IMG/VR virus record: IMGVR_UViG_3300031669_000014
Coordinates: 16,565 to 80,564 of that record
Reading direction: 5' to 3' (one strand)
Length of the DNA: 64,000 nucleotides
Source: a virus
The notes below the pieces were generated by a model. It saw nothing but the letters and a program-made list of their open reading frames with translations, was not told where the DNA came from and did no database searches. The first letter of the stretch is position 1. Each line of letters begins with the position of its first letter. Both the position numbers and the translations under genes were made by a program. This document shows positions 1 through 64,000 of the stretch, piece after piece.

Positions 1-160
1 TCCACTAATATCATCCTTCCTTGGCCTCTGGTTGGGCCGTTCGAGTAAATAGAAAACCACCTCTTGCGAAGTGGTTACTTGCCTTTTTTGCTGCCCTGAC
101 ACGGTTTAGGTATCTCTTTTTTGCCCATAGGTATCTTCCCGCCCATGGCCACCTGTCTTT

Positions 161-892
161 TTAGCCATTTCTTAACTCACCTCGCTTATACTTTTCTAAC
201 TCACTATCCCTATAAAGGTGAATACAAGGGTAATGAGTGTCAAGCCAAATACCGAAGTCATGCGCTGCCGCCCGGATGCAGAAATGCCGGTCCTCTCCCC
301 AATAACTGATATTGTATACCCGGTCGTAATTGATGCCGGCCTGAATAACCGGCTTACTGATCAGGATGCAGGCCCCGGTCATGCCAATGGGGTATAAACC
401 AGGCACGCGCCATTCCTCCAGACGTTTCTCGTGTCTAAATTCAAACATATTATAATCCCAGGCGTTGGGGGCTTCGATGTCATCCGGCGTCCAGCGGGTC
501 CAAATTATCTCGGCGACAATATCCTTCTTGGCATCAAGAAGAGTAATCAGCGTCCGCGGGTGCAGGATAAGGTCGCTGTCCACGAAAAACACATAATCGT
601 AATCATTTCGTTTGGCAAAATCCAGGATACAATTCTTCATTCCGGCAACATGAGATACGTTGGTGCTTGTCCAGTGATGTGAAGCTTCGTCTGTCTTGTA
701 TGGCTCATCCGTGTTGTATTCCGCATAAAAAGACTTGTCCTTTATCAGCGGCAGCAGTTCGGGGCTGTTATGCAAAATAAAAAACCTGTTAACCTCCGCC
801 CCTTCTGGAATTTCGAGATTATCTAAGCTTTCCAGGTATGCTTTGAAGATTTCTTCCTTCTGACGAACCGGAGCCGCTATGAGAATTCTCAT
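161..892 (-). CDS. GT-A fold (GT2-like) glycosyltransferase
   Basis: RILIAAPVRQ start, YVFFVDSDL DxD motif, GACILIS and WGEDRHFC motifs. Confidence 0.85.
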   Translation of the reverse strand: MRILIAAPVRQKEEIFKAYLESLDNLEIPEGAEVNRFFILHNSPELLPLIKDKSFYAEYNTDEPYKTDEASHHWTSTNVSHVAGMKNCILDFAKRNDYDYVFFVDSDLILHPRTLITLLDAKKDIVAEIIWTRWTPDDIEAPNAWDYNMFEFRHEKRLEEWRVPGLYPIGMTGACILISKPVIQAGINYDRVYNISYWGEDRHFCIRAAAHDFGIWLDTHYPCIHLYRDSELEKYKRGELRNG

Positions 893-2133
893 ATATACCT
901 CTCATATACAAACAATATTTGTTCTCCCCCGTCATATAGGACATTTTTTGACGGTACAATGCAGCTATGCTTCAACCTAAACCCGTTTAACTCTTGAGGG
1001 AAAGTGTTTTCGTTTATCGTTACAGGGTGAACGTCTGACGGTGTTTGGTTGTACGGGGTCATAATAACAAGATATTTGTTAGATAACTTTAGTATTTCCT
1101 CTGTTTGGACTACAGGATCAGTAAAATGTTCGAGACAGTTTGACGTTATTACAGCGTCATAGGTTTTCTGGGGCCACTCATGGGTAAAATTGTATCCTGG
1201 GTACATTCCCTTTGCTGTTTTTATAGCGGTTTCCGAAAAATCATACCCCTCTGCGTTATATCCTGCCTTATTCAGCTCTTCTACGCCCTGCCCCATTGCG
1301 CACCCCCAATCAAGAACAGTTGCATTTTCAGGGAATTTCACCACCTCCAGAATACGTTTCATAAAGTATCTTGTCTGTTCTACTCCATCTATGCCAACTC
1401 TCCAATTTTCCTTAAACTCGTTCTCCCACCACTCTTTACTGTTTGTGTCACTGAAAAAAGGTTTAAGGTTCGGATTGTCATCTAAAATACTAAGATACTG
1501 CCCTATTATCCCATATTCACCATCCGGATCAGCCTTTATGTACCTCTCATACTTGGTTTGTCTGTCCTCCGGCGTACTCCACCCCCAGTGTTGAATTTTC
1601 AACCCCGTGCCACTTACCAGATCGCAGGAATTCACCGGTAACCTGCCGCAATGCAGGGCGGTTTCCCGCCAGGTATACTCCTTTCCGGCATCGTACCGGA
1701 CGCACATTACCCAACCCCTGGTATGGGCGTTCCAAAAATCATCATACCTATAATGCGTTGGGCTCCACATATCGTAAAGACTGAACGCAAGCCCATCCGC
1801 GCCGCACTCTTCGGCAGCCTTGACGCAGGCAGGCAGGAGGTCGATATTGTGAATAGTCTCATCAGCATCAAGACAAAGAATCCAATCTCCGTTCCTGGCT
1901 ACCAATGAAGCCATATACCACAGGAACTTGCGCAGGGATACCTCATTTGTGGCCCATATGGGCTCCTGAGAGTAACAAACAATAGCACCGTATTCGAGGC
2001 AGACATTCGGCGTATTGTCGGTGCTGCAATCGTCCAGGACGATGATTTTATCGCATACTTGGCGCATCTGCTCCAAGACCTGCCGAAGCCACCGGTCAGC
2101 CTCATTCCTGACTAGCATCATCCCGATTAGCAT
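889..2133 (-). CDS. GT2 glycosyltransferase fused to class I SAM methyltransferase
   Basis: MMLVRNEA, LDDCSTD and LDADE motifs; C-terminal VLDWGCAMG, GYDFSE and NCLEHF. Confidence 0.85.
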   Translation of the reverse strand: MLIGMMLVRNEADRWLRQVLEQMRQVCDKIIVLDDCSTDNTPNVCLEYGAIVCYSQEPIWATNEVSLRKFLWYMASLVARNGDWILCLDADETIHNIDLLPACVKAAEECGADGLAFSLYDMWSPTHYRYDDFWNAHTRGWVMCVRYDAGKEYTWRETALHCGRLPVNSCDLVSGTGLKIQHWGWSTPEDRQTKYERYIKADPDGEYGIIGQYLSILDDNPNLKPFFSDTNSKEWWENEFKENWRVGIDGVEQTRYFMKRILEVVKFPENATVLDWGCAMGQGVEELNKAGYNAEGYDFSETAIKTAKGMYPGYNFTHEWPQKTYDAVITSNCLEHFTDPVVQTEEILKLSNKYLVIMTPYNQTPSDVHPVTINENTFPQELNGFRLKHSCIVPSKNVLYDGGEQILFVYERYI

Positions 2134-2744
2134 ATAAGCCTCCTATATTCTTTATAATGCCTGTCGGTGATAACCTCGGATCCTACATGCCCGCAACAAA
2201 GGGAAGTGTCCACGTAAACCTTAAACCCGGCATCTCGCACCCGTTTACAAAACCCTAAATCCTCAGCAAGCACCGGCATGGGGAAGAATAATGGTTTCGG
2301 TGTCTGCTCAAGCACCTCTCTCCTAATCAGACAACAGGCCATGCCCACACCCTCAACCTCGGCAAGCCCCTCCGCCCAATCGTCGGCAGTCTGTATCTGT
2401 ACTTTCTCTCCGTCAAACTCAACCCGGGGATAAAAGCAGGGCGTATACGGCTGCATCCGCTTAAAAGCCATCGCTGACACTACCGGTTTATCCCACCTCA
2501 AAAGGCGCTCTATTGTATCCAACCGGGGTTCCATGTCGCTGTCAAGAAAGAACAGCCATTCATAACCTTCTTTTAGGCAGTGCTCGGCAGCCTGCTCCCG
2601 GGCCTCATAGACTAGGCTACTGCCAACAAAGCGGAAGTCCAGCTGATCGCAAAACTGCCGGGTATGAAATAGTAGCTGTGTCCAGGCAACAACGAATTGA
2701 TAAGGGAAAAAGCCGGTATGAGGTACGCAGATCAAGCCTCTCAT
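2127..2744 (-). CDS. GT-A fold glycosyltransferase-like protein
   Basis: WLFFLDSDM DxD motif, GVGMACCLI, AEDLGFC and CGHVG. Confidence 0.8.
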   Translation of the reverse strand: MRGLICVPHTGFFPYQFVVAWTQLLFHTRQFCDQLDFRFVGSSLVYEAREQAAEHCLKEGYEWLFFLDSDMEPRLDTIERLLRWDKPVVSAMAFKRMQPYTPCFYPRVEFDGEKVQIQTADDWAEGLAEVEGVGMACCLIRREVLEQTPKPLFFPMPVLAEDLGFCKRVRDAGFKVYVDTSLCCGHVGSEVITDRHYKEYRRLIC

Positions 2745-4597
2745 GCGTTACCTCCCATTGCCTGCTGCATTTGCTGCATTATTTGGGCCTGCTGATCGGG
2801 AGGTAGTTGCACTAACTCCTGCCGCTGCTCCGGTGACAGTTGGCTTAATAGTTGCTGCGGGTCTACTCGCCCCGGTGCTTGCCCTGGCATTTGTTGCTCC
2901 GGTGTTGTAAGCATAGTCTGAAAATCCTCCGGATTAAGTTGAATCCCCGCCATTGCAGCCGCCTGGATCTGCCCACTGACAGGCAAGTCTCGCATACTGA
3001 TTGACACATTCGGCAAGTCAGTCGGCACCGGAGGAGTATTGGCTTTCTGCTGTTCGATCTGCTTTATTTCATCAATCAACTCTTGTTTTTGCGGTATAAC
3101 ACCGTTTGGAATCCTCTCCAGGTACTGTAAGAAGTTTATTTTCTCAGCTTGCAGCAGGTTATCAAGGGTCTGCATGGCAGTAATTTCGCTCCAATAAGAG
3201 GAAGGGCCCACATCAACCTTGAGCTTTAAGCGCATATCTTTAAGCCGGTTAAAGTCAAACGGCACTACCTGGCGTTGCCCGTTGGTGCTAATCGAGATAT
3301 TTCTTTTCCCGTATTTCGTTGCCATCATATCAAGCCAAATATACCCGATATCCTCAACGAACTGGTATAGATTGGCCTTGATTGTCTCCAGGGGGACAGC
3401 CGCCGCCTGCTGGACTGCGATAATAGCCGCGTGGTTATCCGGCTTCACGTCGCCCAGGGCAGCGTCTGACGCTCCTAGCATGTCCTTGGTATAGTTAATA
3501 CTCGCGTCAATGACTTGCATTACCTGATTTGACATATTCCCAGGCTGCAAGAATGCCGCCACTTTGTTAACGTCTTGCCCACCAGTAACAGGAATAGCCT
3601 GCCCGATCTGATTATTCCACTCCTTGATAAGACTGGAATCGTATACTGCCTTGGGGAATGCGTTGTACATAAGGTTAAGCATGACCATGGCAAACATCTT
3701 GTTAATGAAAATCTGATTCGGAACCAGGCCGGTTCCTACCGCCTGCCCGTGATAACTGTTCTTACGCTTATCCCAATTCATCCAGGCAATGGGATAAAGT
3801 TTCTGGCCGGTATCGACGTTCTCCCGGATTGTTACCGCCCGGGTGGATTTGTTCCACCAAATCGTTTTCGTTTTCGGATCGCGCCAAAACTTAATGATCG
3901 CCGTAGTCTTGCCGGTATTCTCACCGGAGGTGTCAAGCTCAATCTTGGCCATGTCACCGGATTGCTCCTGAGTGTCGGTATCACCACTGATCATGTTGAC
4001 CTTATATTCCTCAACGCCGTTTTTACGGGCCTCATCCCGAAGGCTAGAAACCAATTCCCTAAAAGAGATGATATTATAAGGCTGCTTCTGTACCCGGTAA
4101 TCATTAGGATTGCCAAAAAAGACATTGACATTATCCGGCAGTTCAATCTCGTTGTCACCTTGAGCCTCCTGGCCGGTGTCAATCTCGGGATTCCACCAGC
4201 AGTAAGCGCAAGCATCACCGGAAAGAGCAGCATCCAATAGCACCTGCCGGAGGTTATTGTCCATCTTCAAATTTTCCCAAAGGGTTTCGCTGTATTTAGA
4301 GATGATTTCCGCAGCCTGCTTGACCTCCAGTTCCTGCGGGTCCTGCGTATCGTCGCCGATATTCTCCGGCGTAAACTGCATCTTTACCGCGCTGGACATG
4401 ATAGCGGCAATGAAGTAGTTAATAATGCGCTTGAAGATATTAAATACCGGAGTTGGGAGGCCGTTGGATACTACCCCTTTCCACTGATCGCCTGCATACA
4501 TGCGCTCGTTGCGGTCAACGGTGGCGCCCAGGTCAATCTTGCGGTTGTAATCCTTGCCTTTTTCGTATAGATCCCATTCGCGCGTTGTGTCGCTCAT
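2741..4597 (-). CDS. Portal protein (P22-like)
   Basis: 618 aa after terL; YAGDQW...PVFNIFKRIIN N-terminus; Gln-rich tail. Confidence 0.85.
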   Translation of the reverse strand: MSDTTREWDLYEKGKDYNRKIDLGATVDRNERMYAGDQWKGVVSNGLPTPVFNIFKRIINYFIAAIMSSAVKMQFTPENIGDDTQDPQELEVKQAAEIISKYSETLWENLKMDNNLRQVLLDAALSGDACAYCWWNPEIDTGQEAQGDNEIELPDNVNVFFGNPNDYRVQKQPYNIISFRELVSSLRDEARKNGVEEYKVNMISGDTDTQEQSGDMAKIELDTSGENTGKTTAIIKFWRDPKTKTIWWNKSTRAVTIRENVDTGQKLYPIAWMNWDKRKNSYHGQAVGTGLVPNQIFINKMFAMVMLNLMYNAFPKAVYDSSLIKEWNNQIGQAIPVTGGQDVNKVAAFLQPGNMSNQVMQVIDASINYTKDMLGASDAALGDVKPDNHAAIIAVQQAAAVPLETIKANLYQFVEDIGYIWLDMMATKYGKRNISISTNGQRQVVPFDFNRLKDMRLKLKVDVGPSSYWSEITAMQTLDNLLQAEKINFLQYLERIPNGVIPQKQELIDEIKQIEQQKANTPPVPTDLPNVSISMRDLPVSGQIQAAAMAGIQLNPEDFQTMLTTPEQQMPGQAPGRVDPQQLLSQLSPEQRQELVQLPPDQQAQIMQQMQQAMGGNA

Positions 4598-4848
4598 TCT
4601 TTCACCACCTCTTGAGGCGTTCCATCATAGGCGAGGAGATTAGCCAACCCGTCACGGAACTTGTCCTGCTCCTGCTTTGTCTGCTTAGCCTCCCGGTGCT
4701 CCTGCATGGCCTTAATAGGCCCCTTAATCGGAACTGGTGTCTTACCCTGTCCAACGGCTAGGCCGTCCTGTAGGCCGCGCCTATAGGCCATTAAGGGGCA
4801 TAGGAAAAGGCACAGCCCAAAGGCGATGCCCATGATAGTGTATTCCAT
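4594..4848 (-). CDS. Small membrane protein
   Basis: AGGAGG RBS before ATG 4848; N-terminal hydrophobic helix. Confidence 0.65.
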   Translation of the reverse strand: MEYTIMGIAFGLCLFLCPLMAYRRGLQDGLAVGQGKTPVPIKGPIKAMQEHREAKQTKQEQDKFRDGLANLLAYDGTPQEVVKE

Positions 4849-4858
4849 TGTCAACCTC

Positions 4859-6193
4859 CTAGTAGTTGATATAGCTATTATCAGGTTTCGCCCCGGTGTA
4901 GGGGTCAGGCTTTGGCTTCTCGTGCTTCCAATTATAACGCTGCGGCTTCGCTTTCTCTTCATCTCTGAACTGCAAGCACTCATAATTCATGGCATATCGC
5001 GCCGCATCAATCGTATGGTTATTCTTGTCTGGATAGTTGGCCTTGAAGTTACCATTTACATCCTTCTCCAACTCGTAGTTCATAAACTCCCTGGCTGTCT
5101 CCGGGCACCGCTTGTCGTCGATAATGATAGCTTCCAGGTCTTGCAGGAACTTGATGCCATACTCTACGCTATCCGGTCCCTTCTTGACCGGCGCCACCCT
5201 GAGCCCATACTGGCATAGCTCATTGATACTCTTCGGTTCCGCTGAGTCTGCCAGGATTGGCTCGTTGGAGGTATTCTCCTGTTCAATATGAGTATATGCT
5301 GAGTGGTTTGAAAGCCCAACCTTGTAGTATTCATGGTAGATAAATAGCCGCTTTAACTTACGGTTATAGCTGCAAACGAGATAAGCAAATGGGTCAATCG
5401 CATACCCGAAGTCCATTCCGCGGCGTATGGTCTCAAACTCTGCTATCTCCTCATCGCTGATTGGCCGGATCTGAACATTGCCAAATACCTCACCTCCGGT
5501 ACCGGTAACCTCTCCAAGGTACTCATGGTTATAAGACGTTTCTTTTGTAGCCTTGAGGTGTTCAGCCTCGGCGATAAACTGCTCACCCAGCCAGGCCGGC
5601 GGGACCGTCAAATAGCTGCTGTGATGCACAAGCCTATCTTCCCGGGTGAGCTGAACCTCCGTATTAACCCAGTTGGCGGCAGACTTTGGCGGGTTGTAGG
5701 TGTAGAACACCACAAATTTAGAACCGCCACGAAGTAGTGTCTGGTTAATCATCCGTATTTCTTCGGTTCCGTTAAACTCATCAACTTCCTCGTACCAGAA
5801 GAACTTGCAATAGCCGCGCCTAAAGGTGAAAGACTTGATTTTCTTCGGATTATCTGCACCCCGGAATAGGATTTTCTGGCCGGTTGGAATATATGTCAGG
5901 CTTAACGGGCTAGTATTCTGATGCCAATACCGTTCCACCCCTAGCGCATCTATTGCCCAGCATAGTTGTACGTATACGCTATCCTTGAGCGTATCCTTGA
6001 CCTTCCGCAGGGCGCAGGCGTTGGCGTTAGGGTCCTTCATTATGCCCAGAATTATTTCTATAGCTGCAAAGGTTGACTTGGTGCTGCCCCGGCCACCTTT
6101 GGCCCAATAATGAGTATGCCCACCTCGTTTGATGTCGGCATGAACCGGGTGGAATGACGGAGCTACTAGGTTTGAGATGCGAATTTCAGCCAT
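4859..6193 (-). CDS. terL: Terminase large subunit, PBSX family
   Basis: GGRGSTKS Walker A, WYEEVDE Walker B, TYNPP, GMDFG and NHTIDAARY nuclease motifs. Confidence 0.95.
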   Translation of the reverse strand: MAEIRISNLVAPSFHPVHADIKRGGHTHYWAKGGRGSTKSTFAAIEIILGIMKDPNANACALRKVKDTLKDSVYVQLCWAIDALGVERYWHQNTSPLSLTYIPTGQKILFRGADNPKKIKSFTFRRGYCKFFWYEEVDEFNGTEEIRMINQTLLRGGSKFVVFYTYNPPKSAANWVNTEVQLTREDRLVHHSSYLTVPPAWLGEQFIAEAEHLKATKETSYNHEYLGEVTGTGGEVFGNVQIRPISDEEIAEFETIRRGMDFGYAIDPFAYLVCSYNRKLKRLFIYHEYYKVGLSNHSAYTHIEQENTSNEPILADSAEPKSINELCQYGLRVAPVKKGPDSVEYGIKFLQDLEAIIIDDKRCPETAREFMNYELEKDVNGNFKANYPDKNNHTIDAARYAMNYECLQFRDEEKAKPQRYNWKHEKPKPDPYTGAKPDNSYINY

Positions 6194-6292
6194 AAAATAT
6201 ACACTCTCACTATCATTTTCTAGCAGAATTAAGCAGAAAAACCGCGTAGTATCCTAAAAGTAAGGATTAATACGGCTTTGAGGCTACTTCCT

Positions 6293-6320
6293 GGTTTACA
6301 TAATGCTGATTAGTGGAACA
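6293..6320 (-). other. dif-like Xer recombination site (phage A)
   Basis: Minus strand TGTTCCACTAA-TCAGCA-TTATGTAAACC: 11-6-11 layout with a XerD-type TTATGTAAA arm. Confidence 0.8.
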
Positions 6321-6326
6321 TGCCCA

Positions 6327-6830
6327 CTATTTTTCAATGTCGTCAATTATCTTTACTGCCAATTCCCCAGTAACATTTAGGTTTTCCGTAAACATGCCCA
6401 GGTGACGGCCAAGAAGTTCCAAAGCCCCTTTCTTGTCGTGGAGCTTGAACTTGACGCTATTGCCATTCTGTGTGGCAGTTTGAGACACTTCGGCAACACA
6501 GGCAAGCTCATCCTCCCCGAGTGCTTCCGAAGGTTCCAGCGACACAGAATCACCGGACCACTTCGCATATTTACCGATATTTGAGAAGCCCATCTTTGCA
6601 AGTTCCGCAACTACCATATCGGCAGTTACAAGGGTGCGTTTCTCCCTATTCTTCATAGCTTCCTGTATTGCGGCCTGAACGTCAACAAAGGTCAACAACC
6701 TCTGACCAATAGATTTAGCTGTCCTAGGTGAATAGCCGGCACGAATTGCAGCCTGAGTAGCATTAAGATCCACAAGATACTCAGCCACAAACATTTTCTG
6801 TTTTGGCGTCAACTCCCTTGCTATCGGCAT
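6327..6830 (-). CDS. terS: Terminase small subunit
   Basis: LTPKQKMFVAEYLVDLNATQAAIRAGYS and KLHDKKGALELLGRHLGMF. Confidence 0.95.
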   Translation of the reverse strand: MPIARELTPKQKMFVAEYLVDLNATQAAIRAGYSPRTAKSIGQRLLTFVDVQAAIQEAMKNREKRTLVTADMVVAELAKMGFSNIGKYAKWSGDSVSLEPSEALGEDELACVAEVSQTATQNGNSVKFKLHDKKGALELLGRHLGMFTENLNVTGELAVKIIDDIEK

Positions 6831-6860
6831 TTTCCTTCACCTCCAAAATCTCTCCACGCC

Positions 6861-7082
6861 TCACAGCGTCCCCTGTGCGCCCCGCAAACTATCGCGCTGG
6901 TATGCTTCATGGAACAGTTTATTTAATTCATCGTCGCCCATCTTCCCCAGTTCGGTTTTATCCATCTGGTATTCCCGTGCGATAAAATCAACTTGGTTCT
7001 GCCTCTCCTCATTCCATTTCCGGAACTTATCTATAACCGTCAGTGGGCTGCATTCCCTGAAAGCCAATGCCATCTTTCTCAC
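6861..7082 (-). CDS. Hypothetical protein
   Basis: ORF in operon context; related DNA at ~49740-49890. Confidence 0.5.
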   Translation of the reverse strand: MRKMALAFRECSPLTVIDKFRKWNEERQNQVDFIAREYQMDKTELGKMGDDELNKLFHEAYQRDSLRGAQGTL

Positions 7083-7150
7083 CCCGTTCCCTATTTACGC
7101 CAAGCCATGTGTTCAGTTGGTTGATTCGCCGACATTGTGCCAGGCTTTTT

Positions 7151-7399
7151 TTAAACTACCTTCAATCTTTTCCGTCTTGTCTTACTTACATCTTCCGTGT
7201 ATTCTTGCTTTGCAAACTCCTTCGGCGAAACAATGAGATATCTGTCATCTCTGGCGTGTTTTTCTAGTTTCATTTCCTCGTCATATGTTTGGATGTAGAC
7301 GTTGACAGCGCCTATCACGATATTGTTATCTCTAATAAATCGTACAAACTCATCTGCGATCCTCTCAGGCGTCAGCCCTTTCTCATATTTAATTCTCAT
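7151..7399 (-). CDS. Hypothetical protein
   Basis: ATGA overlap with the upstream gene. Confidence 0.55.
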   Translation of the reverse strand: MRIKYEKGLTPERIADEFVRFIRDNNIVIGAVNVYIQTYDEEMKLEKHARDDRYLIVSPKEFAKQEYTEDVSKTRRKRLKVV

Positions 7400-7884
7400 T
7401 TCGCAACCCCCCGTTTAATAAGTTCCCGGGAAATAAAATAACCTTCTTTTGTGTATGCAAGAAGGTCATGGTCTTTCAGTTTGGCTATAATTGCCTGTGT
7501 GGTTTTGTAACTCTTTCCGAACACCTTCATGATGTCAGCAAACTTCATTTGCCGCTTTCCCCTGCCATATATGAGTTTACCGGTTCCCCATTCGATATAA
7601 GGAGTGAGATATATCAAATACCCCGTAGCTTCCGCTGGAAGCCCGCCTTTCATGAGCCGTATAAGTTCCTCTATCATAATCATTGCATAAGGCTTCTTGC
7701 CACCTGTATGCTTTGGAGCATTGGCCTTTTTGCGTGTATGCCAGAAGGTGTAAATTGGCTCTGGCAGTTCCGGGTGTTGGACCTGGACATATTCACTGCT
7801 ACCACATTTCTCCCGGCTCAGTATAAACTCGTCCTTTATGGCGTTTCGTTCGCCAGAGATATACTTTGCAATATCACTCCTCAC
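7396..7884 (-). CDS. Winged-helix protein, RepL-like
   Basis: C-terminal HTH-like segment followed by GYFISREL wing; syntenic with the RepL-like gene of phage B. Confidence 0.5.
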   Translation of the reverse strand: MRSDIAKYISGERNAIKDEFILSREKCGSSEYVQVQHPELPEPIYTFWHTRKKANAPKHTGGKKPYAMIMIEELIRLMKGGLPAEATGYLIYLTPYIEWGTGKLIYGRGKRQMKFADIMKVFGKSYKTTQAIIAKLKDHDLLAYTKEGYFISRELIKRGVAK

Positions 7885-8199
7885 ATAATCTCAGCTCCTT
7901 GTTTTGACCCCAAAGAAATACATTATAAAAGGAATTGCATGTCCGATTGCCCTTCGCGCTTACTGGCTGTAAGGCTGAATGCTGTTTTTGGCATGGATAG
8001 ATTTTATCCATGGCACCGCTTGCGAAAATAATTTAAAATTTTCCCTTGCGGGATCTCCGGCCTGGTCGCCCAGGTCGCGGAGATTATTCTAAGCCGGGCT
8101 TGTGGCAACCTGCATATTACCGGCTGATGTTTCGCGCGGGGCCTGCGAACGCGCAAGCCCATATAATAAATCAACCGGTTGGGGTATATACGCACAAAT

Positions 8200-8296
8200 A
8201 AAAGCACCCTCGCGGGTGCGGTGTTCTCGTGTGGGGCTGTTGACGCAACCCCACGGGATGATGTCCAATGTCAATTTATAAATGGGCGTGCTATAC
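8200..8296 (-). ncRNA. Short structured transcript or late-operon leader ending in an intrinsic terminator (phage A)
   Basis: Stem GUGGGGUUG/CAGCCCCAC, then terminator GCACCC-GCGA-GGGUGC-UUUU; conserved at 51795-51891. Confidence 0.6.
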
Positions 8297-8302
8297 ACCA
8301 CT

Positions 8303-8332
8303 ACCATACCATGTCCAATATTCGGCTGTCAA
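8303..8332 (-). promoter_or_regulatory. sigmaA-type promoter
   Basis: TTGACA-18 nt-TATGGT; phage B copy is TTGACA-17 nt-TATGTT. Confidence 0.6.
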
Positions 8333-8613
8333 CACTCCATATACAAACTCCTGAAGTTTTTCGGCGGCTTCTTGCGTTTTTTACATTTACTTTTGGAGCT
8401 CCTACCAGACGCCTCCCCCGGCGGCAAAGCCTCCTTCTCCTTCCGATCCGGCGGGCTTGTCTTGGCCCACCAGCACCAAAATCCGTCAGATTCCCACGGA
8501 TCTTCTTGCTCGTTCCTCTCCCGGATAGCCTCCACACTGGCAGCAGCGGACTTGTTGACTGATCGCTTCGCTGCCTCGTTGGCCTGAATTAGATGATCAT
8601 CCATCCATGCCAC
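8329..8613 (-). CDS. Conserved hypothetical protein with Lys-rich tail
   Basis: Close homolog at 51923-52219 with the same frame preserved. Confidence 0.65.
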   Translation of the reverse strand: MAWMDDHLIQANEAAKRSVNKSAAASVEAIRERNEQEDPWESDGFWCWWAKTSPPDRKEKEALPPGEASGRSSKSKCKKRKKPPKNFRSLYMEC

Positions 8614-8683
8614 CCCCTAATAGATACTGTACTTAAGAGATTGTCTATGCCCCGTGAGGGGTATTATTTTTGTCTATTTGTCT

Positions 8684-9004
8684 TTAAAGGAAATACAATA
8701 AAGTATTTATCCCTATATGCCCTGCCTGATCATAATAAATTAAGTGCCAATGTGCATCGTCTCTTGGTTGTTGTGATTTCCACCAATCAATCAACATATG
8801 CGTGGCAAGAATTACTCCAAATTTCCAGTCTGTATATCTACCGAAATAGAACAAAACAGCAGACAAAATAGTTGCGTAAATGATTGCATGGGCAAAGAGA
8901 ATATATACACGCCTGCCTTTCATTTGTGCTACAAAGTCACCCTGTAAGGGGAAATCAGCTACATAGTGTGCCCCTAATAAAAATATGATGGGCGTAATCA
9001 TCAC
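8684..9004 (-). CDS. DUF3307-like membrane protein
   Basis: AHYVADFPLQ, H..IY, HMLID and DQAGH motifs. Confidence 0.8.
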   Translation of the reverse strand: MMITPIIFLLGAHYVADFPLQGDFVAQMKGRRVYILFAHAIIYATILSAVLFYFGRYTDWKFGVILATHMLIDWWKSQQPRDDAHWHLIYYDQAGHIGINTLLYFL

Positions 9005-9438
9005 TTCCCAGCCCCCTTCCTTTTAATCCAAATTAACGCATCTGCAACCGCATCCTCCCTACTCTCACCTGCGAACGTCTTGTATATCGTTTGTACCGTA
9101 GCCGACAGCCAGTAGATGTCGCAGCCATACCCACCGTCCTTCAACGTCACCGAGTCGGCGTTCCAGCCGCGTTTTTCAATCTCTGTCAGGAGTTGCGAGA
9201 GACGGGGTGCGAAGATGTGTTGTTGTACTATTTTTCTAATTGCTTCTTCTGCATCTTCCCCACTAAATCCAGAACCCCATTTTCCGCTATACACGAATTT
9301 ATTTCCAGGATATCTATAGGTATGCGTAAATCCAGCGTTATCTTTGTATGGATAATTATAATAAAAACAATCACTTTGGGTATATTCCCACAACAACCCC
9401 GCAACTTTTAGCGCCTTTGCCTTCTCTAGGCTAATCAT
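9001..9438 (-). CDS. Hypothetical phage protein, paralog of 9435-9806
   Basis: Shared SLEKAKALK.AGL.W and FAP.LSQLL.EIEKR motifs. Confidence 0.7.
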   Translation of the reverse strand: MISLEKAKALKVAGLLWEYTQSDCFYYNYPYKDNAGFTHTYRYPGNKFVYSGKWGSGFSGEDAEEAIRKIVQQHIFAPRLSQLLTEIEKRGWNADSVTLKDGGYGCDIYWLSATVQTIYKTFAGESREDAVADALIWIKRKGAGK

Positions 9439-9806
9439 ACATCGGCCTCCTTTTTATTCTCCATCAGCCAAATTAAAGCGGCTGCAGTTGCGCCCTCGGG
9501 GGTGTCTGCAAAAAAGTATTTAGCGCCGCAACCTATTCCACACAACCAACCGCCGCCCGAACGACTTGCTATTTGTACCAATTCATCCCGCTTTTCAATT
9601 TCAGCCAGGAGTTGCGAGAGAGAAGGGGCAAAAATACATTCTGCGGTAGGTTTTGGATCTGTCCACCTATTCAGTAATACTTTGCTAGGTGTAGGGCACC
9701 CAATAACCACCTGATCAACAGTCCAAAGATAAACCATATCGCCAACTTCCGGATACCACACCAGCCCCGCTGATTTTAATTCTTTTGCTTTATTGAGAGA
9801 CAGCAC
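9435..9806 (-). CDS. Hypothetical phage protein, paralog of 9001-9438
   Basis: GTG start after GGAGGAGG RBS; shared motifs. Confidence 0.7.
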   Translation of the reverse strand: MLSLNKAKELKSAGLVWYPEVGDMVYLWTVDQVVIGCPTPSKVLLNRWTDPKPTAECIFAPSLSQLLAEIEKRDELVQIASRSGGGWLCGIGCGAKYFFADTPEGATAAALIWLMENKKEADV

Positions 9807-10029
9807 GGCTTTTTCCTCCTCCCTGTTGTTTAAATTCCTTTTCTGCCCTGTCGTAATTAGGATTCCATCTGCATCCATCATTGGAATATAATTTAACGGT
9901 GTGGCCACACTTTTTGCACCTAAACATGCTGACATTAGCGCTTTCTTGGTCTAAGCAGTATGTATCTCTTTCCCACTCATGATTAAAACAGAACAAAGAA
10001 CCCAAAATAGACTTAAAAAAGTTAATCAA
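9790..10029 (-). CDS. Small Cys/His phage protein
   Basis: LFCFNHEW...CKKCG; homolog at 52517-52747. Confidence 0.6.
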   Translation of the reverse strand: MINFFKSILGSLFCFNHEWERDTYCLDQESANVSMFRCKKCGHTVKLYSNDGCRWNPNYDRAEKEFKQQGGGKSRAVSQ

Positions 10030-10178
10030 AGTAGTATCCCCTTCGCACCGAGTCTACTTTTTACTGGTGCCCATCTTGGTACTCATTTTCGTATATTTGG
10101 CGCATAATCAACGAATTTGGTTAATTTCGGCTATTTTTAATGAGCCCCGCCACCCGCGAAGATGGCGGGGCTTGCTAT

Positions 10179-10562
10179 TTAAGACGCTTTCTTATTCAGG
10201 TAGTCAGCCACGGAAGCAATATTGTCGAAAGTTTGTCCGCCGTTCCTAACCACCATTGCTGCCACTGCGCCAAGTGATTTAATTTGTGCTTTATCAAACC
10301 CATCCGGCAGGACGCAAAACAGTGTTTTATCTGGCCGCTTATTGCTGTCATCCACCACTTCTGCGATTGAATAAACACCAGTCATTTCCTTGGAAATGGT
10401 GTAAAGAACGAGGTCGCACTCTTGCCGCTGCTTAATTTCCTCTGTCATACATTCCGGCGTCCAATCCGAGACAACGGGGTTGTAATAGTCAATTAGCAAC
10501 AAAGTAATTAGTTCTTCGCGCCAGGTGCTTTCGTTGCAGGTTCCACCTAAGAACACTTTCAT
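10179..10562 (-). CDS. Nucleoside 2-deoxyribosyltransferase-like protein
   Basis: KVFLGGTC..STWR, YNPVV.DW and YSIAE motifs. Confidence 0.75.
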   Translation of the reverse strand: MKVFLGGTCNESTWREELITLLLIDYYNPVVSDWTPECMTEEIKQRQECDLVLYTISKEMTGVYSIAEVVDDSNKRPDKTLFCVLPDGFDKAQIKSLGAVAAMVVRNGGQTFDNIASVADYLNKKAS

Positions 10563-10883
10563 AATTCATCCCCCTGTTTTTTATTAGCCCCGCCAGCTAC
10601 TACCCCGACGGGGCCGACATATACACCTAATCACAACTGATAACGTAAGCTGGGATTCACCTCGCTTTCGTTTTAGTTTTTGCCTGTGTCACAAGTTGTG
10701 GGACCTGTGATTTCACACCGAACAGTTGGCGTTGGCATCACCTCTCGTTCCATTTTTCATCCCAAACCCTTCTCCCCTTCGGCTGTTTCCGCATTTTCTT
10801 CCACTACTGCGTCTGGATCGATTCCGTTGAATACAAAAAACATTGGTTCAAGCGCCATCCCAGCGGCTTTTTCATGTGCTTCT

Positions 10884-11132
10884 CTATTGGTCAAATTCAT
10901 GCACCATCTTTCTTCTCGGCTGTTTCCGCGTCTTCTTCCGCTTCCCCATCGGCTCCACTCGGTTCATCTGCACAATCGTCGGCGCCGGCTTCGGGGCCGG
11001 GGTATACTCGCGCTCCGGCACTATCCGCATCACAGGCGGTTGTATCGGCTCGCCCAGCTTGCGCCACTGCCGGAAGCCACAGACTGCGGCGACACTGAGG
11101 AGGATTGCGCCGGCGGTGTAGATGATGGTCAT
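10884..11132 (-). CDS. Small membrane-anchored basic protein
   Basis: Homolog at 53323-53649. Confidence 0.55.
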   Translation of the reverse strand: MTIIYTAGAILLSVAAVCGFRQWRKLGEPIQPPVMRIVPEREYTPAPKPAPTIVQMNRVEPMGKRKKTRKQPRRKMVHEFDQ

Positions 11133-11431
11133 GGCGTGGCCTCCCTGCAAGTAAACTCACACTCAATATATTTTTGTATCTTAATGCCGCTACTTTCTAG
11201 TGGTATCCAACTGTCAGTATTAAGTCCTGTTTCAGTAAAAACGATGTCTACTAACCTAATGTTTTTAATATCAGTTTCTTTTATTTTAGCTCTGGTAGCA
11301 TATAAAACTTCACTAACGATTCTTTTTCTAAGTTTTCCATGGTCAATAAGTTTAATGCTGTCATAGTAACCTTTTGTTGCTAGATACGCCTTATCCATTT
11401 CATCGTTAAAAAGTATATCAGGTAAATTCAC
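11129..11431 (-). CDS. Hypothetical protein
   Basis: Homolog at 53646-53948. Confidence 0.7.
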   Translation of the reverse strand: MNLPDILFNDEMDKAYLATKGYYDSIKLIDHGKLRKRIVSEVLYATRAKIKETDIKNIRLVDIVFTETGLNTDSWIPLESSGIKIQKYIECEFTCREATP

Positions 11432-11452
11432 GGCGTCGCCCTCCTCTCTCGC

Positions 11453-11836
11453 TTACTTTTTAACCAATCCGATAATATCCATAAAGGCGTAGTATTCTGG
11501 GTTAACAAGGTGTTTAATCGATGAAGTTAAAAGAAGTGGAATAAATATTATCGCCACGATTGCAACTGTGATTGTTAGTATGCCAAAAACTTCATTGTTT
11601 ACCTGGGAAGAAGTACTCCCTCCTTTTTCTTCCTCTTTTGCTTTTTTAAAGAAGTGCGGAGTTTGTTTTATTGACACAAACAATACAATCGATAAAAATA
11701 ATGTCAATATTAAATCTGTGATTCCGTTTGTAATTGCCTGCCTAATCATCACACCCCACAAATTATCCACCGTTACACCAATTTTTTGTGCCAAATGGTC
11801 TAAAAGTGGCGCGATTGATGTAAAATCAACATTCAT
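11453..11836 (-). CDS. Two-TM membrane protein
   Basis: Two hydrophobic helices and NPEYYA motif; absent from phage B. Confidence 0.7.
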   Translation of the reverse strand: MNVDFTSIAPLLDHLAQKIGVTVDNLWGVMIRQAITNGITDLILTLFLSIVLFVSIKQTPHFFKKAKEEEKGGSTSSQVNNEVFGILTITVAIVAIIFIPLLLTSSIKHLVNPEYYAFMDIIGLVKK

Positions 11837-11838
11837 TT

Positions 11839-12102
11839 TTATTCAGCCTCCATATTTATCAAATTCCTACGCTCGACCACCCGTAGGCGATGCTCCAAGT
11901 CCTGGCGAATTAGCTCCTCGTTGGTTAGTTTAATTTGAAGGATCTGAGAATCGGCGCGAAGGGTTTGGACTTCGGCCTGGAGTTGCTGGATAGTAGCCGG
12001 GTTAGCGGCAAAATACACCAACCCGTTCCAAATGATACCGTAAGCTATTCCGGCTGATATTACTAACGTCAAGAGTCCATAAAGTAGTTTATTCACGCTC
12101 AC
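11839..12102 (-). CDS. TM plus coiled-coil protein
   Basis: TIQQLQAEVQ shared with 53945-54184. Confidence 0.6.
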   Translation of the reverse strand: MSVNKLLYGLLTLVISAGIAYGIIWNGLVYFAANPATIQQLQAEVQTLRADSQILQIKLTNEELIRQDLEHRLRVVERRNLINMEAE

Positions 12103-12509
12103 GCCTCCCTAACGCTGATTTCCACCCTTGGCGTCTCACCATACCATTTACAGGCAACTAGATTGACAACTAACGAATCATCCCGCCAGATAACGCCTTT
12201 CAGCGCGTCCTTGACGCCCTTAACGATGTTGTCAATATCCGGCTTTGTCGTGGGCCTAATTTCCCCGATCATGGCCTGGTCCGCCTTCTTTTTACTCATC
12301 GATTTCGGGATGGACCGGTAAGCCTTAATTGTGACCGAAAGTGGCATATCCAAAGGCTTTTCCGGGCGGACCTCCAGGGCTGCGGCCAACACGCGGCTTT
12401 TGTAATCCTTGGATTCCGCTGGGTCATAAGTTTTAACAAAGTTACCCATTCTGGCAAATCTTGGCCGTCCTTGCGCGACAGGTTCCCCGAAAACAGTGAA
12501 TTGTATCAC
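12099..12509 (-). CDS. rusA: RusA-family Holliday junction resolvase
   Basis: GEPVAQGRPR and KPDIDNIVKGVKDAL..VIWRDD motifs. Confidence 0.92.
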   Translation of the reverse strand: MIQFTVFGEPVAQGRPRFARMGNFVKTYDPAESKDYKSRVLAAALEVRPEKPLDMPLSVTIKAYRSIPKSMSKKKADQAMIGEIRPTTKPDIDNIVKGVKDALKGVIWRDDSLVVNLVACKWYGETPRVEISVREA

Positions 12510-12941
12510 CTCTATCCCTCCCCCGGCGTATCGTTTAAATACCTTACCCAGCAGTCAAAACAGTTGTCGGTAGTATTGCAAAGCGCCTTTGGATATGGGC
12601 AACATTGGCAACCTCTTGGCGCAAGCAGATTGGCGATCCGCTCACGCTCGGCTTTCGCGCCCTCGATATATGTCTGCTTAATTATTACTTTGATAAGCCT
12701 GTCAGGTTCCCACTCGCTTAACTCTTTATGGCATAGTTTCAATTCTAAGCCTCCCTTTTTCCTAGCAGGTAACTTTATCTTACCTAACGGGTTAACTAGC
12801 CGCAACGGGCATCCTGTGGCCTCCTACGGGCATCCTTGCGCTTCGGATGCAGTCTCCTATGTAGCCCTCCATCGGGATACTCACCCAAAGCACACTTCCA
12901 GCAAAACAGATCCCCGGTTCTAGCCGGGTGCTTGCGGCAAA

Positions 12942-13253
12942 TCAGACAGAACATCCAAACCATCCTCCTTCGCGGTCGCTGATCTTATTCTGCCGCCTCT
13001 GATCCATCACCAGCAGGCTGACCTCATCCTCATCCCTGCGAAGGTGCGCCGCTATTCCCGGGCCTGGCGTACCCGATTTCCAAAGTTCTCTAAAATCCCG
13101 TATCTGCACCGGCGTCCAGCAAAAGTCGATATCTTCCAGGATAATCACCGTTTCACCCTGGGGTGCTACGGCTCCCACGGGACGACCTACCTTGCCGGTG
13201 TATGGCTTAGTTGTGGGGATGTTGTGTTTGTGTAACGTGCGATGGGATTGCAT
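12942..13253 (-). CDS. HTH/Myb-like phage protein
   Basis: W....FRELWKSG....IAAHLRR; homolog at 54987-55316. Confidence 0.6.
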   Translation of the reverse strand: MQSHRTLHKHNIPTTKPYTGKVGRPVGAVAPQGETVIILEDIDFCWTPVQIRDFRELWKSGTPGPGIAAHLRRDEDEVSLLVMDQRRQNKISDREGGWFGCSV

Positions 13254-16011
13254 TGGTGGTCACCTCCGGGAAATGTTTCTGCGATACTCTAATGCAAAAC
13301 AACTCAATCTCACTCGCCCACAGAGTTTTTATTCCTGCTCGTTGACCAGCCAGCGGGAAGCCGGCCAGCCCATCAAATAAACTGCCAAGCGTTTTCAGCC
13401 CCAGAACTTCGGTTATCCTCCGCATTATCCACTCGACACATGGTATCGCCAACCCGTTTCCGATTGCTTTATACTTTGCTGTATCCGATGCCCCAGGGAT
13501 GTTAGTCCATCCGTCTGGAAGTCCCTGGAGGCGTTCTGCCTCAAGGGGAGTTAATCTACGGACTGCATAACCGGTAAATACTGGTTTACTTTGACCATCA
13601 TCGGATCTCCGTACTTCTTGAACCTCTGATAATGCTTGTCGCAAAATCCGTATCCCTTTACTAGCTTCCCGCATATTAAGCAAAATTTCTTCTGACTGTG
13701 CTTTAAGTTGTGGCAACTCCGGCAAAGTCTCTCTAAATTCTCCGGTTCGTTGTTTGTCCAATCCTCGTCCTTGTGGTGAACATCCAGCGCATTCGGCTTG
13801 CCACACTCCGAACAGGGACCGGGGGGAATCAATTTCTGCGATCTGCCGTGGTTTGTCCTCCAGTTGTCCGTTTCTATCTTCGGCTTGTTTCTGAACCCTT
13901 CGGCCATACAATTTTGATTGCAATACTTCCTCTTGTTGAAGTGAAGCAAGGATTCCATGTCCCCATTTGGAAAACGCTTCCTCTCCAATTTCTTTCCGCA
14001 GTGCTCGCAATATCTCAATGGTGTTTCTTTCATCGGCATTACCATCAATTTCACTCCCTTTTGGTTCAATAACAATATTGTCAGTGTCGCCCCGATGTGA
14101 CATATTTGCCTTGGCTAAAAGCGTGTTGGCCGGGGCAGGATAAGCCACCGCTTGTCCTCCAGCCAAATCAAGAGTATAAGCAACTTCTTCGCATATCCCT
14201 AACCCATTCGATCCGGTCTGGTCAGTCTTGCATACATAGGTTGGTTGAGCAACAAACGTCTGCTGTTTCATCCCCGGTTCTGCCGCCAATGCCCCGGCTT
14301 TACCTTTTAAATCTCTTACCTCGTCGCGCTGGTTTTGGGCAAAGACTATAGGTTCCACAACATACGTCGTACTACTTGGCTTATCTGCCTTGCTTGCCTG
14401 TGACCGCAGGGTGTGGGTTATTTCATGTTGGCCACCAGGACCGTAAGCCACAGGTATCAATGTTTCCGTCTCCGGGTCATATCGCCGACCGGTCCCGGTC
14501 GTTACGCACTGGGCAACGGCGTGAGCAGCACCCCGGCTATCAAGCGTAAACATCTTGCCATCATCCCTAAAACCCGGCCCTTGCGCCCCAGCTTCGTCCT
14601 TGCGCCCAATAATGCTGTGTTGAATAGCTATACACTGCGTCGCTCGATCAGTGTCCAAAGCACCTATTACGGGTCCGTTTACGTGGTCTTGGCGACCGTT
14701 AAAGGCGATTGGCAGCAGATACAATCCTGTTTTTGCCCCGCCTCCACCACCACCAGCTTTCAAAGTTACGCTTTTCCTGGCATTTATTGTTATACGGTCT
14801 GATGTTTGGTCAAGGTTGACTGTTGTTTCAACGCCATCTCCAACACAGGCGGCAACTTCTTCCCTCGCTTTTCGGCCCTCCGGAGAATCCCCTGACAGGC
14901 TTTGCTCGACAAAAAGTATTTCTCCGGCACATTCGCCTCCAAAATGTCGCTCAAGTTGCTCTGTACAGTTGGATGCTCTATCGAGATAATCATTCCAACG
15001 CTGAACCCATTCCAGTTCTGTAAACAAGTTGCTGCTTGACTGTCTCGCATAGTTCATACACTCCTTTGTCACGGTTAAAAGTAACGATTCCGAGTTGTAG
15101 AAGTCCTGGTAAGAGTTGCTCAACTGAACGATGAGCTCTGCCATGCTCAGACCTAGAAGTGAACAGGTGTAAATTGTCAATTGTGTCGTGTTGCTTATCA
15201 GTGTCGATGTGGTGGACGAGTTCGCCAGGCTGTAGGCTTCTTCCCAAATGTTCTTCCATAACTTCAATATGTCTGAATATCTCTTTTCGTTTGCCGTTCT
15301 TGTCTGGTGGTCTTCTAATTGCATATCCCTTTGTAAATCTATAATCAACGTGCCTAAATGGGACTCCAAGCTTTTGTGCTCTATCAGAAGTATCGTTAAT
15401 GTCTCTGCCAAGTTCTCCAGCAATATCAACCAGTTTTCTTCCGTTTTTATTCCGAATAACCTCATCCTCCGCAGTAGTCCATCTTTTGCATCTTTTTTTA
15501 GGGGATAGTCCGATTTTAACAGCTCGATGCCTGACGCTCGTAATTGTTCTACCAAGACGTATTGCAATATCTCGATGATTAGTTGAGTAATAATGCTCAC
15601 GGATATAATCGTCTTGTTCTGGAGTATATAATTTACGCTTACCCATACTGCAAAAATCCTCCTTCTGCGCTGCGGAACCCCCATATTCTGAGCATCCAAA
15701 ACAGTCATATCAACTACAAAACCAAGTTCCTCCATGGAATCCAATACCGACTCAATATCTTTACTGCCATTACTCGAAAATGCCCCTGGAACATTTTCCC
15801 ATATGCAAACTTTTGGGTATTCTCCGTTGGTGGCTGATTGCATTTCATGGATTATCCTCACCGCCTCGTTAAAAAGTCCTGACCTTGCACCTTCCAGACC
15901 AGCACGTTTACCGGCCACACTCAAGTCCTGGCAGGGTGAGCCGAAGGTTATTATGTCAACGGGGGCTATTCTGCCGCCGTGGATGTCGGTTACACTGCCA
16001 AGGTGCTTCAA
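13207..16011 (-). CDS. C5 cytosine DNA methyltransferase, circularly permuted, with two large insertions
   Basis: Motifs IV (GSPCQ), VI (ENV), VIII (QRRRR), IX (RRLTPLEAERLQG) and X (GNG), then motif I (SLFDGLAG) at the C-terminus. Confidence 0.92.
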   Translation of the reverse strand: MKHLGSVTDIHGGRIAPVDIITFGSPCQDLSVAGKRAGLEGARSGLFNEAVRIIHEMQSATNGEYPKVCIWENVPGAFSSNGSKDIESVLDSMEELGFVVDMTVLDAQNMGVPQRRRRIFAVWVSVNYILQNKTIISVSIITQLIIEILQYVLVEQLRASGIELLKSDYPLKKDAKDGLLRRMRLFGIKTEENWLILLENLAETLTILLIEHKSLESHLGTLIIDLQRDMQLEDHQTRTANEKRYSDILKLWKNIWEEAYSLANSSTTSTLISNTTQLTIYTCSLLGLSMAELIVQLSNSYQDFYNSESLLLTVTKECMNYARQSSSNLFTELEWVQRWNDYLDRASNCTEQLERHFGGECAGEILFVEQSLSGDSPEGRKAREEVAACVGDGVETTVNLDQTSDRITINARKSVTLKAGGGGGGAKTGLYLLPIAFNGRQDHVNGPVIGALDTDRATQCIAIQHSIIGRKDEAGAQGPGFRDDGKMFTLDSRGAAHAVAQCVTTGTGRRYDPETETLIPVAYGPGGQHEITHTLRSQASKADKPSSTTYVVEPIVFAQNQRDEVRDLKGKAGALAAEPGMKQQTFVAQPTYVCKTDQTGSNGLGICEEVAYTLDLAGGQAVAYPAPANTLLAKANMSHRGDTDNIVIEPKGSEIDGNADERNTIEILRALRKEIGEEAFSKWGHGILASLQQEEVLQSKLYGRRVQKQAEDRNGQLEDKPRQIAEIDSPRSLFGVWQAECAGCSPQGRGLDKQRTGEFRETLPELPQLKAQSEEILLNMREASKGIRILRQALSEVQEVRRSDDGQSKPVFTGYAVRRLTPLEAERLQGLPDGWTNIPGASDTAKYKAIGNGLAIPCVEWIMRRITEVLGLKTLGSLFDGLAGFPLAGQRAGIKTLWASEIELFCIRVSQKHFPEVTTNAIPSHVTQTQHPHN
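13551..14045 (-). CDS. HNH endonuclease nested out of frame in the MTase gene
   Basis: CSECG..DVHHKDEDWTNNEPENLERLCRSCH; GGGAGTG RBS before ATG 14045. Confidence 0.85.
   Translation of the reverse strand: MVMPMKETPLRYCEHCGKKLERKRFPNGDMESLLHFNKRKYCNQNCMAEGFRNKPKIETDNWRTNHGRSQKLIPPGPCSECGKPNALDVHHKDEDWTNNEPENLERLCRSCHNLKHSQKKFCLICGKLVKGYGFCDKHYQRFKKYGDPMMVKVNQYLPVMQSVD
14790..15050 (-). CDS. Alternative-frame MTase beta-polypeptide-like protein
   Basis: LSDILEANVPEKYFLSSKACQGILRRAEKRGKKLP resembles the M.EcoHK31I beta-type alternative-frame product; AAAGGAG RBS. Confidence 0.7.
   Translation of the reverse strand: MRDSQAATCLQNWNGFSVGMIISIEHPTVQSNLSDILEANVPEKYFLSSKACQGILRRAEKRGKKLPPVLEMALKQQSTLTKHQTV
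14990..15646 (-). CDS. HNH endonuclease with N-terminal Myb/HTH-like repeats, nested out of frame in the MTase gene
   Basis: RHIEVMEEHLGRSL...ELVHHIDTDKQHDTIDNL...SEH; AAGGAGG RBS. Confidence 0.85.
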   Translation of the reverse strand: MGKRKLYTPEQDDYIREHYYSTNHRDIAIRLGRTITSVRHRAVKIGLSPKKRCKRWTTAEDEVIRNKNGRKLVDIAGELGRDINDTSDRAQKLGVPFRHVDYRFTKGYAIRRPPDKNGKRKEIFRHIEVMEEHLGRSLQPGELVHHIDTDKQHDTIDNLHLFTSRSEHGRAHRSVEQLLPGLLQLGIVTFNRDKGVYELCETVKQQLVYRTGMGSALE

Positions 16012-16026
16012 CGGTGATCACCTCGC

Positions 16027-16464
16027 CTAAAAGTTAACATCAATCTTTTCCCCTTGCAGGATCCGCCGGTCTGTCTGCGTCGCCCAGCTCGGGGCCATCG
16101 GCCAGCCGTTTAATCTGTCGCCTGCCTTACACGGGCACCGGCAGTAGCGATCTTCCCCTTCCTGTAAAACTGTGATATAACCCCCGCCGCCACAAACGGA
16201 GCAACCCGTTTTTTTTAGTGGCTGAAAGGCTGTATTGCGCTGATCGTCCTTAATACTTTGTATTGCGCCCTGGATATCTGCAACCGTGGGGAAGAATTTT
16301 GCCGTGGCCAGCACCTTTTTAAGCGCTTCTTTAACCTGCGGATAAGGTAATTCCCCTAACATTTCTTCCCAAGTCATCCCAATTTGTACAAGTTCTTTAT
16401 TCTGGATACTTGGGAAACTTCCATAAGCTAGAGTTATTAAACTTTTAATCTCCTGTTTATTCAC
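16027..16464 (-). CDS. Helicase loader/inhibitor-like protein (G39P-like) with Zn finger
   Basis: W.EML.ELPY..V..AL..V....KFFPTVADI; directly after the initiator. Confidence 0.7.
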   Translation of the reverse strand: MNKQEIKSLITLAYGSFPSIQNKELVQIGMTWEEMLGELPYPQVKEALKKVLATAKFFPTVADIQGAIQSIKDDQRNTAFQPLKKTGCSVCGGGGYITVLQEGEDRYCRCPCKAGDRLNGWPMAPSWATQTDRRILQGEKIDVNF

Positions 16465-17227
16465 TGTTCGCCCACTCCTCTAAAGCCTGTCTTCCGGTTG
16501 ACCAACCTTCCTGGCTTTGTCCGCCCTCATGGTATTCATCCTCCCAACCTTTAGCATTTAGCCAGGTTGCCGGATGGGGAATCCATTTCCCATTTTCCTT
16601 TGTCCACCCCGCCGAAGTCTTGGCCCGCTTTAACGCATCAAGAATGACTGCTAGAAGCTGTTCGTCCGGTTTGATTTTATTCCATGCTTTTTCAGCCTGG
16701 CCCTTAGACTTTTTATTTGGATATGATTGCCAAAATTCGTCAAACATTTCTTGATGATTTATTTTTTCTTGCGCAAGTATTTTAAGATCTTTATTCTTTA
16801 CATTCTTTACATTCTTTACATTCTTGTTTGTGTTCATTTGTTGTTCATTTGCTGTTCGTTTGTTGTTCATTTGTTGTTCATTTTGTTGTTCAGGTTGGTC
16901 CCCTTCCCCCTGATAAAAAGCCCAATTCTCAATGGTTACAATAGAAAATTTGTTGTTCGGCTGGATGACCAATCTTTCACTCGATTCTAATTTTTTTACG
17001 TAACGATACAGTGACGAGGGATGTAGCTTTAATTCTGCCGCAGCCTTGTCTCTGCCGAAGACAAATTGCCCTGGTTTTAGGATAACTTTTTGAAGTCCAA
17101 CAAGTTGCTCATGCTCTTTATGACTGGCTTTAAGTAAACACCACACCCAAACTTTAAGGAGGTTCTCATTGTCAAATAACGGGTTGTCTAATAAACACCG
17201 GTGAAGCTTGATGTAGCCGCTTGCCAT
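16457..17227 (-). CDS. Phage replication initiator (replisome organizer)
   Basis: GYIKLHR N-terminus, internal repeats, FDEFW..YP.K and PHPATWLN C-terminal domain. Confidence 0.88.
   Translation of the reverse strand: MASGYIKLHRCLLDNPLFDNENLLKVWVWCLLKASHKEHEQLVGLQKVILKPGQFVFGRDKAAAELKLHPSSLYRYVKKLESSERLVIQPNNKFSIVTIENWAFYQGEGDQPEQQNEQQMNNKRTANEQQMNTNKNVKNVKNVKNKDLKILAQEKINHQEMFDEFWQSYPNKKSKGQAEKAWNKIKPDEQLLAVILDALKRAKTSAGWTKENGKWIPHPATWLNAKGWEDEYHEGGQSQEGWSTGRQALEEWANSE
16791..16892. repeat. Iteron-like repeats, putative lytic origin (phage A)
   Basis: Tandem ATTCTTTAC and repeated TTGTTGTTCAT units inside the initiator gene. Confidence 0.7.
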
Positions 17228-17559
17228 CCCCGCGCCTCCCGCTCATATCTGATCTCCCCACGCCGGCTATGCCGCCCTTACCCCCCGTGACTCTAAAACA
17301 AACTCAACTGGTCAAGATTCTTTGCCGCCATTGGATTCAGCCAACACTCCCCGCACGTCCGCCGGTGTAACTCCGTCTCTCTGCTCACGGTACACTTGGA
17401 GAGGCACCCCTCGCGGCGGACTTGGCAGCGGCAGGTTGGGTTTGTCACGCCTTCTCCCCCTCCTTCGGCGGCGGCACATCAGCTCCGCACTCTACACAGC
17501 GCCAGGTCCCCTCCGCATCTTCCGACCAGCGCTCTTCCCCGCATCCGGGGCAAATCCTT

Positions 17560-17712
17560 TTAACCAACGGTTGTCACCTCCAACGCCCGGTAATACTCCA
17601 CGACCAGCCGGTCAACTACCAAACTCTGCGCTAATATCCCCGGCGCTCCAAGCGTCATCTTCCGCAGCTTCTTTTGTTCCCGGCGAAGTTCGCGGTATAT
17701 GCGGTCAATCAT
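17560..17712 (-). CDS. Spo0E-like small protein (not in the ORF track)
   Basis: 50 aa MIDRIYRELRREQKKL...AQSLVVDRLVVEYY; near-syntenic with the SQELD protein of phage B. Confidence 0.45.
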   Translation of the reverse strand: MIDRIYRELRREQKKLRKMTLGAPGILAQSLVVDRLVVEYYRALEVTTVG

Positions 17713-18115
17713 CTACGGCCACCTTCTTCCCCGGCAATCCCCAAAGAATCTCATCCCAGCCAAGGTTAAACGCAAGCAACCCAAATTGCCACCCCTCATC
17801 ATGCCTTGTGTCGTGCAGCGCCTTATATCCTTCCTCCCTACTTTTGGTGGCAACACCGGGATTATGTTGGCACGTCATACCGACATACAGTCCCTGCATC
17901 CGGCATATCTGCGGCCTCGCCTCGTAGACAGAGCAACGGTTGTTTTCGATGTCACGCAGGGGGCAGGTGGAAAATCCTCTCTTTTGGTTTTGCAGGCGGG
18001 CTACTTCCTCTTGGGAAAACTGGCGGACTTCCCTCCGAATCATGCGTAACTCGTCGGAATTTACCGGGATGATACCGCAGCACCGGCCACAATTTTGGCA
18101 GGTAAAAGTTGGCAT
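17705..18115 (-). CDS. YkgJ-family Cys-cluster protein
   Basis: CQNCGRCC...CPL...CSVYEARPQICR. Confidence 0.85.
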   Translation of the reverse strand: MPTFTCQNCGRCCGIIPVNSDELRMIRREVRQFSQEEVARLQNQKRGFSTCPLRDIENNRCSVYEARPQICRMQGLYVGMTCQHNPGVATKSREEGYKALHDTRHDEGWQFGLLAFNLGWDEILWGLPGKKVAVDD

Positions 18116-18128
18116 GTGATCACGCTCC

Positions 18129-18848
18129 TTAGAATGGTACTTCCGAATCGTCAAACCAAACTTCCTCACCGTTTTCCAGTTTACCGAGAAATTCGATGAA
18201 ATCGCTGGCATTCTTCTTCGTTAATTGCTTGCTGTCGTCAACCTTATATCGCTGCCGCATCATCTTTTTAACATCTTCCGGCTTAATGCTCATTTTTGTC
18301 GTCACGGCATAGATTTTCTTGCGTTGTGGATCAGATAATAATTCTCCGTTTTGTGGCTGTGATTGCACTGGAGGCTGCTGTGGTTTGTCTGGTTGGCTTG
18401 GTAGTGTCTGTGTTGGTTTATTATATTTGGTCTTATCCTTATCCCAGTAGACATCTGCCCCAAAACCCAATGCTTTACATGAAACACTTATGGCATCGGT
18501 CAAAGCCATCTTGAAACATTCATCAGATACATAGGGACCATTTCTTTCATTCGCCACAAATGCGCTTCCCCCAGTCCCTGGGATAGCCTCAGACCATTCG
18601 CCGTCAACCTTGATGAATAAATCTATATTTACAAATGCCGCCATTTCACCTGTGCCACCAGTTTCAAGCCATTGTTTTGTTATCGAATATCTCCAACCAA
18701 CTCCACACATTCCAAACTGTTCAGTTAGTTGCTTAAGCCTCCACATGGGGTTAATATCACTTTTACCCTTTAGCCTACCAGCTTGTATCTCCTTAAGTGC
18801 AGTAGGCGGTACCGTTCTAACCTTTTCCCATATTTCTAAGTTATCCAC
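18129..18848 (-). CDS. Rad52/Sak-like single-strand annealing protein
   Basis: DINPMWR...FG.CG.GW and DECFKMALTDA motifs. Confidence 0.7.
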   Translation of the reverse strand: MDNLEIWEKVRTVPPTALKEIQAGRLKGKSDINPMWRLKQLTEQFGMCGVGWRYSITKQWLETGGTGEMAAFVNIDLFIKVDGEWSEAIPGTGGSAFVANERNGPYVSDECFKMALTDAISVSCKALGFGADVYWDKDKTKYNKPTQTLPSQPDKPQQPPVQSQPQNGELLSDPQRKKIYAVTTKMSIKPEDVKKMMRQRYKVDDSKQLTKKNASDFIEFLGKLENGEEVWFDDSEVPF

Positions 18849-18911
18849 TATATCACCCCATATTATAGAGAGTTTACCGGGACCGGAGCCCCGGTTATAT
18901 TAGGGGGGGGG

Positions 18912-20240
18912 TTACACTGTTTGTGCATTAACTGCCTTAACTTCACCATCCTCGATGTAGATTCCAACCTCCCCGGTATCATTGACAATCTCAACCCATA
19001 CCTGCATGTCCTTGTCTTTCGCCATCTCCCTGATAACATTCATATTGTCACTATCAAGGAGGCTCCCATCGCGGATCCTTATTACCCGAATGTCAGGATT
19101 TAACGCCATCGCCATCGCCACGGATACTTTTATTTGCTCGGTTGTGCAGCATTGTTTGAATGGTATCGTGTTGAATATTACGCCGTCCTCATCAAAGCCC
19201 AGGCCTTCAATCGGGAAATTCGCCTCTTTGAGCATCTTGGCTTTCTGATCGTCGATAGCCTGAATCTTTACGGTTAGATCGTCACTATCAGCCTGCGCCT
19301 TTTTAATCTTGTCCTGGGTTGCGTTGTATTCATTGGCCGATCTGATGTCCTGGTTGGTCTTTTCAATGTTACTTAATTTTTCCTGGAAGGCGTCAATGTC
19401 AGGGTTAACCAGCGCATCAACCTTGGCTTTTAAATCCTTGCCATTAACATTCAGCCCATTAAGTATGGACTTGGTTTTATCCCGCGAAGTCTGGAGTTTA
19501 ATGATCTGATCCTGGAGGTCTTTGATCTTTTCGTCGATACTGACAATAGTTGTCCTATGTGTGGAGGCATCCTGTGACATTCGTTGAAGTTCGCGACGCT
19601 TCTCGTCGTTGGCGTTCTTCTGTTCCTGTGCCACCTTTATCTCGGCAAGGATATCTGAGGCGCTTACTTCCTCCACTGGGAGCCCATGAACAGGGCATTG
19701 CATCATCCCAAGGTGACTTTCATACTGCTTTAAGTCCCGGTTAACATCCCGGCGCTGTTCGTACAGTTTTGCCTTTTGACCATCTAATACCGCCGGGTCA
19801 ACCGGAAGCGAAACAAACTCCATGATTGTTTTAATCTGTGTCTTTTCGTCCTGCTGTGCGAAGGCCATTGGGTCGAAGGATAAGCGCCCCACAAGGCCGT
19901 CAAGCATCTTCTGGGGGGACTTGAAAGTAGCGCCTTCCCTGTTCTCCACGTACAGGGTACTCTTGTCGTTAGATGTCCATTTGCGGGTCACAATGATGTC
20001 GCCAAGGTCAAGTTTAACGCTAGCCCGTTTCTCTCCGTCCCTGACCGGCCTGACCATCTCCTTAGAGGCGTTGCCACCTGCCAAAGCTAACCATATACTG
20101 TCAAGGATACTGGTTTTCCCCTGGCCGTTTTTACCGCTGATAGTGACGATGTTACCGTCTGGAGTAATCTCCACCGCTTTAAGTTTCTTGATATTTTCAG
20201 CTTGCAGTTTAATAATTTTCATTTGTATCATCCTTCCCAC
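18912..20240 (-). CDS. SMC/SbcC-like ATPase with coiled coil
   Basis: GKNGQGKT Walker A, long coiled coil, IRDGSLLD. Confidence 0.85.
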   Translation of the reverse strand: MGRMIQMKIIKLQAENIKKLKAVEITPDGNIVTISGKNGQGKTSILDSIWLALAGGNASKEMVRPVRDGEKRASVKLDLGDIIVTRKWTSNDKSTLYVENREGATFKSPQKMLDGLVGRLSFDPMAFAQQDEKTQIKTIMEFVSLPVDPAVLDGQKAKLYEQRRDVNRDLKQYESHLGMMQCPVHGLPVEEVSASDILAEIKVAQEQKNANDEKRRELQRMSQDASTHRTTIVSIDEKIKDLQDQIIKLQTSRDKTKSILNGLNVNGKDLKAKVDALVNPDIDAFQEKLSNIEKTNQDIRSANEYNATQDKIKKAQADSDDLTVKIQAIDDQKAKMLKEANFPIEGLGFDEDGVIFNTIPFKQCCTTEQIKVSVAMAMALNPDIRVIRIRDGSLLDSDNMNVIREMAKDKDMQVWVEIVNDTGEVGIYIEDGEVKAVNAQTV

Positions 20241-20579
20241 ATCGTTTACAAAAGTAACCGCTTAATATTTGTACTCCACAGTTCCAGCAAAAGCATGGTT
20301 CCGACTGTTCATGTTGTTTTCGCAGGTGTACTATTGTTGTGCCTTCTATGTCCTGGGAATAGTTGTCGAGGTTCATCGCTATCCCTCCGCTATAATCTCA
20401 AATTCTCCCGCAGTGCCGGCACCACTTCGCCGTCCGGTCGCTGCAACCGGTACACATCGCCCCGCAACCCTCGCTCCGGGCCACTGACGATAACCAGCGC
20501 CACCCCGGGTAGGAGTTTGTGTTCTGCGATGGCTCCCGGGGAGAGGCGGGTGGCTTGCGGGTGTTGTAGTCCTGGGTAA

Positions 20580-20792
20580 CTATACATTCCCGATTTGCTT
20601 GTTGATTCGGTTGACAAGGGCGGTGAAGTCGGCGAAGTCTTCCCCGTTGAAGAGAGCGTCCCATCCCTTTATCTGTAAACTTATTGCATCAGGAGAAACT
20701 ATTTTAAGACAAAAATCGGTTCCTCCGGTAGGAGTAAACTTAGCCTTGATAATCGGCCTATCCTCGTCGTCGTAGGTGCACATTATTTCCAT
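20580..20792 (-). CDS. Hypothetical protein
   Basis: C-terminus shared with 61948-62184. Confidence 0.6.
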   Translation of the reverse strand: MEIMCTYDDEDRPIIKAKFTPTGGTDFCLKIVSPDAISLQIKGWDALFNGEDFADFTALVNRINKQIGNV

Positions 20793-20805
20793 GATTATCC
20801 TCCTT

Positions 20806-21006
20806 TCATTCCCACTCCGGGCGCACCTTAATTTCGCCGGTTAACGCGTTTATTGTAGCCTCACAAAACTCAGGTAGACTTATAAATCCCCTACCGCCCA
20901 GATCTGCGTCGCAACGTGGGCAAATGTCTGGCTTGAATGTGTAATGATACCTTTTGCAGTCCGGGCAGGTTACTTTATAGCGGGTTAGATAGGGGTTATT
21001 TGGCAT
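20806..21006 (-). CDS. Small Zn-ribbon protein
   Basis: CPDC...CPRC; homolog at 62455-62658. Confidence 0.65.
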   Translation of the reverse strand: MPNNPYLTRYKVTCPDCKRYHYTFKPDICPRCDADLGGRGFISLPEFCEATINALTGEIKVRPEWE

Positions 21007-21084
21007 TGTTTTTTCGCCCCTTTCGTGATAAACTACTTATAAGAGATATTGTGGCTGCTGAGTTTTGGCAGCTATTTTTTATTT

Positions 21085-21561
21085 CTAGCTCGGTTCTGCG
21101 AGGTCATCCCCCACTAATTCCGGGTTATCCCATACGTTGCCGATGACCTCATGACTTTCCACATTTTGCATCTCACAAAAATCGTAAGACGGGAATGGCC
21201 TGATTGATAATTTCTGTCTTTCAATGCCCCTCTTATTTAGTATTGATTTCCATTTGAAGCCATTTCCGTGCCACGCAATTAGCTTGCAATAATTCGCGGT
21301 ATTGTCTTGAGTGATATCCCCCTCATAAATCTCCCGCTCGTTCTCGTCGTGGAGGCAGGTAAATTGACCGACTGTTTCAGGATCAACTTCATAAAGAACC
21401 AATGAAGATGATAAAAAGTTTTCAGTAAAAGCAACTTCTGACAGCCTTAAGTGGATAAATGTTCTTTTTACTTCCAATTTGCTGCTTGTTTCTGTAATTA
21501 AATCGCCTTGTATCCATTCACCGTCACTTACCCTCTTGCCACGAAACCAAATTTCACGCAC
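21085..21561 (-). CDS. YopX family protein
   Basis: MREIWFRGK, TVGQFT, IYEGDI and EVIGNVWDNPEL. Confidence 0.92.
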   Translation of the reverse strand: MREIWFRGKRVSDGEWIQGDLITETSSKLEVKRTFIHLRLSEVAFTENFLSSSLVLYEVDPETVGQFTCLHDENEREIYEGDITQDNTANYCKLIAWHGNGFKWKSILNKRGIERQKLSIRPFPSYDFCEMQNVESHEVIGNVWDNPELVGDDLAEPS

Positions 21562-21780
21562 CCTCTACCACCTCACTTCCCCTTAGTCTATCCCGCCCCG
21601 GTAGCCGGTTCCGCTGGTTCGCCCGAAAGCGCCGCGTGAAGCAGGTGACAGTTGGCTTAATGCAAGCAATCCTCGGAAACTTGTCGATTCCGCGCCACCA
21701 GCGGAACGCCTCTATTCCCCCTGTTGCATCGGCAACGAAAACTCCGTACCCATTCACATCTTCTACATAGCAGTCATAGT

Positions 21781-22077
21781 TCACTCGGCGATCACGCTCC
21801 TTTCGCTTGACCTGGCAATATCGGCAATCATCATTGCAAAATCGGCAACATCGGCGGCCTCTTTTATTAGTTGTTCAAGATACATTGTGCTTAAAGGTTC
21901 TGCCCAATATTTTTGCCAGTGCATTATGGCCTTAACTAGCTCATATTTTTCCTGGTCTAATCGCTTAAATAACCACCAAATATCGCTATCTTGCCAACCG
22001 CCCTTGTGATCATTGGCTTTCAGTTGCTTTTCCATTTCGGCGGCGAACCATTTTACTTCCGGTCTTACATCTTTCAC
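21781..22077 (-). CDS. MazG-like (all-alpha NTP pyrophosphatase-like) protein
   Basis: KANDHKGGW and EAADVADFAMM motifs. Confidence 0.55.
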   Translation of the reverse strand: MKDVRPEVKWFAAEMEKQLKANDHKGGWQDSDIWWLFKRLDQEKYELVKAIMHWQKYWAEPLSTMYLEQLIKEAADVADFAMMIADIARSSERSVIAE

Positions 22078-22316
22078 TTAGCGATCACGCTCCCTTCGGC
22101 ACAGGCAAGGGCTTCATTCGCCTTTTTAGTAGCCGCCTTACCTTCGGGCAAGGTCTGCCAGCAGTCATCCAAACCATCCACCAAGCCTTTCAGCGCGTCG
22201 TACAGCGCAAGAAACCTTTCCCGCTTTTCTCTAGCGCTAATTCTGTTGAACTCGCGTATTATAGGGGCTTGTTCGCCGTATTGAAACTCAATGCGTTTGC
22301 CCGGCACTACATCCAC
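22074..22316 (-). CDS. Hypothetical protein
   Basis: Homolog at 63075-63329. Confidence 0.6.
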   Translation of the reverse strand: MDVVPGKRIEFQYGEQAPIIREFNRISAREKRERFLALYDALKGLVDGLDDCWQTLPEGKAATKKANEALACAEGSVIAK

Positions 22317-22730
22317 CCCCTACCATTCCCCTTGGAAGAACGCCTTCCATTGCCTATCCCGTTCGGACAGTTTGCGCTCGGCTAACCAACGTCTGATACG
22401 TTTGAACATGTGTTACACCCCCTCGGTTTCTACTTCGATATATGGGCCATCCTTGCCATGAATAACACAATGAAAGTCATTATCCCCTGTTTCTTTATCA
22501 AATTCATAGATATGGACAACTTTTTCATCGGCACTTAAAGTAAATCCAATAAGGTTTTTAGTCCCGATGCTTTCCCTTAGACCGTTACAAACACTTTTGT
22601 ATAAATCTAGCGCAATTTGCTTTTGTTGCTTGGTTGCGTCAAGCTCACAGAGGGCATTATATGTTTTTGTAATACTTATTAACTTCTCGTCTTTACTGTC
22701 ATATATGCCGACGACATCAACCTTCAATCT

Positions 22731-23330
22731 TTCACCCCCTCCAGCCTCTTCGGTTACCATAACTTAAACAACCCTCCCTTCGGCTATTTGATTTTCACAG
22801 GTTTGGAGCCTAGATAAAATTTCATCAAGTGTTCTGCTAGTCTCCCACAGGGAACGTCCCAAAGTATCCAACTGGCGATTGAGCGAATCCAACACAGGGT
22901 AATCAACCTTTCTATGCAATTCACTTCTTATGGCGTCTACCTCTTGTTGCAATGCCCCTATCTGTGCCCACGGAGGACTATTCACTTGGCGGTCACGCTC
23001 CTTTCTCCGGCCTCGCCAGTTAGTTAGAATATCCCTGCCCACAAAACGGACAGTATTTATGAAGCATGTTGTATTTCTTATTCTTGGTTTTGGTTGCTCC
23101 AGTTTTGCAATTTTGTTCATAATTAACTTCCACCACGGAGAAGGTTTTTATACCACTGTATTTTTCGTCAAAGAATATAGCTGTATCAATAAGTGAGGAT
23201 GATTCAATGGTCTCGTTTTCTTTTTTGGTGGAGTTAAATTGTTCCTTGATTTTTTCTTCAATATCTTTAATGCAGGTACACACATTTTCACCCCCTCCGG
23301 CCTCGCCGGTTACCATAACTTAAACAACCC
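22731..23330. repeat. 44-bp direct repeat pair (22731-22774 and 23287-23330)
   Basis: TTCACCCCCTCC.GCCTC..CGGTTACCATAACTTAAACAACCC; partial third copy near 63715-63750. Confidence 0.8.
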
Positions 23331-23418
23331 GTTGAACGTCCACAGCATGACTGTGATGGCTACCGCTGCCACCAGGACGTTGAACCCCTTATCGACGATG
23401 TACCCGATTAACGCATAT

Positions 23419-23895
23419 CTAGCCAACGTCTTGAGGGTTTGCACCTTGCTCCACCTCCTTTGTAAACCTAACCATTTTTAGACATCTTTTTATTAACTGT
23501 GATATTTCTTCCGATATTTTCTCCGGTTCGCCAGTTGGTTCTTCTTCAACATCCTTGTATTTGTAAACAATGCCGCAATTTAAACAAGCCGCAGTAATAA
23601 GTACACCAGCGTCTAGATATTCTGGCCGACCTCCGCATACCGGGCAATTCGGGCCGTCTGCAACTCGGTGGGCCTCGACATGAACCACCGGCCACTCGCC
23701 TATAGGCGTCTGTATCGGCTCCCCCATGCGCACGGTGTATCCGTCCATGTGTATCTTGCTAAGTTTGTAATTGTATAAAATCTGCGTGATAACTTCGTCC
23801 ATGTGTACCCGGGATAGTTTGCCGTAAGCGTTAAGTCGAACGAGATCGTGGATTCTGGCGCGGTCGGTGGCTGTTGGCAATGCGTGGAGTTTCAT
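23419..23895 (-). CDS. Zn-ribbon hypothetical protein
   Basis: CPVCG...CLNCG; AGGAGG RBS. Confidence 0.65.
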   Translation of the reverse strand: MKLHALPTATDRARIHDLVRLNAYGKLSRVHMDEVITQILYNYKLSKIHMDGYTVRMGEPIQTPIGEWPVVHVEAHRVADGPNCPVCGGRPEYLDAGVLITAACLNCGIVYKYKDVEEEPTGEPEKISEEISQLIKRCLKMVRFTKEVEQGANPQDVG

Positions 23896-23906
23896 GGTTT
23901 TACCTC

Positions 23907-24155
23907 CTATACATCGGGACAAGTTGGGATCTTATCGTTTCTGGTTTCTATAACGGAAACCTCATCTGCAAAAAAAATATCTTCAATCGACATATTAAGT
24001 CTTTCAGAGATTAATTTTGCTTCAAACATGGAAATTCTTATGGCTCCAGTTTCCTTCTTATAATATGCCGCTGCCGTTTTTAAACCTAGTAATTCGGCCA
24101 TTTCTATCGCTGAGACGCTTTTATTATTTCTTATTGTGCGAAGTTTTTCATACAT
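23907..24155 (-). CDS. Cro-like XRE regulator
   Basis: 82-aa XRE HTH protein divergent from the repressor. Confidence 0.88.
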   Translation of the reverse strand: MYEKLRTIRNNKSVSAIEMAELLGLKTAAAYYKKETGAIRISMFEAKLISERLNMSIEDIFFADEVSVIETRNDKIPTCPDV

Positions 24156-24175
24156 GCGCTTACCCCCTTTCTGCC

Positions 24176-24285
24176 GTTTCTGTAATGGATACTTTTATTA
24201 TAGTGTCCAATGAAGAAACAGTCAAGTGATATTTGTAAAATAAATTTCTTTATTAGAAACATGCTTTAGTTTCCAGTTTGGATAA
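24176..24285. promoter_or_regulatory. Genetic switch: four 17-bp operators and the lytic promoter
   Basis: GTTTCY-N5-RGAWAC-like palindromes at 24176, 24203, 24244 and 24269 (fifth at 23944); minus-strand TTGACT-17-TATAAT at 24197-24225. Confidence 0.75.
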
Positions 24286-24308
24286 TATATAATTACAAAT
24301 AAACGGGG

Positions 24309-24710
24309 TTGGTAAATGTGGGGATTGGTAAAAGATTGAGAGAATTAAGGGAGCGGGAAGGGCTTACTCAGGAAGAGTTGGGTAAAATAATCAATCAAAA
24401 AAAGTCCAATATCTCCAAATATGAAAATGGCAAATTACAGCCAAGTCTTGAAACAATAGAATCTCTTTTAGGATTCTTTGGAGTTTCGCCTAATTATTTT
24501 TTTAATTATACTCCCCATGCCGAACACAACGAAAAAAATAAAACGGCCTATTTCAAACCAACTAACCAGATCCCAGAAGAGAAACGGAAACTCATAGAAA
24601 AACTTCTGGAATTCAATGATAATGATTACAAAAAAATTGAGGCTATTGCCGAAGTTTTCATTCAGATAGACAGATCAAAGAACGAGCAGGCAGCCGCAAT
24701 GGGAAGCTAA
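24309..24710 (+). CDS. CI-like XRE repressor
   Basis: RLRELRE..GLTQEELG...NISKYENG HTH. Confidence 0.9.
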   Translation: MVNVGIGKRLRELREREGLTQEELGKIINQKKSNISKYENGKLQPSLETIESLLGFFGVSPNYFFNYTPHAEHNEKNKTAYFKPTNQIPEEKRKLIEKLLEFNDNDYKKIEAIAEVFIQIDRSKNEQAAAMGS

Positions 24711-24826
24711 TTCTTTTTCTGCCAAGGTGGATAAGGCGAATCCTGAAGCGAAAAAAATAAGAACCCCCGGAGCCGATCAGAAGGGTTCTCGTACATAAGA
24801 CAAATCACTAAATTAGGAGATGAATT

Positions 24827-24958
24827 GTGTTTATGTGTAATAATTATGACTTACTTATAATTTGCTATAAAAGCGGTCAGATACCGGAGGATGAATGGCA
24901 GGAAATTTTAAAAGACGAGGTATTTTATTGTTATTATCAAAAACAAATAAGGTTATAA
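24827..24958 (+). CDS. Small hypothetical protein (43 aa, not in the ORF track)
   Basis: AGGAGA RBS and GTG start; followed by a terminator. Confidence 0.5.
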   Translation: MFMCNNYDLLIICYKSGQIPEDEWQEILKDEVFYCYYQKQIRL

Positions 24959-24964
24959 AATAAA

Positions 24965-24995
24965 AATAACCCCCTCGTGTGAGGGGGTTTTATTC
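24965..24995. terminator. Bidirectional intrinsic terminator
   Basis: AACCCCCTC-GTGT-GAGGGGGTT flanked by A and T tracts. Confidence 0.8.
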
Positions 24996-25010
24996 TGCGT
25001 CGTAATTTAG

Positions 25011-25039
25011 TTGACTAGCCATATGTTGGGGCGTATAAT
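25011..25039 (+). promoter_or_regulatory. sigmaA promoter (sense RNA)
   Basis: TTGACT-17 nt-TATAAT. Confidence 0.85.
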
Positions 25040-25057
25040 GGAAGGGACAACCATATA

Positions 25058-25137
25058 ATGAAAGTAACCCCCCGGTTAGACCTCCGAAGGGTTACAGGCG
25101 GGACAACCTCACAACAGGCCGGCCCGACGGTTACTGT
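25058..25137 (-). ncRNA. ~80-nt antisense countertranscript
   Basis: Own promoter; two hairpins whose G-U pairs form only on this strand; the second is followed by UUUCAUU. Confidence 0.75.
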
Positions 25138-25143
25138 ACTAAG

Positions 25144-25172
25144 ATTGTAACTTACATTTTTAGTATAGTCAA
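25144..25172 (-). promoter_or_regulatory. sigmaA promoter (antisense RNA)
   Basis: TTGACT-17 nt-TACAAT on the minus strand. Confidence 0.8.
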
Positions 25173-25184
25173 GACAGAATTCCC

Positions 25185-25219
25185 GGCTTTTTGTGAGGTT
25201 CCTCGCAAGAAGCCTTTTT
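25185..25219 (+). terminator. Attenuator (conditional terminator)
   Basis: 13-bp stem plus TTTTT; its 5' arm can instead pair with 25105-25122 (17 of 18 positions). Confidence 0.75.
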
Positions 25220-25610
25220 GATTATCCGAAAAGGTTTCGGGTAAATAGGCTGATAACCAAGCATGCCCGGGTAGTGACCGGGATTATAACCGTTAGATGG
25301 GGATGTTTTTCCTTCCCAGAATTGAAACCGTGCCACGATGCTAACGAACCTATGATGCACCCTGGAAACCGTGGTGTAGAGGCTACGAGCAGATGAGAGA
25401 TGTCACCGATGCTAACCAAGCAGGCTGTAAGATATGGTGGACCTGGGGGCCGTCAAAAGACTAGGTGATGCGGCGTAATAGCCGCCTGTTGAAGGGACGA
25501 CCGACCGAGACTAGGCCAAGTTCCAAGACAGTGTTTTCCCGCCAGCGCGGGATCTCTGTCTCTAAAACTCCCTCCCTCAACCGGCCCCCATCCTAAAATA
25601 ATCACTCCGG
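25220..25610 (+). ncRNA. Long structured non-coding RNA segment (candidate replication primer)
   Basis: Several hairpins and long-range TGGGGGCCG/CGGCCCCCA pairing; no credible ORF. Confidence 0.5.
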
Positions 25611-25619
25611 AGGAATTAC

Positions 25620-26057
25620 ATGCACTACCTAAACACGAAAGAAGCAGCAGCAATCCTAAACTGTGGGACCAAGAATGTTACCCTGATGTGTGCTGCCGGG
25701 AAGTTTCCAGGGTCCAAAAAGGTGATGGGGAAGAAAACGGACGAGTGGCGCATACCGGCCCAGGAAGTAATTGACTACCAGGCTAACAAGGAAGTTGAGG
25801 CCGAAGTTTTGCCGCCTGAAAGCCATGAACTGGTCACGGTTAAGTCTCTGGCTGATTTTTTTATGGATGAACGGAGAAGGAACGATGCTGAACATGATGA
25901 AACAAGGAGAATACTTGAAGAAGAAGTAAAAAGGAGGAATGAAGAAATAATGGAGTTACGCGGGATACTGGCGAAACAGGGGGAAGAAGTCGCGGTAGTT
26001 TGGGGGAAGGTTGCGGAGATTGAAAAGAAAAAGCGCCCGTGGTGGCGCTGGTGGTAG
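25620..26057 (+). CDS. HTH, coiled-coil and aromatic-tail protein (pSK1 Par-like architecture)
   Basis: YLNTKEAAAIL excisionase-type HTH, EEVKRRNEEIMELR coiled coil, KKRPWWRWW tail; GGAGG RBS. Confidence 0.7.
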   Translation: MHYLNTKEAAAILNCGTKNVTLMCAAGKFPGSKKVMGKKTDEWRIPAQEVIDYQANKEVEAEVLPPESHELVTVKSLADFFMDERRRNDAEHDETRRILEEEVKRRNEEIMELRGILAKQGEEVAVVWGKVAEIEKKKRPWWRWW

Positions 26058-26061
26058 TTTA

Positions 26062-26505
26062 TTAAATGGATTGTTTTAACTCTTTTTCATATTCATAATA
26101 TTCATATAGATTTCCGTGATAACTTTCTATTAATTTATCTTTGTTTTCTTTTATGGCAAAACAACCAGTAAATACATAGCATTTCTTAAGGGATTCAATA
26201 TCATTGACTGTGACACCAACTATTTTCTTGTCCAATATCTTTTCTGCTTGATCGCTCCCACCATGCCACCATTGACCATTACAGTGAATTATTTTGCCAT
26301 TTTCTAGTGATATATCGAATTCGCGTCCAGCAAAGGCTTTGAATCTACCCCAAGGTGCTTCATAATATAAACAATCCACAAATGTTTCTGATTCATCTAT
26401 GCCAATTATAATGTTGTCATATTTTTTGTATTTAAATTTAATTTCATTTTTCATAACCAAAGCAACACCGCTATTAAATTTTACCAATGCCATTAATTCG
26501 TTCAT
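26062..26505 (-). CDS. Hypothetical protein (AT-rich)
   Basis: 147-aa ORF with RBS. Confidence 0.65.
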   Translation of the reverse strand: MNELMALVKFNSGVALVMKNEIKFKYKKYDNIIIGIDESETFVDCLYYEAPWGRFKAFAGREFDISLENGKIIHCNGQWWHGGSDQAEKILDKKIVGVTVNDIESLKKCYVFTGCFAIKENKDKLIESYHGNLYEYYEYEKELKQSI

Positions 26506-26508
26506 AAC

Positions 26509-26877
26509 TCATTCCCCCTCAGGCCAGAATATCTCCATAAACAATTCCCCGCTACACCTCACATTAAAACACGCCTTTCCGCGTACTTTCAGCATCGAAG
26601 GGCTGTCCAATACGCTGCGCTTGATCTCCGTGGTTACATTAGCCGGGAACAGTGTTACGACCTCCTGTAGCCCTACATAAAAACGGATATATCCATCGTC
26701 GGTAGTCTCGTACTCTTCGCAGATGATCCGGATCATGGCCCCGTGGCGGTAACTGAAAATATGGGGCGGTCCGTACTTTTTGAGGCAGACTTGCAGTTCA
26801 AGGCTCACTTTGAGTCCTCCTTCCGTTGGCGGTATTCGTCCCGATCTAACTTTTCCAGCGCAACCAGTTTCAACCAC
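26509..26877 (-). CDS. Hypothetical protein
   Basis: ORF in operon; true start may be the internal GTG after GGAGGA. Confidence 0.5.
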   Translation of the reverse strand: MVETGCAGKVRSGRIPPTEGGLKVSLELQVCLKKYGPPHIFSYRHGAMIRIICEEYETTDDGYIRFYVGLQEVVTLFPANVTTEIKRSVLDSPSMLKVRGKACFNVRCSGELFMEIFWPEGE

Positions 26878-26966
26878 GTACTAACGGATAGTTTCGATCG
26901 TTTGGCGGCATCCTGTATACGCTTGATTGTTTCATCGTCAAGGTAGGTTTCTAGGCGCTTTGACAC

Positions 26967-27356
26967 TTACAGCGCCTCCTTTACTGCCGCGAATAGGGCG
27001 TCGATTAACTCTGGTTTACCGTTTGTGCCTATGTTTAAAACACTGACATAATAATTATTGATGAAAAAATCGTACTCTATTTTCTGTAATTTATGACCTA
27101 GCAGTTCAATGCACTGGCCGATGGAGAGAAGGGGGAGGCACAAATTTATTGGGATTAAGTCTGTTTCGTTGCCAAAATTGGCAAACGGGAAAAACTGACA
27201 GGCAAAACCATTGCAAGGTCTTCCTATAAACCTAATACGGTCATCTTTTCCGCTTATAATGCAATCACCTTCCTGTGGCCTCCACCACTCCCGAAGCTTC
27301 TCCTTCTTCTCCGGGGTCAGTTCGTTCAGTTGCTCAACGGTTATTCTTTGTTTCAT
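26967..27356 (-). CDS. Hypothetical phage protein
   Basis: GGAGGTG RBS; PLLSIGQCIELL...ELIDALF motif. Confidence 0.7.
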   Translation of the reverse strand: MKQRITVEQLNELTPEKKEKLREWWRPQEGDCIISGKDDRIRFIGRPCNGFACQFFPFANFGNETDLIPINLCLPLLSIGQCIELLGHKLQKIEYDFFINNYYVSVLNIGTNGKPELIDALFAAVKEAL

Positions 27357-27374
27357 TTAAACACCTCCATCCAT

Positions 27375-27404
27375 ATTATACCCCCACTATACACCCATTG
27401 TCAA
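27375..27404 (-). promoter_or_regulatory. sigmaA promoter for the accessory operon
   Basis: TTGACA-18 nt-TATAAT. Confidence 0.7.
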
Positions 27405-27451
27405 GTCAAGTCTACGCGGAATATACACGGAAGTAATTCCGCATAAAACAG

Positions 27452-27478
27452 AAAAACCCCCGACCGAAGCCGGGGGTA
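27452..27478 (-). terminator. Terminator after the lysis module
   Basis: ACCCCCGG...CGGGGG-TTTTT on the minus strand. Confidence 0.75.
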
Positions 27479-27492
27479 GGGGATGGATCATA

Positions 27493-27747
27493 TTAACTTA
27501 TAGTAAACGGTGGTTGCGGTAAAGGGGTCCCGCTGGTCTGTTGTTGCCATTGAATATCCTTGGGATACTGGACGCCATGAGGGAAAGGGGGATTTTGGCG
27601 GTTCCCAACTTGATAATGTTTGCATTTTAATTCAACGCTGAACATCGTTTCGGTTTTCGGAAGTTGTACTGGGAGATGTCGGTCGAGTTCGGCGTATTCC
27701 TGTTTGTGACCGCAAACCTGATTATGTGTGCATGAATCGCATTTCAT
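27493..27747 (-). CDS. Small Cys-rich protein
   Basis: MKCDSCTH..VC; AAAGGA RBS. Confidence 0.5.
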   Translation of the reverse strand: MKCDSCTHNQVCGHKQEYAELDRHLPVQLPKTETMFSVELKCKHYQVGNRQNPPFPHGVQYPKDIQWQQQTSGTPLPQPPFTIS

Positions 27748-27752
27748 ATTTA

Positions 27753-27992
27753 TCATCCTTTCTTTACTAGACTGTATGCCACTTGCATAAACAGGCCCGT
27801 CACAACTCCAAATCCGTACTGGATATACTCTCTCGCCTCTACTCCGAAGTCCGCCGGCAGCACACCAGCGGCCTTTCCAGCGATTAGGCCGGTTACGATC
27901 ACAGCAAGCCAAACGGGTACCCACCAGGGAGCTGTGCCTAGTTGTGGGGTTGGTTGGGGATCGGTGGTAACCGGGGTTTGTTCGTCTCCCAT
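27753..27992 (-). CDS. Putative holin
   Basis: 79 aa, two TM helices, next to the amidase. Confidence 0.55.
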   Translation of the reverse strand: MGDEQTPVTTDPQPTPQLGTAPWWVPVWLAVIVTGLIAGKAAGVLPADFGVEAREYIQYGFGVVTGLFMQVAYSLVKKG

Positions 27993-28227
27993 AGGTAATT
28001 CCTCCTTTAGATAATATTTTAGATATTCAAGTTTTAGACGGTTGTCGGGGACGCATCAGGCATCAGCCTTTCTTTGCTTGTTGTGATTTGGGCGGTTCTA
28101 TCATCGTAATTTGTTCCGCATCTAGGGCAATCCCAGATGTATAAATTGCTGCGGGGAATAACTGTAGCCTCCATTCCTGTGTTGCACTCAGGACACTGCA
28201 AATAGAGCACCCCCTTTTTCGTGGTTA

Positions 28228-28920
28228 TCAGCCTTTCATCTTGTCGTACTCGTACAGCACCCGGATAAGCGCATAAAAATCCTCGCTTCGATTCTCCGGA
28301 GAAACAACAAGACTATGCGCCACAGCCCACATTAGCGCCTCTTTGGCCCAATCAGGAACCACAGTAGCCACCTCACCTTTCCACGCGCATCCCAGTGCCC
28401 GGGCGATACCCTTGGCGTAGGCGCCGGCCAGACCATCAAGAAAAACTTCGTTTTTTAACTTCGCAGCGTCGAATTGGTTAGAAATGAATAGGTTCTCAAA
28501 CAACATCGCTGGCATTAACGTATCCCGGAGAACAGCAAAATTAGCCGTCTTTTTGCCACGGTCCACGAAGCCATACTGCCGGTAAAAGTTAGCTACTTCA
28601 GTGTGTACGTAGAAGCGAAGATTATCGGCTTTCTGGCTACCTGGGTAAGTGAAACTCTCAAAACCGGTGGCGGACGCGTTTACTGCGCTATTGACGTGGA
28701 TGCTCAAAAAGAAATCAGCCTCCGGGTAAACGTTGGCCGCGATGCAAATATCAGCCAGTTTGTTTTCATGCACCGTCACGTTATCAATCCCATATAGCGG
28801 CAATTTAGCGGCAATCTTGCTGCATATGTTTACGTCAATGTCGGCCTCGTGGATACCGTTTCCGACGGCGCCAGGATCAAGATTGTCAAAGTGCCCAGGA
28901 TTTTGAATTACAAGTGCCAT
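28228..28920 (-). CDS. N-acetylmuramoyl-L-alanine amidase (Amidase_3 endolysin)
   Basis: PGH..DPGA, E, FLSIHVNS, NFAVLR and ENLFISN; SLH-like PDWAKEAL tail. Confidence 0.93.
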   Translation of the reverse strand: MALVIQNPGHFDNLDPGAVGNGIHEADIDVNICSKIAAKLPLYGIDNVTVHENKLADICIAANVYPEADFFLSIHVNSAVNASATGFESFTYPGSQKADNLRFYVHTEVANFYRQYGFVDRGKKTANFAVLRDTLMPAMLFENLFISNQFDAAKLKNEVFLDGLAGAYAKGIARALGCAWKGEVATVVPDWAKEALMWAVAHSLVVSPENRSEDFYALIRVLYEYDKMKG

Positions 28921-28930
28921 AAATATCCCC

Positions 28931-29206
28931 CTATTTTATTATTACTAAAGCCATTACCGCTGCGACAATAGCCGCTACAACCCCGGCGATTGATGTGTTA
29001 ACCACGATATCCCAACGCTTACGTGGGGTTTCGGTTATCTTGTCAATTTTCTTTTTCACATCATCCAGGGTTATCTTGATATACTGTAATGTCACTTCCG
29101 TTCGTCCAGCATTGACATCTTGGGCGCCCTGGTCCTTCTGTAATTTGTTGATGTCTCTCTCAGCAGAATCCATCCGCTTTTCGAGCTTACAGTTAATACA
29201 GTCCAT
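28931..29206 (-). CDS. XhlA-like/holin-like protein
   Basis: Coiled coil plus C-terminal TM, upstream of the amidase. Confidence 0.6.
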   Translation of the reverse strand: MDCINCKLEKRMDSAERDINKLQKDQGAQDVNAGRTEVTLQYIKITLDDVKKKIDKITETPRKRWDIVVNTSIAGVVAAIVAAVMALVIIK

Positions 29207-29276
29207 TATGGGGCCTCCTACTCCTTTGGGGGTTTTATGGGTTTTTTTGGTTTCGGTGGTTTGGGATACTTTTGCA

Positions 29277-29546
29277 TTATTCATTACCTCCACTCTGATT
29301 ATTGTTTACGTTTTGATTATTGCTTTGTGTTTGGGTTACTGCGGGTGGTTCTGGATACTGGTAATCAGTCCTAAAATACAACCATGCGGTACCCATGATG
29401 GTAAACGAAAAGGCCAGCATTGCCACTATGAAAGCGGTTACTAGCCTTTTGTTTATCTCATCAGTCTTGGTTATGATCCGGTCGAATAGCCGGATATTTT
29501 CTACTAACAGCGCGGAGATTTCTTTTTGCTCCGTCGTCTTGTCCAC
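29277..29546 (-). CDS. Single-TM protein in the lysis module
   Basis: Central hydrophobic helix. Confidence 0.55.
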   Translation of the reverse strand: MDKTTEQKEISALLVENIRLFDRIITKTDEINKRLVTAFIVAMLAFSFTIMGTAWLYFRTDYQYPEPPAVTQTQSNNQNVNNNQSGGNE

Positions 29547-29618
29547 CCCCTGGTGAAATTTTACAAAAAGGAAATGCCTGACATGGACGCCTCCCGGTAA
29601 AGATGGTACTATTTAGGA

Positions 29619-29685
29619 GTAGGCAACAGAGGTTTCAGCTCTGTTAAAACCCGCCGGGGCCACCCCCTGGGCGGGGCCTACACCA
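29619..29685 (+). ncRNA. 67-nt three-way-junction RNA ending in ACCA
   Basis: TGGACG-17-TACTAT promoter at 29584-29612; GTAGGC/GCCTAC closing stem; two hairpins; downstream hairpin at 29691-29718. Confidence 0.55.
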
Positions 29686-29765
29686 ACTAAGAAGGGGAGG
29701 GAATTAAACCTCCCCTCTTGCATTGAATAAGGTACTCGGCGTATAATCTCCAATAAAGGAGGTAG

Positions 29766-29996
29766 TTGAGAATGAAGGATTATCTATATCCGCTGTGGCC
29801 CCTTTTTGTCTTAGCTTTCTTGGTTTATGGTTTTGAAATGGGTTTTGTTGTTATAAACCGCATTAAAGAAAAAGCGGGACAACTATTAGAAAGAAGGTGG
29901 ATTGGTTCTATAATCGCTTTAGTTTTTATGCTAGTCCTTTTTGCACTAATGGGGCACTTTAACGGGCCATATGTGGATAATCTTTGGGGTTTCTAG
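29766..29996 (+). CDS. Two-TM membrane protein (moron)
   Basis: TTGCAT-18-TATAAT promoter and AAAGGAGG RBS; opposite strand to the late operon. Confidence 0.7.
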   Translation: MRMKDYLYPLWPLFVLAFLVYGFEMGFVVINRIKEKAGQLLERRWIGSIIALVFMLVLFALMGHFNGPYVDNLWGF

Positions 29997-32900
29997 CTAC
30001 TTTCTTACTGCTATCCCTCCGCCTTTCTTGTAAACCCGTTCACCCCGGGCCTTCAATATCTGCGTTTTAGCCGCTTCATTGGCGTCGGACATAACATCTT
30101 TCATCCGCTTAGCCGCCTCTGCCGGTTTCATGTTTTCCGACATCCTCGCGAATCCTTTCTGCGTTAATTCCCCTACAAGACGTTGATAATCTGCATATTC
30201 CTGCCCGGTCAAAACAAACGACTTGCCGCTTACGGTGATCTTCTTCGGCATCACCCGGGGGATTTGACTTGTCTCCCCGGTCTGCTCGTAAATCTTGTTG
30301 ACCATGCCCACCTCGCGGGATGGATTGTACTGGTTTGTAAATGCCGGGTTCAAGAATACATTAAACGGGCCATTACTTCCCCCTTGGTAAGTTTCTAGCG
30401 GCTGCCCCAAGGTACCGTATTTCACCGGGAGGTTACCAGCTAACCCAGGTATTTTGTTCCCTACCCTGTTAAGCGCTTCCTGGGTTTTATTCGGGTCGTA
30501 AGTCTCTCTCCGCTGGTTGTCGGATAGTTGCTTAACCTGATTCAATAGTGTTGGGATAAACGAGGCCGGGACGCCCTCCAGGACCTTAATCAAACCCTGT
30601 TCAGCGTTACCGTAGCCGCCGCCAAAAAGGGTTTGGATACCCTGCACTACCGGCTGGTCTGCAAAGGCGTTTATACCCGTTCCCAGGGCTTGCAGGATGG
30701 TTCCGGCAAGTCCAGCCGCGCTTCCTTTATTGGCGTCCACGTCTGCGCCGATAGCCAAGGGGATCGCCTGGGGTTGGAACCAATCGAAACTGACGATAGT
30801 ATCGCCCTTTTGAGTTTTCGTGTCGCCGCCGAACACCAGACGCTTTAAGGCCGAGGCATTAAGGCGGTATTCGCCAAATCCTTGTTCCCTATTTAGTTCG
30901 GCCAAGTCACGATCCTCTGGCGGTCTGCCAGTAATGATTCCTAATTTATGCAGGAGCGCACCGGTACCGAATAAAGCGGTAGACCCGACGAGCGCCCGGG
31001 AGAACGATTCAACAAAAGCCTTCTGGTTAAACTGCTGTTTGACAAGTGGTCTTGCTGCTTCCAGGATGGTCTTGACAAATCCAGCCGGGGAATAATCAAT
31101 CCCACGCATCAAAAGGTTGGCCGGGGTACGAGGATATTTGACAATAAAATCACCTGCGCCAAATTCCTTGCTACCGGTTACTTTGTTTAGTAACTGTTTT
31201 ATCCCTACGAACAATTTGCTTAAACCGTTATCGTCCTGGAATGTTTTATACAATCCGTCCAGGTGGGCGACATTTCTCATTTCCTCGGTTGGCGCGTTTA
31301 CCTTCGCCGCCCTCATCTGATTAAGCAGACTTTCCTCATAGGCCCCCTGATAGAACGCCCGGTCTGATGCTCTCAATTCGATATTGAGTGCCTTTTCCGC
31401 AAACCCTAACGGGCCCTTGCGGAATGTCCTGCCCAGTGGAATATCAAACTTTCCAGTTAAGCCGGAAGTGTCAACCCCTAAAAGGGCGTCCTCCAGGCCG
31501 TGCTTCCACCCCTGCTTGAATCCCTTCGCCTGTGCGCCAAGGCTCGGCAATACTTTTGTACGCTGGCCGGTCGCCAGTGATAGTGCCTTATCAACGCCAG
31601 CACCGACAACGCCACTGACATTTTCCATACCGGCAAATCCAAAGTTACCAACTATATTCCGGATTGCCGTCTTGGGGTTCAAAAGCTGGGCCATAGTCTG
31701 GATTGAGGCCACCTTACGCAGGAATGGAACGGGAACCTGTGCTGCAATAAGATCAAGGGTCTTGGCTATGGCAATGTCTTTGTCCCTACCATCGGACATA
31801 CTGCCAATCTGTTCCATACGGGTTTTGATGTCACCCATGATTTCAGGTTTAACCTGAATTTTTTGGGTTAACTTACCGGAAGTATTTTCAAGATCGCGAT
31901 TGATGCTACTTATCGTTTTGACGTAATGCTTCTGCATTCCCTCCGGGGTCATCTTCCCCCAAAGGCGTAAAGACTGAATGGCCTGGCCTTGAGTAGTAGC
32001 CGTCTGTGATATGTTCTGAATTAAATCTGTGGCGTCCTCAAAACGTCCTTCCGCGTTTGCCTTCTGAACAAGTTTCAGAGCAACGGTGTTTGATAGGTCG
32101 GTACCAGGGTTCTCCCGGACGAACCTTTCAGCTTGGCGCACATCGGTATTGATGATTCTGTCTGCCAATTGAATGGTTCTTTCATTGCTATGAACATCGT
32201 AAGCGCCTTGCCCCCCGGGAACCATTTCATTGATTAAACCGCGCTGTACTTCCGGGGGCGTACCCTCGGCCTTTGCCGCACTTACCCCAAGACTACGGAC
32301 ACGCTGACCATTTGCCAGGGGCTCCATTTTCTCAGGAATGCGGCGTATAGGACTAATGCCCTGCGGCAATATCCCTCGCCCACCAACCCCAGTTATTGCA
32401 TTATCTGCAACAACTGACGGTACCGCACCCTCCGGGGGCGTCCCGCCAAGTATGCGCTCACGGCCAGGTCCGACAAGTTTGGTAGGTTCCGGTATCGCCC
32501 CCGCTGCCTGCCCTAATCTGCTAAACTGTGCCTCATTTGCCGCCTGTTGACGTAATCCCGGCCTACCTTGTATTGCCTCGACATCGTTCATGAGCTTAGG
32601 TAAGTCAATACCAGTGTTGGCCTTGATATCAGCCAAAGCCGCCTCAACCGTTGTCCCCGGGGGGTACGCCGCAAGTACATCATTGTGCTTGACGAAATTC
32701 TGCGCTGTCTGGATTCCCTCGTTAAGGCGATCCATTGCCGCCTTTTCGGTACCCGGGAGACGAAGAGAAGTAAACGGCTTTTGCGGCGCTGTATCTACCC
32801 CAGGAGAAACTTCCGGTATTGGCAGGGTAGATTCTGCCCCCGGTACCCCTCCCGGCCTCCTGAGCGATTCCAGCGCCTTCCCGCCGCCATGCAACAACAT

Positions 32901-33671
32901 ACCCAGCAGCGCATTAGATGCCGCCGCAGTTCCAGCCTCGCCGAGGTTAAACGGACGGTCATTTGCCAGCGCCCGGGTTGCCTCATAGGGTAACGTGGTC
33001 ATACCGACCTTTAGTCCGGTCTGTGCTATCTGCGGAAGTACGTTAAGTTTGGGGATAAGCGGCAAGGCGCCGCTAATGGCATGTTCCGTGCCACCCCATA
33101 GCTTCGCTCCTGCGCTGGCAGGATTACCGGCAAATCCCATGATATTACCAGCAAAGTCAGCCGTGATATCACCGAATTTACTTCCGGTTGTCACCTTGTC
33201 GGGTCGGTCCATCATGCCCATTACTTCTGACCCGGCCTGACCTGCACGATTAAACCACGAACCTTGCGGTTGCGGGGTTCCCGGTTTCGGGTATAGCTGG
33301 GGATACAACTCCTGCCTAATTGGCTCGTATTGTGCGTTTGATTTTTGATTGAAGTACCGGATCTCATTCATCGGGTTTTTGACAAAATTAGCAATCTGCT
33401 TAAAAAATGGCCGACTTGGTTCCGGTTGCGCCTGTGCCGGTGGGGCTACCGGTGCATCAATAAATAACTCGCTGGCTAGGCGCTTTATCTCTGGTGATCC
33501 TTCGCCCGGGATATCGGAACCGGGTGCGGGTGTAGGCTTTGGCGGTGGGGGCGTATACCCAATGGTATCCAGCTGCCTCCTCCAGTTGTCGTCAAGTTTA
33601 TCATAGTTGATGGTTCCGTTATTAACGTCATCTGCCAACACCTGTAAAGCAAACCTGGGAATGTAAGCCAC
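29997..33671 (-). CDS. Large internal virion/ejection protein
   Basis: ~1220 aa at the end of a podovirus-type virion module; GTG start overlaps the upstream stop. Confidence 0.7.
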   Translation of the reverse strand: MAYIPRFALQVLADDVNNGTINYDKLDDNWRRQLDTIGYTPPPPKPTPAPGSDIPGEGSPEIKRLASELFIDAPVAPPAQAQPEPSRPFFKQIANFVKNPMNEIRYFNQKSNAQYEPIRQELYPQLYPKPGTPQPQGSWFNRAGQAGSEVMGMMDRPDKVTTGSKFGDITADFAGNIMGFAGNPASAGAKLWGGTEHAISGALPLIPKLNVLPQIAQTGLKVGMTTLPYEATRALANDRPFNLGEAGTAAASNALLGMLLHGGGKALESLRRPGGVPGAESTLPIPEVSPGVDTAPQKPFTSLRLPGTEKAAMDRLNEGIQTAQNFVKHNDVLAAYPPGTTVEAALADIKANTGIDLPKLMNDVEAIQGRPGLRQQAANEAQFSRLGQAAGAIPEPTKLVGPGRERILGGTPPEGAVPSVVADNAITGVGGRGILPQGISPIRRIPEKMEPLANGQRVRSLGVSAAKAEGTPPEVQRGLINEMVPGGQGAYDVHSNERTIQLADRIINTDVRQAERFVRENPGTDLSNTVALKLVQKANAEGRFEDATDLIQNISQTATTQGQAIQSLRLWGKMTPEGMQKHYVKTISSINRDLENTSGKLTQKIQVKPEIMGDIKTRMEQIGSMSDGRDKDIAIAKTLDLIAAQVPVPFLRKVASIQTMAQLLNPKTAIRNIVGNFGFAGMENVSGVVGAGVDKALSLATGQRTKVLPSLGAQAKGFKQGWKHGLEDALLGVDTSGLTGKFDIPLGRTFRKGPLGFAEKALNIELRASDRAFYQGAYEESLLNQMRAAKVNAPTEEMRNVAHLDGLYKTFQDDNGLSKLFVGIKQLLNKVTGSKEFGAGDFIVKYPRTPANLLMRGIDYSPAGFVKTILEAARPLVKQQFNQKAFVESFSRALVGSTALFGTGALLHKLGIITGRPPEDRDLAELNREQGFGEYRLNASALKRLVFGGDTKTQKGDTIVSFDWFQPQAIPLAIGADVDANKGSAAGLAGTILQALGTGINAFADQPVVQGIQTLFGGGYGNAEQGLIKVLEGVPASFIPTLLNQVKQLSDNQRRETYDPNKTQEALNRVGNKIPGLAGNLPVKYGTLGQPLETYQGGSNGPFNVFLNPAFTNQYNPSREVGMVNKIYEQTGETSQIPRVMPKKITVSGKSFVLTGQEYADYQRLVGELTQKGFARMSENMKPAEAAKRMKDVMSDANEAAKTQILKARGERVYKKGGGIAVRK

Positions 33672-34049
33672 TAGTATCCACCCCTGCTTTCCCACCCCTG
33701 CAATGCGTTCTGTGGGGTTCCATATCGCTTCTTAATATAGCCAATGGAAGATATGATGTTGTCCACCGGGTTGTAAATGTCACCGTGCCCCTCCACGGCG
33801 TTCTCCTGGAAGGTAGATGGAAGCATTTGTAAAATTCCCGTAGCGTGTTCACCGCCAACCGACACGGGATTAACGATCCCCGGGCGAAGGCTGGATTCCT
33901 TCTCAGCAAGCGTCCTCAATGCAGGAGCCCAGTCTGCCCCCACCCCCGTAGCGTTAATGGCCTGGCTTATCCAATCATCAACACCGCCAGGGGCAGAGGC
34001 TACTGAGGGTTTCCAGTGGGGAGGCCGTAGCGCTCCTGTGTTAGTTGTT
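33671..34049 (-). CDS. Lytic transglycosylase (SLT) domain, probably a frameshift extension of 34000-35673
   Basis: EKESS catalytic Glu, ATGILQM, NPVDNI..YIK.RYG; frame open upstream of the annotated GTG. Confidence 0.8.
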
Positions 34050-35673
34050 TAATATAGGCATCATAAACCCAATTTGTTAGACTTGGGTCATTTAATACCC
34101 GCTCGTCTTTGTTGGTTAAATCCCTGGCCTTCGCGGCAATATTAGCCTGGTCGGATTGATCGTTTCGCCCAATTTGATAATCTTGATATTGGGTTATGCC
34201 ACCGCTACTACCAGTATTCGGGTTATAGTAAGGTTTGTTAATTTCATATTCTTGCTTTTGCTTCGCAAGGGCAAGCTCGGCTTCTTTGATCGACTGGTTG
34301 AACGCATCGGACTTGGTTTTAGCCGCCGTTTCTTCCCGCTGTAAGCCAAGTTGATCATTCTGTAAGCCAAGAGTTTGATTAAACTGACTAGTCTGCCTTG
34401 CCTGATCCTGCCACCAGCGAGTCCATTCATCCTGGCTTTGGGTTGCCTGGCTCAAGAGGTTTGTTTTTTGACCAGCTGCCCACTGATTTGTCTGCATTTG
34501 GTTCTGTGTTAAGTTGCCCATAAGATTTGCACGCTGGCCGGTCATGCTCATTAATGCACTGTTTAGTTGATCTTGGAGTTGCGACATCCTTCCCGCTAGA
34601 AGTTTTTCCTCTGCGCTCATTTGGCCTGTCAAGAGTCGATTTTCCTCTTCAAGCCATATACCACTTTGGAGAAGGCCGCGCCTATTCATTTCCTCGTTTA
34701 GTTGCTGTTTACGGCGATCGATCTCTGTTCGCATTTCTTTTAATGAAGCCAATGTTGCCGGGTCAAGTTCGGAACCTTGTGCTTGAATTTGATCAATTGT
34801 TTTGGTATACATGCTGTCAAATTGCTCTATAGCTTTTTGCGCTAAAACCATGTTTTGATTAGACATCTGATCAATCATAGAAGTCATTTGCTGCATGTTA
34901 CTTAAAAAGTCAGGCATTTGCGGTGGTTGTAATATTTCCGGTTGTGGTGGTATTACGGGTTGTTCAACCGGAGCCCTCATGCCAACAAACTGATCTAGTC
35001 CTGTCTGGAAACCTTTGGATGGATCGCTGCCCCACAGGCTTTGATCGATCTGCGATATATCACCGCCACCCTGTACGTAACCTGCCCTTACATTGCTTGC
35101 ATTTTCATTTAAAAATTGCTGTTGGTCAGGAGTAGCAGGCGCATATTTACTTCCTTGGCTTCCAAGATATTCATTTATAGAAGCCGGATCATTTCTGATC
35201 ATCCCTGGAATAGCTGGTGATTCAATTGGATTTGTTTTAATGTACCCAGCCTGAACATTAATCCCCGGCGATTGAGATAGAGTTGCCGCTGGTTGCGCTG
35301 CTTGACTGACGGGTGCCTGTGCAAAATACGCCGGGTTGTCACGCTTAAAGTCCTGTGCCGCCTGGTAGTTATCATAGGCCGACGAAGGAGTCCCAGCGGC
35401 CTCTCTCTGCGATATAGCCGCAGCGTAAGCCTGTGGCCCCATATCACTGACATACTGCGAATAAGCTGGGTTTGACGATGCCTTGGTATTACTACCGGGG
35501 ATGCTGCCTGAATATACCGGATTTGACGCAGCCTTGCTAGTTGTCGCTTTCGCAGCGGGTTGACTATACGCCGGATTACTAGCCGCTTTTGGTGCGGCTG
35601 GCGTTGCCGGTTTGGACGGAGTAAACTCGCCGTAATTATTCCAGGTTCCTTGTTGTCCCTTGTAGGTTCCCAT
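34000..35673 (-). CDS. Gln/Ala-rich internal virion protein
   Basis: RRGLLQSG coiled-coil motif; position in the module. Confidence 0.65.
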   Translation of the reverse strand: MGTYKGQQGTWNNYGEFTPSKPATPAAPKAASNPAYSQPAAKATTSKAASNPVYSGSIPGSNTKASSNPAYSQYVSDMGPQAYAAAISQREAAGTPSSAYDNYQAAQDFKRDNPAYFAQAPVSQAAQPAATLSQSPGINVQAGYIKTNPIESPAIPGMIRNDPASINEYLGSQGSKYAPATPDQQQFLNENASNVRAGYVQGGGDISQIDQSLWGSDPSKGFQTGLDQFVGMRAPVEQPVIPPQPEILQPPQMPDFLSNMQQMTSMIDQMSNQNMVLAQKAIEQFDSMYTKTIDQIQAQGSELDPATLASLKEMRTEIDRRKQQLNEEMNRRGLLQSGIWLEEENRLLTGQMSAEEKLLAGRMSQLQDQLNSALMSMTGQRANLMGNLTQNQMQTNQWAAGQKTNLLSQATQSQDEWTRWWQDQARQTSQFNQTLGLQNDQLGLQREETAAKTKSDAFNQSIKEAELALAKQKQEYEINKPYYNPNTGSSGGITQYQDYQIGRNDQSDQANIAAKARDLTNKDERVLNDPSLTNWVYDAYIKQLTQERYGLPTGNPQ

Positions 35674-35693
35674 TTTTAACTTACCCCCCCCCT

Positions 35694-36218
35694 CTAAGTA
35701 GGCACAAAGATTAATCTTGCCCCCCCGAAGGAGGCCGTTGCTGCCGCGTTAGACGTTTTATACTCACAAAAAAGGCTTGCCGCGGTCGGCATGGTTAACG
35801 CAGAGGAACGGACTGCCGCAAGGCTTGTAGCGCCTGTCCGTGTTATTGCCGATCCGGTTACCTCCGCCGATCCTATCAGGTGTGCTGTCACCGTCTGCGC
35901 TGCGTCCGATATAGCCAAAGACGCCTCAAAATACCATGATCCCCCGGTTGTTGGAAACTTCGCCGGGTCCCATGCGAATATTCCAGAGCATCTTACATAA
36001 CTTGTGCTCGTCGTGGTCGCGTCAGCCGCTGGAATCGCCAGGGGAACATGCCACTCATCAAGGTTTATTTTACTGAGCGGTATGTCATTTGCACTTAAAC
36101 TCAACTGGCTGTAAGTCACATTGGATAGATTGTTGTAAGCATTTTGAATAGTAAAAAAAATCTTCCTTAGTAAATCAGGAATATCCTTGGGTATAATAAG
36201 GTTCATTTTTTTGCTCAT
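35694..36218 (-). CDS. Putative tail component
   Basis: Position; Ala/Ser/Thr-rich. Confidence 0.5.
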   Translation of the reverse strand: MSKKMNLIIPKDIPDLLRKIFFTIQNAYNNLSNVTYSQLSLSANDIPLSKINLDEWHVPLAIPAADATTTSTSYVRCSGIFAWDPAKFPTTGGSWYFEASLAISDAAQTVTAHLIGSAEVTGSAITRTGATSLAAVRSSALTMPTAASLFCEYKTSNAAATASFGGARLIFVPT

Positions 36219-39200
36219 GAGGCTTTTACCTTTTTCATTAGATATTCTTGGAGCAATTCGTGAACTTTCACCCCTCCGTTGGTTGTGGACTGTGTTATGC
36301 GGTAGCCAAGGGTACGTATTTTCCTTACTCCAACGGAACGCGGTTTTAGTTTATATGTTTTAACCTCTGAGTTAGCCGATCCTGTTACGCTTATAGTCAG
36401 CGGCGTTCCTATCTCTACGTTATCTACGATGCAGTAGACACTCAATGTCACGGCAGAGGCAGCAGGGACAATGGCAAGGTAAAGATTCCTTACCTTTTTT
36501 TCAGCCGCAGAGCTGCCGAAATTAAAATGTTTCGTTTTCCATTCAAAACCAATCGCGCTTCCTGCGTCACTGGTTCCGTCGTCTGCCTGTGACAACTGTC
36601 CCTCATTGGCGTGGCCATATAGAAGTATTTCCTGCCCTGCCTCGGTAAACTTCGCATAGCAAGAAGCATGGTCGGAAAAACTTTCTAATAAAAGGCACTT
36701 GCGAATAGTATCGTAAATAATCCGCTTATTGTTGTAGATACTTGCCCCATTGGGAACATCAAACCTCAGTTTGTGGTCAAAATATGCTGCCGCTATTAGG
36801 CTTAATCTTCGCTTATTTAAACCGTCCCAGGTGTCTTTTAAACGTTCGGTAATAAGTGTCACTTGTGATAAATTAGAAAGGTAATACCCTTCCGTAAAGG
36901 CAAATCCAAACATATCCCCGGCCCTTGTCAATGAACGGGGAGCAATACACCCGGTCCCTGAGTGAAGCCGCCTCACTTCAAAGTCTGAAGGACCACTGCC
37001 AACCAATGCCCAAACACTTCTTTGTTTGGTTATAATCAAATAATCGTCAAATGATAATAAACCGGTTATCCAGTCGCCGTCGTTGGGGCTAATATCAATA
37101 AAACTCAACGCCCCCCATGTTTCGATAGCTAGAACGTCAGACCATTGCAGCCTTGAAGGGTTGGCCGTTGTGTGGGCCATAAAGGCATAGTTCTTATGTG
37201 TCGCCGCATACTGCCCGTGGGGGGGCGTACCTCCTAACGTGGCGGTGGCCCCTGTCCCTGTCCACTTCTGGGGCGCATCCAGTTTGTTGGTAATAATCAG
37301 CGTCGATGAAAGAGTCGTAAAATAAAATTGGCTTCCGGCAGTAAACCCGGTGGCCAATTCCACAGCAGCCGGCTCGTCATCATAGGATAGAGTTGAACTC
37401 TGCGCGCTCGGACTATCTGATCCGCTTACCGTTCCTGCTATAGCCATTTGTATATAACTGTGATAAGTTGAATTTATTGTTCCGTCGCCGGCTATTGCCG
37501 TCCAAGCATCCCAGGTTGCCTGATCCGTGCTTGTGCGGGTCCTAAAAGCTGTGGTAGAGCTTCCCGGAGTTGTAGTGGCGTAAGTCACCGCGCCGCTGGT
37601 CGTAACAGTTGCCCCGGAAATATCCTTATTTGCGCTTATCCAAACAAAACCACTTGTAGCCGTTGCTGTTGTCGCGTCGTTGAACTGTGCTAAAAGTAAC
37701 GTCGCAGGTGTGGAAGTAGGTGCGCTGGCAGTAGTTAAAAACGTTTGCGACCAAGCATCATTAATAGTCGTACCGTTGGCTAGCTCAGCCCTTAAATCAA
37801 CCAACTTCAGCGCATCAATAACACCGTTACCCTCGTAGCCAGCAGAAGTATAGCATCCGGTATAAACCCTTGTCGGCGCTGTCGGTAAGTTAACGTCAGA
37901 ATTGCTCACATGGACAACCGTTCCTGAGCCAATCTTATACCATAGGTGCATACCAGCCGCCAAGTCGCCATATGCAGAGACTAGATTAGCAGCGGCAAAA
38001 ACTATTACGTCACCAGCCGAATAAGTTAACGCCACAGATGCCAGCTGAACAATGGTTCCGCCATAGACCTTTTGAAGATATAACTTGTCGTCGGTTGGAT
38101 TAAAATAGACTGAATAAAAATTTGCTCCATCATTACTTAAAGTTAATAAACCCACATTATTTGTTCTGTTTATCGTGCTGGCTTGATCCGGTATCCAAAA
38201 CCCCGATATAAACCACTCGCTCGGCAATGCCGCTGCAAGGGTATAATAAAGGCTGTCGGCGTTTCTGGATACACTAGTAGTGGTTGTCACTATTGGCGAT
38301 ACGGGGTATGCCTTATTAATCAAATCAACCTGCCAGAAGATAGCCGATCCGGTTGCGGCAGCATTTCTAACCCCCCAGGTGGACCCATCGGCAGGGGCAA
38401 GGTACATTCTTGCGTTAGTGTTCCCGGTTGAATTATTGGTTACTGTAACTGCAAATCTATAATATCCGCTTATTAAGACTGCTGGATGTATAATAACTGA
38501 ACCAACCGAAGTAACAGAAACAGCATCCCCGGTGGCTGTGTTGATCTGAATATAGCACTTTTGGGCTGTACCTCCGGATAATTCAAGCCCAAGAAAAGGG
38601 AATCTAGTAGCGTCTGTATCTTTTTTGATATAAACAGAAGCCGTCCATGATGTACTATCGTTTGATATTGTTAACGCTTGAGAAATATATTCCGCGACGG
38701 CAGCATCGTCATCGGTTAATGTATCTGCCGTTGTTGCACCGTCTGGTGCAACAGTTGTATTTGGAGTTACGACGGGGGTCCCGCCAAGTGGCCAAGCTGC
38801 ATTATCTAATTGCTGGCTGTATAAAATAATATTGGTAGCTGCTTCATCCATATGGACACCGTTATTAAATTTTCCGGTTTCGTAGGACGGAGTAGCATCA
38901 GCAACGCTAACACCATTCTTTTTCCATTTAGTGCCTGTGCGGGCAAAAGTAGCAACCGGAGCCGCCAAGACCTTAATATCCCCCGCCGTGGTCGTTGTGT
39001 CGCAGTTACAGCGGTGGGCGGTTGCTTCCTGCCAATCGGCCTGGTCGGTCCAACTATAGATCAGGTGCGGCGTATCTTTATAAAGCTTTGTTCCTGCACC
39101 AAAAACAAGCCGGGAGGTAGTAGTATCAGGGTAAAAGTCAGTTATGCCATTACAGGCGTTGGAGGCGTCAAATGCAGAACCGAACCGTTCTGTTCGGCCC

Positions 39201-39391
39201 TCGCAGGTTTTTACAGTCCCTTTTTCATCCAGGGATGCATTGGTAAGGCTTGCCGCTTCGTTATCGTTTAAAAGCGTAGGATATACCACACCATCAACCA
39301 TACCGCCCGATTGGTCAACCAGCCTGCCTAGTTGATAGCCACCCGATCCCTGAATAATGGGTTTATTTTTCGCCACCCGCCTCACCCCCAA
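36215..39391 (-). CDS. Tail hub/nozzle protein with inserted carbohydrate-binding-like domains
   Basis: SRLQWSD..W..IDI..DGD.ITGL and WKTKHFNFG propeller-like motifs; central NIILYSQQLDNAAW...APDG region. Confidence 0.65.
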   Translation of the reverse strand: MGVRRVAKNKPIIQGSGGYQLGRLVDQSGGMVDGVVYPTLLNDNEAASLTNASLDEKGTVKTCEGRTERFGSAFDASNACNGITDFYPDTTTSRLVFGAGTKLYKDTPHLIYSWTDQADWQEATAHRCNCDTTTTAGDIKVLAAPVATFARTGTKWKKNGVSVADATPSYETGKFNNGVHMDEAATNIILYSQQLDNAAWPLGGTPVVTPNTTVAPDGATTADTLTDDDAAVAEYISQALTISNDSTSWTASVYIKKDTDATRFPFLGLELSGGTAQKCYIQINTATGDAVSVTSVGSVIIHPAVLISGYYRFAVTVTNNSTGNTNARMYLAPADGSTWGVRNAAATGSAIFWQVDLINKAYPVSPIVTTTTSVSRNADSLYYTLAAALPSEWFISGFWIPDQASTINRTNNVGLLTLSNDGANFYSVYFNPTDDKLYLQKVYGGTIVQLASVALTYSAGDVIVFAAANLVSAYGDLAAGMHLWYKIGSGTVVHVSNSDVNLPTAPTRVYTGCYTSAGYEGNGVIDALKLVDLRAELANGTTINDAWSQTFLTTASAPTSTPATLLLAQFNDATTATATSGFVWISANKDISGATVTTSGAVTYATTTPGSSTTAFRTRTSTDQATWDAWTAIAGDGTINSTYHSYIQMAIAGTVSGSDSPSAQSSTLSYDDEPAAVELATGFTAGSQFYFTTLSSTLIITNKLDAPQKWTGTGATATLGGTPPHGQYAATHKNYAFMAHTTANPSRLQWSDVLAIETWGALSFIDISPNDGDWITGLLSFDDYLIITKQRSVWALVGSGPSDFEVRRLHSGTGCIAPRSLTRAGDMFGFAFTEGYYLSNLSQVTLITERLKDTWDGLNKRRLSLIAAAYFDHKLRFDVPNGASIYNNKRIIYDTIRKCLLLESFSDHASCYAKFTEAGQEILLYGHANEGQLSQADDGTSDAGSAIGFEWKTKHFNFGSSAAEKKVRNLYLAIVPAASAVTLSVYCIVDNVEIGTPLTISVTGSANSEVKTYKLKPRSVGVRKIRTLGYRITQSTTNGGVKVHELLQEYLMKKVKAS

Positions 39392-39659
39392 ACTCAGACA
39401 GTATCAGTCTTACAGCAAGTTCTTTTGTCGTCTCAAACGCCCGCATTTCCATACCCACATCAGAAGAATCACCAACCGCCTCAGAAGTATAGAGCATACA
39501 ACGGGGGGCCCTGGAAAGGGCATACTTCCCTTCTTCGGTGTCAAAGTAGGCTTCCAACTCCTGGCGCATTTTTTCTAAAGTAGAAAACGAGGCTTTTTTG
39601 CCTCGTTCCCACCCGTTCCTCTTTACCATTTTTAAAAGCTCGTCGCGTTTCATTCCCAC
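39363..39659 (-). CDS. Hypothetical protein
   Basis: Overlap-coupled ORF. Confidence 0.5.
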   Translation of the reverse strand: MGMKRDELLKMVKRNGWERGKKASFSTLEKMRQELEAYFDTEEGKYALSRAPRCMLYTSEAVGDSSDVGMEMRAFETTKELAVRLILSEFGGEAGGEK

Positions 39660-40192
39660 GTCATCCTTTTGGTTTGAGATTGCTCCCTTTTGTCGTGGCT
39701 ATGGAGCAGTTTCGCGGCTGCCTTAGCCTTGCCGATACCTTCAAAAACAAGCCGTAGCCCGTCCGCGTTCTGGTCGTTGTCCTGTAGTTTGAATTTCCCA
39801 GCCATGTAAGTAGCCATAGCCCTGTGAAAGACGGTATTTATCACAGGAGTATTGGCAATCGCTGTGACTGATGTTGGAAGTATAGTGGAAGTTATTGTAT
39901 ACGTGTCTGCGTCGGGTATTCTTATTTCGTCGCGATCATAGTTGATCTCGTATTCCCCTGTATATTTGTCGCTATTAGAATCGAGTATCTCTACTATTTG
40001 GAGGTGTCCGCTGGTGCGGGCATACCATGTGTCGGAATCAGCCACAGTGAGGCTCTGCGCTGCCGTATAACGAAACACCTCGACAAGCACCGCTTCTTCC
40101 ATGAAGTCATTCGTCCAGCGTATAGCGTCGGCGTCCTCTATGGTGTCGTCAACGTAAGATTCCGCAAGGGTTTGGATATCTTCAACAGTCAT
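39650..40192 (-). CDS. Putative head-tail adaptor
   Basis: Position; P.I..VFH.AMA.Y motif. Confidence 0.55.
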   Translation of the reverse strand: MTVEDIQTLAESYVDDTIEDADAIRWTNDFMEEAVLVEVFRYTAAQSLTVADSDTWYARTSGHLQIVEILDSNSDKYTGEYEINYDRDEIRIPDADTYTITSTILPTSVTAIANTPVINTVFHRAMATYMAGKFKLQDNDQNADGLRLVFEGIGKAKAAAKLLHSHDKREQSQTKRMTWE

Positions 40193-40223
40193 AAAAAATA
40201 CCCCCTTTCATGGGAGTTAAAAA

Positions 40224-40997
40224 TCAAGGAAGTGCTACCCCTCGGGGAGCAAGTTCGGCTTTGAGAGCGTTGAAAATCTGCGTTATTTCAGGCAGCGCAA
40301 GGGCTACTTTGTAAGCCGCGAGAAAGGCGATCGGTTCGGTGGAGTTGAAGTAACTGTCCACCGTGGCGTTGTAACGGAGTGTCCCGATAGTCGCCCTATC
40401 AACTGTGATAGCACCGAGAGCCACAGCTGCGGGTGAGGCAAGCAGAGTGATATTCCGGTAAAGATAAATATTGTTTCCGTTCCTTACTCCCGTATACATG
40501 GCGTATGCGTCTGAATAGGCCGTTGCAGATGCGGCGGATACTATATTTGCGGCATCGTCTCGCACCACGAAACGAGGTTTGTTTGCATCGGTAAAGTCCA
40601 ATTGTCCGGCAATCGGAGTTGCGTTTGAATTTGATCGTTCTCCGAAAATCGTCCGGTAGACTGCCCCCGCCGTATTATTCACAACCGCCACAATTGAATA
40701 AGTCGTTATGCCGGATGCAATTAGCGGCGATAAAAGCAGGGGCGTTACTACGTAGTCGTCCGCGCCGAATATCAACCCCCGGTTTGTCCATGTCGGGTCA
40801 TTCGTGTCCACACCATCCGAACTGCCGAGTGTACCGTGGTTCCCGTAAGGCGACCAATCGACAAGCCTCTGCCCCTGGCCCTCGTTGAATTTGTACCAGG
40901 CGACAAGGCCAGCGCGGACAATGTCTCCCCTATCTTCGCCAACCCTGATAAGTCCAGGCAGTTCGAGTTTCGGTTGGGTAGGCGTAATTAATTGCAT
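40224..40997 (-). CDS. LamG/concanavalin-like virion protein
   Basis: GLVAWYKFNEG.G...D.S..GNHGTL. Confidence 0.75.
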   Translation of the reverse strand: MQLITPTQPKLELPGLIRVGEDRGDIVRAGLVAWYKFNEGQGQRLVDWSPYGNHGTLGSSDGVDTNDPTWTNRGLIFGADDYVVTPLLLSPLIASGITTYSIVAVVNNTAGAVYRTIFGERSNSNATPIAGQLDFTDANKPRFVVRDDAANIVSAASATAYSDAYAMYTGVRNGNNIYLYRNITLLASPAAVALGAITVDRATIGTLRYNATVDSYFNSTEPIAFLAAYKVALALPEITQIFNALKAELAPRGVALP

Positions 40998-41006
40998 AGT
41001 CTACAC

Positions 41007-41852
41007 CTACCTTCCTGTTATCGGGTCTACCCAGATACTCACCGCGGCGCCCTGGCCAACAACGGAACTGATGAGGATAACAAGTCCGGGCGTACCGTCA
41101 ACGTACATTTCAAACTCCTGGTAAAAACTCTGACCAATGCCAGCAACTAGCAAAACAGGCGTAATGGTTCCCTGGTGCCAAATGGTAGTATCAGTTTTAT
41201 TCTGCATGAACGGAATTAAGTTTAGTGACGGTGCAGCGCGAAGGTCGGTCAAAGCTACTTTAACGAGGACACGGACTTTCATAACTCCTGTACAGTTTAC
41301 AGCGGTAGGGGTTGCAGGGGTATAGGCGTTATTCTGCGCGAATACGGCGTTTGTGGATGCTATACCAGTACCAACTACCTGTACGTTGACCACGCCGGCA
41401 CTCCCACCAGCCCCCACCGTACCAACGGCAGTTACGGCACACCCTGCGGCGCGTTGAGCCTCGGTAACTCTTGCTACCCAAAGGGGCGCGGTCGGCGCGG
41501 TTGAGAGACAAATATCGTAATAGGTGGCCCCTGCACATTGAGGTATTGTTATGTCAATAGACTTATTTACGGTCGGCGTGACCGTGACTAATGCACTCAT
41601 GCCGACAGTCCCATAAATATTCCCAGGTGCAACGCCAATGCCGTGAGATACGGCAGTAAGGGAACCTGCGGTGGCGGAGTCTGCTGCCGTAATGGTGATT
41701 ACAGCCAACTTGTCAGTTGCGGTAATGGCCGAACGGTGGAGCGTTCCTGTTGCTCTACTACCCGTTAGTTCTACATTATGGGCCGTTCCCCCGGCGTTGG
41801 TTAATCTGTTTAACAAATCTTGCGCACTATATTGTTTTCCTGTGGCTGGCAA
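41007..41852 (-). CDS. Virion structural protein
   Basis: Ala/Thr/Val-rich; position. Confidence 0.55.
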   Translation of the reverse strand: MPATGKQYSAQDLLNRLTNAGGTAHNVELTGSRATGTLHRSAITATDKLAVITITAADSATAGSLTAVSHGIGVAPGNIYGTVGMSALVTVTPTVNKSIDITIPQCAGATYYDICLSTAPTAPLWVARVTEAQRAAGCAVTAVGTVGAGGSAGVVNVQVVGTGIASTNAVFAQNNAYTPATPTAVNCTGVMKVRVLVKVALTDLRAAPSLNLIPFMQNKTDTTIWHQGTITPVLLVAGIGQSFYQEFEMYVDGTPGLVILISSVVGQGAAVSIWVDPITGR

Positions 41853-41857
41853 TTAAA

Positions 41858-42277
41858 TCACCTCTTTTTTTGAGGCGTCCCCCCGATAACAGGAGGTTTT
41901 ACCTCTACCTCTTTCTTAAACTGCGGGAATTCTTCCTCCTGCGGTAAGACTTGGGCGATTTTCTTCGCCTCAATTTCCCTCAAATCAACCAATTGGATTT
42001 CTTCTTCCTTAATTGGTTCAATTCTCAATCTAGGGACTTTCTTGTCCCTGTCCTCCGGTTTAAACGCCGCGTAACGCATAGCAACACGTTTGTTCTCGGC
42101 GGCTGCCTCCAACTCATCCTCTCCGTTAATAACCTTCGGATCGCCAATAAAATGATAGGCGACATAGTCCGGTACTTTGGCGGCCTGACCAGGCGGGATG
42201 CGAATTTCTTTACCAGCGCATTTATCCACAAATTCTTTTTTCATCTCGTTAACAAGATAGACGTACAATAAAATCAC
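41858..42277 (-). CDS. Hypothetical protein
   Basis: ORF with GAGGTGA RBS. Confidence 0.6.
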   Translation of the reverse strand: MILLYVYLVNEMKKEFVDKCAGKEIRIPPGQAAKVPDYVAYHFIGDPKVINGEDELEAAAENKRVAMRYAAFKPEDRDKKVPRLRIEPIKEEEIQLVDLREIEAKKIAQVLPQEEEFPQFKKEVEVKPPVIGGTPQKKR

Positions 42278-42318
42278 CTCTTTTAAAAAATTAGGGGAGG
42301 GATAAACCCTCCCTTAGA

Positions 42319-42837
42319 TTAGACGAACTGCATAGTGACCGTAATCGTTCCCAGGGCGTACGATGTAGCCGCGCCGGATTGAACCTTTAAGCAAAGCGCA
42401 TCCCCTGCCGCCAGGGTCCCGGCTGCGGTTGTTACTGCCGTTATACTGACAGGCGTATTCGCTGTACTTGTCAGGTCAAAGCCGGTTGTAAACAAATCGT
42501 CACCGGCCCCGGGAGCCTCAGCACTTGTTAATTTTTCAACGGTTAATACTCCAGCCTGGCCAGCCACGGTTACGTGTCTTTCGTATGCGCTGACTATTTT
42601 ACAGGCAGCGGGCGCAATGAAAAATGTCTTGGCAACGTCAGCGGCAGCAACCTGGGGATATGTTACTTGGAACTTTTGACCGACCACGTATTTGCCTTCC
42701 GTTAGTCCGTCTGCTGCTGCATTTAATTCTGCGGCAGTAGACGTAACTGCGGTTCCATTTAGTTTAAGGTCTTTGCAGTCCACCGTCATGTTTTTAAGAT
42801 CGGGAAGAAAACGACTGAGTAATTTTGTAAGAGCCAT
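42319..42837 (-). CDS. Putative head fiber/decoration protein
   Basis: LNGTAVTSTAAELN motif; followed by a hairpin. Confidence 0.55.
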   Translation of the reverse strand: MALTKLLSRFLPDLKNMTVDCKDLKLNGTAVTSTAAELNAAADGLTEGKYVVGQKFQVTYPQVAAADVAKTFFIAPAACKIVSAYERHVTVAGQAGVLTVEKLTSAEAPGAGDDLFTTGFDLTSTANTPVSITAVTTAAGTLAAGDALCLKVQSGAATSYALGTITVTMQFV

Positions 42838-42889
42838 CTATAAACCCCCTTTCAAGGAAATAGGGAGGGGTAATCCCTCCCCACTGCAA

Positions 42890-43384
42890 TTAGAAATCAC
42901 AAGTTAAAATAGTCGCCACTGTGTCGGCAGCATCCACGTCAGCAGCATACGCCCACCCAATAGGATTATATAAGGGGGCCGTCCCTGCGGCGGTGCGGTC
43001 AACCACGCCGTCTGTGGTAGCATGAAGAATCAACGCGTCGGTAACAGCAATATCGTCACCCGCATCGGTTGCTACGGCGGCATGATACCCTTTAATCTGA
43101 ATCCAGCCGTAGTAACTTGCGGTGATTACCCCGATGCCCACGCCAGCCGGAAGGTTAACGTTTGTGTCTGTTCTATCGCTTGAAGCTACCGTGCGGGTAT
43201 AATCGGTATACGCGAGTGCCGTCCCGTTTGCTACGGTGGTGTCCGAGGCTGCCTGGACATATTTGTAATATCTCCACCCGTAGGTCGCGCTGTATTCGGC
43301 GCGTACTATACCGAGCTGGTCCTTTGCAGAGGAATCATTGGCGGTTAATTCAGTTTTAAAAATAGTATGGTACATTAATTTCAA
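42890..43384 (-). CDS. Putative capsid cement/decoration protein
   Basis: Directly after the major capsid gene; YKYV and YGWIQ..G motifs. Confidence 0.6.
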   Translation of the reverse strand: MKLMYHTIFKTELTANDSSAKDQLGIVRAEYSATYGWRYYKYVQAASDTTVANGTALAYTDYTRTVASSDRTDTNVNLPAGVGIGVITASYYGWIQIKGYHAAVATDAGDDIAVTDALILHATTDGVVDRTAAGTAPLYNPIGWAYAADVDAADTVATILTCDF

Positions 43385-43411
43385 CTCCTTTCAATAATTA
43401 GCACTACCTAG

Positions 43412-44353
43412 CTAGGTAGTAATACTTACGAGCCTGCCCTGATAGCGGCAGTTGGTACAAAGAAGGTTGGCCTTGTAGATAAATTGCCCCACGCCTACGT
43501 CCTGATTTGTGGGCTCTTTCCATCCGGACCACTTCGCCTCATTGTACCCGTCCATCGGATACAGTTTCAGGTAGTTGCTGTTCAGGAAGTACATTTGCCC
43601 GGTAGTACACTGAGCGTCAACCACCACAGGAGTACCATTGAAGTTGATCATGGTAAAACCATAGTCAACGCTCATCTTCTCCGAAGTAGATCGCTGAATG
43701 GGTGTAATCAACTCCCACAGGTCATCCCAGATATCCTGCGTGGTCACGATAAGGCCAGGGCGCTCCTCGCCGTCAGTCAGGTCGCCATACATGCTCTGCA
43801 TGACTGCCAGGCTGATGTAGTCTGAAACTGCGGTGTACTTCGCCTTCCACCATGTCGCGTCAGTAAGACGCTCGATATTGGCGTATGTTGCTATGTTGGT
43901 GCCGTCATCCACAACCGCCTTTAAGCCGGTCAGCTGCTTATTGCTGGTACCGGTGCCGTCTGAGAAAATACCTGCCGTAAGCTGGTAAGACAGGGTTTTC
44001 CGAGCATTATTCAGTTTGTATTCCACCAGATCAACCACGGAGTTCTTGCCTTTGTTCTGATCCTTGTCGTCGCCGGTCATAACCACCGAAACATAGATAT
44101 CCTTCCAACCAACCTCTGCCTTGGTAGCAGTCTGGATATCATTGGTCAGGAAGGTATCCGCGCCGGAAAACCAACCGGTATTCGTGTTGCGGGCGTATTC
44201 TACCGGAGCCTGTAACTTGGTGCCACTCTTGCCGGTTTTTTGGTTTTTCTTAAACCACTTCAATACCGGTGTAGCGTTGAAAATGTTGTCTGTAACCTTT
44301 TTGATTACGTCCTCTCTAGTAAGAGAGTTTAGAGTATCGTAGGTAAGAGCCAT
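43412..44353 (-). CDS. Major capsid protein
   Basis: DNIFNATP, SDGTG..KQLTGL, GF..INFNG.PVV.D and MYFLN. Confidence 0.88.
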   Translation of the reverse strand: MALTYDTLNSLTREDVIKKVTDNIFNATPVLKWFKKNQKTGKSGTKLQAPVEYARNTNTGWFSGADTFLTNDIQTATKAEVGWKDIYVSVVMTGDDKDQNKGKNSVVDLVEYKLNNARKTLSYQLTAGIFSDGTGTSNKQLTGLKAVVDDGTNIATYANIERLTDATWWKAKYTAVSDYISLAVMQSMYGDLTDGEERPGLIVTTQDIWDDLWELITPIQRSTSEKMSVDYGFTMINFNGTPVVVDAQCTTGQMYFLNSNYLKLYPMDGYNEAKWSGWKEPTNQDVGVGQFIYKANLLCTNCRYQGRLVSITT

Positions 44354-44404
44354 TTAAATTCATCTCCTTTCAAAATTAAACGGACCTAAGTTAAAGAGCC
44401 GTCT

Positions 44405-45133
44405 TTACCACTCGATTTCTCCCGCCGCAGCGGTTAAAGCATCCCGCAACGAGGTATTTTTAGAAATACCCGGCGTTACTTTCGTAGCCGACCCCGGCAC
44501 GGTCTTGCCTTTCGCTTTCAAGGCGAGATTCTTTTTGTAATCCTCCTGCGCCCTCTTAGCAGCCGTTTCGCGGATAGTATCCCTGGTCACCATCTTGTAG
44601 GCGTCCTCAAGAAACCATCCCTTTTCGGTAGCGAAGTCCTCAATTTCTTCAATATCCTGCTTGGTCGGCTTTTTGCCAAAATCCTTTTCCCACATGGCCG
44701 TAACCTTTTCCAGATCACGATCATATTTTATTTGGCTGCGCTCTTGAAGAAGTTGATCGACGCGCGGGTCGTGCTGTGGAGCGTTACCCTGCTCCACCGG
44801 TGCGCCTTTAACCAGCTCGGCCATTACATGCCTAACCAGATCGCGGGGCTGAACCCCGTAGCGCTGACTGATCGATTTAAAGTCGTCGATTGTGCGCCGG
44901 TCAAAGCCCACATCTTCAAGCTTGGACATTTCCTTTGCCCATTGCTTGTTAAAAATGCGGCCTGATTCGGACTTGAACTTGTTGTCAAAATCCTCCTGCG
45001 TGTAAACCTTTTCCGGTAGTGTTTCAACCAGATCGGCACCACCGTCTACCGTGGGATCGACTTGTGTTTCATTCCCCGGCACTTCAAGGCTGTCGTCACC
45101 TGTGGGGAGCATTAATTCTTCGTTGTCCGGCAT
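44405..45133 (-). CDS. Scaffolding protein
   Basis: Acidic N-terminus, KVYTQEDF; between portal and capsid genes. Confidence 0.7.
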   Translation of the reverse strand: MPDNEELMLPTGDDSLEVPGNETQVDPTVDGGADLVETLPEKVYTQEDFDNKFKSESGRIFNKQWAKEMSKLEDVGFDRRTIDDFKSISQRYGVQPRDLVRHVMAELVKGAPVEQGNAPQHDPRVDQLLQERSQIKYDRDLEKVTAMWEKDFGKKPTKQDIEEIEDFATEKGWFLEDAYKMVTRDTIRETAAKRAQEDYKKNLALKAKGKTVPGSATKVTPGISKNTSLRDALTAAAGEIEW

Positions 45134-45272
45134 AAAAACCTCCCGTGCTTAAAGTCCCGTCGGACTATAGATTCTCCCAGCCTTTGGCTGTCGTCATCCG
45201 CAATTACGGCATCAAAAAAGCGCCTTTCGACGCGGTGCAAGCTACTTTCTTCCGCCTTTTCCCTTCTTATCT

Positions 45273-47051
45273 TTACATCCCAACCGGCCCACCTCCCCCG
45301 GGAGGTACGCCTCCACTGGCGCCCATTTGCGCCTGCATTTGCATTTGTGCCTGCTGTAACATTTTTTGCTCTATCCTGGCTTTAATCAGCGGATAGTTGC
45401 GGATATCGAACCGCCTCGCTACTTCCTCGTCGTCAATAATACCCTTGTCGAACAAAAGCAAGGCATCTTGCCGGTCACGGTTGCGGGTTACTGTGGCCGC
45501 GGTCCCTACCTCGAGGACAACATCAAGGGGTATTTCCTCGGTCATCTGTCCCATTTCGTCGGTTCGGTAGAGGTCTTGATTGGTAAAATCCATAAACCCA
45601 AAAGAATTATTGCCTCTATTAATCATTTCAACACCGAGAAGTTGAGGCACATCCCCGGTAATCCGTATCTTCCTCGGATCGGTGTAATACTGCCTGATCC
45701 GGCTTAATAACTTCTCACCTAATAGAATCAACGCATTATTCACGTTCCGGGCTTTCTTGCGGATACGCGACAAAGCAAACTCCTGTAGCCGCTCAAACGC
45801 TACTCCGGATTCCCCGGAACCAGGGGATCGCCCTTGCAACACTTCCCGAATACCGGAAATAATCTCTAAATCAGATTTGCAGGCAAAAAGCCACTCAAAA
45901 ACAGCGGAAGGAAAGTTCGGCGGAGGTGTTATGTTAACTTCCCCACCCTTACTCTTCTTGATAAGCGCCCCTTCCAGGTTATCTAGGCTGGCCTCGTCAA
46001 TATTTGCCTCATCGTCATAAACAATATGCGTGTGCGCCGTCATCCTGATGTAGTCATTCAACCGGCTGACGATCTTGTTAATATCTGTATTGATCTCGGT
46101 GATATGCTCCACATCACCCATGGGCCAAAAGGAATCAGACTGTTCATAATTAGGAATGATAATGTATGGAGGATCACCATCCTCGAAGGGGTTATTGTCG
46201 TCCTCTTCATTCAACCACACGTCCCCAGCCACGACAATCTTCCTGCCGTTAGGGTATTTTAGCCTGGTAACAGTTACCGCCTCACCAGTTTCCTCATTGG
46301 TTTCCTCTTCAGTGAAAGACGCCTCGTCCCTTACCCAGACCTCATCCAGCCATGCCCTGTAATGCTTAGCATCACTAGGCGCCGCGCTGTCAACTTCCTT
46401 ATTGTATTCACTGGAAAGCGTTGTGCCGTCTTCTTCCAGGGAAATACTCTCGTTCGGTTTGACAAACTTGCCCTTTTCCGGGTAGTCTCTAACAATCTTC
46501 CATAGCGGCGTAGGGGTATGCTGTATTACCACCTTGGCAGTTTCCAGACTTGTAGCGTCCGGGTCTACGAGGAGGTGATCCGGGTGTACCACGTCCACTA
46601 CTATTTCACCATCAGGGTAGTTAATCAGCGGGTCATAGTAAACCTTGAGAATACCAACGCCGGAAATAAGGTGATCCCTCAATGCCATCGGTAGCTTTTG
46701 ATCCATTCTGGACCGTTCCCACACAAAGGAAAGCACCCTCTTGGCTTTCTCCGCAGCCACTAGATCGTCCGGCCCCGCCCTCGGCCAGCAGTCAAGCGAA
46801 GGCTGGTTATCCGTCAACAGGGCAAGCCCATCTTCAACAGAGGAGAATATATAGTTCCTCTGCGAGTTTGCTTTTTTCTTTTGCTTCTTCTGGTGAGGAG
46901 TATAAAATTCGCCCCGGTAAACCTTATAACACTTATCGGTTATTTCTTTCCTCTTGGCCTTGGCCCTCTGGGCGTTCTTCACCCATGCCTTGACCATTGC
47001 CACAACTTTTTCTGCTTCTTCCGATGGGACATACTCCAAATCTTCAGCCAT
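45273..47051 (-). CDS. Portal protein (P22-like)
   Basis: 592 aa after terL; VDPDA, KYPNGR and ISGI..V..G motifs. Confidence 0.88.
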   Translation of the reverse strand: MAEDLEYVPSEEAEKVVAMVKAWVKNAQRAKAKRKEITDKCYKVYRGEFYTPHQKKQKKKANSQRNYIFSSVEDGLALLTDNQPSLDCWPRAGPDDLVAAEKAKRVLSFVWERSRMDQKLPMALRDHLISGVGILKVYYDPLINYPDGEIVVDVVHPDHLLVDPDATSLETAKVVIQHTPTPLWKIVRDYPEKGKFVKPNESISLEEDGTTLSSEYNKEVDSAAPSDAKHYRAWLDEVWVRDEASFTEEETNEETGEAVTVTRLKYPNGRKIVVAGDVWLNEEDDNNPFEDGDPPYIIIPNYEQSDSFWPMGDVEHITEINTDINKIVSRLNDYIRMTAHTHIVYDDEANIDEASLDNLEGALIKKSKGGEVNITPPPNFPSAVFEWLFACKSDLEIISGIREVLQGRSPGSGESGVAFERLQEFALSRIRKKARNVNNALILLGEKLLSRIRQYYTDPRKIRITGDVPQLLGVEMINRGNNSFGFMDFTNQDLYRTDEMGQMTEEIPLDVVLEVGTAATVTRNRDRQDALLLFDKGIIDDEEVARRFDIRNYPLIKARIEQKMLQQAQMQMQAQMGASGGVPPGGGGPVGM

Positions 47052-47066
47052 TTAATCACCCACCTT

Positions 47067-48632
47067 CTACTGCACCCTCACTTTATGCTTCTCCCGCGAC
47101 CCGCCAATCTGCCGCGCCAGCCAGAAATACACACTGGCATGGGCGAAGTGGTCCGGCCCGGAATGCTCCCACGTCTTATAGCCCTTCTCCTCATCATGAA
47201 ACAAATACATATTCTCCCAATGCTCCAAAAACGATTCCCCGCGCTTTAACCCTCCCCCGCCTATTAACCGAGGCTCGGAAGGACTAATAAACACCCTCAG
47301 CCGGTTCTCTGCATACTCCGCGATTACCCGGTCTATTACTTCCGTCCTCATAGCGGAAACAGTCTGCTCCTTATAATTCACCGTGTAAATATCCTGCGAT
47401 CCCGGCATCCTGGTTGTCGGCGACCGGTAGTAGCACAGCTTCACCCGCCCCGGCCACGCCGCCCGGAACTCCTTCGCCTTCGTAGTCTCAGGCATGGCGT
47501 CGATAACCACGTGCCGGCAGTCATAAAGCCGCATGAAAGCGTCCAGCTCGTTCCAATTAGAGGTGCATACCTTGAATATCCCCTCCCGATTGCCGATTAC
47601 CACATGCAAGACCTGCCCAACATCTACACCCATAAACACGTCAAAAGTATCCGCCCGGGCATCAGACAGGTTTCTTAAAATAACATCCCTGTTTATAGTC
47701 GAATCCGTACCTAACCACGGAAGCCCTAAAACAAAGTTATAAAAAAACTGCGGGCTCTCGTTAAGCTCATCCTCAATCAGCGACGAGCACGGTATCCAGG
47801 GGGCCATCATCTGCGACACCCAATACCCGGATATCTCCCGGGAGGGGTATTTTGCCACCCACTGCCCCTGCCGGCGCATCTCGTCCGTTATCTCCCGCCC
47901 GCAGTGAATACAGATATACCTCTTATTGGAAAAATCCACATTGGCCGGCCAGTCCAAAAACTGCCACCCGCCAAAATTACCCCGACCACACTCACACTTG
48001 ACAAACCAATGCTTTTGATCGCTTCGCAGCCAACCCTCGTCAACCCCCCTCTTAGGCGCCGAAGGGTTAGAAAAAAACCACCTGCGCTTATACTGCGAGT
48101 GACCCAGGCGGGATTTATACGTCCCGATAACCTCGAGGTTAGACCGGTCTACCTCGTCATGCACCGTCACATCCCCGGTGGTCATAATACCTTCTTTCTC
48201 CGACATCGTGCCGCCGAAGAACCAAAAACCACGCCCTAACTGCTTCTGCGTGATAGTATCCCGCTCCATCTTAAACCCATTGGCCTTAATTATCGGGTCT
48301 ACCTTAGACGGAACAAACTTCTGAACGTCATTCATCAGCGTGGGCAGGGTGTAAATTATGTTATAACCAAATCGCTCCAATAGATAAAGGCACTTAAAAA
48401 TGAATATGGTCGATACGCCAATCTGTGCCGCCTTGCGGACATACAGCCTCTCCGAGAAGTCCTCCCATATACCCCTCTGAAATTCATGTTTCTCCAAAGT
48501 CACCGGCACACCGTTCTCATTCACCATGCCGTCTACCCAATTCAAAATACTGCGGCGCTTTTTTTTCTCCCCAAGAAGAATGCAAAGTTCCTCTTTTTGC
48601 TTGCGGGTCAGATTATTCGTCAAGTTCCTCAT
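47067..48632 (-). CDS. terL: Terminase large subunit, GpA-like
   Basis: RKAAQIGVS Walker A, HDEVD, SNP, Zn finger, FYNFVLGLP, GVDVG and DHFAHA. Confidence 0.9.
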   Translation of the reverse strand: MRNLTNNLTRKQKEELCILLGEKKKRRSILNWVDGMVNENGVPVTLEKHEFQRGIWEDFSERLYVRKAAQIGVSTIFIFKCLYLLERFGYNIIYTLPTLMNDVQKFVPSKVDPIIKANGFKMERDTITQKQLGRGFWFFGGTMSEKEGIMTTGDVTVHDEVDRSNLEVIGTYKSRLGHSQYKRRWFFSNPSAPKRGVDEGWLRSDQKHWFVKCECGRGNFGGWQFLDWPANVDFSNKRYICIHCGREITDEMRRQGQWVAKYPSREISGYWVSQMMAPWIPCSSLIEDELNESPQFFYNFVLGLPWLGTDSTINRDVILRNLSDARADTFDVFMGVDVGQVLHVVIGNREGIFKVCTSNWNELDAFMRLYDCRHVVIDAMPETTKAKEFRAAWPGRVKLCYYRSPTTRMPGSQDIYTVNYKEQTVSAMRTEVIDRVIAEYAENRLRVFISPSEPRLIGGGGLKRGESFLEHWENMYLFHDEEKGYKTWEHSGPDHFAHASVYFWLARQIGGSREKHKVRVQ

Positions 48633-48780
48633 CCCGTTTCGGTGGCCGTATTTTGAAACTAGGGCGCCTCAATGCCGGTAAGGGGCTCTCACCCTTGACT
48701 GCCCTATAATTGACGTGAGCACCAAGAATGAAACAGGTTATACATGAGATGAAAACGAGTAGGCCAGTTAGGAGATCCAT
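48613..48780 (-). CDS. Small membrane protein
   Basis: AAGGTG RBS; N-terminal TM. Confidence 0.55.
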   Translation of the reverse strand: MDLLTGLLVFISCITCFILGAHVNYRAVKGESPLPALRRPSFKIRPPKRDEELDE

Positions 48781-48966
48781 AAAACACCTTCTTTCTAATA
48801 GTTGGAAATTGGAAATGTGTGAAAATGGTATTTTTTTCACGGGGGAGGGACTCCAATACGCAAGGGGGTGGGTGCTTTTCTAGGGTGGTGGGTGTACCCC
48901 CTCCCCCCCCTCCCCCTATGCAACAGCATGGTAACCGACCCCATGAATTACGCAGAACGAGTGTTT

Positions 48967-48994
48967 TGTTCCACTAATCAGCATTATGTAACCT
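48967..48994 (+). other. dif-like Xer recombination site (phage B)
   Basis: TGTTCCACTAA-TCAGCA-TTATGTAACCT; 26 of 28 identical to the phage A site. Confidence 0.8.
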
Positions 48995-49110
48995 AAAGCA
49001 AAACCCTGTAAGCCTTGGTAGAGTAGGCATACAGGGTCTCAATAGTCTCACTTGTGTAGTTGCTACGCTATTTATGCTATAGAATTACGCTATGTCGCAT
49101 AGTGTGGCTA

Positions 49111-49692
49111 TTACTTTTGCAGTTCGGCTATCCGCCCTTCTAACTCTTCGTCAGTAAGTTTCGACGCCTGGTGTTTAATGGCCAGCTCGCCGGTTAGGCT
49201 CTGATCAACCTTATCTGTGAACATAGCCAAGTGCCGGCCAATCAATTCCAAGGCTTTCATCTTGTCGTGAGGCTTAACCTTGATGCCATCCCGGGTTTGG
49301 CTTACCTCTGCCAGGACCGAGCCGTCAACCTGGGACGATGGCTTCACCTGTACAGCGGCGCGGATTAGCTTAACCGGTTCCCCGCTTTCATTGTCAATCA
49401 CAGTCGCTTCTTCTGGGCCAAACTCCATAAAATCCTTAATATCAGTAAAGGCGATCTTGGCTAATTCTTTAAGCACTCGATCAGCTGTAATTTCCGTACG
49501 TTGTTCACGTTCTTTTTTAGCTTGCTCAATAACTCCCTGTATTTCAGGTTTCCTCAAGTTTTCTTCTCCAATAGAATAAGCTGTTTTAGCCGAATATCCT
49601 GCCCGAATTGCCGCCTGTGTAGCGTTCAAATCTATGAGATAGTTTTCGACAAATGCTTGCTGTTTTGGCGTCAGCTCCCGTCCTGCCGGCAT
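49111..49692 (-). CDS. terS: Terminase small subunit
   Basis: LTPKQQAFVENYLIDLNATQAAIRAGYS; GAAGGA RBS. Confidence 0.95.
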   Translation of the reverse strand: MPAGRELTPKQQAFVENYLIDLNATQAAIRAGYSAKTAYSIGEENLRKPEIQGVIEQAKKEREQRTEITADRVLKELAKIAFTDIKDFMEFGPEEATVIDNESGEPVKLIRAAVQVKPSSQVDGSVLAEVSQTRDGIKVKPHDKMKALELIGRHLAMFTDKVDQSLTGELAIKHQASKLTDEELEGRIAELQK

Positions 49693-49914
49693 TTCCTTCA
49701 CCTCCAAAAATAATTCACACTTCCACCTATTCCCACGCCTCACAGCTTCCCTTGTGCGCCCCGCAAACTATCCCGCTAAGATGTTTCTACAAGATAATAC
49801 CCGTGTCTTGTCCGCTTGATTCTTCTGCCTAGCCGCTTATACTCCTGTGCTTCCCGCTTGTTAAGTCTTATCATTTTCCTTCACCCCGTTCCTTATTTAC
49901 ACCAAGCCATGTGT

Positions 49915-50286
49915 TCAGTTGGTTGATTCGCGTGGCTGGTTGCCAGCGTGTATTTTGTTATGGCAATACTTACATAATACCATCACATCGTTAAAAGTCT
50001 CTCGACCACGGTTTTTATATGTTTTATGGTGTACTTTAATAAGTTTAGTTGAACCACATGATTGACAAGTATAATTAGCAAATTTACACACTTCTTCCTT
50101 GAAGTGTTGCCAGTGTTCAGTTTTTAGATATTCCAAATATGGCAATGTTTTTAAATATGACAACATGCTCCGGTACTCATCTTCCTCATTACCCCTGGGG
50201 AATATGCCACTTTCTTTAATCCAGTTAAAATTAAATGACGGGAAGCCAATGGAGCGTTGGCACGGCTGCAGACCGTTTCCCGTCAA
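49915..50286 (-). CDS. HNH endonuclease
   Basis: CQSCG...VHHKTY...LCKYCH; start codon uncertain. Confidence 0.75.
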   Translation of the reverse strand: MTGNGLQPCQRSIGFPSFNFNWIKESGIFPRGNEEDEYRSMLSYLKTLPYLEYLKTEHWQHFKEEVCKFANYTCQSCGSTKLIKVHHKTYKNRGRETFNDVMVLCKYCHNKIHAGNQPRESTN

Positions 50287-50390
50287 ACTATGCTTTAAAA
50301 AAAAATGGTGCTAAAAGATAAGAGATAGAGTTAGACATCGGCCCAAAGTTACCTTCAAGCCATGTGAGAGTAAGCCTGATGAGCAATATT

Positions 50391-50433
50391 TTTTGAGGTA
50401 GAATTACCGCATTTTTGAGGTAAATTTACCTCA
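50391..50433. repeat. Two palindromic repeats at 22-bp spacing
   Basis: TTTTGAGGTAGAATTACC and TTTTGAGGTAAATTTACCTCA. Confidence 0.65.
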
Positions 50434-50436
50434 TTC

Positions 50437-50930
50437 TTATACAGCCCTTTTAGCAAAGATTGATGTCACTTTTTTGCCGGCCTTAAATGCTTTCAGGTTG
50501 TGATCAATCTTACAGCGTCTATGGTATTCCTCGTCAAAGAGGCTAAAAAGGAATGATGGGGTGTTGCCCATTTGATACAAAAAAGGATTCATATAATAAA
50601 TCTCATTTTCTCCGCTTTTCCACATTCCAAGGGCGTTCTTCTGTATTAGTACCTTTGCAACTTTTCGTATATTGGAGCGATCAATTCCGGTTTCTTGCGC
50701 CATTCTTTCTATGTTCATATAGTCCCCGCCAGGAGTTACGAGAGCGTTGGTGTTCAGTTGCAGAAACATTGATAATCTATGTATGGTTTTTTCTTCTGCC
50801 GCAGTGAAAACATTCTGCCTGTTCACGTATCTCCACACCTCCATCATTGTTTTAACAAAACGTTCAGCCTTTATGACATGTCCCTCGCCCGTGGACATAT
50901 CAACTATTTCTCTCCTGGCTATTTCAATCA
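50437..50930 (-). CDS. RepL-like winged-helix protein
   Basis: VDMSTGE, FVK, HTH and YYMNPFL motifs; start approximate. Confidence 0.65.
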
Positions 50931-51015
50931 CCCCCTTGGGATGGTGTGAGTTTAAAAACAAAACGCCTCCTTGGCGCTGCTTGCGAAAAGAATTTAAAAA
51001 CTTTTTAAAAGGGTG

Positions 51016-51044
51016 TTGACATGGTGTTATCATTATGATATGAT
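51016..51044 (+). promoter_or_regulatory. sigmaA promoter of the moron
   Basis: TTGACA-17 nt-TATGAT. Confidence 0.8.
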
Positions 51045-51088
51045 AGGCACATCAAAAGGTCAGCCCACCTGAAACGGGCGGAAGGAGA

Positions 51089-51424
51089 TTGAAAATGAAA
51101 AAAATAACAGTTGATGTACCCGGTCAAGGCTTAGTGAATTTAACAGGAGAACTTGTTTCATCCGAGTTGTACTGGTCAAAGCCTTCAGAGGTTCGGACGC
51201 ACCTAAAGGGCGGTCAATACTCCACGGCGTGGGTCTGGAAAGAAAACTACCACGAAGTATGGAAATTCGAGGGACTTCCCGGAACCTACCGCCTAAACAG
51301 AATCGTAACCGGAAAATCCGGCACATGGGAAAATTGCGGCGAAAAATTCAAGGAAACTACAACTATTTTTCTAGAGACGAACCATGACCTATATAACCAC
51401 TTCGACCGAGTAGAGGAGGACTAA
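51089..51424 (+). CDS. Hypothetical protein (moron gene 1)
   Basis: AAGGAG RBS. Confidence 0.7.
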   Translation: MKMKKITVDVPGQGLVNLTGELVSSELYWSKPSEVRTHLKGGQYSTAWVWKENYHEVWKFEGLPGTYRLNRIVTGKSGTWENCGEKFKETTTIFLETNHDLYNHFDRVEED

Positions 51425-51425
51425 C

Positions 51426-51599
51426 ATGACCATTGGACCTAATTCCACCCGCATCATTATTACCCTTGACAATGAACTTCTCGCCTGGGTTAACGCCCAG
51501 GCTGAGAAAGATAACCGTGACCGCTCAAACTGGATCGTGACATTAATCAAGCGCGAACGCGAGGCCCACACCCCCGAACAAAATAGGGAGGATAGATGA
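51426..51599 (+). CDS. Ribbon-helix-helix (CopG/Arc-like) protein (not in the ORF track)
   Basis: TRIIITLDNELLAWVNAQAEKDNRDRSNWI; GAGGAGG RBS. Confidence 0.75.
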   Translation: MTIGPNSTRIIITLDNELLAWVNAQAEKDNRDRSNWIVTLIKREREAHTPEQNREDR

Positions 51600-51745
51600 A
51601 GATGAAAGATATATCCACCATGACGAAAAAAGAATTTGTAACCTACTACATGCGCGAAATGGCAAGATTGTTCCCTAACGCCACAATGGGAATGGATTAT
51701 TCGATCAAGGATGCTGAATTTGTCTACGATAATATGAAACCCTAA
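51596..51745 (+). CDS. 49-aa hypothetical protein (not in the ORF track)
   Basis: GGGAGG RBS, ATGA overlap, terminator at ~51760-51785. Confidence 0.55.
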   Translation: MKMKDISTMTKKEFVTYYMREMARLFPNATMGMDYSIKDAEFVYDNMKP

Positions 51746-51794
51746 GCCTGCCCCAGTATAGCCGCCGCAAGGCGGTTTTACTTTTGCGCAAAAC

Positions 51795-51891
51795 AAAAGC
51801 ACCCCTGCGGGTGCGGTGTTATCGTGTGGGGCTGTTGACGCAACCCCACGGGATGATGTCCAATGTCAATTTATAAATAAGCGTACTGTAC
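51795..51891 (-). ncRNA. Short structured transcript or leader with terminator (phage B copy)
   Basis: Near-identical to 8200-8296; promoter at 51898-51926. Confidence 0.6.
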
Positions 51892-51922
51892 ACCACTAAC
51901 ATACCATGTCAATTGCGAGCTG

Positions 51923-52219
51923 TCAACACTCCATATACAAACTTCTAAAGTTTTTAGGCGGCTTCTTGCGTTTTTTACATTTACTCTTGGAACTCCTGCC
52001 GGACGGCTCCCCCGGCGGCAGCGCCTCCTTTACCTTCCAGTCCGGCGGGCTCGTCCGGGCCCACCAGCCCCAAAACCCGTCCGCTTCCCAGGGGTCTTCC
52101 CGCTCGTTACGCTCCTGGATAGCGTCCACACTGGCAGCAGCGGCCTTGTTGACGCTTTGCTTTGCCGCTTCGTTAGCCCGGGTTAGATCCACCCTTTGAT
52201 CTTCGGCCATCCCCGCCAC
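51923..52219 (-). CDS. Conserved hypothetical protein with Lys-rich tail
   Basis: Homolog of 8329-8613. Confidence 0.65.
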   Translation of the reverse strand: MAGMAEDQRVDLTRANEAAKQSVNKAAAASVDAIQERNEREDPWEADGFWGWWARTSPPDWKVKEALPPGEPSGRSSKSKCKKRKKPPKNFRSLYMEC

Positions 52220-52516
52220 CCCCTGCTAGATAATGTGTCTTGAGAGATTGACTATTATTTTTTATCTTGCTTTATCCCATGCTTTTCAAACCACTTCTCA
52301 TAATCCACATAATCCTTGCATCTCCGGTCGTCGCTCATTCTGTATTCATGCTTTTCCCAGCAATAAACACCTTCCGCTAAATACAAACAGTCCCCACATG
52401 TGCGCCCCTTGTCTTTATTGTCGATGTCAACACAAGTACAGCTATCAACTTTTGCATTAAGTTCGTCAATTGTATCCTGTAGCTGTGCGATTAGTTGCAG
52501 CGTTTTCTCGCATCCA

Positions 52517-52747
52517 TTACATCTTAACATGGTTTCCTTCCTGTTGTTTAAATTCTTTTTCTGTCCTGTCATAATTAGGATTCCATCTGCATCCATCATT
52601 GGTATACAATTTTACGGTGTGCCCACACTTTTTACACCTAAACATGCTGACATTCGCGCTTTCATGGTCTAAGCAGTATGTATCTCTTTCCCATTCATGA
52701 TTAAAACAGAATAGAGATCCAATAATAGACTTAAATAAGCTAATCAA
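52517..52747 (-). CDS. Small Cys/His phage protein
   Basis: Homolog of 9790-10029. Confidence 0.6.
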   Translation of the reverse strand: MISLFKSIIGSLFCFNHEWERDTYCLDHESANVSMFRCKKCGHTVKLYTNDGCRWNPNYDRTEKEFKQQEGNHVKM

Positions 52748-53037
52748 GGTAGTACCCCCTCCTGTGATTCTTTGCCACGGTATTGGCTCTCCATTATGAC
52801 TTCAAGCACCCTCCTAGCCTCATCACGGTCAGATTCCTTTTCTCCCTCGCTTAAGTCTTTATAATTCGTGTAAAGTTGCCGCTTCCACCTATCGAACGCC
52901 CACTTGGGGATGATCATGTTCCCAGTTTTAAAATATTTTCCGTTTTCAAACCTTTCTTCTTCTACGCACTTTGAGAATAGGTATTCCATCCATCCAGACC
53001 ATTGTTCATGGGCTAACGCTGCTAATTTTTCAAGCAT
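52744..53037 (-). CDS. Hypothetical phage protein
   Basis: LAALAHEQWSGW...Y.DLSE.EKESDR motif. Confidence 0.65.
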   Translation of the reverse strand: MLEKLAALAHEQWSGWMEYLFSKCVEEERFENGKYFKTGNMIIPKWAFDRWKRQLYTNYKDLSEGEKESDRDEARRVLEVIMESQYRGKESQEGVLP

Positions 53038-53645
53038 CAATATTCCCCCTCGCCTCAAATCTACTACACGGCTCCACATCATGGCATAACGGCATTTCCT
53101 TGCAGTCCACGCACTTCTTGCGCCTAAGTTGTACACCGTCCCACCAATACTGACTTTTAGCGATCAACCTCATGCTATGCTCAAGTTTGTCGATATCGCC
53201 TGGCTTCATATTGACACCCCCAGTTTTATTTGGATGCCCCGCCAGCTACTACCCTGACGGGGCGACATATACACTTAATCACAACCGATAACGTAAGCGG
53301 GATTCACCTGCCTTTCGTTTTTTTATTTTGCCTGTGTCACAAGTTGTGGGACCTGTGATTTCTTGCCTTGCTTGTTGGCGTTGGCATCTCTCCCTTCATC
53401 CCAAACCCTCCTCCTTCGCTCCTGTTTCTTGACTTTGCGCTTCCTCATCGGCTCCCGCCTGCTCATCTGCACAATCGTCGGCGCCGGTTTCGGGGCCGGT
53501 ATATATTCGCGATCCATTAGCCGCACCACAGGAGGCTGTATCCGCTCGCCCAGCTTGCGCCACTGCCGAACCCAGAAGAAAATAGCGATAAATAAGGCAA
53601 GTGTGGTTAATATCCATATAATTTCATTGGCGGCGTAAATGGTGG

Positions 53646-53948
53646 TCATGGCGTGTCCTCCGTGTAAGTAAATTCACATTCAATATATTTTTGTATCTTA
53701 ATGCCGCTACTTTCTAGCGGTATCCAACTATCAGCACTAAGCCCTGATTCAGTAAAAACAAGTTCTGTTAACTTAATGTTTTTAATGCTAGTTTCTTTTA
53801 TTTTAAATCCGGTTGCTTTAAAAACTTCACTAACGATTCTTTCTCTAAATTTTCCATAGTCAATGAGTTTAATGCTGTCATAGTAACCTTTTGTTGCTAG
53901 ATACACCTTATTCATATCGTCATTAAAAACAACTTCTGGCAAATTCAC
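53646..53948 (-). CDS. Hypothetical protein
   Basis: Homolog of 11129-11431. Confidence 0.7.
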   Translation of the reverse strand: MNLPEVVFNDDMNKVYLATKGYYDSIKLIDYGKFRERIVSEVFKATGFKIKETSIKNIKLTELVFTESGLSADSWIPLESSGIKIQKYIECEFTYTEDTP

Positions 53949-54180
53949 GGCGTCGCCCTCCTCTCTCGCTCCTTGCGGATCTGATCGTAGATTTCGCTAC
54001 CCTGCACGGCTTTGATGTCTTCAATGTCGACACGAAGGCTTTGGACTTCGGCCTGCAACTGCGATATAGTTGGCTCATGAAGTGATTTATAAACGGTAAA
54101 ACCAACAAAAGTTATATATGCTCCGAATATCAATATTGCAAATACTTCTAAAAGCGTTGCCCAATGGAAATTTTTCACGC

Positions 54181-54588
54181 TCATGCCTCCTTCAAGCTGA
54201 TTTCAACCCTCGGCGGATCCCCGTAAACTTTATCCGCCTTCATACTCACGACCTGGCTGTCATCCCCGTATATCGTCCCCTTCAACGCATCACAGACACC
54301 GCGGGTGAGTTTATCCAGGTCCGGCTTGACCGTTGGCAATGGCCGCTTTTTCATGCTTACAGATTTCGGCCGCAAGAGGCAGAAAAGTAGTTCCACCACC
54401 ACCGGACCTTGTAGCAATCCATCCCTTGGCCGGTATCCCTGCGCTACGTAGGCGACAACCTCATGCCAGGGCCTTAGCTTTGTGTTGTCGCTGGTCGTGA
54501 CGGCCTTGCCTTTTACCACGAAGGCTTTTGTGGAGCCTTTGGGCTGCGGTATTCCATAAGCGGTAAATCTAATCCAGGCCATCGGCAT
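54181..54588 (-). CDS. rusA: RusA-family resolvase
   Basis: PQPKGS and KPDLDKLTRGVCDAL..DDSQVV. Confidence 0.92.
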   Translation of the reverse strand: MPMAWIRFTAYGIPQPKGSTKAFVVKGKAVTTSDNTKLRPWHEVVAYVAQGYRPRDGLLQGPVVVELLFCLLRPKSVSMKKRPLPTVKPDLDKLTRGVCDALKGTIYGDDSQVVSMKADKVYGDPPRVEISLKEA

Positions 54589-54986
54589 CCTCCCCCGGCG
54601 TGTCTTTCTCCAACTCCCGCAGCACCCAATTCAGTGTGTCCCTTCTGCCAAAAGTAGTAGTTATCTCCATTCTTGCTTTAACCAGCGCGTGTATGCGCTC
54701 CCGCTCTGCTTTCGCACCTGACTCCATTCCCTTTGCAGTGGCCTTTTCGAACATGTCTGTAATAACTGTCTCCATGACTTCATCCAACTTCTAAGCCCTC
54801 CTTTTTCCTCTCAGGTAAACTTACTTACCTAGCCGATTAACTCGCCGCTGTGGGCATCCTGTGGCTTCTGCGGGGCATCCTTACACTTCGGATACAGTCT
54901 CCTGTGTAAACTGCCATCGGGATACTCACCCAAGGCACACTTCCAGCAAAACAGATCACCGGTTCTAACCGGGTGCTTGCGGCATA

Positions 54987-55316
54987 TTAAACAAAGCATC
55001 CAAGCAGTCCCCCTTCGCGTTCCTGAATCCGTCCCTCGAACGACTCGTTCAGCCACAGCAGCGCCACCTCTTTTTGTGGTCGCTTGAGGCGTACTGCTAT
55101 GTCTGGAAGGCTTATCCCGGCTTTCCACATTTCGCGGAACTGCTGCATCTCCGCAGGGTACCAGTCCCAGTCATAGCCATTATCCAGTATCGTAACTTTT
55201 TCGCCTTGTATCTTCGGCGCTACCGTTCCCGCCGGACGGCCTACCTTGCCGGCATATGGTTTCGTTGCGGGGATGCTGTGTTTGTGTAGGGTTCTGTGGG
55301 ATTGCAATGTGGTCAC
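54987..55316 (-). CDS. HTH/Myb-like phage protein
   Basis: Homolog of 12942-13253. Confidence 0.6.
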   Translation of the reverse strand: MTTLQSHRTLHKHSIPATKPYAGKVGRPAGTVAPKIQGEKVTILDNGYDWDWYPAEMQQFREMWKAGISLPDIAVRLKRPQKEVALLWLNESFEGRIQEREGGLLGCFV

Positions 55317-55321
55317 CTCCT

Positions 55322-55765
55322 CTAAAAATTAACAGTAACCTTTTCCCCTTGCAGGATCCGCCGGTCTGTCTGCGTCGCCCAGCTCGGGGCCATCGGCCAG
55401 CCGTTTAATCTGTCGCCTGCTTGGCACGGGCACCGGCAGTAGCGCTCCTCGCCATCCTGCAAAATTACTCTAAAGCCACCACCTCCACAAACAGTACATC
55501 CCGTTTTTTTTAGCGGCTGAAAGGAAGTGTTTCGCTGATCGTCTTTGATGCTTTGTATTGCCCCCTGGATATCTGCAACCGTGGGGAAGAATTTTGCCGT
55601 GGCCAGCACCTTTTTAAGCGCCTCTTTAACCTGCTGATAAGGTAATTTCCCCAACATTTCTGCCCAAAGTTTTGCCGTTTCAGCTAATTCCTTGTTTTGC
55701 ATACCTGGAAAATTAGCTGCCGCAAAAGTTATTAAGTTTTTAATTTCCTGCTTAGTCACTACCAT
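55322..55765 (-). CDS. Helicase loader/inhibitor-like protein (G39P-like)
   Basis: Homolog of 16027-16464. Confidence 0.7.
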   Translation of the reverse strand: MVVTKQEIKNLITFAAANFPGMQNKELAETAKLWAEMLGKLPYQQVKEALKKVLATAKFFPTVADIQGAIQSIKDDQRNTSFQPLKKTGCTVCGGGGFRVILQDGEERYCRCPCQAGDRLNGWPMAPSWATQTDRRILQGEKVTVNF

Positions 55766-56495
55766 TCACCCACCTATCAAGACTTTGTTCTGCTACTGAT
55801 TTTTGTTGCACTGGGGAAGGTCTTGTTTTATTTTCTTCTTCTTCAAGCCTGGCAATAACCCAATTCAAAACCGCCCGATAATCTGATTTATACCGCTTCC
55901 CATTAGCCCCCTTGTAGTTGTCCAATATTTCAACGCACCGATTAAAACGTTCTTCGCTTCCGAGTTTCGCCACAAGTGATGAGTATTCATCATTAGTCAG
56001 GCTGACAAATTCGGCATACTTGAATTTTTGTTGTAGGGGGGGAGGGGGGTTAAGATCTTTATTCTTTACATTCTTTACATTCTTTACATTCTTGTTTGTG
56101 TTCATTTGTTGTTCATTTGTTGTTCGTTTGTTGTTCATTTGTTGTTCATTTTGTTGTTCAGGCTGATCCCCTTCACCCTGATAAAAAACCCAATTCTCAA
56201 TGGTTACAATAGAAAATTTGTTGTTCGGCTGGATGACCAAACTTTCACTCAATTCTAATTTTTTTACGTAACGATACAGTGACGAGGGATGTAGCTTTAA
56301 TTCTGCCGCAGCCTTGTCTCTGCCGAAGACAAATTGCCCTGGTTTTAGGATAACTTTTTGAAGTCCAACAAGTTGTTCATGCTCTTTATGACTGGCTTTA
56401 AGTAAACACCAAACCCAAACTTTAAGGAGGTTTTCATTATCAAATAACGGATTGTCTAATAAACATCTGTGAAGTTTGATGTATCCGCTTGCCAT
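55752..56495 (-). CDS. Phage replication initiator
   Basis: N-terminus near-identical to 16457-17227; different C-terminal domain (YKSDYRAVLNW). Confidence 0.88.
   Translation of the reverse strand: MASGYIKLHRCLLDNPLFDNENLLKVWVWCLLKASHKEHEQLVGLQKVILKPGQFVFGRDKAAAELKLHPSSLYRYVKKLELSESLVIQPNNKFSIVTIENWVFYQGEGDQPEQQNEQQMNNKRTTNEQQMNTNKNVKNVKNVKNKDLNPPPPLQQKFKYAEFVSLTNDEYSSLVAKLGSEERFNRCVEILDNYKGANGKRYKSDYRAVLNWVIARLEEEENKTRPSPVQQKSVAEQSLDRWVNGSD
56059..56160. repeat. Iteron-like repeats, putative lytic origin (phage B)
   Basis: Same repeat units as 16791-16892. Confidence 0.7.
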
Positions 56496-56506
56496 CCCCG
56501 CGCCCC

Positions 56507-57199
56507 CTAAAATCCAAGTGCCAGCTGATATCCCTTGCCGCTTTCCTTCTCAAGTGCCATAAGATGCCTGACACGGGCTTCCTGCTCCTCTTTCCTGTCT
56601 TTGCCTGGGGCAAGCCGCTTCACTTTTTCTCGGTTCTTAAACACCCACCACGTACTGTCAACTTGGGTAAATGGGAATTGTGTCAGTATCCGCTCACTGG
56701 TAATTCCTAAAGCATGAAACCTTCCCTCGGGGTGCCGGCTGTAAACTTGCTCCAACCAGTAAACTTTATCTCGGTATGGAAGTCCAACCGTTCCACCAAG
56801 GCCAACTAGCGCGTATTTTGCAATAAGTAGCTCAAGTAGTTCCCATGGCTCATTGTAGTGAAAAACAGGTATCGGGCTTAGCCCTGCCGCCTCCATGGTA
56901 GCCTGATTTACTGCCGTATCCTCCGGATTTCCAACTACATCAAGGTTAAAATACTGGGTTATGTGGTGCTCCCGGATATAGTCCATGTAATCATCAAGGC
57001 TAATGCTTCGACCGCGCTTCCATGCGCTATATGCTCCGGAGTCAAGTAGTACCTCAAACCCATACTCCCGGATAATCTTCCAGCAGGAGTAGGTTGGTGG
57101 CTCAGCATAAGAAAGTATTATCCGCTTTCCACCGGCTCGAGCCAGGGTATGTAGAGTATTAGGTCTTTCCGTTCCCCCGAAGTACACTTCCAATTTCAT
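56507..57199 (-). CDS. TGT-fold (DpdA-like) transglycosylase
   Basis: LLDSGAYS, NLDVVG, PIPVFH, VGLGG, FHALG and VDSTWW motifs. Confidence 0.65.
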   Translation of the reverse strand: MKLEVYFGGTERPNTLHTLARAGGKRIILSYAEPPTYSCWKIIREYGFEVLLDSGAYSAWKRGRSISLDDYMDYIREHHITQYFNLDVVGNPEDTAVNQATMEAAGLSPIPVFHYNEPWELLELLIAKYALVGLGGTVGLPYRDKVYWLEQVYSRHPEGRFHALGITSERILTQFPFTQVDSTWWVFKNREKVKRLAPGKDRKEEQEARVRHLMALEKESGKGYQLALGF

Positions 57200-57358
57200 C
57201 TCCCCACGCCGATCATCCGGGCCTTATCCCTTAACAGGACTACATTTTGCACATGGCTTTCCTTTTGCGCCGTTATGCAGTTTTTTACATTCAGGGCACC
57301 GATGACGCTTCCCGTATGACCGACCAGTTCGCTTACGGCTTACCACGCCGCACCTCCA

Positions 57359-58204
57359 CTAAGCTCTAACCGCTTTCATCTTTAAATTTACCGTCGCTGG
57401 CCTGGCCCAAAAACGTTGAAACCTTGCCCACTCTGTATTTCTCTGGCCCTTCTTATCCCGGTACAACATAGCCATGGGCAGGAATCCGGCCTTGATAGTG
57501 TCGTTCAGTCGTTTCTCGGCCTTGTCAAAGGTGTCACCAGGATAACCAATAAGCACATATGCTCTCAACACGTGGGAGGCGGTTGTAAATCCGGCTTTTA
57601 ATAGCTTTTTACCAGCCCCTACAAGTGGTTCGTATTTAATAGGGTTATCGTAAGCGAAGAATATTTCCTTCGGCCTCAAGCCCCGCAAAAGCTCGATATG
57701 CCAATCTTTAAGTCTTTTGGCTTCAAGGCCCCCGGTAAACATTGGCCTGCCATACTTCTGGCGCTTAAACATAGCGAATACCTTTTTAATATGATCGTCA
57801 GAACAGGCCAGTAAATTGTCGTCGAGAACATTGTTACCCTCTTTAATCTCTAGTTCCCGGATTACTCCACCTTCGCGGATGGGCACTTGACAGAAAAATA
57901 CACCATTCACTTGACACTTATTTGGGCATCCCCTGGAAGTGATCACATAGCCTTTTTTGATGTATCTCCCCGGTATAAACTCACCGCCTGGCTCATCCAG
58001 GGCCGGGCCGCCGATCTTAACCGGTGCTATGTGCCGCCATTGTTCAGCTAGTTGATGAGCCTTGTCTAGGTCGTAGGTAAACGCCACGGAAATGTGAACC
58101 TCGTCTATGGGCGGTAGAAACATTCCAGGGGCATCAAAGAAGCATAATTCATCATTTGGCGTGGCTTTTGTTATTCTTGGAAATACCCTTGCTATTGCTA
58201 CCAT
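57359..58204 (-). CDS. Radical SAM protein
   Basis: TSRGCPNKC...FC.VP, LDDNLLA and YVLIGY. Confidence 0.75.
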   Translation of the reverse strand: MVAIARVFPRITKATPNDELCFFDAPGMFLPPIDEVHISVAFTYDLDKAHQLAEQWRHIAPVKIGGPALDEPGGEFIPGRYIKKGYVITSRGCPNKCQVNGVFFCQVPIREGGVIRELEIKEGNNVLDDNLLACSDDHIKKVFAMFKRQKYGRPMFTGGLEAKRLKDWHIELLRGLRPKEIFFAYDNPIKYEPLVGAGKKLLKAGFTTASHVLRAYVLIGYPGDTFDKAEKRLNDTIKAGFLPMAMLYRDKKGQRNTEWARFQRFWARPATVNLKMKAVRA

Positions 58205-58218
58205 TCCGCACCTCCTTG

Positions 58219-58338
58219 TCACTCTATCGCTAACCGATTAAATAACGGGGCATCGTCCTCTATCCGCCGCCGTGACATCTCCACATACTTCGGTTTTAAC
58301 TCGATCCCGATATACCGCCGCCCGTGTCTGAGTGCCAC
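58219..58338 (-). pseudogene. C-terminal remnant of an N4/N6 DNA methyltransferase
   Basis: VALRHGRRYIGIELKPKYVEMSRRRI with no start codon or catalytic motifs. Confidence 0.7.
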
Positions 58339-58369
58339 CGGCGTACGCGGCAGCGGCAGGTTGGGGTTG

Positions 58370-59170
58370 TCATGGCTTTACCGCGGGCATCTCGTTATGT
58401 TCGCGACCATCAAGGAGGCGGCCAGCGGCTTTTTTGCCGACACGATACATAGGGCATGGTTCATCCATCCCGGCCCCACTGTGGACATTCTCATATCTGG
58501 TTTTGCCGTCAAATATTGGACTATATTCACCCCACTGCTTAAAAAAGTAGGGTACTCCTGCCGCCTGACACTGATCCCGGTCTAGCCTTGCCCAATCCGG
58601 GTGCATCGGTCTTGCGCCGGGACCGCTTTCTCCGCCAGTGATTATCAGAGCCTTTCTACCCAGGGCTAAAAATTCGGATGGATACACGATTGACCCAAGC
58701 GCAGGTTCGTGGCTTACGAAATATACCGCCGCCGGTGTCTGTAAAAGTAACGGAATCCGCTTATCAGCCTGCTCCTGGTTCTCGGCGGTTACACCCAGCC
58801 AGACATTTGGATACCCATTACCCCAATCAGCAGGCAGCCTATCTGCTATGTTTAACTCTCTCTTGGTAAGTAGTTGATAAGTTAGGTGTGGAGTTTTCCT
58901 GATAATTTCCCATGCTTCGGGACGCCATTCGTCCGCATCCTCGATAAAAAAGTCACTCCAGGAACAGACAAATACATTAGCAGGATCGCTCCATTTCAGC
59001 GGCAGATTAAATGTATTTTTAGCTGATCTAATAACCGTAGCGGGATCCTGCCCATACCTTTTCTTATCGCGGTACATATAGCAGTTTTCGCAGCCACTAC
59101 TTACTTTTCTGCATCCCTGCCAAGGGTTCCATGTATGTTTTGTCCATTCGATTGCGCTATTTTCACCCAT
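58370..59170 (-). CDS. Gp37/Gp68 (DUF5131) family radical-SAM-like protein
   Basis: IEWT..TWNPW.GC.KVS.GC.NCY, LTKR, GGESG and FFKQWG. Confidence 0.92.
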   Translation of the reverse strand: MGENSAIEWTKHTWNPWQGCRKVSSGCENCYMYRDKKRYGQDPATVIRSAKNTFNLPLKWSDPANVFVCSWSDFFIEDADEWRPEAWEIIRKTPHLTYQLLTKRELNIADRLPADWGNGYPNVWLGVTAENQEQADKRIPLLLQTPAAVYFVSHEPALGSIVYPSEFLALGRKALIITGGESGPGARPMHPDWARLDRDQCQAAGVPYFFKQWGEYSPIFDGKTRYENVHSGAGMDEPCPMYRVGKKAAGRLLDGREHNEMPAVKP

Positions 59171-59286
59171 TCTTCTTCCCCTCCTTCGGCGGCGGCACAA
59201 CCCCGCCGCAGCCCTCGTACGGACATGGCATAGGCGTTTGCGTGTTGGCTGAGTAGCTCGGGCGCTTACATTTAGGGCAAATCCGT

Positions 59287-59805
59287 TTAACTGCCATTTG
59301 CGGACACCTCCATGGCGGCTCTGGCATTATCCCATACCTTCCCGGCCCAATCAGAGAACTCTTTTGAAACCTGAGTTATGTCGCGCATGGCGCACATCGA
59401 GAAACAAATCTGTACCTCATTTGAGTTGAACCATTTAAGGCAATCTTCCAGCGCCTCTTCCAACCGCTTCACCCGCTCGGCGTAGGCCCGGCCATCGGCG
59501 GAGAGGGCTTGTTTGGCCATAGCAGAAATTTCTTTCATGTCGGTGTTTAAATCTTGGTATTCTAAGGCATAGTCTTGGATCTTCTCCAACGCCTCCACCA
59601 CTTGCGCCTCCCGCCCCTTCGCGGCGGCGAGGTCTTCGCGGAGGCGGGTGTTTTCAGCCTCAAGTTCATCCCGTTGCTTCGCCACTTCCCGTAGGCCGTC
59701 CATTGTCTCTTCCCGCTGCTTTTCAGACACGTCCAGAAGATGCCTAAGCCTTATTTCGGGCATATCTAGAAGGTGTCTAACCCTTACCGTCTCACGATCG
59801 GTCAC
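59287..59805 (-). CDS. Coiled-coil hypothetical protein
   Basis: Heptad-rich ORF. Confidence 0.6.
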   Translation of the reverse strand: MTDRETVRVRHLLDMPEIRLRHLLDVSEKQREETMDGLREVAKQRDELEAENTRLREDLAAAKGREAQVVEALEKIQDYALEYQDLNTDMKEISAMAKQALSADGRAYAERVKRLEEALEDCLKWFNSNEVQICFSMCAMRDITQVSKEFSDWAGKVWDNARAAMEVSANGS

Positions 59806-59978
59806 GATATTTTCCTCCTCTCCACTATTCCCCTCGCCATCATCACCCCGACTACCGCATCAAGTTCCTGGCTAATCGCTACGACCTCGGGGGAGTGTAG
59901 GCTGTGTGTCTTGCGTAGCTCGGCAAGGCGGTCGTTATATTCGTACCATTTGCGCCATAGGTCAGCGTCGGTTGGCAT
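59802..59978 (-). CDS. Spo0E-like aspartyl-phosphate phosphatase
   Basis: L.SPEVVAISQELD signature; AAAGGAG RBS. Confidence 0.7.
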   Translation of the reverse strand: MPTDADLWRKWYEYNDRLAELRKTHSLHSPEVVAISQELDAVVGVMMARGIVERRKIS

Positions 59979-60047
59979 ATAATCACGCTCCTTTGGATTG
60001 GCGCGGGGTTGGCCGCGCCTGTTTCGCTGGCTATACAACCGTTACGC

Positions 60048-60677
60048 TTAAGCACTTTTTGCTTCCTCTTCTTTGACTTTTTTAAGTTGCTTGTACAGCA
60101 TGTCAACTTGTGGTTTAGTCCAACCGCTGATACTCTCCACCCCGGCAAACTGGTGGACCTGTTCCCGCGTGAAGCCTAGTTTCTTCGTCTCAACCCAGAA
60201 CCCGGCAAAGTTTACCTTTGTAGGCGCATCAGTTGGCTTCTGCGATACTGTCTTTGGTGGGGTTGGTGGTTTCTTGTCTGCTGTTTTTGTGGCCTGATTC
60301 CCGTCGTCGTCGTCCTCTGAGCTAATTCCCAGAATAGCAGACAGGGCATAGCGTCGTCCGTATGTAATTGCGCTACCGGCCCCCTGCGCTGTAGCTTTGT
60401 CGGCCTTGAGGATAAGGGGGCAAGTCTCTATCCATTCCCCGGATTCGTGCATTAGTAGCGTTGTAATCACTATCTTGTCACCATCACCGCTGGGAGCCTG
60501 TAATAGTGACAGCCCATGTTTGGATAGAAGTGGACGGACATCGTTTAAGATTTCGGGTAATGGTGCATACTTGCTCTTGAAAAACGGGTTATTTGCTGTA
60601 TTTGCGGGATTTTTTACTTCTGATTGAAAGCCGACAAGTGCCTTGGCAAGATTTTGGATACTTTCGGATTTATTCAC
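60048..60677 (-). CDS. ERF-family single-strand annealing protein
   Basis: NPFFKSKYA, LMHESGEW, GSAITYGRRY and DDDG. Confidence 0.92.
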   Translation of the reverse strand: MNKSESIQNLAKALVGFQSEVKNPANTANNPFFKSKYAPLPEILNDVRPLLSKHGLSLLQAPSGDGDKIVITTLLMHESGEWIETCPLILKADKATAQGAGSAITYGRRYALSAILGISSEDDDDGNQATKTADKKPPTPPKTVSQKPTDAPTKVNFAGFWVETKKLGFTREQVHQFAGVESISGWTKPQVDMLYKQLKKVKEEEAKSA

Positions 60678-61533
60678 ACTGACAAGCCTCCTTCACCCGG
60701 CAGTATCGTTCGCATTTACGCCCTTCCCAAGACTCGCGAGCATCGCACGGACTTGGTATGTTGCCGTTTTCTAAAGCCCCAATTAAACTACCGCGTTTTG
60801 CTTTTAGGTAGGTTATAATAAATCCGTCTTCTAGTCTCTTTATCGATATCAACACCCCGTTCTGCTCAATCCCCCGGTTCCGCGCCATATATGTGTTACC
60901 ATCCCGCGCCAAGACTTCGATAACCATTTGTTGCACCGGGAACCCTGCGGCCTCCAACTTCATTCGGTAGTCATTTAATTGGATTTCCTCGTTAAACAGA
61001 TCCGGTTCGCCGCCTCCAGTCCACTCTTTGCGTGTTTTCGGTTGTCCCTTCTTAGCCCCAGTCTTGTAAACTTCCCCGGTATCGACCTCAATCTGCCGCA
61101 GTCCAAGCGCCTTCATAATCTTGTAACTGCCCCATGTCTTGGTGTCGTAAAGCGTCTGCGTGTCGGGGTCGTAGAAATCAAACTGGCCGCTGCATATTTC
61201 ATCTGTGAGGCGCTCCTCGCCTAAAGCGTTGTCGTGATATTGCTCAAGGATTGCATGTACTTTCGTGCCGTGGACGCGGAATAATTCGTCTTGGGGGTTT
61301 ATGGTGTAATCTGTGGTAATCTCCAGGTAAACCTCTCGTGTACCTTTAAGGAGTTGTGTCGTGGAAGGTATACCACCCCATTCACGCTGCTCTGCGATAA
61401 GCCGGAGCGTACGGAGTGAGAGACATCTACCGGCTGATAATTGGTCTGATATACGGCAAGTAGTAAGGCAGTCGCTTATTTCAATTTGCCCTCCATCGGG
61501 GCAGATAAACCATTTAGCTGGCATCATTATCAC
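60670..61533 (-). CDS. PD-(D/E)XK Cas4-like exonuclease
   Basis: GTKVH..LE, GQFD, YDTKT, QLNDY and C-terminal C..YC.....C. Confidence 0.7.
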   Translation of the reverse strand: MIMMPAKWFICPDGGQIEISDCLTTCRISDQLSAGRCLSLRTLRLIAEQREWGGIPSTTQLLKGTREVYLEITTDYTINPQDELFRVHGTKVHAILEQYHDNALGEERLTDEICSGQFDFYDPDTQTLYDTKTWGSYKIMKALGLRQIEVDTGEVYKTGAKKGQPKTRKEWTGGGEPDLFNEEIQLNDYRMKLEAAGFPVQQMVIEVLARDGNTYMARNRGIEQNGVLISIKRLEDGFIITYLKAKRGSLIGALENGNIPSPCDARESWEGRKCERYCRVKEACQCE

Positions 61534-61947
61534 GCTCCCGCTAAAATTTCGCTTTCCACTGACTTTTCAAATAATCCAAGTATTCATCATATTTGACATC
61601 ATCCCAAAAGAATGTACTGCATACCTGTTCATCTTCAACGCCGTCAAACTCTTTGTTTTTTATGTCAATAACCTTCGCTATGCAAATGTCCTCTGCGGGA
61701 CCCTTGTGCCACCTACAAGGTCTTGCTGTGCATCTTACGAGTGACATCGGTATCGCCTCACATTCTCAAATTCTCCCGCTTCACCGGCACAACCTGGCCG
61801 TCCGGCATCTGCACTCTGTAAACATCGCCCCGCAACCCTCGCTCCGGGCCACTGATGACTACCAGCGCCACCCCGGGCAGGAGTTTGTGTTCTGCGATTG
61901 TGCCCGGGGTTAGGCGGGTGGCTTGCGGGTGCTGTAGGGTTGGGTAG

Positions 61948-62184
61948 CTATACATTACCGATCTGTTTGTTGATGCGGTTGACGAGGGCGGCGAAGTCGT
62001 CGAAGTCAGACTTGCTAAAACTGGCAGTCTGAACACTAGATTGCCATTTTAGTCGAACGGGACGTACATGCTCATTGCAAATATCAACTGTTACTACTGC
62101 TCCACCGTCAACCTGAAATTCCGCCTTTTCAATCGGCCTATCCTTCGGTTCCATGTAGATACACTTTATTTCCACGTTTATCAT
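61948..62184 (-). CDS. Hypothetical protein
   Basis: Homolog of 20580-20792. Confidence 0.55.
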   Translation of the reverse strand: MINVEIKCIYMEPKDRPIEKAEFQVDGGAVVTVDICNEHVRPVRLKWQSSVQTASFSKSDFDDFAALVNRINKQIGNV

Positions 62185-62454
62185 CCTTTCTTAGCCCCAG
62201 CCGTGCCGGGGATTGTTTTAAAAATATCCGGTTGCCCGGGTATTGGGAGAGGAGTTAACTAATCCGTTACAATTAAAATACTTGCTGGTCCAGTTTCTTC
62301 AATATCTACCGGTCCATCGTCGCCGTCTGCGTTTACATGCACCGAGTATCCCGCATAGGGATAAATAATTACCTCTTGGACGCCTTCCCTGGTTCTTAAC
62401 TCGTTAAATAAATCTGCGGTTCTAACGACTTTTAAATCCATGATTATCCTCCTT

Positions 62455-62658
62455 TTATTCCCACTCCGGACGCACCGTAATGGATCCGGTAAGCGGGTTA
62501 ATTGTGACATTACAAAACTCCTTGATACTCACAACCGTCCTACCTCCAAGGTCAGCACTGCACTCCGGGCAATATCCAATGGCAAACGTGTAGTGACATA
62601 CGCCGCACACGGGGCAGGTTACTTTCTGGCGCGTGATGTGGTCGGGCATGGGTTTCAC
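62455..62658 (-). CDS. Small Zn-ribbon protein
   Basis: Homolog of 20806-21006. Confidence 0.6.
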   Translation of the reverse strand: MKPMPDHITRQKVTCPVCGVCHYTFAIGYCPECSADLGGRTVVSIKEFCNVTINPLTGSITVRPEWE

Positions 62659-62964
62659 CTAACTTTCCGGTATTTCCTCGCGGACGATTTCGCGGATAAT
62701 CTCTTCTAGCTTTTCAGCTAATGTTTGTTGCGCGTTATCTCTATCCAGTCGTTTGGCGGCATCAGTCATGACAGATCCGGGGAGAACCTCGGCGCAACAT
62801 TCTCGGCACCAGTTTTTATTTATCCCCATGCCGTCAATATTAACGAGAATATTAAAGCTGGTTGATAACCCCTCCCTGGAAACCATTATGGTTTGACCGC
62901 ATGAATCATATCGCTTATATTCAACCTGCTTTCCGCATCTATCGCAGAACTGTTTAAGTGCCAT
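62659..62964 (-). CDS. Zn-finger hypothetical protein
   Basis: CDRCG...CREC. Confidence 0.6.
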   Translation of the reverse strand: MALKQFCDRCGKQVEYKRYDSCGQTIMVSREGLSTSFNILVNIDGMGINKNWCRECCAEVLPGSVMTDAAKRLDRDNAQQTLAEKLEEIIREIVREEIPES

Positions 62965-63074
62965 TGCTATTTTCGCCCCTTTCGTGGTAAGATTTCAGTA
63001 GGATATTTTACATGTCGCCCTCGAGGGCGATTTTCTTTTTCTGTGAACAACTCGATCTACATAGCAGTCATAGC

Positions 63075-63329
63075 TCACTCGGCGGTCCTCCCTTCGGCGC
63101 TGGCGATGGCCTCCCGCATCTTGAAATATGGATCCGTGAAGGTTGAATCGGGTAAACCCCCGGCTAGTTTTTCCAGCGCATCCATCATCTCTTTCAGTGC
63201 CTCGTACAGCGCAAGAAACCTTTCCCGCTTTTCTCTGGCGCTAATTCTGTTGAACTCGCGAACTATGGGGGCTTGTTCGCCATATTGAAACTCAATGCGT
63301 TTGCCCGGCACTACATCCCCCGCCCCCAC
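63075..63329 (-). CDS. Hypothetical protein
   Basis: Homolog of 22074-22316. Confidence 0.55.
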   Translation of the reverse strand: MGAGDVVPGKRIEFQYGEQAPIVREFNRISAREKRERFLALYEALKEMMDALEKLAGGLPDSTFTDPYFKMREAIASAEGRTAE

Positions 63330-63444
63330 GCCAGCAGCATCACCGCCAGCACTCCGACCACAAACACCATTTGTGCCACGTCCCAGAGTGTCAACCGTTC
63401 CCTTTCCGGCTCCATCGCCTCGCGGATTGCTTCGCTGTTGAGTT

Positions 63445-63699
63445 TCATGGGGTTATACCTCCTTCGACAATTTTTTTCTCTATATCGGAAAATAAACCTG
63501 GGACACCGCAAGCCTGGACGATATCCCCTAACACTACCAATGTCGGATAAGTCCTGCCTGACTCAATATCTCCAATGTAACTCTGGGATTTATTTATGTC
63601 ATCAGCAAGCATCTTCTGCGTGTATCGTCTACCTATCGCCTTAGACTTCATCTCCCGGGCCTCCTTTATTAATTTGGCCAATTCTTCTTTGGAAATCAA
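63445..63699 (-). CDS. XRE HTH regulator
   Basis: TQKMLADDINKSQSYIGDIESGR. Confidence 0.85.
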   Translation of the reverse strand: MISKEELAKLIKEAREMKSKAIGRRYTQKMLADDINKSQSYIGDIESGRTYPTLVVLGDIVQACGVPGLFSDIEKKIVEGGITP

Positions 63700-63873
63700 T
63701 TTAAAATCTCCTTTCTCCGGCCTCGCCGGTTACCATAACTTAAACAACCCGTTGAACGCCCACAGCATGCCTGTGATGGCCACTACTGCCACCAGGACGT
63801 TGAACCCCTTGTCAACCACGTAGCCGATGAGGCAGTACCTAACAAGGTTTTTCATGAGTTTTCCACCTCCTTA

Positions 63874-64000
63874 GTAAACCTAACCATTTTTAGACATCTT
63901 TTTATTAACTGTGATATTTCTTCCGATATTTTCTCCGGTTCGCCAGTTGGTTCTTCTTCAACATCCTTGTATTTGTAAACAATGCCGCAATTTAAACAAG
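63874..64000. repeat. Exact repeat of 23462-23588
   Basis: 127 bp identical up to the window edge. Confidence 0.9.

Follow-up and report, generated by a model that had tools for sequence, protein, structure and literature searches.

An orphan non-coding spacer behind a predicted antisense-RNA attenuator, in a phage slot that holds rep-ori cassettes in relatives

Several described systems resemble parts of the locus considered here. ROOL and GOLLD are large phage non-coding RNAs represented in Rfam. In origins of the lambda O / ori-lambda type, the iterons lie inside the initiator gene. The attenuation mechanism of the plasmids pT181 and pIP501 is reportedly set out in the work of Novick and Brantl. 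G-rich RNA over a C-rich template favours a persistent RNA-DNA hybrid, and the RNA of ColE1 is said, after Masukata and Tomizawa in 1990, to be G-rich at the origin. Replicons of the ColE1 type depend on RNase H and DNA polymerase I and have an RNA-DNA junction where replication starts. ColE1 has no initiator gene and relies on RNA II of ~550 nt; its RNA I (~110 nt) blocks the persistent hybrid by refolding RNA II, not by transcription termination (PMC5043065). Antisense-RNA transcription attenuation of rep is named for pT181 and for pIP501/pAMbeta1 (PMC2879508).

We analysed a window of 64,000 nucleotides from an 80,564-bp virus record of IMG/VR. Our subject, called the spacer below, comprises positions 25220-25605 of the window (~390-400 nt). 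An initial annotation had described it as a structured non-coding read-through RNA, possibly a ColE1-like R-loop primer of replication, or else an elaborate leader for the downstream HTH gene.

Locus layout and the predicted attenuator

The genes and predicted control elements around the spacer are as follows, in window coordinates.

24309-24710: Xre/HTH_3 repressor gene, upstream of the spacer
24968-24989, both strands: intrinsic terminator working in both directions, at the end of the Xre repressor unit and at the left edge of the variable cassette
25011-25039, plus strand: sense promoter TTGACT-17-TATAAT, 11 of 12 consensus matches
25054-25095, minus strand: antisense-RNA terminator, a hairpin at 25095-25064 with a T-rich tail
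25105-25122, plus strand: antiterminator 5' arm, pairing with 25183-25200 and lying within the antisense RNA target
25144-25172, minus strand: antisense (countertranscript) promoter TTGACT-17-TACAAT, 10 of 12 consensus matches
25185-25219, plus strand: attenuator, a 13-bp stem (25185-25214) followed by T5, with the spacer starting directly 3'
25220-25605, plus strand: spacer, orphan and non-coding, in the slot of rep-ori in relatives
25599-25618: 13-nt palindrome TAATCACTCCGGA/TCCGGAGGAATTA, overlapping the GGAGG ribosome-binding site of HTH_17
25620-26057, plus strand: gene of 145 codons for an HTH_17 and coiled-coil protein

From the sense promoter to the HTH_17 start, ~570 nt carry no credible ORF in any frame, in agreement with the non-coding nature and the ~560 nt from promoter to end claimed in the initial annotation. 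The spacer is real non-coding DNA, as all of its reading frames lack a coding look. HTH_17 is the only protein encodable by a transcript that reads past it, and from 26062 genes on the minus strand converge toward HTH_17. No tRNA or tmRNA was found in the window. The palindrome just ahead of HTH_17 is a candidate operator or a small hairpin at the ribosome-binding site.

Two neighbouring segments vary. Between repressor and terminator, a 43-codon AT-rich ORF (24827-24958) occupies a variable slot; in the related locus L007 a 222-codon gene with a Cu_amine_oxidN1 domain stands in its place. Downstream, the convergent gene at 26062-26505 (147 codons, phrog_26990, of unknown function) is followed by renewed homology to L007 at 26513. 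Promoter, leader, spacer, HTH_17 and convergent gene together make up a block of ~1.5 kb (24998-26512) that is specific to unit B, the second of the two phage units described below.

The leader between sense promoter and spacer has the elements of an antisense-RNA attenuator. From the positions of the minus-strand promoter and terminator, we predict an antisense RNA of ~80 nt, running from about 25137 to 25056. The segments 25105-25122 and 25183-25200 form an 18-nt repeat with 89% complementarity, whose pairing is used in the minimum free energy (MFE) folds; the second of them doubles as the 5' arm of the terminator at 25185-25219. Two features of the pT181/pIP501 type are recognisable at the sequence level: convergent promoters with a countertranscript complementary to the leader, and a predicted antiterminator and terminator that would exclude each other, with the antisense target lying over the antiterminator arm. 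A third, an initiator as the regulated gene, is found in the relatives, whereas in the window no rep follows the attenuator. We therefore treat the leader at 25047-25225 as a predicted antisense-RNA attenuator of the pT181/pIP501 type.

Its switch would probably operate in the following way. Transcription would begin at the promoter 25011-25039. The ~80-nt antisense RNA, made from the promoter at 25172-25144, would pair with the nascent leader and cover the antiterminator arm at 25105-25122. The terminator at 25185-25219 would then form, and most transcripts would end there. Those that escape would cross the spacer and be translated only at HTH_17 (25620), so that in the window copy the regulated product would be the HTH_17 protein and the spacer its 5' untranslated region (UTR). 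Since the spacer lies directly behind an intrinsic attenuator, it would be made only as read-through RNA; by this anatomy, and under predicted antisense control, the read-through RNA of the initial annotation holds.

The same slot in related phages and the two-unit record

The HTH_17 protein has four relatives in a large protein collection, and their alignment was used to retrieve the loci L002-L009 from JGI metagenomes and IMG/VR. Searches of PDB and NCBIfam gave it no further name. A closer relative, P0001, is 89% identical and constitutes an independent sighting of an HTH_17 of the unit-B type. The HTH_17 gene of unit B has diverged, with ~67-70% nucleotide identity to the other copies.

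Blastn shows homology of L005, L006 and L007 to the window at the end of the repressor, over the terminator at 24968-24989 (conserved at 86-88% in all three) and over the HTH_17 gene. The segment from ~24998 to 25606 aligns with nothing, and the homology of the window to its relatives restarts at ~25606. The frame of repressor, terminator, promoter, convergent antisense promoter and HTH_17 is common to six related loci. A sense promoter and a convergent minus-strand promoter, the latter 130-160 nt downstream in the relatives, occur in the window and in L003, L005, L006, L007 and L009.

Inside this frame, L002/L003, L005, L006, L007 and L009 carry a leader followed by one or two HTH_36 ORFs (a DnaD_N-like winged helix), accompanied in L002 and L005 by an HNH domain or gene. 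Within the HTH_36 ORF, in its 3' part, lie tandem iterons whose kind depends on the protein type, with spacings of 24/21, 23/23/23, 15 and 33/15 bp. The HTH_17 start, which the HTH_36 ORF overlaps, is closely preceded by an AT-rich run and by a DnaA box, TTATCCACA (TTATCCATA in L009). The attenuator of L005, on the plus strand, stands directly before the ribosome-binding site of rep, and that of the window directly before the spacer. Cassettes with a single rep measure 450-490 nt in the relatives, against ~400 nt for the spacer. Judged by its sequence, the slot of the relatives is a plasmid-style, countertranscript-controlled rep-ori cassette beside a repressor, predicted to have exchangeable specificity.

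At least four initiator/iteron types have been swapped among otherwise similar phages. Over positions 1407-1719 of L004, a contig of 1.7 kb that comes from a sister sample, identity to window 27407-27719, in unit B downstream of the cassette, is 99.7%. As this contig joins the end of an L007-type rep and an A-like HTH_17 gene to unit-B sequence, it testifies directly to recent module exchange at the slot. In L009, the most distant relative, a tyrosine recombinase lies directly upstream of the cassette (L009:2151-3181). It is encoded by a 205-codon ORF with a full catalytic domain, after an overlapping ORF of 152 codons; the two are possibly one split gene.

The 80,564-bp record consists of two related mosaic phage units of ~40 kb, A and B, arranged head to tail, which match collinearly at 70-96% with an offset of ~42 kb. 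Their relatives measure 35-48 kb. The record starts within an L003-type rep gene, its positions 1-1657 being 100% identical to positions 341-1997 of the 1,997-bp contig L003. Positions 1-778 of the record hold an L003-type rep end, iterons, a DnaA box and HTH_17 copy A (314-778), and thus a second, intact cassette. The end of the record is homologous to window 23295-23588, just short of an expected second repressor, and the spacer sits at the junction of the two units. Both units contain a small terminase and a G39P-like helicase loader of their own (loaders at 16027-16464 and 55322-55765), and the loaders adjoin a patch that is 96% identical between units (16782-17239, 56050-56507). From their sequence, the loader regions are taken to be an SPP1-like lytic replication module, separate from the cassette on the repressor side. 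Neither a tyrosine or serine recombinase nor ParA/ParB was found in the record. An Amidase_3 endolysin and the SPP1-like genes suggest that the host is probably a Firmicute.

The record is either a true tandem or cointegrate, or an assembler join through the shared repressor-terminator segment. If two related phage genomes had been joined in this way, the spacer or its neighbourhood would not belong to one molecule. The collinear units offset by ~42 kb beside relatives of 35-48 kb, a record that starts inside a rep gene (L003 position 341) and stops shortly before a second repressor would come, and the place of the spacer at the A/B junction would all fit such an assembly product. We nevertheless consider it improbable: the local order is that of every relative, assemblers do not invent 600 nt, and the HTH_17 of the unit-B type was seen independently in P0001. 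Because a mis-join would fall in the shared sequence from repressor to terminator, not in 600 unique and unmatched bases, the order terminator-promoter-leader-spacer-HTH_17 is most probably genuine. Completeness and size estimates of this "complete" 80.5-kb record are nonetheless to be treated with care.

Folding and sequence content of the spacer

The following elements lie in the spacer or, for two of the repeated words, in the leader before it.

25041-25052, plus strand: GAAGGGACAACC, first copy of a GGGACRACC word that occurs three times in direct orientation
25097-25108, plus strand: second copy of the GGGACRACC word
25224-25242: hairpin ATCCGAAA/TTTCGGGT
25266-25282: hairpin CCCGG/CCGGG
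25336-25348, repeated at 25407-25419, plus strand: CGATGCTAACGAA, containing a CGATGYWA word
25444-25452 and 25582-25590: perfect 9-nt long-range pair TGGGGGCCG / CGGCCCCCA
25444-25590: 3' domain of 147 nt, closed by this 9-bp helix and containing the GCGGC and AGACAG/TCCCGC hairpins
25471-25486: hairpin GCGGC/GCCGC
25491-25502, plus strand: GAAGGGACGACC, third copy of the GGGACRACC word, within the spacer
25527-25561: nested hairpin AGACAG..TCCCGC/GCGGGA..CTGTCT
25560-25599, plus strand: C-rich, pyrimidine-rich tract with a GC skew of -0.81 and a purine fraction of 0.33

The hairpins, the 9-nt pair between 25444 and 25582 and the C-rich tract of the initial annotation were all recovered in place, in the sequence, the folds and the inverted repeats. 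By our own arithmetic, ~0.3 perfect 9-nt inverted pairs are expected by chance in 400 nt, where a single one is seen.

Folding energies were compared with shuffled sequences and with a background of 62 control windows from the DNA of this phage, each on its two strands, 124 in all (mean z -0.12, sd 1.03, minimum -2.79). Over 25220-25619, the plus strand has a fold z of -1.08, with 14 of 100 shuffles folding equally well, and the minus strand a z of -2.28. An unbiased sliding scan with 150-nt windows gives a z of ~0 on both strands for 25230-25430, and of -2.4 (plus) and -4.1 (minus) for 25440-25590. With the ends set at the 9-bp helix, a choice made post hoc, 25444-25590 reaches -3.6 on the plus and -4.6 on the minus strand. 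This 3' domain is the only sub-domain of the spacer that folds beyond background; its minus strand is the more stable one and folds better than all 124 background windows. The whole region from promoter to gene has a z of -4.98, a signal carried by the leader at 25047-25225 (z -6.33), outside the spacer; the sliding scan over 25050-25260 gives -5.5 to -6.9, with the plus strand favoured. Along its full length the spacer does not fold beyond shuffles, and 25444-25590 alone passes. The spacer is thus mostly no more folded than chance, with ~200 nt unstructured, and the structured RNA of the initial annotation shrinks to the 3' domain: it holds for 25444-25590, not for the whole stretch nor for 25230-25430.

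The 3' domain could be a functional cis element, either an RNA element of the 5' UTR or a site at the DNA level, with the rest acting as a mere spacer. We regard this as unlikely, if worth keeping in mind. It is the only part of the spacer above the fold background (z -2.4 to -3.6 on the plus and -4.1 to -4.6 on the minus strand, against a minimum of -2.79), its end lies 30 nt upstream of the start codon, one GGGACGACC word falls inside it, and the 13-nt palindrome over the ribosome-binding site follows just downstream. As RNA, the domain could set translation or stability of HTH_17, possibly with the C-rich tract as a Rho loading site; as DNA, it could be bound by the HTH_17 protein as an operator, or serve as a signal for single-strand initiation. 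With the minus strand the stabler one and no minus-strand promoter seen there, a role at the DNA level or in protein binding looks likelier than a fold of the sense RNA. For the domain, however, no homologues were found, and hence no covariation, and no Rfam family matched. Its unbiased plus-strand z of -2.4 lies in the ~2% tail of the background, which is modest after scanning, and the ribosome-binding site is not sequestered in the MFE fold.

Searches for relatives of the spacer were negative throughout. Rfam, against which the initial annotation would have the RNA checked, was compared with the whole window at gathering cut-offs and with 24700-25900 at E <= 10; no family matched the spacer, where only a chance hit to CRISPR-DR2 (E 4.9) appeared. 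Blastn found no match to the spacer in phage and plasmid (PLSDB) collections, nor any in G001, the record containing L009; when window 24700-26100 was compared with the locus parts L002-L007 and L009 (blastn), the spacer matched nothing. The 80,564-bp record carries a single copy. Exact 20- and 21-mers of the spacer are absent from IMG/VR. The two-box pattern AGGGACAACC-N37-57-GGGACAACC occurs there at 39 loci, none of them related by blastn or tblastn, and a search of IMG/VR by way of the repressor protein led to no spacer homologue. Translated scans with a pseudo-ORF of the spacer gave none in IMG/VR and GTDB genomes. With phmmer, this pseudo-ORF had zero matches among 1.84 billion representatives, self included; since not even the self-match was returned, no gene caller had called it. 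The collections searched for homologues may omit records very near the window, and the absence of spacer homologues is not evidence for absence of function.

Traces of a lost gene or origin were sought in the same way. None of the Rep proteins from the slot of the relatives left a trace in the spacer by tblastn, and no HTH_36 was found in its six frames with stops read through. Local alignments of the spacer with the origin regions of five relatives scored within the shuffle range in every case. No DnaA box within one mismatch occurs in 25000-25620, and the spacer, at 52% GC, has no AT-rich unwinding stretch. Of an iteron-type theta origin, with its helically spaced tandem iterons, AT-rich stretch, DnaA box and initiator, the window has dispersed words only.

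These words resemble the 23-bp iteron of L005, GGGACAA...CCGATGYWAC, whose first half matches the GGGACRACC word and whose second half matches CGATGYWA. Within 635 nt there are three copies of GGGACRA and two of CGATGYWA, every one on the plus strand, the window background (both strands) being 0.25 and 0.09 per kb; the words GAAGGGACRACC (25041, 25097, 25491) and CGATGCTAAC (25336, 25407) are enriched ~50-fold over it. L005 can be aligned collinearly with the window from the antisense -35 box across the attenuator and its T-run to ~40 nt into the spacer, where L005 has its ribosome-binding site and start codon. The alignment score of 13.5 compares with 9.8 +/- 1.4 for shuffles (z ~2.5), the best shuffle reaching 17.5. 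Words and alignment are weak signals; they would fit an L005-lineage cassette minus its genes and iteron array.

Such words could also make the spacer a trans-dependent or decoy origin, bound by the L005-type initiator of a co-resident related phage, an idea we judge improbable. The GGGACRACC and CGATGYWA words are enriched, always in the same orientation, and correspond to one half each of the iteron of L005; two of them fall at the +1 of the promoter and within the leader, frequent places for autoregulatory sites, and L005-type phages are present in the same sample series. In this reading, replication would depend on a helper, or titration or handcuffing would cause incompatibility. The words are short, however, and the region has no helically spaced tandem array, no AT-rich unwinding element (52% GC) and no DnaA box within one mismatch; nor does the record encode a homologue of L005 orf2.

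Replication readings and comparison with known systems

ColE1 was the model put forward in the initial annotation. As in ColE1, no initiator gene was seen in this unit, and an untranslated transcript of ~570 nt and a short antisense RNA against its 5' part are predicted. A Rep-independent primer body of this kind would form an R-loop near 25560-25610 upon read-through, be processed and prime replication, while the antisense RNA set the copy number. In its favour, the slot is a replication slot in the relatives, the unit lacks a Rep gene, integrase and Par genes, the ~570 nt from promoter to end come near the 550 nt of RNA II (PMC5043065), and the cassette seems to have been replaced with clean boundaries. 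No origin can be located at the end of the ~570 nt, and the length match is uninformative by itself.

The differences from ColE1 weigh more. The predicted antisense RNA is wired to an intrinsic terminator hairpin, which is pT181/pIP501 logic, and not to primer refolding. At the proposed hybrid site the RNA is C-rich, and the GC skew and purine fraction of the tract there are of unfavourable polarity for a persistent hybrid; the G-run at 25444 pairs with the C-run of the RNA itself, not with the template. In the middle, the body of the would-be primer folds no better than chance over ~200 nt. The best match to Rfam RNAI (RF00106) scores 14.8 bits against a cut-off of 47 and lies at 24962-25059, outside the spacer; no RNAII-like Rfam match was found in 24700-25900, and PLSDB gave no similarity. 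Both units carry SPP1-like lytic replication genes, the other unit has a protein-based cassette, and the host is probably a Firmicute.

We thus rejected membership of the ColE1 family, which fails on terminator-independence, on G-richness of the RNA and on Rfam and PLSDB similarity, and we hold a primer function to be very improbable; it survives only because the slot has a replication context. A variant, equally remote in our estimate, would be a protein-free, transcript-primed replicon of the plasmid state in a Firmicute-type phage, with a pT181-style throttle and 25444-25590 as processing or primosome-loading site. Rep-less replication, unlikely as it is, would be the first ColE1-like principle outside the usual hosts, joined to a different control logic. 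Of the replication role in the initial annotation, the part concerning the slot stands, since it is rep-ori in the relatives (HTH_36, iterons, DnaA box), and the ColE1 features fall. Its observations are thereby partly confirmed, and its interpretation partly supported.

Our best reading, which we hold to be somewhat probable, is that the spacer is a vestigial or replaced rep-ori cassette and now serves as a long 5' UTR of HTH_17 under countertranscript attenuation. A leader for the HTH gene, the fallback in the initial annotation, is retained in this form with the same slight leaning in its favour. The spacer would be the remnant left after loss or replacement of rep-ori, keeping L005-type iteron-like words and the domain at 25444-25590. 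One rep-ori would be dispensable because the record has a second, intact cassette, if the units are truly joined. The homologous frame, the slot content of the relatives, the conserved predicted control, the non-coding and mostly unfolded state of the spacer and the iteron words argue for a vestige.

Several points speak against a vestige. No homologue of the spacer was found, so that neither decay nor conservation is directly seen. The similarity to L005 is weak (z ~2.5, with the best shuffle higher), and the argument from motifs rests on short words. The minus-strand fold of the 3' domain, beyond all 124 background windows, is not predicted by pure junk. With its clean boundaries and no obviously broken gene, the spacer could equally be a functional alternative cassette.

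If the vestige reading holds, the locus would be a case of ordinary module shuffling, with a leader for copy control still in place after its rep-ori cargo has gone, and there would be no reason to keep the proposed new RNA class. The cassette family around the spacer is more interesting than the spacer itself: a phage family would carry a plasmid-style, countertranscript-controlled cassette, of which the window member has the control part without the initiator. The window offers a clean natural test case for two questions: does the cassette serve as the lysogenic replicon, and can the leader determine incompatibility or exclusion by itself?

The remaining known systems each share a part with this locus. 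Like ROOL and GOLLD, the spacer amounts to several hundred non-coding nucleotides in a phage genome; unlike them, it has no Rfam match at E <= 10, no global fold signal and no homologues. The window copy differs from the lambda O / ori-lambda type in lacking an ORF with internal iterons, and holds scattered single words of one iteron type instead. Its relatives are of that type, with iterons, AT-rich run and DnaA box in the 3' part of the HTH_36 ORF.

The last comparison is that with pT181 and pIP501/pAMbeta1. Unlike in these plasmids, the element of the window lies in a phage, beside an Xre repressor; its attenuator is followed by 390 non-coding nucleotides and HTH_17, without rep, and no sequence similarity to these plasmids was found in PLSDB. 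Like them, it has convergent promoters, a short predicted countertranscript, a target over the antiterminator arm and a terminator upstream of the regulated frame. In the phage relatives the likeness extends further, as the regulated gene is an initiator-like gene with the predicted origin adjoining it.
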